This document shows positions 1-64,000 of a DNA stretch of 64,000 bases, in pieces. Origin of the DNA: Escherichia coli. GTDB lineage: Bacteria; Pseudomonadota; Gammaproteobacteria; Enterobacterales; Enterobacteriaceae. A program made the translations under genes and the position numbers. The stretch lies in assembly GCF_024502345.1 (NCBI RefSeq), contig NZ_JALDNN010000001.1. The stretch is one strand, 5' to 3'. Numbering within the stretch: the stretch's first letter is position 1; the number at the start of each line of letters is the position of its first letter. Under the pieces are notes generated by a model. That model saw only the letters and a list, made by a program, of their open reading frames with translations, did not search any database and was not told the DNA's origin.

Positions 1-353
1 TTTCTTTGCTGGAATGGCACGAACATTAATGTAGAACAGCGACTCTTTATTTTCAGGCAGGTTATCAGCTGTTTTAATAATTCGCAGTGATGAGTCATCG
101 CCAGCTTCAAGACGAAATAGCGGTGGGGTTATAATAAATGGGGCACGGCTTGTACCATCTATATTATCTACCCATGATTGCAGTAAATAAGGCGTTTCTG
201 CGCCTTTGTTTGCGACAGGTAACGCAGCCTCTTTGCGGCTGGCATCATAGATCACTCGCGTTCGCTGTAAAACGATACCCCCTGCAAGCGCCTGGCCGAT
301 ACAGAAGCTACACAACAAGGTTATTATCACCGCGAATGTTCGTTTTGACATAG
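1..353 (-). CDS. yraI: Periplasmic fimbrial chaperone (PapD-like), N-terminal part; 3' end lies beyond window start
   Basis: Minus-strand frame open from ATG at 351-353 to the window edge; translation [16 protein letters not shown]... has a signal peptide and chaperone-like sequence; sits next to fimbrial subunit yraH as in the K-12 yraHIJK order. Confidence 0.6.
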
Positions 354-430
354 TTATTTTTCAACCTGATACAACGAGAAAGAGGAAGGAAAAGGGCGTT
401 ATCTGAAAGGTCAGATAACGCCGTAACGTA

Positions 431-1015
431 TTAACGGTAATCCAGCGTTACGTTAACGACAGCGTCTGCTTCCCCTGGGGTGATTTCTGATGCTTCAACG
501 GTTGATACGTAGTAAGCGATGAGGTCAACATTGACAATACCATTGGAGTCCGCTGGGATCTGATAAACCGTGTTATCATTCCCCATAGCATTCAGTGGCA
601 TAAGGTTTCCGCTTTCCGCATCGTCAATACGGATACCCACACCTGTTGCCGCTGTGCCAGCAAAAGAGCCCACTTTTGCCAGATTAGGGAAGTTAGGGAC
701 GGTGCCATTATCCCGCGTTTCCAGCCATAAACGGAAAGACGCTTCAACGTTGCCGTTATCGTGCTCCCACCCAGTCACTGGGCAGTTAACTAAAGGAATA
801 GTGAATGGAATTTTTGGGCTACGATCGCCAACAGAACGAAACTGTTCGGCATTATAGTGACCAAGAGCAACTTCAATTTTCTTATCAGAGTCATTGATTT
901 CACAAGCGGATTTTAAAATCTCGCCATCAAAAACTATTTCACCATCGGTTGCAGCGGCATTACCTGCGAAAAGCGCAAGTAAGCCCACAATAGCTGTTTT
1001 TGTAACTTTATTCAT
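431..1015 (-). CDS. yraH: Fimbrial-like adhesin subunit
   Basis: ORF track 194 aa with signal peptide (MNKVTKTAIVGLLALFAGNAAA) and C-terminal fimbrial-subunit pattern; AT-rich upstream region. Confidence 0.85.
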   Translation of the reverse strand: MNKVTKTAIVGLLALFAGNAAATDGEIVFDGEILKSACEINDSDKKIEVALGHYNAEQFRSVGDRSPKIPFTIPLVNCPVTGWEHDNGNVEASFRLWLETRDNGTVPNFPNLAKVGSFAGTAATGVGIRIDDAESGNLMPLNAMGNDNTVYQIPADSNGIVNVDLIAYYVSTVEASEITPGEADAVVNVTLDYR

Positions 1016-1415
1016 TTATAACCTTATCCTTGTAACAAGTACATAATCATATTTAATGTGAATATATGTTCAACATCTTTAAAGATTATACAGGTAGAAA
1101 TATTTCATTGAACATTAAATAGACTAAACTTTAAGATTATATTTATATGCAAATATTTTATGTTTTTATTATATTGATATGAATTTTCTATGTGTTAAAA
1201 AGAGTATAAATGCCTGACTTTGCTGCGCCAGGGGCCGAGTCAGAATACGAGGTGATTTATTAATAGAACAAGTTATATGTATATCTAAAATTAAATTGTT
1301 GAACATAACTCCTTTTGCTATTGGCGTTATGTTCAACCCAGTCAAATGTTATTTAATATAATGCGTGACTGTTGAATAAGTTAATTTAAAAATTTTGAGC
1401 AAATTTTTCATCTGG

Positions 1416-2171
1416 TTAGGTATTAATTAAACAAATAAAGTTACTGTGCAGCCATAAAAACGAAGCCGGGATAGCGGTGGAGACTTTAGCCGTGAGAAAA
1501 CGTTCTGTCGCATCCTGCTTTCCTTCGCCAGTCACCAATAACAAAACCTCGCGGGCATTGAGAATATCCTTCAGGCCTAAGGTGATCCCACGAGTCACGG
1601 GGCGACCCGTGGTTTTTAACATCTCATGTTGCTGTGTTCTGGCATCAAGTTGACTGATATGGCAGGCCGGTTGTAGGCTTTCTCCCGGTTCGTTCAGCCC
1701 AAGATGACCGTTTTTCCCCAACCCGAGAACGCATAAATCCAGACCGCCTTTGCGCGCAATCAGGTTCGTTACCCGTTCGCACTCTGTCTCATTTATCTCT
1801 TCGGAGCGAAAGCTGATGAGCTGGTCTTCACGCAGCCCCAGCGGCTGCACGATATGCTGTTGTAGGAAAGTTTCGCAGGTGCCAGGCATCGTTAATGGCA
1901 GATCCACCCATTCGTCGAGCTTCACGAAGGTGAGCTGGCTGATATCAACCTGCTGCTGGTGGATTTTTTCTACCAGATAATGATACGTCAGTAATGGCGT
2001 GGCTCCGGTCGCCAGGCAAATCACGGCATCCGGTTTGCTACGGATCACAGCCAATAAATATTCGCTGGCTCGTTCACTTAACGCCGTATAGTTTTCAACT
2101 TGCTGAAGGGTTTGCACAGGATGAAATTCCTTAAGTAAAGAGGCACCGCCAGAAGCAGTGCCTCGTTCCAT
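1416..2171 (-). CDS. agaI: Galactosamine-6-phosphate deaminase/isomerase (NagB family)
   Basis: ORF track 251 aa; last gene of the aga cluster by synteny. Confidence 0.9.
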   Translation of the reverse strand: MERGTASGGASLLKEFHPVQTLQQVENYTALSERASEYLLAVIRSKPDAVICLATGATPLLTYHYLVEKIHQQQVDISQLTFVKLDEWVDLPLTMPGTCETFLQQHIVQPLGLREDQLISFRSEEINETECERVTNLIARKGGLDLCVLGLGKNGHLGLNEPGESLQPACHISQLDARTQQHEMLKTTGRPVTRGITLGLKDILNAREVLLLVTGEGKQDATERFLTAKVSTAIPASFLWLHSNFICLINT

Positions 2172-2963
2172 TTACAAAATGCCGAATGCGGAACAAACAA
2201 TAGAGAGCACAAAAGTCACGCCGATTAACAGCACCGGATGCGCTTTTTTCACCCGCAGGAAGTAATACATCAGCATGGTGTAGGCCATCGGTAAAATGTT
2301 CGGGAAGACTTTATCGAAGAAATCCTGTTGCAGCGCGACGCTGTGGGTACTGTCGATGGCAAACGATGTCACCACGTTAATATGCACATACGAAGCGATC
2401 AGCCCGCCGATTACCGTGATCCCGAGGATGGTTGCCGAGCGAGCAATCATCTGCGAGTTCTCTCGCACTTTATCGATCGCCTTCACGCCGACTGAATAAC
2501 CGACGTGGGTCCAGCCGACGCGCAGGAAAAAGATAAGCAGGTAAACGGCGAAAAATAGAATCGGCCCCAGCAGGTTTCCCTGGCTGGCAAATGATGAGCA
2601 AATTCCCGCCATAATCGGCAACAAAGTAAACCAGAAAATCGCATCGCCAATCCCGGCGATTGGGCCAAACAGTGCCACTTTGAGGCCTTTAATGGTGTCG
2701 CGGTTTTCTCCTTTTTCTTCCATCGAAATTAATAACCCCATCAGGAATCCGACCAGATTCGGGTGGGTATTAATAAATTCGAGGTTATCTTTCATCGCCG
2801 CGCTTAAGCCCGGTTTGTCGTCCTTATAAATCTTTTTCAGGATCGGCAACATCGCCCAGGTAAAACCGCCCGCCTGCATCCTTTCGTAGTTAAAGCTCGC
2901 TTGCAGCAGCGACGAACGAAAGCCCAGACGGGTGATATCTTTTTTACTGATTTCAGATCCCAT
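2172..2963 (-). CDS. agaD: PTS galactosamine-specific IID component
   Basis: ORF track frame 2172..3110; chosen start MGSEISKKD gives 263 aa; overlaps agaC by ~11 bp, typical operon coupling. Confidence 0.88.
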   Translation of the reverse strand: MGSEISKKDITRLGFRSSLLQASFNYERMQAGGFTWAMLPILKKIYKDDKPGLSAAMKDNLEFINTHPNLVGFLMGLLISMEEKGENRDTIKGLKVALFGPIAGIGDAIFWFTLLPIMAGICSSFASQGNLLGPILFFAVYLLIFFLRVGWTHVGYSVGVKAIDKVRENSQMIARSATILGITVIGGLIASYVHINVVTSFAIDSTHSVALQQDFFDKVFPNILPMAYTMLMYYFLRVKKAHPVLLIGVTFVLSIVCSAFGIL

Positions 2964-3756
2964 TGCTGTAGTCCTCTTCTTCATTTTTACTGGCAACGGG
3001 CTGCGGTTGCGCTTGCTGCCGGGATTTCGCATTGAAAAACTCATACACCGCAAAGCCTGCGCCCAGTACGGCAACCGGCAACAGGTTGCTGACCTGGATG
3101 TAGCAAACAAACAGGAAACCGGCGATCAGGTAAGGGATATATTGCGCTTTGAACATTACGCGCAGCAGCAAGCCAAAACCAACGGCAGGCAGAATACCGC
3201 CAGCCACTTCAAAGCCGTGGGTCAACCAGGCGGGCATCGCTTTCACCAGCGCCTGCATCGCCCCTTGTGCCAGGTAAGTACAGAGGAAAGCAATCACCGC
3301 ATACGCTGAAGCGACGATGAGCATCGTTGTCCAGTTAAGCCGGGAAAACGCTGCCGTATCCGCCTCTTTCGCGCATTTATCGGCTTTGGTCATAAATAAT
3401 GAGAAAGCGGAATAGAAGAACAGAATGACGTACTGCATTAACAAACTAAACGGCAGGCCAAGACCAATTGCTGTTTTGGCATCAACGCCCGTAGACCATG
3501 CAATGACGGTGGTCATCAGACCCGCCATAATCGGGTTGGGCGGCTGAACACCACCTGCAGGGGTTAATCCGGCGAAAGCCAACTCTGTCAGACCACCGGT
3601 AATTAAGCCAGTCTGAATATCACCGAGAATAGCGCCAGTTAGGGTACAAACGATTATCGGGCGGAATAAAAATAAGGCTTCCAGCCAAAAATCAATCCCC
3701 AGAACGAAAACTAACGCCGCCAGGGATAATCCCTGAAGTAGGGTTATTTCATGCAT
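2953..3756 (-). CDS. agaC: PTS galactosamine-specific IIC component
   Basis: ORF track 267 aa, polytopic membrane protein of the mannose-family PTS. Confidence 0.9.
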   Translation of the reverse strand: MHEITLLQGLSLAALVFVLGIDFWLEALFLFRPIIVCTLTGAILGDIQTGLITGGLTELAFAGLTPAGGVQPPNPIMAGLMTTVIAWSTGVDAKTAIGLGLPFSLLMQYVILFFYSAFSLFMTKADKCAKEADTAAFSRLNWTTMLIVASAYAVIAFLCTYLAQGAMQALVKAMPAWLTHGFEVAGGILPAVGFGLLLRVMFKAQYIPYLIAGFLFVCYIQVSNLLPVAVLGAGFAVYEFFNAKSRQQAQPQPVASKNEEEDYSNGI

Positions 3757-3794
3757 TTTTATTACCTCAAACCAATATTAAGGCGATTTTAGAT

Positions 3795-4271
3795 TTAGTC
3801 AGGGATTTGTTCTTTTTGATCGCCAGGGACGTCCTGAATGAAAACATTCACGCCACGTTGTTTAATAAAACGTAAGTCCGCGAGATCCTGGTCATCGACA
3901 TAAACTTTACTGCTGATTTGCTTTTTCCCTTCCGAGAAATGCATATTGCCGACGTTGATATCTTTCAGGTCAATGCCACCTTCTACCAATTTACGTACCG
4001 TTTGTGGCGTACGGCAAATAAGGAAGATCTTCTGATGCGGTGCAGCTTTGCCGATGACGTTAATGGTTTTTTCGATAGTAAAGAAACGAATGCCAAAGCC
4101 GTAGGTTTCTGCGGTAATACCCATTAATTTCTGTTGAATATCATCGTTAGCGACAACATCATCCACGACTACCAGCAGATTCGCACCGATGGTGGATGTC
4201 CAGGTCACGCCAACCTGACCGTGAACCAGACGGTTATCAATACGGGTTAAGAGAATATTTGGACTGCTCAT
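3795..4271 (-). CDS. agaB: PTS galactosamine-specific IIB component
   Basis: ORF track 158 aa; IIB(Man-type) motif RIDNRLVHGQV. Confidence 0.9.
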   Translation of the reverse strand: MSSPNILLTRIDNRLVHGQVGVTWTSTIGANLLVVVDDVVANDDIQQKLMGITAETYGFGIRFFTIEKTINVIGKAAPHQKIFLICRTPQTVRKLVEGGIDLKDINVGNMHFSEGKKQISSKVYVDDQDLADLRFIKQRGVNVFIQDVPGDQKEQIPD

Positions 4272-4437
4272 TGTGTAATCCTCACCATAAAGTTGAATAA
4301 TATAATTTTTTTTAATATATTATTGTTGCGATATTGTACTGATGTATTTATTAAGGTTTAGTCATCTCCTTTTCCATTAAGGCACTCCCCGATATTAATC
4401 GGGAAGTACATTGGGATAAATCATAAAAAACTAATGA

Positions 4438-5310
<873 letters not shown>

Positions 5311-6465
5311 TTATGCCTGCCACGGATGAATGATTACGCCTTGCACCACGCGGTTAACGGTGCCGCTGGCTGATGGGGTATCCGGCGTATTGCCCATGTG
5401 CAGCGACTGCATCAGTGCAAACGTCTGGGCGTACATCAGGAAGCAAAATGCCTGCTCAACGTCGATAAAGTGACGTGACGGCGGCAGGATAATATGTGGA
5501 CCGGCAGCGACGATGTCGGTGCTTTCCGCGGCGATGGCGATTACGCGCATTGCCTGGTTGTCACGGCGGAGTTCAGCCAGCAGATCAAGATCATACTGAC
5601 GGGTGTAAGGGTGGCTGGAGACAAATACCACCACCAGTGTTTCGTTATCGACCAGCGATTTTGGTCCATGACGGAATCCGGTTGGAGAATCATAAAAGGC
5701 CGCCAGTTTACCCGCCGTCAGTTCCAGCACTTTCAGCGCCGACTCGCGTGCTGCGCCCTGTAAGCCACCGCTGCCGAGATAAACGATCCGTTTCCACGGT
5801 GCGTAACCAAACACACCTTCGCTGAAATCGCCCAGTGAGGTCAGGATCGCCTGGCAACGATCCGCCACGTCGCGGAAGGTTTGGCTGTTGATCGTCTCAG
5901 GTGCGAAAACCGCGAGGCAGCTGGCCATCATGGTGGTAATGCTGCTGGTCATCGCAAAGCCGCGATCGTGCGTTTCTGCGGGCATCAGCAGGGCAAACGC
6001 GTTATCGCTGTTGATCGCGTTTTGGTAAAGAGCGCCCGCTTCGTTGCAGGTGATCGGCAGGTGATAGCATTCTGGTACAAATTGATTTGCCAGTTCCACG
6101 GCAGCGACGCTTTCCGGGCTGTTGCCGGATCGACCGAAGGAGATCAACAGCAGCGGATGGGCTGGGTTCAGGTAGTCCATCGGATTGGTGACCAGATCGG
6201 TGGTCGGTACGGCGCTGAAGTTTTTACCGGTATGGCTGGCGAGCCACGGCGCGATGATGTCACCGATAAATGCCGACGTTCCGGCTCCGGTCAGGATGAT
6301 CCGCAGATTCTCTTTGCGCAGTAACGGTTCAAGGAAGTTATTGAGCGCGGAACGTAGCGCGTCGATGTTGGTGAGTGAACGGATCCATGCGCGAGGCTGA
6401 TGGCGGATCTCTTCTTCAGTCCATGTACCGGTTGCGGCGGCAGCAGGGGTGTAATTTTCTGGCAT
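5311..6465 (-). CDS. agaS: SIS-domain putative galactosamine-6-phosphate deaminase/isomerase
   Basis: ORF track 384 aa; synteny. Confidence 0.9.
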   Translation of the reverse strand: MPENYTPAAAATGTWTEEEIRHQPRAWIRSLTNIDALRSALNNFLEPLLRKENLRIILTGAGTSAFIGDIIAPWLASHTGKNFSAVPTTDLVTNPMDYLNPAHPLLLISFGRSGNSPESVAAVELANQFVPECYHLPITCNEAGALYQNAINSDNAFALLMPAETHDRGFAMTSSITTMMASCLAVFAPETINSQTFRDVADRCQAILTSLGDFSEGVFGYAPWKRIVYLGSGGLQGAARESALKVLELTAGKLAAFYDSPTGFRHGPKSLVDNETLVVVFVSSHPYTRQYDLDLLAELRRDNQAMRVIAIAAESTDIVAAGPHIILPPSRHFIDVEQAFCFLMYAQTFALMQSLHMGNTPDTPSASGTVNRVVQGVIIHPWQA

Positions 6466-6700
6466 AACTCAATCCTTAGTCTGATGAACTTGACGTCGGG
6501 CGTTGTCGCTTTCACTTGCCTTTCGTTTCATTTCACTTGGTGATGTCTTTCGTTGATTAAAATCTATATAAAAGAAACTGAAAGTTCAATGGAGAAAAAG
6601 GAAATAAAACGAAATCTGTGATCGTTGAAAGAAAAGACAAGGGAAGATTAAGAATTGCGTAATGACGTCGCTATGTTCACCGATTGCCGGATGCGGCGTA
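6466..6700. promoter_or_regulatory. agaS promoter region with AgaR-operator-like CTTTC/GAAAG repeat arrays
   Basis: Repeated CTTTCG/CGAAAG motifs (for example cgctttcacttgcctttcgtttcatttcac) immediately upstream of agaS; resembles DeoR-type AgaR operators. Confidence 0.45.
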
Positions 6701-6745
6701 CCGTAGGTCGCATAAGACGCGTTAGCGTCGCATCCGACACCGCTG
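6686..6745. repeat. REP (repetitive extragenic palindromic) element
   Basis: gccggatgcggcgt...gcgtcgcatccgac palindromic unit between agaA and agaS. Confidence 0.5.
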
Positions 6746-6804
6746 CACAGATCAAAAAGAAAGGCCTTACGGGGGAAGTGAAGGCCCAATAATGGAGCAA
6801 ACCA

Positions 6805-7938
6805 TCAAAACGAAGCTAATTGACCCTGAATCCAGATTTGTTGCACATGTAGCCCGCTATCCAGCGCAACGACGCTGGCGCGTTTGCCCGGTTTAAGCGA
6901 TCCCAGAACACCATCAACACCCAGCATTCGCGCCGGATGCAGCGACGCCATATGGATGGCTTCCGCAGGCGTTACGCCCGTCAACTCGACCATATTGCGC
7001 ACTGCCGCATCAACAGACAGCGTACTGCCCGCCAGCCCACCAGACGCGGTACGGACAACGCCACCGTGCATCTGCACTTCTTCACCACATAACGTATAGC
7101 GACCATCCGGCATCCCAGCTGCCTGCATCGCGTCGGTGATCAGTACGATTCTCTCTTTCGCACAGCAACAACACAGCGACATTGCCGCCGGATGCACATG
7201 ATGACCATCGGCTATCAGTTCCAGCCAGGCGCGCTTGTCCGTTAATCCCGCGCCAACCATTCCCGGTTCGCGGTGATGTAAACCTGTCATCCCGTTATAG
7301 CAATGCACCAGGCCGTCGGCACCAGCATCAAATGCGGCGCGGGTTTGTTGCCAGGTCGCCGCGCTATGCCCCAGCATCACCCTTACGTTTTGCTGTTTAA
7401 GATGGCGGATGGCCTGCAATGCCCCTTCTTTTTCCGGTGCCAGCGCTACCACGCGTAAGGTGTGCTGAGAAACGGCAATCAACTGATCCAGCTCGGCAAT
7501 TTCAAGCTCGCGAAACAACTGCGGCGGATGCGCGCCTTTATTCTGCGGCGTGAAGTACGGTCCTTCGAGATAACTCCCCAGCACTTGCGCACCAGGTCCG
7601 CCGCGTTGGCAACGTTGAGCAATACGTTTCAGCGCCGCATGAATGGTATTAAGCGGCGCGGTTACGGTGGTCGGTAACCAACTGCCGACACCTTCGCGTG
7701 CCTTGTGCATTGCCAGCTTGTCGAGTACATCCGGCGCGTCATCCATTACATCAACGCCCGCACCACCGTGTACATGGGTGTCGATGTAAGCAGGGCAGAG
7801 CAGTTCCGCATCGCGTTCAGTCACGCCCGCTGGAATCGGTTCGATTGCTGCGATGACACCGTCAGCAATACGCAACTGATGGTCATCGAGCCATCCCTCT
7901 TCAGTCAGCAGCCTTCTGGCGCGCAGAACGTGTGTCAT
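6805..7938 (-). CDS. agaA: N-acetylgalactosamine-6-phosphate deacetylase (NagA homolog), apparently full length
   Basis: ORF track 384-aa frame; start MTHVLRARR gives 377 aa; N-terminal HxH metal motif (DTHVHGG) present and alignable to NagA over the whole length. Confidence 0.85.
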   Translation of the reverse strand: MTHVLRARRLLTEEGWLDDHQLRIADGVIAAIEPIPAGVTERDAELLCPAYIDTHVHGGAGVDVMDDAPDVLDKLAMHKAREGVGSWLPTTVTAPLNTIHAALKRIAQRCQRGGPGAQVLGSYLEGPYFTPQNKGAHPPQLFRELEIAELDQLIAVSQHTLRVVALAPEKEGALQAIRHLKQQNVRVMLGHSAATWQQTRAAFDAGADGLVHCYNGMTGLHHREPGMVGAGLTDKRAWLELIADGHHVHPAAMSLCCCCAKERIVLITDAMQAAGMPDGRYTLCGEEVQMHGGVVRTASGGLAGSTLSVDAAVRNMVELTGVTPAEAIHMASLHPARMLGVDGVLGSLKPGKRASVVALDSGLHVQQIWIQGQLASF

Positions 7939-8076
7939 ATCCCTTCCTCGACCGGACATTCTTCATGGCAGCGGTCTAACTCGTCCACCAGACTGGTCAG
8001 CCCACGATGTCCACACTCCAGCGCCTGTACTCGGAATTCTTCACCGCTTAACCCTTCGCGCTCCAGCACCATCTCC
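7935..8076 (-). pseudogene. agaF: Remnant 3' end of PTS IIA(Aga) gene agaF (about the last 45 codons)
   Basis: Frame ...LEMVLEREGLSGEEFRVQALECGHRGLTSLVDELDRCHEECPVEEGI-stop resembles a mannose-type IIA C-terminus; its stop overlaps the agaA start codon (ATGA). Confidence 0.5.
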
Positions 8077-8241
8077 AGTACCGCCGGTTAAAATACCGGT
8101 ATGCAGATCGCCAAGTACCAGCCCGACTAACGGGCCGAGGACCACCGGGCGGTGCATATGGGTTAAGCCGTTAAACATATCCAGGCCAGCGATAAAGGCG
8201 ATAATGCCCAACGCGAATGCCTGCAACAGACTGATTTCCAT
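8041..8241 (-). pseudogene. agaW: Truncated PTS IIC(Aga) gene agaW: first ~54 codons, then 12 out-of-frame codons and a stop
   Basis: ORF track 66 aa MEISLLQAFALGIIAFIAGLDMFNGLTHMHRPVVLGPLVGLVLGDLHTGILTGG then TGDGAGARRVKR; far too short for a IIC protein. Confidence 0.7.
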
Positions 8242-8251
8242 GATGAATCCC

Positions 8252-8725
8252 TCAAAGTAATTTAAAGAGGTCCACAGCAGGCTCTGTCGGGACGCCCTGA
8301 ACGAAGCATTCCACCCCAGCGGCTTTCAGGTCGTTAAATGCTGCGATATCGCCCGCATCCACAGAAACCGTTTTGGCGATTTGTTGCTTGCCATTGGCGT
8401 AGTGCATATTGCCAACGTTAATGCGATTCACCGGAACGCCACCTTTCACCAGCGTCAGGAAATCGGCGGGTGTTTTACAAACCAGCAGGATTTTCTGTCG
8501 ATCGGCGGCGCGATGAATGTTGTCGATAACTTTTTGCAGCGTCCAGAAACGTACGGCGATCCCTTCTGCCAGTACCATTTCCATCAGGTTTTGTTGTACC
8601 GGATCTTCGGCAACCTCATCGTTGGCTACCAGCACCAGATTTGCCCCCGCAAATCCGACCCACTGAACGCCGACCTGACCGTGAATCAAGCGTTCATCAA
8701 TCCGGCTTAAAACAATATTTGGCAT
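8252..8725 (-). CDS. agaV: PTS N-acetylgalactosamine-specific IIB component
   Basis: ORF track frame 8252..8761; start MPNIVLSRIDERLIHGQVG gives 157 aa. Confidence 0.9.
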   Translation of the reverse strand: MPNIVLSRIDERLIHGQVGVQWVGFAGANLVLVANDEVAEDPVQQNLMEMVLAEGIAVRFWTLQKVIDNIHRAADRQKILLVCKTPADFLTLVKGGVPVNRINVGNMHYANGKQQIAKTVSVDAGDIAAFNDLKAAGVECFVQGVPTEPAVDLFKLL

Positions 8726-8747
8726 AGCGTGTTCCTCTTTGTTTTGC

Positions 8748-10028
8748 TTATTGGCCTTCACAGGCTGTGTGGTACTGCGCCAGGATGTCCTGAATATGGT
8801 TGATAATGAGTTCCCGTGGCGTTGGCTGCAGCTCGCCGGAGCGAACTTTCACGTACTGCAGCGGCAGATACTGGCTGATCAGCGGCAGCGGAATTGGTGA
8901 ATCCGCCAGATTACGTACCAGATGAGCGAAAGCGTCATCAATCTGGCTGTCCGGCCAGTAATAGCGCACGCGATCCGAGTAGCTATAACCACGCGCCAGA
9001 CGACGCGCGTTGCCGTCACCGTGGTAGTGGCTTTGCCAGTATTCCGGGCGGTCGAGCATCACGTTTTCCAGCACCTGACGCAGACCAGAACAGGCTTTTG
9101 CTGGCACCAGTTCTTCTTCAATCGCTGCCAGAGAGAACAGAGCTTCACGCAGGGCGAAGGTCAGCGCCGGGCCAACTTTCAGAATGGCAAAGTGGTCAAT
9201 CACCAGCCGGCGCAGCGATTGCGGCGTTTGATAATCGGTAGAGTGCGCTTCGAAAATCAGCGTTTCGTAGCTTTCGACCATCTGGCTTAAGGCGGTCGCT
9301 TTGGCGGGCTGATAATCAATAACGTTGGTGTGATCGAATTCGACGCCGGGTTGAACCACCAGGGCAATGATGCGTGGCCAGATGGCATTCAAACCTTGCT
9401 TTTCAAAGGCGTGACGATGGGCTTCCAGCGTGGCGCGGGCGGCATCCGGCGTGGTGACCACCAGCTCGCTTAAGGTTTCATGCGCGCCGCCAGGTACCGG
9501 CACTTCGGTACCAATGACATACTCCAGATCGGCTTCGCCAAAGTGTTCAAGACAGGTTTCTTCCGCCACTTTCGCCAGACGGGCGGCGCGTTCAGCCACG
9601 ATGTCATCAGTTAAGGGAATCGGATCGTCCTGACAGGACATGCTGCAATCAAGGTGGATTTTTTTGAATCCTGCCGCAACGTAGCTTTTAATCAAATCAT
9701 CGGCATTGGCCATTGCCTGAGCGGCCGGCAGGTTTTGCCAGCGGTTTGGCCCCAGATGGTCACCACCCAGAATCAACGCATCCTGCGGGAAATTCAACGA
9801 GTCGGCGAGCTGACAAACAAAGCCGCGAAAATCGGCGGGCGTCATTCCGGTATAACCGCCGAACTGGTCTACCTGATTGGAGGTTGCTTCAATCAGTAAC
9901 GGCGTTTGGTTTGCACTGGCGTAGCGGATTGCAGCCTCCAGCACCAGCGGATGTGCGGAACAAACGGCATAAATTCCATTTGTTTTGCCCGCTTTGTGCT
10001 GTCTCACCATTTCTGTCAGATGTTTCAC
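8748..10028 (-). CDS. kbaZ: Tagatose-bisphosphate aldolase non-catalytic subunit KbaZ
   Basis: ORF track 426 aa; synteny. Confidence 0.92.
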
Positions 10029-10276
10029 TTTCCTCTCCAGTTCAGATTACTGCGATATTAATCTTTCGTTTTGTTTCAGTTGATACTGCGTCATGGTGAG
10101 ATAAAAATAAAACGAAAGATAATAGTTTTCTGATCTGATTCACAAAAGAAACATAATGAAAGTCACTGAAACGAGAGTAGCTTGCGTCAATGGGCAAGGT
10201 GGGCTTGCATTTGCTTAATAGAAAGGCGTTAATAGGCAAAACGAAATGAAACGAAAGTTTTACGAAAGGACTTACT
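10029..10276. promoter_or_regulatory. Divergent kbaZ/agaR control region with multiple AgaR-operator-like repeats
   Basis: Many CGAAAG/CTTTCG-containing repeats (aaacgaaagataat, aacgaaatgaaacgaaagttttacgaaagg) between divergent genes. Confidence 0.5.
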
Positions 10277-11086
10277 ATGAGTAATACCGACGCTTCAGGT
10301 GAGAAGCGAGTGACAGGCACCAGCGAGCGACGAGAACAGATCATTCAGCGTCTGCGACAGCAAGGGAGTGTGCAGGTTAACGATCTGTCGGCATTGTATG
10401 GCGTATCTACTGTGACGATCCGCAACGATCTGGCGTTTCTGGAAAAGCAGGGGATCGCTGTGCGTGCCTATGGTGGCGCGTTGATCTGCGATAGCACGAC
10501 GCCGTCAGTCGAGCCATCAGTGGAAGATAAAAGCGCACTGAACACCGCGATGAAACGCAGCGTTGCGAAAGCTGCCGTTGAGTTGATTCAGCCAGGTCAT
10601 CGGGTGATCCTCGATTCCGGGACCACCACTTTTGAGATTGCTCGTCTGATGCGCAAGCACACTGACGTAATTGCGATGACCAACGGTATGAACGTGGCTA
10701 ATGCGTTGCTGGAAGCGGAAGGCGTTGAGCTGCTGATGACCGGCGGGCATTTGCGCCGTCAGTCGCAATCTCTTTACGGCGATCAGGCTGAGCAATCGCT
10801 GCAAAATTACCACTTCGATATGCTGTTTCTTGGTGTAGATGCGATTGATCTGGAGCGCGGCGTCAGCACACATAATGAAGATGAAGCCCGTTTAAACCGC
10901 CGGATGTGCGAAGTTGCGGAACGGATCATCGTGGTCACCGATTCCAGTAAGTTCAATCGTTCCAGTTTACATAAGATCATTGATACTCAACGTATCGACA
11001 TGATCATTGTTGATGAAGGCATTCCTGCGGATAGTCTGGAAGGACTGCGAAAGGCTGGGGTTGAAGTGATTCTGGTCGGGGAGTGA
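10277..11086 (+). CDS. agaR: DeoR-family transcriptional repressor of the aga cluster
   Basis: ORF track 269 aa; N-terminal HTH, DeoR C-terminal domain. Confidence 0.92.
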
Positions 11087-11141
11087 GAAAGGGTTGCCCG
11101 CTGGTCAACACGAATGCGTTCGGCGGGCATTGTGAACACCA

Positions 11142-22024: not shown

Positions 22025-22243
22025 TTATGGAAAACGATTGCATTCACAAAATGACGTCCTGTCAGAAGAGAAAAAGTTGACGTTAATCAATTGTTCGAGA
22101 TGATCAATACCTGTATTCGAAATTTTAAAATATTGATAAAATAAATGTTTGTTCTCCAACAAATAGCGTGAAAAAATGTGACGTGCCGCAGTATTTATCG
22201 CTGAAAATGGTTTATTTATAATAAAATTTGAGAACTTGCTCAT
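22025..22243 (-). CDS. tdcR: Threonine dehydratase operon activator TdcR (short form; the ORF is open to 22369)
   Basis: ORF track 22025..22369 (114 aa); the internal start MSKFSNFII gives 72 aa; position immediately upstream of and divergent from tdcA. Confidence 0.7.
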   Translation of the reverse strand: MSKFSNFIINKPFSAINTAARHIFSRYLLENKHLFYQYFKISNTGIDHLEQLINVNFFSSDRTSFCECNRFP

Positions 22244-22557
22244 TAAATTTAACTCAAATTTTGCCTGGTAATTATCCGGTAATTGCTTGAAATATGGTCT
22301 CAGCCCCTTTTTTGTATTAACCACATAACTAATGATGTTATCGCCATAAAATATGGTTATCCCCGTCATTTTTTTTGATAAAAATCAGGGTTTATGCTGA
22401 TTTTTATACTTTAACTTGTTGATATTTAAAGGTATTTAATTGTAATAACGATACCCTGGAAAGTAATGAAAGTTAATTTGTGAGTGGTCGCACATATCCT
22501 GTTCATTTCATTTTGATACACTTCATGCCGTCAATGAGGTAATTAACGTAGGTCGTT

Positions 22558-23496
22558 ATGAGCACTATTCTTCTTCCGAAAACGCAGCACCTGGTAGTCT
22601 TTCAGGAAGTCATTAGAAGTGGCTCTATCGGCTCGGCTGCAAAAGAATTAGGGTTAACTCAACCGGCCGTCAGTAAAATCATTAACGATATTGAAGATTA
22701 TTTTGGTGTGGAATTAGTGGTGCGGAAAAATACCGGTGTAACATTAACACCTGCCGGTCAATTGTTACTCTCCCGTTCCGAATCCATTACTCGTGAAATG
22801 AAAAATATGGTTAATGAGATAAGCGGTATGTCTTCTGAGGCGGTGGTGGAAGTCTCATTTGGTTTTCCTTCATTGATTGGTTTTACTTTTATGTCAGGGA
22901 TGATCAACAAGTTCAAAGAGGTGTTCCCGAAAGCGCAGGTTTCTATGTATGAAGCGCAACTGTCTTCGTTCTTACCGGCAATCCGCGACGGTCGACTGGA
23001 TTTTGCGATTGGTACGTTAAGTGCAGAAATGAAGCTTCAGGATTTACATGTTGAGCCGCTGTTCGAGTCCGAGTTTGTGCTGGTAGCCAGTAAGTCCCGA
23101 ACATGCACCGGCACCACCACGCTGGAGTCGTTGAAGAACGAACAGTGGGTGTTGCCACAAACCAATATGGGGTACTACAGCGAGCTTCTTACTACGTTAC
23201 AAAGAAATGGCATCAGTATTGAAAACATCGTTAAAACCGACTCAGTCGTGACAATTTATAATCTTGTTCTCAATGCTGATTTCTTAACTGTAATTCCTTG
23301 TGATATGACGTCACCTTTTGGTTCAAATCAATTTATTACTATTCCGGTTGAAGAAACATTACCTGTGGCACAATATGCCGCGGTATGGTCGAAAAATTAT
23401 CGTATTAAAAAAGCAGCATCGGTTTTGGTGGAATTAGCCAAAGAGTATTCATCTTATAATGGGTGTAGACGAAGGCAATTAATAGAAGTTGGTTAG
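22558..23496 (+). CDS. tdcA: LysR-family transcriptional activator of the tdc operon
   Basis: ORF track 312 aa; N-terminal HTH LysR pattern. Confidence 0.93.
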   Translation: MSTILLPKTQHLVVFQEVIRSGSIGSAAKELGLTQPAVSKIINDIEDYFGVELVVRKNTGVTLTPAGQLLLSRSESITREMKNMVNEISGMSSEAVVEVSFGFPSLIGFTFMSGMINKFKEVFPKAQVSMYEAQLSSFLPAIRDGRLDFAIGTLSAEMKLQDLHVEPLFESEFVLVASKSRTCTGTTTLESLKNEQWVLPQTNMGYYSELLTTLQRNGISIENIVKTDSVVTIYNLVLNADFLTVIPCDMTSPFGSNQFITIPVEETLPVAQYAAVWSKNYRIKKAASVLVELAKEYSSYNGCRRRQLIEVG

Positions 23497-23594
23497 TTAT
23501 TTGTTTTTATTTAAACATAAATAATCCACCTGTCTGTTTTGCAGGTGTCGGTTACGGTTACCTACATATTTAATTCAGGCGAAGAGGTTTTATA

Positions 23595-24584
23595 ATGCAT
23601 ATTACATACGATCTGCCGGTTGCTATTGATGACATTATTGAAGCGAAACAACGACTGGCTGGGCGAATTTATAAAACAGGCATGCCTCGCTCAAACTATT
23701 TTAGTGAACGTTGCAAAGGTGAAATATTCCTGAAGTTTGAAAATATGCAGCGTACGGGTTCATTTAAAATTCGTGGCGCATTTAATAAATTAAGTTCACT
23801 GACTGATGCGGAAAAACGTAAAGGTGTAGTGGCCTGTTCTGCGGGCAACCATGCGCAAGGGGTTTCGCTCTCCTGCGCGATGCTGGGTATCGACGGTAAA
23901 GTGGTGATGCCAAAAGGTGCGCCAAAATCCAAAGTAGCGGCAACGTGCGACTACTCCGCAGAAGTCGTTCTGCATGGTGATAATTTCAACGACACTATCG
24001 CTAAAGTGAGCGAAATTGTCGAAATGGAAGGCCGTATTTTTATCCCACCTTACGATGATCCGAAAGTGATTGCTGGCCAGGGAACGATTGGTCTGGAAAT
24101 TATGGAAGATCTCTATGATGTCGATAACGTGATTGTGCCAATTGGTGGTGGCGGTTTAATTGCTGGTATTGCGGTGGCAATTAAATCTATTAACCCGACC
24201 ATTCGTGTTATTGGCGTACAGTCTGAAAACGTTCACGGCATGGCGGCTTCTTTCCACTCCGGAGAAATAACCACGCACCGAACTACCGGCACCCTGGCGG
24301 ATGGTTGTGATGTCTCCCGCCCGGGTAATTTAACTTACGAAATCGTTCGTGAATTAGTCGATGACATCGTGCTGGTCAGCGAAGACGAAATCAGAAACAG
24401 TATGATTGCCTTAATTCAGCGCAATAAAGTCGTCACCGAAGGCGCAGGCGCTCTGGCATGTGCTGCATTATTAAGCGGTAAATTAGACCAATATATTCAA
24501 AACAGAAAAACCGTCAGTATTATTTCCGGCGGCAATATCGATCTTTCTCGCGTCTCTCAAATCACCGGTTTCGTTGACGCTTAA
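23595..24584 (+). CDS. tdcB: Catabolic threonine/serine dehydratase (PLP-dependent)
   Basis: ORF track 329 aa; PLP-lysine motif SFKIRGA. Confidence 0.95.
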
Positions 24585-24602
24585 TTAATTCGTTGAGGAT
24601 AG

Positions 24603-25937
<1,335 letters not shown>

Positions 25938-25962
25938 TCCGTAACTCAGGATGAGAAAAGAG

Positions 25963-27171
25963 ATGAATGAATTTCCGGTTGTTTTGGTTATTAACTGTGG
26001 TTCGTCTTCGATTAAGTTTTCCGTGCTCGATGCCAGCGACTGTGAAGTATTAATGTCAGGTATTGCCGACGGTATTAACTCGGAAAATTCATTCTTATCC
26101 GTAAATGGGGGAGAGCCAGCACCGCTGGCTCACCACAGCTACGAAGGTGCATTGAAGGCAATTGCATTTGAACTGGAAAAACGGAATTTAAATGACAGTG
26201 TGGCCTTAATTGGCCACCGCATCGCTCACGGCGGCAGTATTTTTACCGAGTCCGCCATTATTACCGATGAAGTCATTGATAATATCCGTCGCGTTTCTCC
26301 ACTGGCACCCCTGCATAATTACGCCAATTTAAGTGGTATTGAATCGGCGCAGCAATTATTTCCGGGCGTAACTCAGGTGGCGGTATTTGATACCAGTTTC
26401 CACCAGACGATGGCTCCGGAAGCTTATTTATACGGCCTGCCGTGGAAATATTATGAAGAGTTAGGTGTACGCCGTTATGGTTTCCACGGCACGTCGCACC
26501 GCTATGTTTCCCAGCGCGCACATTCGCTGCTGAATCTGGCGGAAGATGACTCCGGCCTGGTTGTGGCGCATCTTGGCAATGGCGCGTCAATCTGCGCGGT
26601 TCGCAACGGTCAGAGTGTTGATACTTCAATGGGAATGACGCCGCTGGAAGGCTTGATGATGGGTACCCGCAGTGGCGATGTCGACTTTGGTGCGATGTCC
26701 TGGGTCGCCAGCCAAACCAACCAGAGCCTGGGTGACCTGGAACGCGTAGTGAATAAAGAGTCGGGATTATTAGGTATTTCCGGTCTTTCTTCGGATTTAC
26801 GTGTTCTGGAAAAAGCCTGGCATGAAGGTCACGAACGCGCGCAACTGGCAATTAAAACCTTTGTTCACCGAATTGCCCGTCATATTGCCGGACACGTAGC
26901 TTCATTACGTCGCCTGGATGGAATTATATTCACCGGCGGAATAGGAGAGAATTCAAGCTTAATTCGTCGTCTGGTCATGGAACATTTGGCTGTATTAGGC
27001 GTAGAGATTGATACAGAAATGAATAATCGCTCTAACTCCTGTGGTGAGCGAATTGTTTCCAGTGAAAATGCGCGTGTCATTTGTGCCGTTATTCCGACTA
27101 ACGAAGAAAAAATGATTGCTTTGGATGCCATTCATTTAGGCAAAGTTAACGCGCCCGCAGAATTTGCATAA
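25963..27171 (+). CDS. tdcD: Propionate kinase (acetate kinase family)
   Basis: ORF track frame 25951..27171; start [19 protein letters not shown]. Confidence 0.93.
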
Positions 27172-27204
27172 TTTAGTTGAAGTATTGTAGAGAGATTATT
27201 TTTC

Positions 27205-29499
27205 ATGAAGGTAGATATTGATACCAGCGATAAGCTGTACGCCGACGCATGGCTTGGCTTTAAAGGTACGGACTGGAAAAACGAAATTAATGTCCGCGAT
27301 TTTATTCAACATAACTATACACCGTATGAAGGCGATGAATCTTTCCTCGCCGAAGCGACGCCTGCCACCACGGAATTGTGGGAAAAAGTAATGGAAGGCA
27401 TCCGTATCGAAAATGCAACCCACGCGCCGGTTGATTTCGATACCAATATTGCCACCACAATTACCGCTCATGATGCGGGATATATTAACCAGCCGCTGGA
27501 AAAAATTGTTGGCCTGCAAACGGATGCGCCGTTGAAACGTGCGCTACACCCGTTCGGTGGCATTAATATGATTAAAAGTTCATTCCACGCCTATGGCCGA
27601 GAAATGGACAGTGAATTTGAATATCTGTTTACCGATCTGCGTAAAACCCATAACCAGGGCGTATTTGATGTTTACTCACCGGATATGCTGCGCTGCCGTA
27701 AATCTGGCGTGCTGACCGGTTTACCAGATGGCTATGGCCGTGGGCGCATTATCGGTGACTATCGCCGCGTAGCGCTGTATGGCATCAGTTATCTGGTACG
27801 TGAACGCGAACTGCAATTTGCCGATCTCCAGTCTCGTCTGGAAAAAGGCGAGGATCTGGAAGCCACCATCCGTCTGCGTGAGGAGCTGGCAGAGCATCGT
27901 CATGCGCTGTTGCAGATTCAGGAAATGGCGGCGAAATATGGCTTTGATATCTCTCGCCCGGCGCAGAATGCGCAGGAAGCGGTGCAGTGGCTCTACTTCG
28001 CTTATCTGGCGGCAGTGAAATCGCAAAATGGCGGCGCGATGTCGCTGGGCCGCACGGCATCGTTCCTCGATATCTACATTGAGCGCGACTTTAAAGCTGG
28101 CGTACTCAATGAGCAGCAGGCACAGGAACTGATCGATCACTTCATCATGAAGATCCGTATGGTACGCTTCCTGCGTACACCGGAATTTGATTCGCTGTTC
28201 TCCGGCGACCCAATCTGGGCGACGGAAGTGATCGGCGGGATGGGGCTGGACGGTCGTACGCTGGTGACCAAAAACTCCTTCCGCTATTTGCACACCCTGC
28301 ACACTATGGGGCCGGCACCGGAACCTAACCTGACCATTCTTTGGTCGGAAGAATTACCGATTGCCTTCAAAAAATATGCCGCGCAGGTGTCGATCGTCAC
28401 CTCTTCCTTGCAGTATGAAAATGACGATCTGATGCGTACTGACTTCAACAGCGACGATTACGCGATTGCCTGCTGCGTCAGCCCAATGGTGATTGGTAAG
28501 CAAATGCAGTTCTTTGGTGCACGCGCTAACCTGGCGAAAACGCTGCTCTACGCAATTAACGGCGGGGTGGACGAGAAGCTGAAGATTCAGGTCGGGCCGA
28601 AAACAGCACCGCTGATGGACGACGTGCTGGATTACGACAAAGTGATGGACAGCCTCGATCACTTCATGGACTGGCTGGCGGTGCAGTACATCAGCGCGCT
28701 GAATATCATTCACTACATGCACGACAAGTACAGCTACGAAGCTTCGCTGATGGCGCTGCACGATCGTGATGTCTATCGCACTATGGCATGCGGCATCGCG
28801 GGCCTGTCGGTGGCGACGGACTCCCTGTCTGCCATCAAATATGCCCGCGTGAAACCAATCCGTGACGAAAACGGCCTGGCGGTGGACTTTGAAATCGACG
28901 GTGAATATCCGCAGTACGGCAACAACGACGAGCGCGTAGACAGCATTGCCTGCGACCTGGTTGAACGCTTTATGAAGAAAATTAAAGCGCTGCCAACCTA
29001 TCGCAACGCCGTCCCTACCCAGTCGATTCTGACTATCACTTCTAACGTGGTGTACGGCCAGAAAACCGGTAATACGCCGGACGGTCGTCGCGCCGGAACA
29101 CCGTTCGCGCCGGGCGCTAACCCGATGCATGGTCGTGACCGCAAAGGTGCCGTGGCCTCATTGACGTCGGTGGCGAAACTGCCGTTCACCTACGCCAAAG
29201 ATGGGATCTCGTACACCTTCTCAATCGTTCCTGCGGCGCTGGGCAAAGAAGATCCAGTACGTAAAACCAACCTTGTCGGCCTGCTGGATGGGTATTTCCA
29301 CCACGAAGCGGATGTCGAAGGCGGTCAACACCTCAACGTCAACGTAATGAATCGGGAAATGCTGCTGGATGCCATCGAGCACCCGGAAAAATATCCTAAC
29401 CTGACAATCCGTGTCTCTGGCTACGCCGTGCGCTTCAACGCACTGACCCGTGAACAGCAACAGGATGTTATTTCACGTACTTTTACCCAGGCGCTCTGA
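27205..29499 (+). CDS. tdcE: 2-ketobutyrate formate-lyase / pyruvate formate-lyase (glycyl radical enzyme)
   Basis: ORF track 764 aa; C-terminal glycyl-radical motif RVSGYAV. Confidence 0.95.
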
Positions 29500-29512
29500 C
29501 GCCGGAGGATGT

Positions 29513-29902
29513 ATGAAAAAGATTATCGAAACGCAACGTGCCCCAGGCGCAATCGGCCCTTATGTTCAGGGCGTTGATTTAGGCAGCATGGTCTTCACCT
29601 CCGGGCAAATTCCGGTTTGCCCGCAGACCGGTGAGATCCCGGCTGATGTGCAAGATCAGGCGCGTTTAAGCCTCGAAAACGTCAAAGCGATCGTGGTTGC
29701 TGCCGGGCTGAGCGTGGGCGATATCATCAAGATGACCGTGTTCATCACCGATCTGAATGATTTTGCCACCATCAATGAAGTCTATAAGCAGTTCTTCGAT
29801 GAGCATCAGGCGACCTACCCGACCCGGAGCTGTGTGCAGGTTGCGCGTTTGCCGAAAGATGTGAAGCTGGAAATTGAAGCTATCGCAGTACGTAGTGCGT
29901 AA
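29513..29902 (+). CDS. tdcF: RidA-family enamine/imine deaminase
   Basis: ORF track frame 29450..29902; start MKKIIETQRAPGAIGPY gives 129 aa. Confidence 0.92.
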   Translation: MKKIIETQRAPGAIGPYVQGVDLGSMVFTSGQIPVCPQTGEIPADVQDQARLSLENVKAIVVAAGLSVGDIIKMTVFITDLNDFATINEVYKQFFDEHQATYPTRSCVQVARLPKDVKLEIEAIAVRSA

Positions 29903-29973
29903 AGCCTCGTGAGCGGGACGGTCGCAAGGTCGTTCCGCTCCACTTCACTGAACGGCAATCCGAGGGTGTGGAT

Positions 29974-31338
29974 ATGATTAGTGCATTCGATATTTTCAAA
30001 ATTGGGATTGGTCCCTCCAGTTCGCATACCGTGGGGCCAATGAATGCCGGAAAAAGTTTTATTGATCGGCTGGAAAGTAGCGGCTTATTAACCGCGACGA
30101 GCCATATTGTGGTCGATCTGTATGGGTCGTTGTCACTGACGGGCAAAGGCCATGCCACGGATGTCGCCATTATCATGGGACTGGCAGGAAACAGTCCGCA
30201 GGATGTTGTCATTGATGAGATCCCTGCATTTATAGAGTTAGTAACGCGCAGCGGGCGGCTGCCAGTGGCATCTGGTGCGCATATTGTTGATTTTCCTGTA
30301 GCAAAGAACATTATCTTCCATCCCGAAATGTTGCCTCGCCATGAGAACGGAATGCGGATCACTGCCTGGAAGGGACAGGAAGCGCTATTAAGTAAAACCT
30401 ATTACTCTGTCGGCGGCGGGTTTATTGTCGAAGAAGAACACTTCGGCCTGTCGCACGATGTCGAAACGTCCGTACCTTACGATTTCCACTCAGCAGGTGA
30501 ACTGCTGAAAATGTGTGATTACAACGGCCTGTCTATTTCTGGCCTGATGATGCACAACGAGCTAGCGCTGCGCAGTAAAGCGGAAATTGACGCCGGTTTT
30601 GTCCGTATCTGGCAAGTGATGCATGACGGTATTGAACGCGGGATGAACACTGAAGGCGTGCTGCCTGGTCCGCTCAATGTGCCGCGTCGTGCCGTAGCGC
30701 TGCGTCGTCAGCTGGTTTCCAGCGATAACATCTCTAACGATCCGATGAATGTCATCGACTGGATCAACATGTACGCGCTGGCGGTTAGTGAAGAAAACGC
30801 AGCTGGCGGGCGCGTGGTAACGGCACCGACTAACGGTGCGTGCGGCATTATTCCAGCAGTGCTGGCTTATTACGATAAGTTCCGTCGTCCGGTAAACGAG
30901 CGGTCAATTGCCCGCTATTTTCTGGCAGCGGGGGCTATTGGCGCGTTGTATAAAATGAACGCCTCCATCTCTGGCGCGGAGGTCGGCTGTCAGGGGGAGA
31001 TTGGCGTGGCCTGTTCAATGGCGGCGGCAGGGTTAACTGAACTACTGGGCGGCAGTCCGGCGCAGGTATGCAATGCGGCGGAAATCGCGATGGAGCATAA
31101 CCTTGGGCTGACCTGCGATCCGGTTGCCGGACAGGTACAAATCCCGTGCATTGAACGTAATGCCATTAATGCCGTGAAAGCAGTAAACGCCGCGCGGATG
31201 GCGATGCGCCGCACCTCGGCACCGCGTGTTTCACTCGATAAAGTGATCGAGACGATGTATGAAACCGGCAAAGATATGAACGATAAATACCGCGAAACAT
31301 CACGCGGAGGACTGGCCATTAAAGTGGTCTGCGGCTGA
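29974..31338 (+). CDS. tdcG: L-serine dehydratase (iron-sulfur)
   Basis: ORF track frame 29968..31338; start [23 protein letters not shown]. Confidence 0.93.
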
Positions 31339-31362
31339 CATTGCTGTCAGCTTTCATCCTTG

Positions 31363-31388
31363 GGTGCACAAATGTGCACCTTTTTTTT
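31363..31388 (+). terminator. Rho-independent terminator of the tdc operon
   Basis: Perfect hairpin ggtgcacaaatgtgcacc followed by T8. Confidence 0.8.
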
Positions 31389-31612
31389 GTGATCTGCCGC
31401 AAATAGAGAATGAATATTCTCTTGCGATTAATTTAGTAGAAAATTCTTATCCATCTCCGTTATTTCAAAGTCTTGATTGTGAAGATTTTCTCTGACCTCG
31501 CGCGTATCATTTCTTTATTCTAATAACTCGCCTGCAAAAACGTAGACCGCATATCGCCTTGATGCGGCTCGGAAAAAAATAATAAGCCCTACAAAATATT
31601 GAGCGAGAAATT

Positions 31613-32944
31613 ATGGAAATTGCATCGAATAAAGGCGTCATTGCAGACGCTTCGACCCCGGCGGGTCGTGCTGGAATGAGTGAGAGCGAGTGGCGAGAAG
31701 CGATCAAATTCGACAGTACTGACACCGGCTGGGTGATTATGAGTATCGGGATGGCGATTGGCGCGGGGATTGTTTTTCTCCCGGTGCAGGTCGGTTTGAT
31801 GGGATTGTGGGTATTTTTGCTCTCATCGGTGATTGGTTACCCGGCAATGTATCTGTTTCAGCGGTTGTTTATTAATACGCTGGCAGAATCACCAGAATGT
31901 AAAGATTACCCGAGTGTCATTAGCGGTTATTTAGGTAAAAACTGGGGCATCCTGTTAGGTGCGCTCTATTTCGTAATGCTGGTGATTTGGATGTTCGTCT
32001 ATTCCACCGCCATCACCAACGATAGTGCTTCCTATCTGCATACCTTCGGCGTGACGGAAGGGTTGCTGTCAGACAGTCCCTTTTATGGTCTGGTACTGAT
32101 TTGCATTCTGGTGGCGATCTCTTCACGCGGCGAGAAATTGTTATTCAAAATTTCGACCGGCATGGTGCTGACCAAGCTGCTGGTGGTCGCGGCGCTGGGC
32201 GTGTCGATGGTGGGAATGTGGCATCTGTATAACGTCGGTTCGCTACCGCCGCTGGGGCTGCTGGTGAAAAACGCCATTATTACGCTGCCGTTTACCCTGA
32301 CGTCGATTTTGTTTATCCAGACGTTAAGCCCGATGGTGATCTCTTATCGCTCGCGGGAAAAATCTATTGAAGTGGCGCGGCATAAAGCATTGCGGGCAAT
32401 GAATATCGCGTTTGGCATTTTGTTTGTCACCGTCTTTTTCTACGCAGTGTCGTTCACGCTGGCGATGGGGCATGACGAAGCGGTAAAAGCCTACGAGCAG
32501 AATATTTCCGCGCTGGCGATTGCCGCACAGTTTATTAGCGGTGACGGCGCAGCGTGGGTGAAAGTGGTCAGCGTCATTCTCAATATCTTTGCTGTCATGA
32601 CTGCATTCTTTGGCGTCTATTTAGGCTTTCGCGAAGCAACGCAAGGGATCGTAATGAACATCCTGCGTCGCAAGATGCCTGCCGAGAAGATTAACGAAAA
32701 TCTTGTTCAGCGCGGCATCATGATTTTCGCCATTTTGCTGGCCTGGAGCGCTATCGTACTGAACGCACCGGTGTTGAGCTTCACCTCTATCTGTAGCCCG
32801 ATTTTCGGCATGGTAGGGTGCCTGATCCCGGCGTGGCTGGTTTACAAAGTACCGGCATTGCACAAATACAAAGGGATGTCTCTGTACCTGATTATCGTCA
32901 CTGGTTTGTTGCTTTGTGTTTCTCCGTTCCTGGCATTTTCTTGA
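31613..32944 (+). CDS. cyuP: Putative cysteine/serine transporter (HAAAP family) CyuP/YhaO
   Basis: ORF track 443 aa; paralogous to TdcC-type transporters; upstream of cyuA. Confidence 0.88.
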   Translation: MEIASNKGVIADASTPAGRAGMSESEWREAIKFDSTDTGWVIMSIGMAIGAGIVFLPVQVGLMGLWVFLLSSVIGYPAMYLFQRLFINTLAESPECKDYPSVISGYLGKNWGILLGALYFVMLVIWMFVYSTAITNDSASYLHTFGVTEGLLSDSPFYGLVLICILVAISSRGEKLLFKISTGMVLTKLLVVAALGVSMVGMWHLYNVGSLPPLGLLVKNAIITLPFTLTSILFIQTLSPMVISYRSREKSIEVARHKALRAMNIAFGILFVTVFFYAVSFTLAMGHDEAVKAYEQNISALAIAAQFISGDGAAWVKVVSVILNIFAVMTAFFGVYLGFREATQGIVMNILRRKMPAEKINENLVQRGIMIFAILLAWSAIVLNAPVLSFTSICSPIFGMVGCLIPAWLVYKVPALHKYKGMSLYLIIVTGLLLCVSPFLAFS

Positions 32945-32971
32945 TTTACCTGAAATTTTAAGGTTTTTAAT

Positions 32972-34282
32972 ATGTTTGATTCGACTTTAAATCCGTTATG
33001 GCAGCGTTACATCCTCGCCGTTCAGGAGGAAGTAAAACCGGCGCTGGGATGTACTGAACCGATTTCACTGGCGCTGGCGGCGGCGGTTGCTGCGGCAGAA
33101 CTGGAAGGTCCGGTTGAACGTGTAGAAGCCTGGGTTTCGCCAAATCTGATGAAGAACGGTCTGGGCGTCACCGTTCCCGGCACGGGAATGGTGGGGCTGC
33201 CGATTGCGGCGGCGCTGGGGGCGTTAGGTGGAAATGCCAACGCCGGGCTGGAAGTGCTGAAAGACGCAACTGCGCAGGCAATTGCCGATGCCAAAGCACT
33301 GCTGGCGGCGGGGAAAGTCTCCGTTAAGATCCAGGAACCTTGCAATGAAATCCTCTTCTCACGCGCCAAAGTCTGGAACGGTGAGAAGTGGGCGTGTGTC
33401 ACCATCGTCGGCGGGCATACCAACATTGTGCATATTGAGACGCACAATGGTGTGGTGTTTACCCAGCAGGCGTGTGTGGCAGAGGGCGAGCAAGAGTCTC
33501 CGCTGACGGTGCTTTCCAGAACGACGCTGGCTGAGATCCTGAAGTTCGTCAATGAAGTCCCGTTTGCGGCGATCCGCTTTATTCTCGATTCCGCGAAGCT
33601 AAATTGTGCGTTATCGCAGGAAGGTTTGAGCGGTAAGTGGGGGCTGCATATTGGCGCGACGCTGGAAAAACAGTGCGAGCGCGGTTTGCTGGCGAAAGAT
33701 CTCTCTTCATCCATTGTGATTCGTACCAGCGCGGCATCCGATGCGCGTATGGGCGGCGCTACGCTTCCGGCTATGAGTAACTCCGGCTCGGGTAACCAGG
33801 GGATCACCGCAACAATGCCTGTGGTGGTTGTAGCAGAACACTTCGGAGCGGATGATGAACGACTGGCGCGTGCGCTGATGCTTTCGCATTTGAGCGCAAT
33901 TTACATCCATAACCAGTTACCGCGTTTGTCTGCGCTGTGTGCCGCAATGACCGCAGCAATGGGGGCCGCCGCCGGGATGGCATGGCTGGTGGATGGGCGT
34001 TATGAAACCATCTCGATGGCGATCAGCAGTATGATCGGCGATGTCAGCGGCATGATTTGCGATGGTGCGTCGAACAGCTGCGCGATGAAGGTTTCGACCA
34101 GTGCTTCGGCTGCGTGGAAAGCGGTGTTAATGGCGCTGGATGATACCGCCGTGACCGGCAATGAAGGGATCGTGGCGCATGATGTTGAGCAGTCGATTGC
34201 CAACCTGTGTGCGTTAGCAAGCCATTCGATGCAGCAAACGGATCGGCAGATTATCGAGATTATGGCGAGCAAGGCCAGATAA
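32972..34282 (+). CDS. cyuA: L-cysteine desulfidase CyuA/YhaM
   Basis: ORF track 436 aa; synteny with cyuP. Confidence 0.9.
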
Positions 34283-34303
34283 ACGCCAGGTTTTGGGTAT
34301 CGT

Positions 34304-34405
34304 GCCGGATGCGATGCTGGCGCATCTTATCCGGCCTACGGGGTGTTTAATTTGTTGATGTTGTTGTGTTTTGTAGGCCGGATAAGGCGTTTACGCCGCA
34401 TCCGG
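34304..34405. repeat. REP pair (BIME) downstream of cyuA
   Basis: gccggatgcgatgctggcgcatcttatccggcctac and inverted gtaggccggataaggcgtttacgccgcatccgg. Confidence 0.7.
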
Positions 34406-34415
34406 AAACCTGTCT

Positions 34416-34580
34416 TTACGCGATAGCTTCATCCTCGGCTAAACGCGTTTCAGCATCCGCGACGATGGCTTCCAGCTCGCTCAACATCTCTTCATAGCCA
34501 AAATTTTTGGCGGTGCGAGCAGGTTCTTTCGCCACCACGGGCTTCACTGGCTGGCGCTTTTTGGCCGATTTTTTACTCAT
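34416..34580 (-). CDS. yhaL: Small uncharacterized protein YhaL (~54 aa)
   Basis: Minus-strand ORF MSKKSAKKRQPVKPVVAKEPARTAKNFGYEEMLSELEAIVADAETRLAEDEAIA found by manual translation; too short for the ORF track; two further in-frame ATGs upstream (to 34586). Confidence 0.6.
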   Translation of the reverse strand: MSKKSAKKRQPVKPVVAKEPARTAKNFGYEEMLSELEAIVADAETRLAEDEAIA

Positions 34581-34602
34581 CATCATCTCCCTGTAAAAAC
34601 AA

Positions 34603-35304
34603 CTAGACAGGCAAATCTATCAGCAAAGCGCGCAGTGGGGAATCGGCAACCAGCGTAATGTTAGCCTCGTCACGAATAAACGCCCCATCACCGCAGGTCA
34701 GCGCCGCTTTCTCTTCATGATGCGTAAGCGCATGAAATTTCCCGTGAATCGATTGCAAATACGCGCGTGGCCCATGCAACTGGAAATTCGCACTTTCGTC
34801 TTTGTCGAGCACGATATGGTGCAGCCACACTTGCTGGCGTAATTGCAGGCTTCCCATCGTACCCTCTGGCGAGGCGATTAATTGCTGCTTGCCCATATTA
34901 AGCGCCAGTTTTTGAATCAGCGGATTCTCTCGCTGCGGGCAGGCGTCCAGCCAAAGCTGCATTCGTGTTAACGGTTTGTCTTTGCTGAGATTGTGTTCGC
35001 TGTAGCTGACACCCGGCTGGGTAGAGAGCAGCAACGCCTCACCGGCGCTGGCCTGAACATGATTGCCTTCGCTGTCGCGATACTCTGCTTCTCCATCCAG
35101 AATCACATTTAAAATATCGACTTTGGGATAGGTTCGCGGCTGAAAGGCGGCACCTGGGGCCAGCACTTCCTGGTTAAGCACACGCAGGGAGGCATAGCCT
35201 AACAATTTCGGGTCGAAGTAGTGTCCAAAGGAAAAAGTATACCGGGCCTGCAACCATCCGTAGTCTGCTTGTCCACACTGCCTGGCAGTTCGGGTAGTAA
35301 TCAT
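34603..35304 (-). CDS. yhaK: Pirin-like bicupin protein YhaK
   Basis: ORF track 233 aa. Confidence 0.9.
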   Translation of the reverse strand: MITTRTARQCGQADYGWLQARYTFSFGHYFDPKLLGYASLRVLNQEVLAPGAAFQPRTYPKVDILNVILDGEAEYRDSEGNHVQASAGEALLLSTQPGVSYSEHNLSKDKPLTRMQLWLDACPQRENPLIQKLALNMGKQQLIASPEGTMGSLQLRQQVWLHHIVLDKDESANFQLHGPRAYLQSIHGKFHALTHHEEKAALTCGDGAFIRDEANITLVADSPLRALLIDLPV

Positions 35305-35408
35305 AATTCTTGACCTCTCTTTACTTCCTTTTATGGTAAGGGGCTGGACGCTACATTGTTAGCCAGATATTCTGCCCGGTATGTTCAAATTTCCTGAATG
35401 AGAACGAA

Positions 35409-36305
35409 ATGGCCAAAGAAAGGGCATTAACGCTGGAAGCACTACGGGTTATGGATGCGATCGATCGCCGGGGCAGTTTTGCGGCGGCGGCGGATGAGCT
35501 GGGACGCGTGCCTTCCGCACTTAGCTACACCATGCAAAAACTGGAAGAAGAGCTGGATGTGGTGCTGTTTGACCGCTCGGGCCATCGCACCAAATTCACC
35601 AATGTCGGGAGGATGTTGCTGGAGCGAGGGCGCGTTTTGCTGGAAGCCGCAGATAAACTGACTACCGATGCGGAAGCCCTCGCGCGCGGTTGGGAAACGC
35701 ATCTCACCATTGTGACCGAAGCGCTGGTACCGACACCTGCCTTTTTCCCGTTAATCGACAAACTGGCGGCAAAAGCCAATACCCAACTGGCAATCATCAC
35801 CGAAGTGCTGGCGGGGGCGTGGGAACGACTGGAGCAGGGGCGGGCGGATATTGTTATCGCGCCGGATATGCATTTTCGTTCCTCGTCGGAGATCAACTCG
35901 CGCAAGCTCTATACGTTAATGAACGTCTACGTTGCCGCGCCTGATCACCCGATTCATCAGGAGCCGGAACCGTTATCTGAAGTGACGCGCGTGAAATATC
36001 GTGGAATTGCGGTGGCGGATACCGCTCGTGAGCGCCCGGTGTTGACCGTACAGCTGCTGGACAAACAGCCGCGCTTAACGGTGAGCACGATTGAAGATAA
36101 ACGTCAGGCATTACTGGCGGGGCTTGGCGTGGCGACGATGCCGTATCCGATGGTCGAAAAAGATATTGCGGAAGGGCGGTTGCGTGTCGTCAGCCCGGAA
36201 TCGACCAGCGAGATCGATATTATTATGGCCTGGCGTCGTGACAGTATGGGGGAAGCGAAATCCTGGTGTCTGCGGGAAATTCCCAAACTTTTTAACGGAA
36301 AATAA
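35409..36305 (+). CDS. yhaJ: LysR-family transcriptional regulator YhaJ
   Basis: ORF track 298 aa; divergent from yhaK. Confidence 0.9.
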   Translation: MAKERALTLEALRVMDAIDRRGSFAAAADELGRVPSALSYTMQKLEEELDVVLFDRSGHRTKFTNVGRMLLERGRVLLEAADKLTTDAEALARGWETHLTIVTEALVPTPAFFPLIDKLAAKANTQLAIITEVLAGAWERLEQGRADIVIAPDMHFRSSSEINSRKLYTLMNVYVAAPDHPIHQEPEPLSEVTRVKYRGIAVADTARERPVLTVQLLDKQPRLTVSTIEDKRQALLAGLGVATMPYPMVEKDIAEGRLRVVSPESTSEIDIIMAWRRDSMGEAKSWCLREIPKLFNGK

Positions 36306-36321
36306 TATTTATTATTGTTAA

Positions 36322-36345
36322 TAAAAAGGGGCGAAATATCGCCCC
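36322..36345 (-). terminator. Hairpin terminator between yhaJ and yhaI
   Basis: ggggcgaaatatcgcccc perfect palindrome flanked by an A/T run. Confidence 0.65.
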
Positions 36346-36355
36346 AATTCTAAGA

Positions 36356-36712
36356 TTAATTTGAACCAAACTTCGGATCGTTTCCGTAACGATTGCTGCC
36401 AGAAGTACCTTCTGTGCAGAAAAAAACCAGAAGCACGAGCCAACCAATAAACGGAACAAAAAAGAGCAAGGCCCAGGCACCTGAACGGTCGGTATCGTGT
36501 AAGCGACGGATAGCAAGCGCAAGGACGGGAAGGAAGGTTGCCAGCAAATAAAGCATAGACAGATATGGAAGCTCCAGACCTAAAATCAATTGAATGACAT
36601 TGATAATAGCGCCGACGATGGCGTTAATCAGAGTAAACATCCAGTACTCTTTACGACGTGCGCGACCAGAGAAACCAACATAATTTTTTAATACGGATAA
36701 ATACCACTGCAT
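36356..36712 (-). CDS. yhaI: DUF805 inner-membrane protein YhaI
   Basis: ORF track 118 aa; paralog of the disrupted yhaH. Confidence 0.88.
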   Translation of the reverse strand: MQWYLSVLKNYVGFSGRARRKEYWMFTLINAIVGAIINVIQLILGLELPYLSMLYLLATFLPVLALAIRRLHDTDRSGAWALLFFVPFIGWLVLLVFFCTEGTSGSNRYGNDPKFGSN

Positions 36713-36905
36713 AAAAACATCCCTTTAATTAAAAGTGACGAAAGTCTATTCCGGGTATTGTGTAAATGCTATTCGTATCTTTCTTTTTCGGATGTTATAA
36801 AGGTTTTGATATTTAAGATAAATACATGGTTATTTTTTATAGGTAATTTATATAACGACATTGAAATATTTTAAATAAACATTAGTAAATTATTCATTCA
36901 TCAAC

Positions 36906-36940
36906 ATGATGATAAAAGCCGGATGAGTCAGACATCCGGC
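36906..36940 (-). terminator. Rho-independent terminator downstream of yhaH
   Basis: gccggatgtctgactcatccggc hairpin followed by TTTT on the minus strand. Confidence 0.55.
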
Positions 36941-36953
36941 GAGCAGATTTGTT

Positions 36954-37171
36954 TTAAGGTTCCAGTTTTGGATCAGGTCCAAAGCGGTTTTCGCCTGGCG
37001 TACCCGCCTGGCAGTTAAAGACGATGATAATAAGCCAGCCGATAAACGGGATTAAGAACAGCAGTGCCCACCACGCCGAGCGGTCGGTGTCGTGCAGGCG
37101 GCGGAACTGAACCGCCCACCACGGTAAAAACACCAGAATACCGTAGATTGTCGTCAGGATGCCTTCGCCAC
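36954..37171 (-). pseudogene. yhaH: yhaH, 3' portion (DUF805 membrane protein), cut off from its 5' end by IS903
   Basis: Minus frame ...ILTTIYGILVFLPWWAVQFRRLHDTDRSAWWALLFLIPFIGWLIIIVFNCQAGTPGENRFGPDPKLEP-stop; abuts the IS inverted repeat. Confidence 0.75.
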
Positions 37172-38228
37172 GGCTTTGTTGAATAAATCGAACTTTTGCT
37201 GAGTTGAAGGATCAGATCACGTATCTTCCCGACAACGCAGACCGTTCCGTGGCAAAGCAAAAGTTCAAAATCACCAACTGGCCCACCTACAATAAAGCCC
37301 TCATCAACCGTGGCTCCATAACTTTCTGGCTGGATGATGAAGCTATTCAGGCCTGGTATGAGTCAGCAACACCTTCTTCACGAGGCAGACCTCAGCGCTA
37401 TTCTGACCTTGCCATCACGACTGTGCTGGTCATTAAACGCGTATTCAGGCTGACCCTGCGCGCTGCGCAGGGCTTTATTGATTCCATTTTTTCTCTGATG
37501 AACGTTCCGCTACGCTGCCCGGATTACAGCTGTGTCAGCAGGCGGGCAAAGTCGGTTAATGTCAGTTTCAAAACGCCCACCCGGGGTGAAATCGCACACC
37601 TGGTAATTGATTCCACCGGGCTGAAGGTCTTCGGTGAAGGCGAGTGGAAAGTCAAAAAGCATGGCCAGGAACGCCGCCGTATCTGGCGTAAGCTGCATCT
37701 CGCCGTTGACAGTAAAACACATGAAATCATCTGCGCTGACCTGTCGCTGAACAACGTTACGGACTCAGAGGCCTTCCCCGGGTTAATCCGGCAAACCCAC
37801 CGGAAAATCAGGTCAGCCGCCGCCGATGGCGCTTACGATACCCGGCTATGTCACGATGAACTGCGGCGTAAGAAAATCAGCGCGCTTATCCCTCCCCGAA
37901 AAGGTGCGGGTTACTGGCCCGGTGAATATGCAGACCGTAACCGTGCAGTGGCTAATCAGCGAATGACCGGGAGTAATGCGCGGTGGAAATGGACAACAGA
38001 TTACAACCGTCGCTCGATAGCGGAAACGGCGATGTACCGGGTAAAACAGCTGTTCGGGGGTTCACTGACACTGCGTGACTACGATGGTCAGGTTGCAGAG
38101 GCTATGGCCCTGGTACGAGCGCTGAACAAAATGACGAAAGCAGGTATGCCTGAAAGCGTGCGTATTGCCTGAAAACACAACCCGCTACGGGGGAGACTTA
38201 CCCGAAATCTGATTTATTCAACAAAGCC
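37172..38228 (+). mobile_element. IS903-type insertion sequence, second copy, sequence-identical to the first and in opposite orientation; 9-bp target duplication CTTCGCCAC
   Basis: Same 18-bp inverted repeats; identical transposase ORF; direct repeat cttcgccac at 37163-37171 and 38229-38237. Confidence 0.9.
37249..38172 (+). CDS. IS903 transposase (DDE, IS5 family)
   Basis: ORF track 37204..38172; protein identical to the 20727..21695 ORF. Confidence 0.9.
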   Translation: MAKQKFKITNWPTYNKALINRGSITFWLDDEAIQAWYESATPSSRGRPQRYSDLAITTVLVIKRVFRLTLRAAQGFIDSIFSLMNVPLRCPDYSCVSRRAKSVNVSFKTPTRGEIAHLVIDSTGLKVFGEGEWKVKKHGQERRRIWRKLHLAVDSKTHEIICADLSLNNVTDSEAFPGLIRQTHRKIRSAAADGAYDTRLCHDELRRKKISALIPPRKGAGYWPGEYADRNRAVANQRMTGSNARWKWTTDYNRRSIAETAMYRVKQLFGGSLTLRDYDGQVAEAMALVRALNKMTKAGMPESVRIA

Positions 38229-38385
38229 CTTCGCCACCAGCGCGTTGCCAGCCTAACATTTTATCCAGCAGCCCCAGCACGAACGTAAAGATGATGTTGA
38301 CCAGAATAAACATCCAGTACTCTTTGCGCCGCGCACGACCCCGGAAACCGACATAATTTTTTAGTACTTTCAGATACCAGTCCAT
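38229..38385 (-). pseudogene. yhaH: yhaH, 5' portion (MDWYLKVLKNYVGFRGRARRKEYWMFILVNIIFTFVLGLLDKMLGWQRAGGEG)
   Basis: ORF track 38218..38406; joins in frame to the 36954..37171 fragment after removal of the IS and one duplication copy (121 aa total). Confidence 0.75.
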
Positions 38386-38515
38386 TTTTGCCTCAATTTT
38401 GCTCAATCACTTGTTTTTAAAGCAGCAAATTAAGAATAGACGTGAATGAAATGGCAGTAAATATTATCGCGATGAATTAATAAGGAGCTGTGAAGGATAA
38501 GGGCAAGCGCAAAAT

Positions 38516-38612
38516 TGCCAGATGCGCTACGCTTATCTGGCCTACGCGGCCTTTGCAACATATTGAATATAAAAGTTTTGTAGGTTTGATAAGGCGTTCA
38601 TGCCGCATCCGA
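38516..38612. repeat. REP pair (BIME)
   Basis: gccagatgcgctacgcttatctggcctac ... gtaggtttgataaggcgttcatgccgcatccgac. Confidence 0.65.
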
Positions 38613-38667
38613 CATGAACAACATGCACTTAGCTAATTATCAGAGGCACCTCGTAAGGTGCCTTTTT

Positions 38668-39654
38668 TTAACCGAAGCGAACATCTCGTCCATGCGGTTC
38701 ATCGAGATCCTGCCACGGACCAATTGAAATAATCCCCGTAGGGTTGATGGTCTTATGACTGCGGAAGTAATGATTACGGATATGATCGAAATTGACTGTT
38801 TCGGCAATTCCCGGCATCTGGTAGATATCACGCAGGAAGCCATACAGATTAAGGTAATCGCTGATGCGGTGCTTATCACACTTGAAGTGGGTCACATACA
38901 CTGGATCAAAACGGACCAGCGTGGTCCACAGGCGAATATCGGCTTCGGTTAGCTGGTTGCCGGTCAGGTAACGATGCTGACCTAAAATCTGTTCCAGTCG
39001 CGCCAGCGATTCAAACACTTTCTCCACCGCTTCGTCGTAGGCTTGCTGGCTGGTGGCAAAACCAGCTTTATACACGCCGTTGTTAACGGTGTCATAAATC
39101 CAGCCGTTAAGTTCGTCAATTTTCGTTTGCAGGGCTGGTGGGTAGTAATCACCAGCTTTCGCGCCCAGCGCATCAAACGCGGTATTAAACATGCGGATGA
39201 TTTCTGCTGATTCGTTGCTGACGATGGTGTGGTTCTTTTTGTCCCACAGCACGGGAACAGTAACTCGTCCGCTGTAGTGTGGATCGGCGTGGAGATAAAG
39301 CTGATACAAAAATTCATGTTGATAGAGCGTGTCTCCGGTTGCTCCCGGAAAACTGTCATCAAAGGTCCAGCCGTTTTCCAGCATCAGCGGGTTCACTACG
39401 GAAACGGAAATAAACGGTTCCAGTCCTTTGAGTTTGCGCATGATCAGCGTGCGGTGCGCCCACGGGCAGGCGAGTGAAACATAGAGATGATAACGATCTT
39501 TCTCTGCGATAAAACCGCCTGTGCCAGTGGGGCCAGGAGCGCCATCGGCAGTGAGCCAGTTACGAAATGCGGAAGCTGAACGTTGAAATTTACCGCCGGT
39601 AGATTTGGTATCGTACCAGGTGTCATGCCAGACGCCGTCAATCAGTTGACCCAT
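38668..39654 (-). CDS. yqjG: Glutathionyl-hydroquinone reductase (Xi-class GST) YqjG
   Basis: ORF track frame 38668..39675; start MGQLIDGVWHDTWYD gives 328 aa. Confidence 0.9.
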   Translation of the reverse strand: MGQLIDGVWHDTWYDTKSTGGKFQRSASAFRNWLTADGAPGPTGTGGFIAEKDRYHLYVSLACPWAHRTLIMRKLKGLEPFISVSVVNPLMLENGWTFDDSFPGATGDTLYQHEFLYQLYLHADPHYSGRVTVPVLWDKKNHTIVSNESAEIIRMFNTAFDALGAKAGDYYPPALQTKIDELNGWIYDTVNNGVYKAGFATSQQAYDEAVEKVFESLARLEQILGQHRYLTGNQLTEADIRLWTTLVRFDPVYVTHFKCDKHRISDYLNLYGFLRDIYQMPGIAETVNFDHIRNHYFRSHKTINPTGIISIGPWQDLDEPHGRDVRFG

Positions 39655-39723
39655 TTTTCTCTCCTCCAATAGCAAAAACGAGGAGCTTCCTCCTCGTTTT
39701 TTATCGTTAAGTATAGCGCGTGC

Positions 39724-40119
39724 TTACCACTTTTTATTCAGCAGGCGGTCGATGCTATACGCGCCCGGACCGGTAATTGCCAGCAGCAGGAATCCGCCAG
39801 AAATTGTCAGGTTTTTCATGAACATCAGCGAGTTGACGCCTTCAGCAAAGTTGCTGTGAAATAAAAATGCCGTCAGCAGCGTAAAGCCCGCAGTAAACAG
39901 GGCTGTGGTGCGAGTCAGGAAACCGAACAGGATTGCCAGACCACCACCAAACTCAAGCAGAATCACCAGCGGCAGCATAAAACCCGGGACGCCCATCGCT
40001 TCCATATATTGTTGGGTACCCGCGTAACCAGTAATTTTTCCCCAGCCTGCGGTAATAAACAGAATCGGCATTAAAATGCGCGCTACCAGTACACCAACAT
40101 CTTCTAATTTTTTCATCAT
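39724..40119 (-). CDS. yqjF: DoxX-family inner-membrane protein YqjF
   Basis: ORF track 131 aa, four predicted TM segments. Confidence 0.88.
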   Translation of the reverse strand: MMKKLEDVGVLVARILMPILFITAGWGKITGYAGTQQYMEAMGVPGFMLPLVILLEFGGGLAILFGFLTRTTALFTAGFTLLTAFLFHSNFAEGVNSLMFMKNLTISGGFLLLAITGPGAYSIDRLLNKKW

Positions 40120-40300
40120 ACTCTCACTGCGCCACTCAGGCTGCTGATTGTTTTTTTGTGCAAGGGCGCGGTATTAGCGTCGTTGTTGTCGATGGAGAGA
40201 ATCATAAACGTGGTGAATGATGATTGTTAGCAAGGAAAACTGTCAAAAATCTTCAAAAAATTTGATGGGTAAGGCCGGAATGGCTCCGGCCAGAGGGAAG

Positions 40301-40600
40301 TTAACCGCGAAGCTGTTGCTGCTTGAGGGTCGTTTTAACCAGACGCCAGGCGCTCCATACGCCAAAACCGCGTCTGGCCCAGCGGACCAGCATATTAGGA
40401 TGGCGAATCGTCCAGATCGCCATCACGCTACTGCCAACCAGCGCCCAGGAGCGCAGACTTAGCAGCATATTCCAGCGACGATCGTAAGCGCCTGTTGCCT
40501 CCAGCCATTCACGACGACTGGCGGAAAGATCCAGCCGTTGTTGCTGGATCTGGCTAAGCAGTTGCGCCTTACGTCGTTCACGTTCGACTTTACTGCTCAC
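40301..40600 (-). CDS. yqjK: Small protein YqjK
   Basis: ORF track frame 40301..40702; likely GTG start giving 99 aa (VSSKVERERRKAQLL...), overlapping the yqjE stop. Confidence 0.7.
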   Translation of the reverse strand: MSSKVERERRKAQLLSQIQQQRLDLSASRREWLEATGAYDRRWNMLLSLRSWALVGSSVMAIWTIRHPNMLVRWARRGFGVWSAWRLVKTTLKQQQLRG

Positions 40601-40994
40601 GGGACTCCTCCTCGAGCAGTTGCCGATCGTTTGCCAGCTCATGGCGTGTATGGCGCAGCAAGGTGGATTTACGCGATTTACGTAACGTCCAGATACCGCC
40701 AATCAGTGCCAGTAGCAGCAACACCACGGTGGTGGCAATCATCGCATTCAGGCGATATTGCGGATCAACCGCCCAAATAATTAGCACCATCAGGCTCATA
40801 AGACCAAATGCAGCGAAAAGCATCGTCAGGCCCAGCATCAGTAAAAGTTGAAAGAGATTAGCTTTTTCCTCTTCCAGCTCCACCACCGCCAGCCGCAGAC
40901 GTGTTTCCACCATTTCAACCATGATGGAAACAATTCGCTGCCCGATGCCCAGAACGCTTTTACCGGGCCCTTGCGCGTGATGAGTGTCCGCCAT
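40590..40994 (-). CDS. yqjE: Inner-membrane protein YqjE
   Basis: ORF track frame 40590..41063; start MADTHHAQGPGKS gives 134 aa. Confidence 0.8.
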   Translation of the reverse strand: MADTHHAQGPGKSVLGIGQRIVSIMVEMVETRLRLAVVELEEEKANLFQLLLMLGLTMLFAAFGLMSLMVLIIWAVDPQYRLNAMIATTVVLLLLALIGGIWTLRKSRKSTLLRHTRHELANDRQLLEEESREQ

Positions 40995-40996
40995 AA

Positions 40997-41302
40997 TTAA
41001 CGACGCGACAGCAGAACGCCGAGCACTACACCGATTGCAGCGCCAATTCCCACGCCGGTCCACGGATTTTCACGCACATACTCATCAGCACGCGCCGCCG
41101 CGACACGGGTTTGTTTGGCGATGGCATCACCGGTTTCACCCAGGCGATAACGGCTCTGTTTCAGTGCCTGCTCCGCTTTGCTACGAATCTTACTCAACTC
41201 TTCTTTCGACTTCTCGCCAGATGAGCTAAGCACCTCTTCCAGCGTATCGGAAAGGGATTTCAACTCAGCACGCAGATGTTCCGTAGTGTGTTCTTTCGAC
41301 AT
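40997..41302 (-). CDS. yqjD: Ribosome-associated membrane-anchored protein YqjD (ElaB/YgaM family)
   Basis: ORF track 101 aa with C-terminal TM anchor. Confidence 0.88.
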   Translation of the reverse strand: MSKEHTTEHLRAELKSLSDTLEEVLSSSGEKSKEELSKIRSKAEQALKQSRYRLGETGDAIAKQTRVAAARADEYVRENPWTGVGIGAAIGVVLGVLLSRR

Positions 41303-41339
41303 AGTTTTCTCCAGGTGAGTAAGTAGTGACTATTGTGAG

Positions 41340-41708
41340 TTAGTAGTCGCGCGCTTCCAGCTTTTTCAGCTCTTCCTGCGCTTCTGCCAGTTTCCGTTCG
41401 CGTTTGGCAATCTTATCGGCATCGCCTTTTTGCTTCGCCTCGGCTAAATCTTGCTGGCGTTCCGCCACCTCATCTTTCTGCTTTGCGATTTTCTTGTGAT
41501 GATCGGCACGCAGCTGGCTATCTGAACAGTTGGCCCGGACTTCACTCAGGGCTTTATTCAGACCGTCAATACGATTCTGGTTTTGGTGTTTTTCGGCATA
41601 GCTGATCTCCTTAAGGATATTTTGCTCCTTTTCCTGACACAGGGTAGTGGCATAACTACCGGCACTAAGAGCAAAGAGAGAAACAGCTAAAGCGATGCGG
41701 TATTTCAT
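41340..41708 (-). CDS. yqjC: Periplasmic protein YqjC (signal peptide, charged coiled-coil-like)
   Basis: ORF track frame 41340..41723; start MKYRIALAVSLFALSAGSYA. Confidence 0.82.
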   Translation of the reverse strand: MKYRIALAVSLFALSAGSYATTLCQEKEQNILKEISYAEKHQNQNRIDGLNKALSEVRANCSDSQLRADHHKKIAKQKDEVAERQQDLAEAKQKGDADKIAKRERKLAEAQEELKKLEARDY

Positions 41709-41854
41709 TCTTGAACCTTCCATTGTGATTCGGACCTATTACAAAGGAACGATTGTCCAGACAACGAAGCGGTAGTGTTAACCACCGCCTCATTAATCAT
41801 AGACAGTTACGGTGAAATCACCAAAGTGAGTGATATGTTTCGGATAACAGGAAG

Positions 41855-42238
41855 TTATCCGAAGCGATGAGAGTTATCCCGTAACCGGGTCAGCCACTGC
41901 ATAGCCTGACTGTTATTGTCCTGCTGCGCAATGATGTAGCCATGGGGCAATGTTCTGTCGAGGACCGCTTTTGCGGCGGCGCTCTGGTCGCTGGAGTCAA
42001 ATGTAATTAACAGAGTGTCGTTTTTGGGGGTGATACTTTTGAAAGGAATGCCATGAGCGTCAAGGTGATGCCAGATCGAAAAACCGTCTGGCATCGTTGT
42101 GCCTTGATGAACGGCACGAATCGCCAGCGTAGACTCTTGCTGGCGAACCGCGGTCCAGGCCAGCAACAGCGTGCCGACCAGAAGTAAAACAGTGCCGGAC
42201 CAGGCTAGCTGGCGAAGCGACATGCGAGGTATTTGCAT
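41855..42238 (-). CDS. mzrA: Modulator of EnvZ/OmpR, MzrA
   Basis: ORF track 127 aa, N-terminal TM anchor. Confidence 0.88.
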
Positions 42239-42241
42239 CCC

Positions 42242-42904
42242 TTACCCCCGATTTCCATATTTCTTTTTCCATAACACGACCAGAGAACCTGCCAGGCCAA
42301 ACACCAGCAGCACCACCGGGAGCAGCATCAGGCATGACATCAGCTGGTCCTCGTACTTTAAAAATACCGGCGTTTTGCCGAGCATGTAACCCAGAGTTGT
42401 CAGGATCAATACCCACAGCAGACCGCTCATCCAGTTGAAAAACTGAAAGCGCGTGTTATTCAGCCCTGATAACCCGGCAATCGTCGGCAGCAGTGTTCTG
42501 ACAAACGCAATAAAGCGACCAATTAACAGCGCCGATAAACCGTGTTTATGAAAAAGATGGTGTGCGCGTTGATGATAATGCGCGGGTAAATGAGATAGCC
42601 AGTTTTGTACGGTGCGGGTATTGCCCAGCCATCGCCCCTGAATATAGCTGACCCAGCAGCCGAGGCTGGCGGCAACGGTCAGCAGCAGAATCGTTTGCGG
42701 ATAGCCCATCGCGCCTTTCGCAATCAACACGCCGACCAATACCAGTAAACTGTCGCCCGGTAAAAAGGCCGCCGGAAGCAAGCCGTTTTCAAGGAACAAA
42801 ATTACAAACAAGACAAAATACAACATGCCAATCATCGATGGATTGGCCAGGGTTTCAAAATCCTGCGCCCACAGGGCTTGCAGCAATTGGGTCAAAAGTT
42901 CCAT
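42242..42904 (-). CDS. yqjA: DedA-family inner-membrane protein YqjA
   Basis: ORF track 220 aa. Confidence 0.9.
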
Positions 42905-43249
42905 TCATTATTCCTGGTGAATCGGTTAACGCCACGCTGGTTTTAAAAAGATGCACTACCGCAATGTTATTGCTGTTTTGGTATGTTCTGCGGGTTTGAT
43001 ACATCAACACAGCCTGAACTATTCCCTGTTAAATCGTGAGATAAGAAAGCATTCAAAAACATAAATTCAAATTGAATCTAATTGTAACAAAGGTCAACGT
43101 TGTTCGTTATCAAAATTACATGTCCGTGGAGTCTGATTTTGCTGAATGCAGGGGAGGGTGGCGAGAGGATTTACACAGGCTGACACTTTATACTTTTCGC
43201 TTACCGACGAGACAAACAGGCGCGTCGCAGCGCCTGTCGGACAGGTATT

Positions 43250-44026
43250 TCATTTACTGCCACTGGTGGCCGTATCGAGATGCACTACCGGATTTTCGGC
43301 GAACAGATAACGGTCGGCATTGAACTCGAAGTCGTCGCTGGTTTCGTTAAATAACATGATCTTGGTGTTTTCCAGGTGCTGCCACATTGCCAGCTTAGCA
43401 GCATGAGGATCTTTGCGAATCAGCGCCTTGAGGATTTGATCGTGGTCATCACACCAGTTATCGACGGTACGGGAATCAATGTGTTCGTGCAGTTTTTTCC
43501 AGTACGGGTTATGGCTACGCTGGGTCCACATTTTTTCAACGATAGCCGCCAGGGCGGAGTTCTGCGTCGCCAGGGCTACCTGAATATGGAACTGCAAATC
43601 CCATTCGGAATCACGGAAGCATTGTTCGCCGCGCGCCTGCTCCTGGATGGCCATCAATTTCATGATGTCCTGTTTCGTTACCTGAGTTGCTGCGAACTCG
43701 GCAATATTACTTTCGATGAGTTGGCGAGCCTGGAGTAACTCAAACGGACCGTAATTGGCGAATTCCATATTATTGTCCGCAGCCTGCTGATGGCGCGGCT
43801 GGTTGGAAACCACGTGAATACCTGAACCTTTACGCACTTCGACATAGCCTTCAACTTCCAGCATGATGATGGCTTCACGAACTACCGTACGGCTGACGTT
43901 CTTTTCATCGGCAATAAAGCGCTCGGCAGGCAGTTTATCACCCACCAGATAGACGCCCTGTTCGATGCGCTCTTTCAGGTCAGCGGCAAGTTGTTGATAC
44001 AAACGGCGTGGTTCAGTGATTTCCAT
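43250..44026 (-). CDS. exuR: GntR/FadR-family hexuronate regulon repressor ExuR
   Basis: ORF track frame 43250..44041; start [21 protein letters not shown] gives 258 aa. Confidence 0.9.
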
Positions 44027-44099
44027 ATGCGCTCCAGGCATGATACGGCAGACTATATTTGTTATACCACTTTTGCGAGTTTAGCTCTACTCGCAGTGA

Positions 44100-44128
44100 T
44101 GAAAAAGCCGCCTGAGAAGGCGGCTTTG
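44100..44128 (-). terminator. Rho-independent terminator of exuT
   Basis: aaaaagccgcctgagaaggcggcttt hairpin with a T-run on the minus strand. Confidence 0.7.
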
Positions 44129-44155
44129 AAGGGAAACTAAAACTTACACGAAGCG

Positions 44156-45454
44156 TTAATGTTGCGGTGCGGGATCGTTATGTGTTTCCTGCGCCACCTC
44201 AATCGCCGGTTTGTTCTGCAATACGGCCCAGATAACCAGCGCACCCAGCAGGTCAAATACTGCCAGAACTGCGAACAGCGGGCTGAAGCCGATGGTGTCA
44301 GCCAGTGCACCGACAACCAGCGCAAACAGCGTACTTGCCAGCCATGCGGACATCCCGGTTAAACCGTTCGCCGTCGCCACTTCGTTACGACCGAACACGT
44401 CAGAAGAGAGCGTAATCAGCGCGCCAGACAGTGCCTGGTGAGCAAAACCACCGATACACAGCAGCATAATTGCGACATACGGGTTGGTGAACAAACCGAT
44501 CATACCCGGGCCAATCATCAGCACTGCACCCAGCGTTACGACCATCTTACGGGAAACGATCAGGTTCACACCAAACCAACGCTGGAACAGCGGCGGCAGG
44601 TAACCACCGAGGATACAACCGAGGTCAGCAAACAGCATCGGCATCCAGGCGAACATCGCGATCTCTTTCAGGTTAAAGCCGTAAACTTTAAACATGAACA
44701 GCGGGATCCACGCGTTAAAAGTACCCCAGGCCGGTTCTGCCAGGAAACGCGGCAGCGCGATACCCCAGAACTGACGGTTACGCAGGATCTGACCAACGGA
44801 CATTTTCTTCGCCGTGCTCACCTGGTGCTGGGCTTCCTGACCATTAATAATATAGTCGCGTTCTTCATCGGTCAGATGCTTCTGGTCGCGCGGATGTTTA
44901 TAGAAAATCAGCCATGCCATCGCCCAGATAAAGCTCAATGCACCGGAGATGATAAATGCCATCTGCCAGCTGTGCATCACGATTGCCCATACCACCAGCG
45001 GCGGCGCAATCATCGCACCAATCGAAGAACCTACGTTAAAATAGCCTACTGCGATGGAACGCTCTTTCGCCGGGAACCATTCGGAGCTGGCTTTCAGACC
45101 CGCCGGGATCATCGCTGCTTCCGCGGCACCGACCGCACCACGAGCAACAGCCAGGCCACCCCAGCTACCTGCCAGCGCGGTTGCACCACAGAACACGGCC
45201 CACAGCACAGCAAACATTGCATAACCGATTTTCGTACCCAGCACATCCAGTACATAACCCGCTACCGGTTGCATGACCGTATAAGCAGCAGAATAGGCTG
45301 CGATGATATAGGAATACTGTTGGGTGGAGATGTTTAACTCTTCCATCAGAGTTGGCGCAGCTGCCGCCACAGTGTTACGCGTCAGGTAACCAAGCACGGT
45401 GCCAAGCGTCACCAGTGCGATCATATACCAACGTAACCCTTTAATTTTACGCAT
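44156..45454 (-). CDS. exuT: Hexuronate (glucuronate/galacturonate) MFS transporter ExuT
   Basis: ORF track frame 44156..45574; start MRKIKGLRWYMIALV gives 432 aa. Confidence 0.9.
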   Translation of the reverse strand: MRKIKGLRWYMIALVTLGTVLGYLTRNTVAAAAPTLMEELNISTQQYSYIIAAYSAAYTVMQPVAGYVLDVLGTKIGYAMFAVLWAVFCGATALAGSWGGLAVARGAVGAAEAAMIPAGLKASSEWFPAKERSIAVGYFNVGSSIGAMIAPPLVVWAIVMHSWQMAFIISGALSFIWAMAWLIFYKHPRDQKHLTDEERDYIINGQEAQHQVSTAKKMSVGQILRNRQFWGIALPRFLAEPAWGTFNAWIPLFMFKVYGFNLKEIAMFAWMPMLFADLGCILGGYLPPLFQRWFGVNLIVSRKMVVTLGAVLMIGPGMIGLFTNPYVAIMLLCIGGFAHQALSGALITLSSDVFGRNEVATANGLTGMSAWLASTLFALVVGALADTIGFSPLFAVLAVFDLLGALVIWAVLQNKPAIEVAQETHNDPAPQH

Positions 45455-45834
45455 GTAAAACCTCATCGTTTTGTTATATCCGCAGGAAGCGCGGCCATCA
45501 TCCCGCCAGAGGCTGAAGATGTTAGTTACGACCGGGTAACCGAAAAAAAACCGGCACGCCCCGAACGTTGCCATGAAAGTTTCGTGCTAATTCGGCTTCC
45601 GTACCGGTTAACCCGATTCATCTAACAAATGAATGAATCGGCAATTTGCATTCCGTCGACTTATGATTTGCGACGGCAGAAAGATAACTTGTCATACAAC
45701 TTTAAAAGGTGAGAGCCATCACAAATGTGCGAATATTTGTAGGGACATTACCTGACGACAGCGAGGCCAGTACTGGCGCGGCCTGCAGCGAGATTTACCA
45801 CTTTGAGAGTAATTTTTTTAACTACGTTTATTGA

Positions 45835-47349
<1,515 letters not shown>

Positions 47350-47363
47350 GGTCTGGGGTTGAT

Positions 47364-64000: not shown

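Follow-up and report, generated by a model that had tools for sequence, protein, structure and literature searches.

The analysed sequence, referred to as the window throughout, is a 64,000-nt stretch of Escherichia coli contig NZ_JALDNN010000001.1 (assembly GCF_024502345.1), in which an aga/gam cluster of the E. coli type, a gene set for the utilization of two amino sugars (N-acetylgalactosamine and galactosamine), occupies 1.4-11.1 kb. Its genes, and a deletion junction lying among them, are as follows.

1416-2171, minus strand: agaI
between agaI and kbaY in listing order, minus strand: agaD, agaC and agaB
4438-5298, minus strand: kbaY
5311-6465, minus strand: agaS
6805-7938, minus strand: agaA, intact
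8062-8080: junction of the agaW'-agaE-'agaF deletion (1,792 bp), inside the kbaZ operon
8252-8725, minus strand: agaV
8748-10028, minus strand: kbaZ
10277-11086, plus strand: agaR, DeoR-family repressor of 269 aa without internal stops

The positions of agaS, kbaZ and agaR given in a first-pass annotation, made from the sequence alone, agree with these ORF calls, and its statement that the agaS-kbaY-agaBCDI operon is intact was borne out at the ORF level. All ten cluster ORFs, agaR included, are full length and differ from K-12 or strain HCP4S3 by 0-5 substitutions. The agaR product differs from that of K-12 by one substitution and contains the Pfam domains HTH_DeoR (1.9e-21) and DeoRC (8.3e-55).

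The control regions upstream of agaS (6466-6700, region 1) and between kbaZ and agaR (10029-10276, region 2) had been described as carrying clustered CTTTCG/CGAAAG repeats in both orientations. The clustering is real and non-random, as the density of TTTCR/YGAAA reaches 10 and 8 in the two control regions, the two highest values of any 250-bp interval in the 64 kb (mean 1.68, sd 1.32), and exact CTTTCG/CGAAAG hexamers are overrepresented in both (4 versus 0.21 expected in region 2, P ~7e-5; 2 versus 0.20 expected in region 1, P ~0.02). With respect to orientation, the description holds for region 2 (one hexamer on the plus strand and three on the minus strand), whereas both hexamers of region 1 (6520 and 6547) lie on the plus strand and the two strands are represented there only at the level of pentamers (CTTTC at 6509, 6520, and 6547; GAAAG at 6580 and 6627). 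Similarly, the view of 6466-6700 as a repeat array is valid for approximately 6509-6618, which is the motif-bearing portion of region 1, but not for its right-hand part, where a REP-type element begins. The hexamer itself was considered as the operator unit and rejected, as it is only mildly enriched across the window (54 versus 40 expected) and only two exact copies are present in region 1, of which the one at 6547 is unconserved. Instead, the operator measures 24 nt and is built from 5-bp-phased TTTC repeats, with CTTTCG as its most informative core. Four T-rich blocks follow one another in each operator at a 5-bp phase (CTTTCR-TTTYR-TTTC-NYTT), and because of this phasing, secondary matches of the weight matrix described below appear shifted by 5 bp.

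The 24-nt AgaR operator consensus of Ray and Larson (2004) is reportedly WRMMTTTCRTTTYRTTTYNYTTKK, a string for which a full-text literature search returned no match. When the 64-kb window was scanned with it allowing up to 3 mismatches, five matches were found versus 0.22 expected from shuffled sequences, all located in the two control regions and with 0, 0, 1, 2, and 3 mismatches. The two perfect 24-mers corroborate this form of the consensus. The formal motif scan that the first-pass annotation had proposed for its reading of the repeats as AgaR operators therefore comes out in favour of that reading. Considering that the K-12 DNA from which the consensus stems is almost the same as that of the window, such a scan is partly circular, and the sites were thus also examined outside Escherichia, where conservation across genera provides independent support. 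A weight matrix built only from 164 distinct non-Escherichia orthologous sites detected six sites in the window at 21.8-35.4 bits, namely the five consensus matches and an additional one at 10098-10121 on the minus strand, and the best unrelated match reached 9.2 bits. Among 30 shuffled windows, one attained 23 bits with this matrix, so that sites near 22 bits (10098-10121) rest on conservation rather than on score. In addition, an AgaR site of PkbaZ has been published (PMC8667592, Table S3) as CTTTCGTTTCATTTTCGTTT, which corresponds to 10238-10257 on the minus strand of the window apart from one displaced T.

The features of the agaS control region, including those that extend beyond region 1 towards agaA, are listed below.

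6517-6540, plus strand: agaS-proximal AgaR operator TGCCTTTCGTTTCATTTCACTTGG, 0 mismatches, 32.5 bits, antisense to agaS transcription
6544-6554, plus strand: extra copy of TGTCTTTCGTT containing the second exact CTTTCG (6547-6552), direct repeat D2
6561-6589, minus strand: putative sigma-70 promoter PS, -35 TTGAAC (6584-6589), 17-nt spacer, -10 TAGATT (6561-6566)
6564-6587, minus strand: weak operator-like site GAACTTTCAGTTTCTTTTATATAG, 7.2 bits, overlapping the putative PS core promoter
6595-6618, minus strand: upstream PS AgaR operator CAGATTTCGTTTTATTTCCTTTTT, 2 mismatches, 25.8 bits
6685-6739: REP-type palindromic element, inverted repeat I3 with arms at 6685-6698 and 6726-6739
6755-6765, minus strand: remnant of a distal operator-like site, in which one copy of the tandem 10-mer CTTTCTTTTT has been lost

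The AgaR operators of this region lie 52-153 nt upstream of the agaS ATG. The operators at 6517-6540 and 6595-6618 form an inverted pair 78 bp apart, centre to centre, which was also recovered by the repeat search (inverted repeat I1), and a spacing of 77-79 bp recurs in 38 orthologues. The agaS-proximal operator is identical in K-12, and 58 of 72 distinct orthologous sequences have it at about +52 nt relative to the agaS ATG. The upstream operator, which has a counterpart at about +130 from the ATG on the minus strand across orthologues, differs from that of K-12 by two bases and scores 25.8 bits versus 31.0 bits in K-12, an allele shared with HCP4S3. Both hexamers of PS are within blocks that are conserved across genera; however, the putative promoter matches at only 8 of 12 positions, and a simple sigma-70 promoter scan called no promoter in the agaS region. 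The position of PS, its start site, and the distances between operators and promoter are thus predictions from sequence, under which the proximal operator would cover approximately +15 to +38 and the upstream operator approximately -41 to -64. The weak site at 6564-6587 scores 3.3 bits in K-12, and its equivalent, at about +100 from the agaS ATG on the minus strand, scores 10 bits or more in roughly one orthologue in four; conservation of this block may reflect the promoter itself. The extra copy at 6544-6554 is unconserved outside Escherichia and has no weight-matrix match. A CRP site at 6618-6633 (TGTGATCGTTGAAAGA) was considered and left out of the model, as only its TGTGATC half is conserved.

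Further from agaS, 6660-6700 was rejected as operator DNA, as it is the flank of the REP-type element at 6685-6739. A 13-mer of this element (GCCGGATGCGGCG) occurs in 16 copies in the 64-kb window versus 0.2 expected, and the palindrome belongs to a dispersed family. The element lies between agaA and the agaS operators, where K-12 has a different REP arrangement, and the REP stretch is the only strongly divergent part of the agaS-agaA spacer relative to K-12. Beyond it, the remnant at 6755-6765 adjoins a GC-rich hairpin followed by a T-run downstream of agaA. A distal operator-like site is present 289 nt upstream of agaS in K-12 and HCP4S3 (16.9 bits in both), whereas nothing of at least 3 bits is found there in the window; it is the loss of one CTTTCTTTTT copy, a 10-bp deletion, that abolishes this site. 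The longer allele with two copies of CTTTCTTTTT is present in about 5,000 E. coli genomes, and 26 of 72 orthologues from other genera have a distal site of at least 10 bits, located 232-282 nt upstream of agaS.

In the 248-bp kbaZ-agaR spacer, AgaR operators are distributed throughout.

10060-10083, plus strand: AgaR operator AATCTTTCGTTTTGTTTCAGTTGA, 3 mismatches, 28.5 bits, downstream of the putative PZ start site
10098-10121, minus strand: AgaR operator TATCTTTCGTTTTATTTTTATCTC, 21.8 bits, overlapping the putative PZ -10 region
10129-10144, plus strand: cAMP-CRP-like site TCTGATCTGATTCACA, 1 mismatch to TGTGA-N6-TCACA, between two operators
10142-10165, minus strand: AgaR operator TGACTTTCATTATGTTTCTTTTGT, 1 mismatch, 27.2 bits, upstream of PZ
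10205-10233, plus strand: putative PR promoter, -35 TTGCAT (10205-10210), 17-nt spacer, -10 GTTAAT (10228-10233)
10237-10260, minus strand: AgaR operator AAACTTTCGTTTCATTTCGTTTTG, 0 mismatches, 35.4 bits, the top matrix score in the window
10263-10268, minus strand: extra CGAAAG hexamer overlapping AAAGGA, the ribosome-binding site of agaR, 7 nt ahead of the ATG

Relative to the agaR ATG, the four operators are located at about -219 (72 of 76 orthologous spacers), -181 (67 of 76), -137 (71 of 76), and -41 (75 of 76), and the first two coincide with conserved blocks. The operator at 10098-10121 has 4 mismatches by hand count and was missed by the scan with up to 3 mismatches. Those at 10060-10083 and 10142-10165 constitute an inverted pair 82 bp apart, and the operator at 10237-10260 covers the predicted agaR transcript start, which fits autoregulation. 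PR was placed on the basis of its sequence and of two conserved blocks (10205-10214 and 10229-10235), and should be regarded as putative; the simple promoter scan did not call it in region 2 and proposed only two plus-strand candidates, neither fitting PZ or PR well. The TGTGA-N6-TCACA pattern is not enriched in the window (32 matches versus 26 expected); the CRP-like site at 10129-10144 is strongly conserved across genera, its distance to the start site being an estimate, and kbaZ is listed as a known CRP target that was recovered by genomic SELEX (PMC3105977). With regard to the extra hexamer at 10263-10268, its conservation may be related to its Shine-Dalgarno (translational) role rather than to an operator.

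The distribution of these sites outside E. coli was analyzed in 80 loci (1.51 Mb), each species that has AgaR being represented by a single genome; the genera covered were Escherichia, Klebsiella, Kluyvera, Citrobacter, Raoultella, Enterobacter, Salmonella (arizonae and diarizonae), Lelliottia, Yersinia, Buttiauxella, Serratia, Trabulsiella, Pantoea, Mixta, Cedecea, Ewingella, and other genera. Approximately 70 distinct orthologous loci, belonging to more than 20 genera of Enterobacterales, have the same sites with unchanged positions and orientations. Among 321 consensus matches in the 80 loci, 313 are located either in the kbaZ-agaR spacer (209) or within 200 bp upstream of agaS (104), and the remaining ones comprise five distal matches (235-282 nt upstream of agaS) and three elsewhere. 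The layout of the spacer, with -219 on the plus strand and -181, -137, and -41 on the minus strand, was observed in 67-75 of 76 distinct spacers. Column by column, conservation is highest over the operators, over the CRP-like site, and over the promoter hexamers, and it is lost in the stretches that separate them (e.g., 10163-10204).

The deletion in the kbaZ operon, which the first-pass annotation had reported as running from agaW to agaF, is real: 1,792 bp comprising agaW, agaE, and agaF are absent, with the junction at approximately 8062-8080. In comparison with positions 3274-5084 of locus L002, it leaves the 5' end of agaW fused with the 3' end of agaF, and a short imperfect homology (CACCAxxTCCAG) is present at the junction. 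Identity with the K-12 deletion was considered and rejected, as agaA is undamaged in the window. No sequence spanning the junction was found among 5,426 complete E. coli genomes. Moreover, the PS promoter spacer carries a C-to-A change at approximately 6569 (TTTTCTATAGATT to TTTTATATAGATT) that lifts the weak mid-promoter site from 3.3 to 7.2 bits and occurs in none of the 5,048 complete E. coli genomes matching the 61-bp segment. Among the matches listed, the draft genome GCA_032324195.1, which is 99.97% identical over 5.9 kb, has the deletion together with the PS spacer change and also lacks the distal site, and all three private changes are absent from the closest undeleted relatives. These additional private lesions are compatible with relaxed selection.

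Taken together, the repeats are almost certainly operators for the DeoR-family repressor AgaR (gene at 10277-11086). What we observed is the motif match, its restriction to the two regions, the near-identity with K-12, an intact agaR, and conservation across genera; the testable attributes that define an AgaR operator (consensus, location, K-12 identity, intact repressor, and conservation) are all present at these sites. The AgaR operators here are already known, and our result restates what Ray and Larson (2004) mapped experimentally in K-12. According to PMC3668189, which cites Ray and Larson (2004), AgaR binds the agaR, kbaZ, and agaS promoters of K-12. Fusions of the K-12 PZ and PS promoters showed an induction by N-acetylgalactosamine of 5-fold (PZ) and 20-fold (PS), and deletion of agaR made agaA and agaS constitutive (PMC3668189), whereas the physiological ligand has been reported as unclear (PMC4694137). 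The suggestion of multi-site AgaR repression at PS, PZ, and PR made in the first-pass annotation is supported by the consensus scan, the published PkbaZ site, and the near-identity with K-12.

Different explanations of these sequences should also be considered. The TTTC blocks could merely represent generic AT-rich promoter architecture, such as UP elements, bending T-tracts, or targets of H-NS or Fis, given that the motif is T-rich, is located in AT-rich intergenic DNA, and has T-tracts phased at 5 bp, and that some of the blocks extend over promoter hexamers or over the ribosome-binding site of agaR. However, the C and G positions of CTTTCG are conserved base by base in more than 20 genera with orientation and spacing fixed, hardly any copies of the motif occur in 1.47 Mb of flanking DNA with many other intergenic regions, and binding of AgaR to these promoter regions, which are nearly identical here, has been reported for K-12 (PMC3668189), all of which makes this explanation very improbable. 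It might also be argued that the sites mainly serve another DeoR-family paralogue (GatR-, TagR-, or SrlR-like), with AgaR being secondary. E. coli has 13 members of this family, and predicted TagR operators in E. coli Nissle (CTTTCAAAATGAAAGTAAA) have the same CTTTC/GAAAG cores, in a layout whose similarity to the aga cluster was remarked on by the authors (PMC12226905). Nevertheless, agaR is accompanied by the sites in all orthologous loci, its own start being covered by one of them, deletion of agaR alone is sufficient for constitutive agaA and agaS (PMC3668189), and no second DeoR-family gene is present between agaI and agaR in the window. We therefore consider a principal role of such a paralogue to be extremely improbable.

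A further alternative concerns the fate of the locus: the operators could be regulatory relics, in that without agaW, agaE, and agaF there would be neither uptake nor inducer, and the locus would be permanently repressed and decaying. The deletion indeed takes out PTS IIC, IID, and IIA components, three private lesions co-occur (deletion, altered PS spacer, and missing distal site), and in K-12, which has a comparable deletion, the galactosamine PTS genes are annotated as cryptic. By contrast, the remaining aga ORFs and agaR are intact, all six strong operators have been retained, and PZ and PS of K-12 still respond to N-acetylgalactosamine despite a larger deletion (PMC3668189). On balance, we regard the relic scenario as rather unlikely but deserving of attention; furthermore, it addresses the present usefulness of the sites and not their identity, and is compatible with their being AgaR operators. 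The agaF product is said, in work of Brinkkotter et al. (2000), to be a IIA component shared with the galactosamine PTS. Whether regulation of the agaS operon still matters in this strain, as the first-pass annotation had supposed, is at most weakly suggested by our analysis. A more speculative scenario is that the agaS region is normally a four-operator region like the kbaZ-agaR spacer, with the distal site approximately 100-160 bp upstream of the pair, and that this lineage has been regulatorily rewired rather than merely decaying. If so, the agaS-kbaY-agaBCDI operon could, for instance, be partly derepressed through the combination of distal-site loss, PS spacer change, and deletion. We think that this is improbable.

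With the sites regarded as AgaR operators, the following mechanism may be proposed. In the absence of inducer, oligomeric AgaR would sit on its operators and block RNA polymerase, with occupancy probably being cooperative across each bracketing pair. At PS, two strong inverted operators would bracket the promoter and a weak third one would lie over the core promoter, whereas at PZ the operators at 10060, 10098, and 10142 would bracket or overlap the promoter and the CRP-like site, and the operator at 10237, over the agaR transcript start, would mediate autoregulation. Repression would be relieved during growth on N-acetylgalactosamine or galactosamine, and cAMP-CRP would add activation of PZ. 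The presence of at least two operators per promoter at a conserved spacing holds at both PS (78 bp) and PZ (82 bp); cooperativity or looping across the pairs may be expected from this conserved spacing and from what is known of other DeoR-family repressors, and the functions suggested for the weak and distal sites are likewise tentative.

The value of these results lies mainly in annotation, as the AgaR operators could be placed and the repressor-operator circuit found to be intact despite three lost PTS genes. The cross-genus scan also offers a reusable picture of six strong 24-nt sites, inverted bracketing pairs, and fixed spacing. The changes private to this lineage may be of interest with regard to how amino-sugar catabolism decays or is rewired in E. 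coli and in Shigella-like lineages. The lineage appears to lie outside the RefSeq set of complete E. coli genomes and may be Shigella-like. Elsewhere in the window, 11100-36000, which contains garD, garP, and tdc genes, has a best identity of 98.7-98.9% to any complete E. coli genome, and part of it has a median of 12 matching places per genome and 2,440 places on plasmids; these multiple and plasmid-borne matches imply that a mobile element is probably located inside 11100-36000. Separately, a 100-bp unit is repeated in tandem 5.8 times at 58408-58986, and each unit contains two inverted REP-type palindromes, giving a BIME-like cluster.

Among known systems, the aga/gam regulon of K-12 (PR, PZ, and PS; Ray and Larson, Mol Microbiol 2004) has the same genes, promoters, and operator sequences. 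Region 2 is identical to that of K-12 at 247 of 248 positions, whereas the core of region 1 differs at three bases; in the window, the upstream agaS operator is weaker, the PS spacer carries the C-to-A change, and the distal site has been lost by the 10-bp deletion. The deletions in the kbaZ operon also differ, extending over 1.79 kb from agaW' to 'agaF with agaA intact in the window, and over approximately 2.3 kb with agaA truncated in K-12. Other DeoR-family sugar repressors, such as DeoR at deo, GlpR at glp, UlaR, and TagR, likewise combine HTH_DeoR with DeoRC, and their systems have several operators per promoter that overlap the core or flank it; in the window, a CRP-like site lies among them. 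DeoR forms octamers and GlpR tetramers. What distinguishes AgaR from these systems is the operator sequence itself, which is made up of 5-bp-phased TTTC repeats. An AgaR regulon in Proteobacteria, with sites upstream of aga genes, was reportedly reconstructed by Leyn et al. (J Biol Chem 2012, RegPrecise), and the scan of 80 loci presented here gives the same kind of result as such comparative genomics.

Follow-up and report, generated by a model that had tools for sequence, protein, structure and literature searches.

Insertion sequences of the IS903 group move by an established cut-and-paste mechanism, and under the ISfinder convention an element is assigned to a named prototype as an isoform when the two share at least 95% nucleotide identity. 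IS903 and IS903B, which belong to the IS903 group of the IS5 family, are 1,057 bp long and are flanked by 9-bp direct repeats (PMC12670165, PMC10513040, PMC9769513), and the mutual identity of IS102, IS602 and IS903 has been put at more than 94% (PMC12670165). The consequences of IS903B insertions have been documented in Klebsiella, in which the knockout of mgrB leads to colistin resistance and the knockouts of wcaJ and wbaZ to phage resistance (PMC10513040, PMC9769513).

The gene of interest here, yhaH, has been studied in Salmonella, where its mRNA has been validated as being targeted by the sRNA SdsR and protein levels rise toward stationary phase (PMC5137417). We analyzed a 64,000-nucleotide stretch of an Escherichia coli assembly (GCF_024502345.1, contig NZ_JALDNN010000001.1), hereafter the window, for which an original prediction made from the sequence alone had proposed that an IS903-type element disrupts yhaH. 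We consider it highly probable that a recent insertion of IS903B, independent of a further copy in yhaB, split yhaH and created a null allele. The original prediction held on every point. The event is of an already-known kind, a known insertion sequence (IS) causing an ordinary gene knockout.

Results

A Complete IS903B Isoform within yhaH

The element, its boundaries and its counterpart elsewhere in the window are located as follows.

37163..37171: left copy of the 9-bp target-site duplication, CTTCGCCAC, present as a single copy in the uninterrupted reference genome
37172..38228, plus strand: complete IS903B isoform of 1,057 bp (IS5 family, IS903 group), with 0 mismatches to the other copy in the window
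37172..37189, plus strand: left terminal inverted repeat (IRL), GGCTTTGTTGAATAAATC
37204..38172, plus strand: intact transposase ORF, 322 aa from a TTG start, which is also the start used by PGAP
38211..38228, minus strand: right terminal inverted repeat (IRR), matching IRL at 18 of 18 positions
38229..38237: right copy of the 9-bp target-site duplication, CTTCGCCAC
20671..21727 (20662..21736 with its duplication), minus strand: the other, identical IS903B copy, inserted in yhaB

The inverted repeats are perfect over all 18 bp, and the two ends diverge past position 18. The window contains the repeat sequence four times, at both ends of both copies, with zero occurrences expected in shuffled sequence. 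The original prediction had equated positions 37172–38228 with the reverse complement of 20671–21727, and aligning the two segments, each of 1,057 bp, gave 0 mismatches; the identity between the copies ends exactly at the element boundaries.

The predicted 9-bp direct repeat was likewise found on both sides of the element, at 37163–37171 and 38229–38237, and both of its copies abut the element ends directly. By our own arithmetic, a 9-bp match at fixed positions has a chance probability of ~4^-9, or 4e-6. The state of the site before the insertion was represented by E. coli F9792, in which the window flanks map to 3346075–3349824 (left) and 3342311–3346083 (right). In that genome, where the site is uninterrupted and contains one CTTCGCCAC, the two flank matches share exactly 9 bp. 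The duplicated segment corresponds to nucleotides 149–157 of yhaH and places the IS after the first base of codon 53, which sharpens the earlier estimate of a split after approximately codon 52 to an insertion within codon 53.

As a prototype for comparison, we used the IS903B in Tn2680 of plasmid Rts1 (NC_003905), located through PMC12670165. The earlier description of the element as IS903-type could be refined to the IS903B isoform specifically, the nucleotide identity to the Rts1/Tn2680 prototype being 97.2%. The window element was also 100% identical to many copies on E. coli chromosomes and plasmids, which PGAP annotates as "IS5-like element IS903B family transposase". Its length of ~1,057 bp, 18-bp repeats, 9-bp duplication, single DDE-transposase ORF and identity of at least 95% are those of the IS903 group. 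Given the identity to the prototype and to the annotated copies and the agreement with the published dimensions, the alignments identify the element as an IS903B isoform and not a new IS.

The transposase scored 357.4 bits against the NCBIfam model NF033579 (IS5 family transposase; cut-off 140) and contains the Pfam domains DDE_Tnp_1_5 and DDE_Tnp_1 (PF13737, PF01609); the same ORF is annotated elsewhere as WP_000654812.1. An alternative GTG start at codon 16 of the ORF would give a product of 307 aa. Candidate DDE residues are present in the 322-aa protein as D136, D208 and E274, which we take to be the IS903 catalytic triad known as D121, D193 and E259 in the 307-aa numbering. The uninterrupted ORF and the intact ends are only suggestive of transposition activity.

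Reconstruction of the Interrupted Gene and the State of Its Paralog

The two parts of yhaH and the adjacent features occupy the following positions.

38218..38385, minus strand: yhaH 5' fragment, starting with the ATG at 38385–38383 and comprising 53 native codons followed by Leu-Cys-stop from the IS end, a 55-aa stub
36954..37171, minus strand: yhaH 3' fragment, from position 2 of codon 50 to the stop codon, without its own gene's promoter or start codon
36918..36940, minus strand: terminator-like hairpin followed by a T-run, between yhaH and yhaI and just downstream of yhaH (consensus match only)
36356..36712, minus strand: intact yhaI, 118 aa, DUF805

Deleting positions 37172–38237, that is, the IS and one repeat copy, produced a 366-nt ORF encoding 121 aa, as anticipated from the proposed in-frame rejoining of the fragments. 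Comparison with an uninterrupted gene gave the same answer, the reconstruction being identical to yhaH of F9792 (WP_000384145.1) at 366 of 366 nucleotides. The F9792 product is annotated as "DUF805 domain-containing protein", and the reconstructed YhaH matched Pfam DUF805 (PF05656) over residues 11–115 with an E value of 5.1e-35. The assignment as yhaH is based on this match and identity together with the conserved synteny yqjG-yhaH-yhaI-yhaJ. An NCBIfam search with YhaH and YhaI returned no match above the cut-off, the sub-threshold similarity of YhaH to VP0952_fam reaching 22.6 bits, and Pfam DUF805 is the sole family assignment for the two proteins. Upstream of yhaH, in the yqjG–yhaH intergenic region, REP-like palindromes were seen by eye at 38520–38610.

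The 55-aa stub retains one hydrophobic segment, the first, and is missing the RRLHDTDRS region. This conserved region, which is found in YhaI too, is encoded by the 3' fragment together with the last hydrophobic segments; the fragment also contains a 59-aa ORF with a GTG start at 36954–37133. Since only a short stub can be made from the yhaH start codon and the conserved motif is cut off from the promoter and start codon, the gene structure indicates that the yhaH::IS903B allele is almost certainly null. For annotation, this means that yhaH should be recorded as a pseudogene interrupted by IS903B and its two fragments not as separate small proteins.

The original prediction that only one of the two DUF805 genes is inactivated agreed with our comparison, in which yhaI was intact and its product identical to the annotated YhaI at 118 of 118 residues. 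YhaI matches DUF805 and shares 56% identity with YhaH. Because yhaI lies beyond the terminator-like hairpin, its expression is probably unaffected as well, and a polar effect of the insertion appears unlikely from the arrangement of the locus.

Relationship between the Two Copies

The second identical copy was correctly predicted to have the opposite orientation: the transposase is encoded on the minus strand in the yhaB copy and on the plus strand in the yhaH copy. The yhaB copy has its own 9-bp duplication, GATTGAAGG, at 20662–20670 and 21728–21736, and splits yhaB between yhaC and tdcR; the interrupted yhaB rejoins perfectly. Measured from their outer edges, the two inverted copies span 17,558 bp, with 15,444 bp between them. 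Collinearity with F9792, in a single orientation, extends from position 1447 to 64000 of the window, across and between both IS copies, and the segment between them, carrying tdcR, tdcA-G, cyuPA, yhaL, yhaK, yhaJ and yhaI, is native in both position and orientation.

Identical copies in inverted orientation are the geometry of Tn903, and composite transposons formed by IS903B have been documented (PMC9769513). We therefore considered a Tn903-like composite transposon inserted as a unit over the outer span, or an inversion of the segment by recombination between the copies. Insertion as a unit predicts a single duplication common to both outer ends, and after an inversion the members of the duplication pairs would be exchanged; instead, each copy is flanked by its own matched pair, GATTGAAGG in yhaB and CTTCGCCAC in yhaH. 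A composite transposon would also carry foreign cargo, whereas the inner 15,444 bp are collinear with F9792, and both interrupted genes rejoin perfectly. On the separate target duplications and the native synteny, we rejected both forms of this scenario and consider either extremely improbable. Given a distinct target duplication at each copy and the collinearity of the intervening 15.4 kb, the comparison points to two independent simple insertions, with no unit transposition and no inversion. Probably, one copy gave rise to the other or a common donor supplied both.

Identical repeats are also a classic source of misassembly, and a repeat copy could in principle have been misplaced in yhaH. 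Such an error would not generate a precise 9-bp duplication at the exact IS termini, nor would it yield flanks from which a perfect ORF can be restored, and both features were found at either copy. We regard an assembly artefact as a very improbable source of the yhaH insertion, and retain two genuine, independent insertions as the explanation of the locus.

In the vicinity of the yhaB copy, the yhaC/yhaB segment at 18875–20671 was 93.4% identical to F9792, compared with 98–99.5% in the flanking DNA, and is thus locally hypervariable. The rnpB gene (RNase P RNA, class A) at 18351–18727 is intact (318.6 bits) and lies ~2 kb from this copy.

Several further differences from F9792 and repeat structures were recorded elsewhere in the window. 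Positions 1–1447 are not collinear with F9792 and include a 194-aa ORF (431–1015, minus strand) with sub-threshold similarity to chaperone-usher fimbrial subunits, among them LpfA, FimF and FimA. In the aga cluster, the window lacks ~1.77 kb at ~8062–8080 relative to F9792. The absent DNA comprises the whole of agaE together with the 3' portion of agaW and the 5' portion of agaF; at the junction, 19 bp are shared by the two alignment blocks, and the deletion end points appear not to coincide with those of the K-12 agaW'-'agaA deletion. The alx–sstT spacer at 50919–51358 is ~440 bp long, in comparison with ~220 bp in F9792, and had no megablast match; within it, ~250 bp are GC-rich and include internal palindromes. 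Between ygjK and fadH, at 58408–58986, a 100-bp REP/BIME-type unit is repeated 5.8 times in tandem, and five of the units score at or above the Rfam gathering threshold for naRNA4/CssrE (RF02564).

Occurrence among Genomes and Age of the Insertions

The element itself occurs widely on plasmids from Klebsiella, Escherichia, Enterobacter and Salmonella, and a related element was found in 1,993 of the 5,426 complete E. coli genomes, at up to 47 places per genome. The left junction at yhaH was absent from all 5,426 complete E. coli genomes, as was the yhaB junction, and a 29-nt junction pattern had no match in the GTDB species-representative genomes. The best genome matches to the flanks were only 99.3–99.7% identical. 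The yhaH site was uninterrupted in 5,385 of the complete genomes (99.2%); at most 41 genomes were without a continuous match over the site, and ~31 of these show a split locus.

The absence of the junctions from other genomes and the zero divergence between the copies together suggest that both insertions are recent events and private to this strain, and we think this the probable situation. The identity of the copies could also reflect gene conversion rather than recency. An older origin of the yhaB copy, shared with other genomes, was considered and rejected, its junction being absent from the 5,426 genomes.

A single genome, that of the bullfrog isolate E. coli ES3, carries a different IS5-family element near yhaB–tdcR (NZ_CM184350.1, 632195–633212). 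The element is 91% identical, matched in two joined pieces, and could represent a separate IS903-group insertion close to the same site.

Discussion

The features of the locus are consistent with the following course of events. An intact IS903B would have transposed into the chromosomal yhaH of an E. coli strain, its DDE transposase binding the 18-bp ends and joining them to a target cut with a 9-bp stagger. Gap repair would then have duplicated CTTCGCCAC, and yhaH codons 1–53 would have become separated from the remainder, so that the promoter-proximal part would encode only the 55-aa stub. We infer the chemistry of this mechanism from the family to which the element belongs, whereas the anatomy of the insertion can be read directly from the DNA. 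The strain would, on this account, carry an active or recently active IS903B.

The loss of YhaH might also have been selected for. In E. coli TK001, mutation of yhaH abolished susceptibility to two Stephanstirmvirinae phages, ΦWec188 and ΦWec190, and the susceptibility returned upon complementation (bioRxiv 10.1101/2024.11.29.626071; 10.1101/2025.02.05.636633). As YhaH is thus reported to be a host factor for these phages, its knockout could confer phage resistance, and yhaH::IS903B could be an adaptive allele protecting the cell from phages that need this inner-membrane protein. In favour of this reading, Klebsiella is documented to have become phage resistant by the insertion of IS903B into wcaJ and wbaZ (PMC9769513), and yhaH is uninterrupted in 99.2% of the complete E. 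coli genomes. The phage link, however, comes from one research group and one host strain, and the at most 41 of 5,426 genomes without a continuous yhaH site, ~31 of them split, amount to no obvious enrichment. Moreover, the second IS copy landed in yhaB, a gene that has no such connection to phages, so that the insertion needs no cause beyond random IS activity. We therefore consider selection by phages unlikely, though not negligible. This reading is compatible with the structural explanation given above and differs from it on the question of selection only.

If selection had nevertheless been involved, it would reveal an ecological role for yhaH, an uncharacterised and near-universally conserved E. 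coli gene. If the dependence of phages on YhaH is general, the natural knockout would provide a ready-made test strain.

The pair of copies may have consequences of its own. Being identical and inverted, they are a potential substrate for an inversion of 15.4 kb, and the tdc and cyu operons (tdc-cyu-yhaJKL) could become mobilisable or invertible as a Tn903-like unit of 17.6 kb. Future mobilisation or inversion of the segment is thus possible, in addition to the two simple insertions by which we explain its present state.

Among the known systems, the closest counterpart of the window element is the IS903B of Rts1, with which it shares the length of 1,057 bp, the same 18-bp ends, the 9-bp duplication and the single DDE ORF. 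The two differ by 28 substitutions and 2 small gaps, and at the stated 97.2% nucleotide identity their transposases agree at 319 of 322 residues, the differences being Y7H, K171N and S204A (322-aa numbering). IS102 of pSC101 and IS903 of Tn903 belong to the same IS903 group and have the same length and end structure; in a direct alignment to IS102, the nucleotide identity was 92.6% and 304 of 322 transposase residues were identical. The alignments run from 1 to 1057, from which it follows that the Rts1 IS903B and the pSC101 IS102 have the same ends as the window element.

The Klebsiella knockouts resemble the present case in involving the same element and the interruption of a gene with 9-bp direct repeats; they differ in that the target here is yhaH of E. 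coli and the knockout is known from its sequence alone. A Tn903-type composite transposon resembles the wider locus in that two inverted IS903-group copies bracket a segment. Unlike in such a transposon, no duplication is common to the outer ends here, and the DNA between the copies belongs to the native chromosome and lies in its original place.

Follow-up and report, generated by a model that had tools for sequence, protein, structure and literature searches.

The yqjCDEK operon of Escherichia coli has already been described (PMC10746276, Pourciau et al. 2023; bioRxiv 10.1101/2024.08.16.608256, Njenga et al. 2024) and is induced by osmotic stress and in stationary phase (bioRxiv 10.1101/2025.05.13.653802). 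A sigma-S promoter upstream of yqjC drives yqjCDEK and a second one, located inside yqjC, gives yqjDEK. During exponential growth, CsrA represses the translation of yqjC and yqjD (PMC10746276). The C-terminal glycine-zipper helix of YqjD is responsible for inner-membrane insertion and dimerization, and the N-terminus, in the cytoplasm, binds close to the 50S tunnel exit and thereby leaves ribosomes inactivated and membrane-tethered. Residue P80 is important, and purified YqjD alone blocks translation in vitro (bioRxiv 10.1101/2024.08.16.608256). Synteny throughout the DUF883 family has been reported by the same authors (Njenga et al., bioRxiv 10.1101/2024.08.16.608256). In Pseudomonas aeruginosa, the growth, biofilm, and tobramycin phenotypes of the PA3040-PA3042 operon map to the third gene, PA3042, and not to the YqjD homologue (PMC11302039).

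Identity of the locus

The window analyzed here is a 64,000-nucleotide stretch of E. coli DNA. Its positions 40301-41302 carry, on the minus strand, yqjDEK, the distal part of yqjCDEK, an operon of stationary phase and osmotic stress. The original prediction had named yqjD, yqjE, and yqjK in this order, and both the identities and the order are borne out by the open reading frame coordinates, the Pfam matches, and the RefSeq annotation, with the refinement that all three genes lie on the minus strand. The genes of the operon are as follows.

yqjC, 41340..41708, minus strand: DUF1090 protein of 122 aa, first gene of yqjCDEK (PF06476, E = 3.3e-34; RefSeq)
yqjD, 41302-40997, minus strand: 101 aa, ATG at 41302, TAA at 40999-40997
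yqjE, 40994-40590, minus strand: 134 aa, ATG at 40994, TAA at 40592-40590
yqjK, 40600-40301, minus strand: 99 aa, GTG at 40600-40598, TAA at 40303-40301

The RefSeq annotation of a 99.8% identical genome contains the three genes with the same boundaries as in the window, and lists yqjC, yqjD, yqjK, and yqjF around yqjE. We take the K-12 counterparts to be b3098 (yqjD), b3099 (yqjE), and b3100 (yqjK). The locus DNA is present in 5422 of 5426 complete E. coli genomes. Related loci were fetched via a single YqjE protein from a one-genome-per-species collection, so they represent close relatives only, all of them Enterobacteriaceae by title or by near-identity. The 80-locus set consists of the 79 fetched loci with an intact yqjK and one E. 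coli record, and counts over 81 loci refer to all 80 fetched loci and the E. coli record.

All three frames are real coding frames. Their third codon positions have an entropy of 1.18-1.23 bits, compared with 0.14-0.62 bits at positions 1 and 2, and the median dN/dS of 0.07-0.12 over the 80 loci indicates purifying selection on all genes. The yqjDEK cluster is already known and ordinary, and the locus is textbook-annotated; therefore, confirming it changes nothing. The view that it is known but functionally poorly understood agrees with the literature (PMC10746276; bioRxiv 10.1101/2024.08.16.608256; PMC11302039). The interest of the locus lies in YqjE and YqjK, two unsolved proteins kept beside a ribosome-hibernation factor across Proteobacteria.

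Junctions and probable translational coupling

The cluster had been predicted to be compact, with overlapping or adjacent stop and start codons, and the junctions are of this kind: 2 nt lie between the yqjD stop and the yqjE start (TAAttATG), and 11 nt are shared by yqjE and yqjK (GTGAGCAGTAA). The second junction contains an additional feature.

yqjK Shine-Dalgarno sequence, 40605..40613, minus strand: GAGGAGGAG, within the last yqjE codons (..LLEEES..), upstream of the GTG

All 81 loci have 2, 1, or -1 nt between yqjD and yqjE, and the spacing from yqjE to yqjK varies between -11 and +2 nt across the 80 loci whose yqjK is intact (79 fetched and the E. coli record). The genes thus have the layout of a translationally coupled operon, lying on the same strand with stop and start codons that overlap or are a few nucleotides apart across genera. 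Short gaps and overlaps are common between same-strand genes of bacterial operons, which makes this arrangement real but statistically unremarkable.

The two downstream starts were compared for ribosome-binding sequences. GGAG, GAGG, or AGGA was found 4-18 nt upstream of yqjE in 0 of 80 loci, and a Shine-Dalgarno-like 4-mer precedes yqjK in 79 of 80. With no ribosome-binding site to itself and a start codon 1-2 nt beyond the yqjD stop, yqjE is most likely translated, judging from the sequence, by ribosomes that terminate on yqjD and then re-initiate. The GTG of yqjK lies within the end of yqjE, and the strong Shine-Dalgarno sequence before it is provided by the Glu/Asp codons at the yqjE C-terminus. 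Re-initiation at yqjE combined with a yqjK start inside yqjE would mean that the three proteins are made together, in linked ratios and at the same place. Published genome-wide mapping predicts extra upstream start sites for yqjE and yqjK, so expression may not be purely coupled (PMC10746276). The absence of a ribosome-binding site at yqjE, and the fixed yqjK start with its Shine-Dalgarno sequence inside yqjE, can be used in the design of functional tests.

Transcription, CsrA sites, and the operon end

Both the transcription starts and the CsrA GGA sites given in the literature can be placed exactly on the sequence of the window.

Sigma-S-type -10 of the yqjCDEK promoter, 41795..41802, minus strand: CTATGATT, the -10 assignment being a reading of the sequence
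Internal sigma-S promoter in yqjC, 41403..41415, minus strand: -10-like TAAGAT at 41415-41410, a putative assignment
CsrA site BS1, GGA at 41721-41719, minus strand: overlaps the yqjC Shine-Dalgarno sequence
CsrA GGA motifs of the yqjD leader, 41310..41376, minus strand: BS2 at 41376-41374, BS3 at 41358-41356, BS4 at 41312-41310
GC-rich stem-loop, 40273..40291, minus strand: GGCCGGA-gccat-TCCGGCC, 7-bp stem, 9 nt after the yqjK stop

The yqjCDEK transcription start is computed to be the A at 41790, -82 from the yqjC ATG. The published yqjC start is "a single A" at -82 and is sigma-S dependent (PMC10746276). The start region of the yqjDEK transcript is CCAAA at 41407-41403 (-105 to -101 from the yqjD ATG), which matches the internal promoter start mapped as "CCA directly upstream of the AA" (PMC10746276). 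A consensus scan for sigma-70 promoters gave sites no more numerous than in shuffled sequence and missed the published sigma-S promoters. The description of yqjDEK as a tightly coupled module holds, with the refinement that the transcription unit also takes in the upstream yqjC, in addition to the internal sigma-S promoter that gives a yqjDEK transcript.

BS1 and its A(-15)G mutant have been described (PMC10746276), and the GGA positions in the window agree. BS2, BS3, and BS4 lie at -74, -56, and -10 relative to the yqjD ATG, with BS4 overlapping the yqjD Shine-Dalgarno sequence; the published positions are between -50 and -80 for BS2 and BS3, and on the Shine-Dalgarno sequence for BS4 (PMC10746276). 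A further GGA at 41395-41393 (-93) is the motif reported as unprotected in the same work (PMC10746276).

The stem-loop after yqjK is probably the 3' end of the operon. With a T run that begins ~15 nt past the stem, it would be a weak or non-canonical terminator in E. coli. The hairpin was not called in a consensus terminator scan, and the folding of the whole 71-nt region after yqjK is not significantly stable (z = -1.1). Most genera have a stem-loop of unrelated sequence at the same place, and canonical terminators are found there in one Kosakonia locus (L017) and in the loci whose titles name Enterobacter or Cedecea. An Rfam scan of 39600-42400 gave no match at E <= 1.

The three proteins

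YqjD matches PF05957 (DUF883; 49.5 bits, cut-off 25.4, E 4e-13) and PF19029 (DUF883_C glycine zipper; 57 bits, cut-off 27, E 1.4e-15). Its only hydrophobic segment spans residues 81-99 of 101 and is followed by RR, as in a tail anchor, and P80 is present (..RENPWTG..), preceding the transmembrane helix. YqjD had been described as an ElaB-like ribosome-associated anchor. The DUF883 family tail anchor agrees with this description, which falls short in that recent work describes YqjD as a translation inhibitor at the 50S tunnel exit, beyond a passive anchor. Identity with ElaB itself was rejected, as YqjD scores 92.5 bits against the cut-off of 139 for the NCBIfam equivalog NF007709 and is a paralogue.

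YqjE matches PF07332 (Phage_holin_3_6; 75.8 bits, cut-off 28.4, E = 3.5e-21). It is an inner-membrane protein with transmembrane segments predicted at 58-76 and 84-102, which would form a hairpin of two helices that follows an amphipathic helix. YqjK, a small membrane-associated protein, matches its family PF13997 (88.3 bits, cut-off 28.1, E = 4.5e-25). AlphaFold2 predicts helices at 2-66 and 68-98 with a kink at H67-P68 (pLDDT 93), and the sequence of this predicted kinked two-helix protein is basic on either side of a weakly hydrophobic segment. Foldseek matched the confident YqjK model to no PDB structure, and PDB sequence searches with YqjD, YqjE, and YqjK gave nothing meaningful. A 25.7-bit match of YqjD to an engineered cytochrome c555 trimer was disregarded, as it contains no significant stretch. 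Apparent long fusion proteins that include a YqjK region (P0216, P0232, P0189, and P0185) were set aside as error-ridden frameshifted translations rather than natural fusions.

Conservation in relatives

The order yqjC-D-E-K is invariant in the 80 loci, and yqjC is upstream of yqjD in 81 of 81 (80 fetched and the E. coli record). A YqjE-like (PF07332) gene is found directly upstream of yqjK in all 80 fetched loci and in all seven distant loci. Six of the seven distant loci, with 26-33% YqjK identity, have the complete DUF883, Phage_holin_3_6, and YqjK trio, in which gaps span -1 to 9 nt and overlaps 1 to 11 nt. The exception is L089, an AT-rich locus (25% GC) in which yqjE-yqjK directly follows the DedA gene yqjA with no adjoining yqjD; the gap where yqjD would sit contains no ORF. 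The retention of yqjE-yqjK in L089 without an adjacent yqjD can be used in designing a functional test. The neighbors in other lineages are envelope and osmotic-stress genes, such as those for OmpA, BON, and DUF3309 proteins.

Possible roles of YqjE and YqjK

We consider it rather probable that yqjDEK functions as a part of the stress operon in which YqjE and YqjK are membrane partners of YqjD. In this capacity, the two proteins may modulate the oligomerization, localization, or activity of YqjD. The core activity does not require YqjE or YqjK, given that translation is inhibited in vitro by purified YqjD on its own. An AlphaFold2 model of YqjE joined to YqjK by a linker had a pTM of 0.31 and a pLDDT of 66, from an operon-paired alignment of 29 rows, mostly of >73% identity; it yields no confident complex but does not count against one either.

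A possible, if rather unlikely, alternative is that YqjE and YqjK are an autonomous envelope or membrane-stress module that works independently of YqjD and of the ribosome, for example in membrane integrity or in ion/charge homeostasis, and that shares the operon only through the sigma-S/envelope-stress regulon. The L089 arrangement, the PA3042 phenotypes together with the response of PA3040-PA3042 to envelope stress (PMC11302039), the OmpA, BON, and DUF3309 neighbors in other lineages, and the inhibition of translation by YqjD without YqjE or YqjK (bioRxiv 10.1101/2024.08.16.608256) are all consistent with such a module. On the other hand, a DUF883 gene is the immediate upstream neighbor in all 80 fetched loci and in six of the seven distant ones, at junctions of at most 9 nt, the lack of a Shine-Dalgarno sequence ties yqjE synthesis to yqjD, and the synteny extends throughout the DUF883 family (Njenga et al., bioRxiv 10.1101/2024.08.16.608256). 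L089, the PA3042 phenotypes, and the activity of purified YqjD alone were also counted against a partnership with YqjD, as was the ability of ElaB and YgaM to work without such neighbors (bioRxiv 10.1101/2024.08.16.608256).

A more elaborate form of the partnership of YqjE and YqjK with YqjD can be drawn, and we regard it as speculative and unlikely. YqjE-YqjK would be an ancient self-sufficient core, a small inner-membrane complex that docks YqjD and gates its dimerization via the transmembrane helix, thereby switching ribosome inactivation on and off. Obligatory re-initiation between yqjD and yqjE would set the ratio of receptor to client, and a second membrane function, independent of YqjD, would explain why one AT-rich genome retains the pair with no yqjD beside it.

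YqjE is named a "phage holin family protein" in databases, and it is very improbable, in our view, that it acts as a holin-like or toxin-like permeabilizer, with YqjK or YqjD as its regulator or antidote, in a chromosomal growth-arrest or lysis cassette. The name, the Phage_holin_3_6 match, the small size, the two transmembrane helices, and the charged C-terminus fit this possibility. So does the growth arrest with higher persistence that follows YqjE overproduction (PMC4738310), although holins form lethal membrane lesions that release endolysin and the effect reported for overproduced YqjE is growth arrest only. Against a permeabilizer, no PHROG family is matched by YqjE, and a YqjE relative occurs in only two of 50,697 phage records, a Salmonella chromosomal contig and an unannotated 1.9-kb fragment, neither of them a complete phage genome. 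There are no endolysin or lysis genes near yqjE in the window, the yqjE locus is core and not mobile (5422 of 5426 E. coli genomes and all 80 loci), yqjE is under strongly purifying selection, overproduced small membrane proteins are commonly toxic, and PA3041 is non-toxic (PMC11302039). We therefore argue that the database label is misleading. PADLOC gave no match for YqjE, YqjK, or YqjC, and only a weak LeoC match for YqjD (21 bits, 7.4e-5). A toxin-antitoxin or anti-phage defence system was rejected, since PADLOC gives no support and the locus is core in E. coli.

The start of yqjK

A probable GTG start had been proposed for yqjK, and the RefSeq annotation, the aligned start codons, and the upstream in-frame stops all favor it. 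The gene starts at the same aligned codon, within one codon, in the 80 loci (GTG in 46, ATG in 33, and TTG in 1), an in-frame stop is located at most 3 codons upstream in 51 of these, and distant YqjK homologues begin 1-4 residues or less from the GTG position. Although the E. coli frame stays open for 34 codons before the GTG, with an ATG at -14 (40642), and although public collections contain YqjK proteins of 113, 123, and 124 aa, it is almost certain that translation does not start upstream, whether at this ATG (113 aa) or in a longer 123/124-aa form, in view of the in-frame stop that rules out the -14 start in 57 of 80 loci, the stop 11 codons upstream in an Escherichia sp. locus (L002), the ATG at the canonical start codon in E. 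albertii (L010), the lack of a Shine-Dalgarno sequence at the -14 ATG compared with GAGGAGGAG at the GTG, and the start of distant homologues at about the canonical position.

Comparison with known systems

The E. coli K-12 yqjCDEK operon is the same locus, with order, lengths, and junctions identical to those of the window and no substantive difference. As the best-matching RefSeq genomes are 99.8% identical to the window, the strain may be one other than K-12. The superfamily III phage holins (PF07332, "Putative Actinobacterial Holin-X") share with YqjE the profile, the small size, and the two transmembrane helices. Unlike these holins, YqjE is not found in true phage genomes, has no lysis cassette, and is core chromosomal.

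PA3040-PA3042 resembles yqjDEK as a three-gene operon, with gaps of <15 bp, whose products are a DUF883 protein, a YqjE-like protein, and one more small protein, and it is likewise induced in stationary phase and also by envelope stress (PMC11302039). Overproduction of PA3040 or PA3041 is non-toxic, and PA3042 has no recognized domain and is found only in P. aeruginosa and P. paraeruginosa (PMC11302039).

ElaB and YgaM are similar to YqjD in the DUF883 N-domain, the C-terminal glycine-zipper tail anchor, and expression in stationary phase, and they also bind or inactivate ribosomes (bioRxiv 10.1101/2024.08.16.608256). The difference is in the genomic context, as yqjE and yqjK are neighbors only in the YqjD lineage and not in those of ElaB and YgaM, according to Njenga et al. 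(bioRxiv 10.1101/2024.08.16.608256).

Gene organization and annotation

The interval 40301–41302 is filled exactly by three consecutive minus-strand genes, as read from the ORF listing and the reverse-strand sequence, and every start and stop codon has been verified by script.

Genes of the yqjDEK cluster
41302–40997, minus strand: yqjD, ATG start to TAA stop, 101 aa
40994–40590, minus strand: yqjE, ATG start to TAA stop, 134 aa
40600–40301, minus strand: yqjK, GTG start to TAA stop, 99 aa

Two nucleotides lie between the stop of yqjD and the start of yqjE (TAAttATG), and yqjK starts inside yqjE with an overlap of 11 nt (GTGAGCAGTAA) and is preceded by GAGGAGGAG at 40613–40605. These junctions confirm the original prediction of three small genes with adjacent or overlapping stop and start codons, and its interpretation is supported. 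The gene identities that it gave also agree with RefSeq, where the boundaries of yqjK, yqjE, yqjD, and yqjC are identical to those found here, and with Pfam. The Pfam matches, all well above the curated cut-offs, are DUF883 and DUF883_C for YqjD, Phage_holin_3_6 (PF07332) for YqjE, the YqjK family (PF13997) for YqjK, and DUF1090 for YqjC. In RefSeq the flanking genes are yqjF and yqjG at one end and mzrA and yqjA at the other. Of 5426 complete E. coli genomes, 5422 carry the region 40100–41800 at ≥95% identity. Outside the cluster, RefSeq annotates yqiM, a small protein gene of 27 codons, just upstream of yqjA at 5328–5411 of the E. coli record L001; its place in the window, ~42927–43010 on the minus strand, comes by transfer from that record only.

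Conservation among Enterobacteriaceae

A YqjE search of a one-genome-per-species collection yielded 80 loci, all Enterobacteriaceae by title or near-identity and covering many genera. The genes yqjC, yqjD, yqjE, and yqjK keep the same order and strand in all 80. With the E. coli record added, the distance between the stop of yqjD and the ATG of yqjE measures 2 nt in 54/81 loci; it is 1 nt in another 25 and −1 nt in the remaining two. In the window this junction lies at 40992–41010. Refined counts refer to 80 loci, namely the E. coli record and the 79 of the fetched loci whose yqjK is intact, L026 being left out. Among these, the yqjE–yqjK overlap measures 4 nt in 44 loci; overlaps of 11, 8, and 1 nt occur in 12, 11, and 10 loci, respectively, and in three loci the two genes are separated by 2 nt. 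The 11-nt overlap occurs in loci titled Escherichia, Citrobacter amalonaticus, C. sedlakii, Citrobacter sp., and Intestinirhabdus. Most variation in each gene falls at third-codon positions, and median dN/dS values relative to E. coli are 0.091 (yqjD), 0.067 (yqjE), 0.123 (yqjK), and 0.078 (yqjC). Together these observations indicate that all four, yqjK included, are functional protein-coding genes in their annotated frames.

Some individual loci depart from this picture. In L026 (Trabulsiella odontotermitis strain 01, ~3395–3640), a 62-nt deletion relative to L036 of the same species has removed the 5′ part of yqjK; the frame from the GTG ends after a few codons, and an in-frame ATG downstream could still yield a YqjK short of ~21 N-terminal residues. 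The yqjK ORF of L043 (Citrobacter amalonaticus AUH_CA_2023_1) encodes 123 aa, and its C-terminal extension (..MALRLSGLRTRPLPTSPDGASLIRL) resembles intergenic sequence read as protein. L030, a related locus, has after its yqjK stop a sequence, GCCGGATAAGGCGTAGCCGCCATCCGGC, that by eye resembles a REP-type repeat.

The GTG start of yqjK

YqjK is listed at 99 aa in public protein collections and also at 113 and 123/124 aa, which makes the start site a legitimate question. Across the 80 loci, yqjK begins at one and the same codon of the alignment, give or take one codon (GTG in 46, ATG in 33, TTG in one). An in-frame stop lies no more than three codons upstream in 51 of them, and the 113-aa form is ruled out by sequence in 57. 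An exhaustive HMMER scan yielded no more than 133 cluster representatives, and 53 distant full-length homologues taken from these (25–61% identity) have their N-terminus within 1–4 residues of the E. coli GTG in the alignment. No Shine-Dalgarno was found in the E. coli window before the upstream in-frame ATG at −14. The GTG start of the original prediction is well supported by these sequence comparisons.

In Escherichia the reading frame of yqjK remains open over 34 codons ahead of the start (40600–40702, minus strand), which accounts for the 113-, 123-, and 124-aa E. coli entries (P0001, P0002, P0008–P0010, and others). Judging by the comparative data, the longer forms are an annotation inconsistency and not real isoforms.

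Translational coupling

Shine-Dalgarno-like motifs were defined as GGAG, GAGG, or AGGA located 4–18 nt upstream of the start. Such a 4-mer precedes yqjD in 80/80 loci, yqjK in 79/80, and yqjE in 0/80, counts drawn from phylogenetically related loci whose upstream regions are under coding-sequence constraint. The conserved LLEE(D/E) C-terminus of YqjE encodes the yqjK Shine-Dalgarno. This pattern suggests two coupling modes, in which yqjE would be made by obligatory termination and re-initiation after yqjD, and yqjK would be translated from an overlapping, Shine-Dalgarno-driven start.

Promoters, CsrA sites, and the operon end

The yqjCDEK operon depends on sigma-S and is repressed by CsrA (PMC10746276), and osmotic shock induces it (bioRxiv 10.1101/2025.05.13.653802). 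The published sigma-S start at −82 of yqjC corresponds to the A at 41790, preceded by CTATGATT, and the internal start at −105 to −101 of yqjD to CCAAA at 41407–41403. All four CsrA-binding GGA sites lie at distances that agree with the published ones (PMC10746276).

CsrA-binding GGA sites
41721–41719, minus strand: BS1
41376–41374, minus strand: BS2
41358–41356, minus strand: BS3
41312–41310, minus strand: BS4

BS1 overlaps the Shine-Dalgarno of the annotated yqjC start, and its AUGGA contains an upstream ATG at 41723, from which a 5-codon extension is possible (41706–41723, minus strand; 127 aa vs the annotated 122 aa).

A stem-loop with a 7-bp GC stem lies at 40291–40273, 9 nt past the yqjK stop; its T run does not adjoin the stem, and a consensus terminator scan did not call it. 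Most other genera have a stem-loop of unrelated sequence at the same place, which is a canonical terminator in loci titled Enterobacter and Cedecea and in one Kosakonia locus (L017). These stem-loops mark the probable end of the operon, after yqjK. An Rfam scan of the region returned no RNA families.

The yqjK–yqjF interval (40201–40246, minus strand) holds a near-consensus sigma-70-like promoter (TTGACA, 18 nt, CATCAT) and a weaker overlapping match, just ahead of yqjF, the DoxX gene that starts at 40119. We take the yqjF promoter to be the YhaJ-activated promoter used in dinitrotoluene/TNT biosensors.

Holin and defence labels

RefSeq names YqjE a "phage holin family protein," and its Pfam family is named for putative holins. 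A PHROG search with YqjE gave no family matches. Relatives occur in two of 50,697 phage records, a Salmonella contig and an unannotated 1.9-kb fragment, neither of them a complete phage genome. No lysis cassette lies near yqjE, which is a core gene (5422/5426). Present evidence does not justify treating YqjE as a holin.

YqjD (41000–41302) weakly matches the PADLOC LeoC profile (21 bits, E = 7.4e-5, profile positions 104–201 of 207), which probably reflects shared coiled-coil and transmembrane character, not homology to a defence protein.

Loci beyond the Enterobacteriaceae

Contigs of six YqjK homologues with 26–33% identity were sampled. The order DUF883, Phage_holin_3_6, YqjK is found in every one of L082, L083, L085, and L086–88, with yqjD-to-yqjE gaps of 9, 9, −1, and 1 nt and yqjE/yqjK overlaps of 11, 8, 1, and 4 nt, respectively. 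In the truncated L084, a partial upstream ORF ends as a DUF883 glycine-zipper tail. The exception is L089 (2292–3291; GCA_002933345.1, contig PDKR01000003.1), a locus of 25% GC where yqjA (DedA) is followed by a 314-nt spacer of 12% GC and by yqjE–yqjK overlapping by 1 nt. The spacer holds no ORFs, and tblastn found no trace in it of yqjD, yqjC, or mzrA; yqjE–yqjK can therefore persist without an adjacent yqjD.

In L086 (510–3901; metagenome contig, Logan SRR29289981), the trio stands amid envelope/osmotic-stress-type genes. Upstream lie an OmpA-family protein, DUF3309, and an unassigned 97-aa ORF, and downstream a BON-domain protein, neighbours that fit a stress-regulon context.

Protein properties and proposed function

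YqjD is a tail-anchored inner-membrane protein whose transmembrane helix mediates dimerization. At the 50S tunnel exit it touches uL22, uL23, uL24, and uL29, and in vitro it blocks translation (bioRxiv 10.1101/2024.08.16.608256). Deletion of yqjD has been published to delay stationary-phase recovery. Evidence on the function of YqjE and YqjK is indirect: YqjE overproduction arrests growth (PMC4738310), and the two have been described as predicted interacting inner-membrane proteins (PMC10746276).

YqjE has two strong transmembrane segments (58–76 and 84–102) preceded by a long amphipathic helix, and YqjK a single marginally hydrophobic segment (51–65) with basic flanks on both sides. The AlphaFold2 model of YqjK, built from 54 diverse sequences (pLDDT 93), comprises helices 2–66 and 68–98 with a kink at the conserved R-H-P, and agrees with an older ab initio model. 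A fused YqjE–YqjK model gave a pTM of 0.31 from a paired alignment of 29 rows, mostly >73% identity. PDB sequence searches, and Foldseek for YqjK, found no solved structure resembling YqjD, YqjE, or YqjK.

The best reading is that the three proteins would be co-produced and that YqjE and YqjK would serve YqjD as membrane partners. The main rival, that YqjE–YqjK form an envelope-stress module independent of YqjD, is favoured by the arrangement in L089, the sufficiency of YqjD alone in vitro, and the phenotypes of PA3042, from the DUF883-type operon PA3040–PA3042 of Pseudomonas aeruginosa (PMC11302039). Membrane partnership with YqjD remains the reading we prefer.

Junctions of the yqjDEK type are ordinary in bacterial operons, and the arrangement is real, yet unremarkable. 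As the original prediction held in recording it as not novel, the cluster was known before, and published work describes it in detail. The yqjE-like and yqjK-like genes have been reported in syntenic blocks with DUF883 throughout the family (bioRxiv 10.1101/2024.08.16.608256), and our sampling of distant loci agrees with this published synteny.
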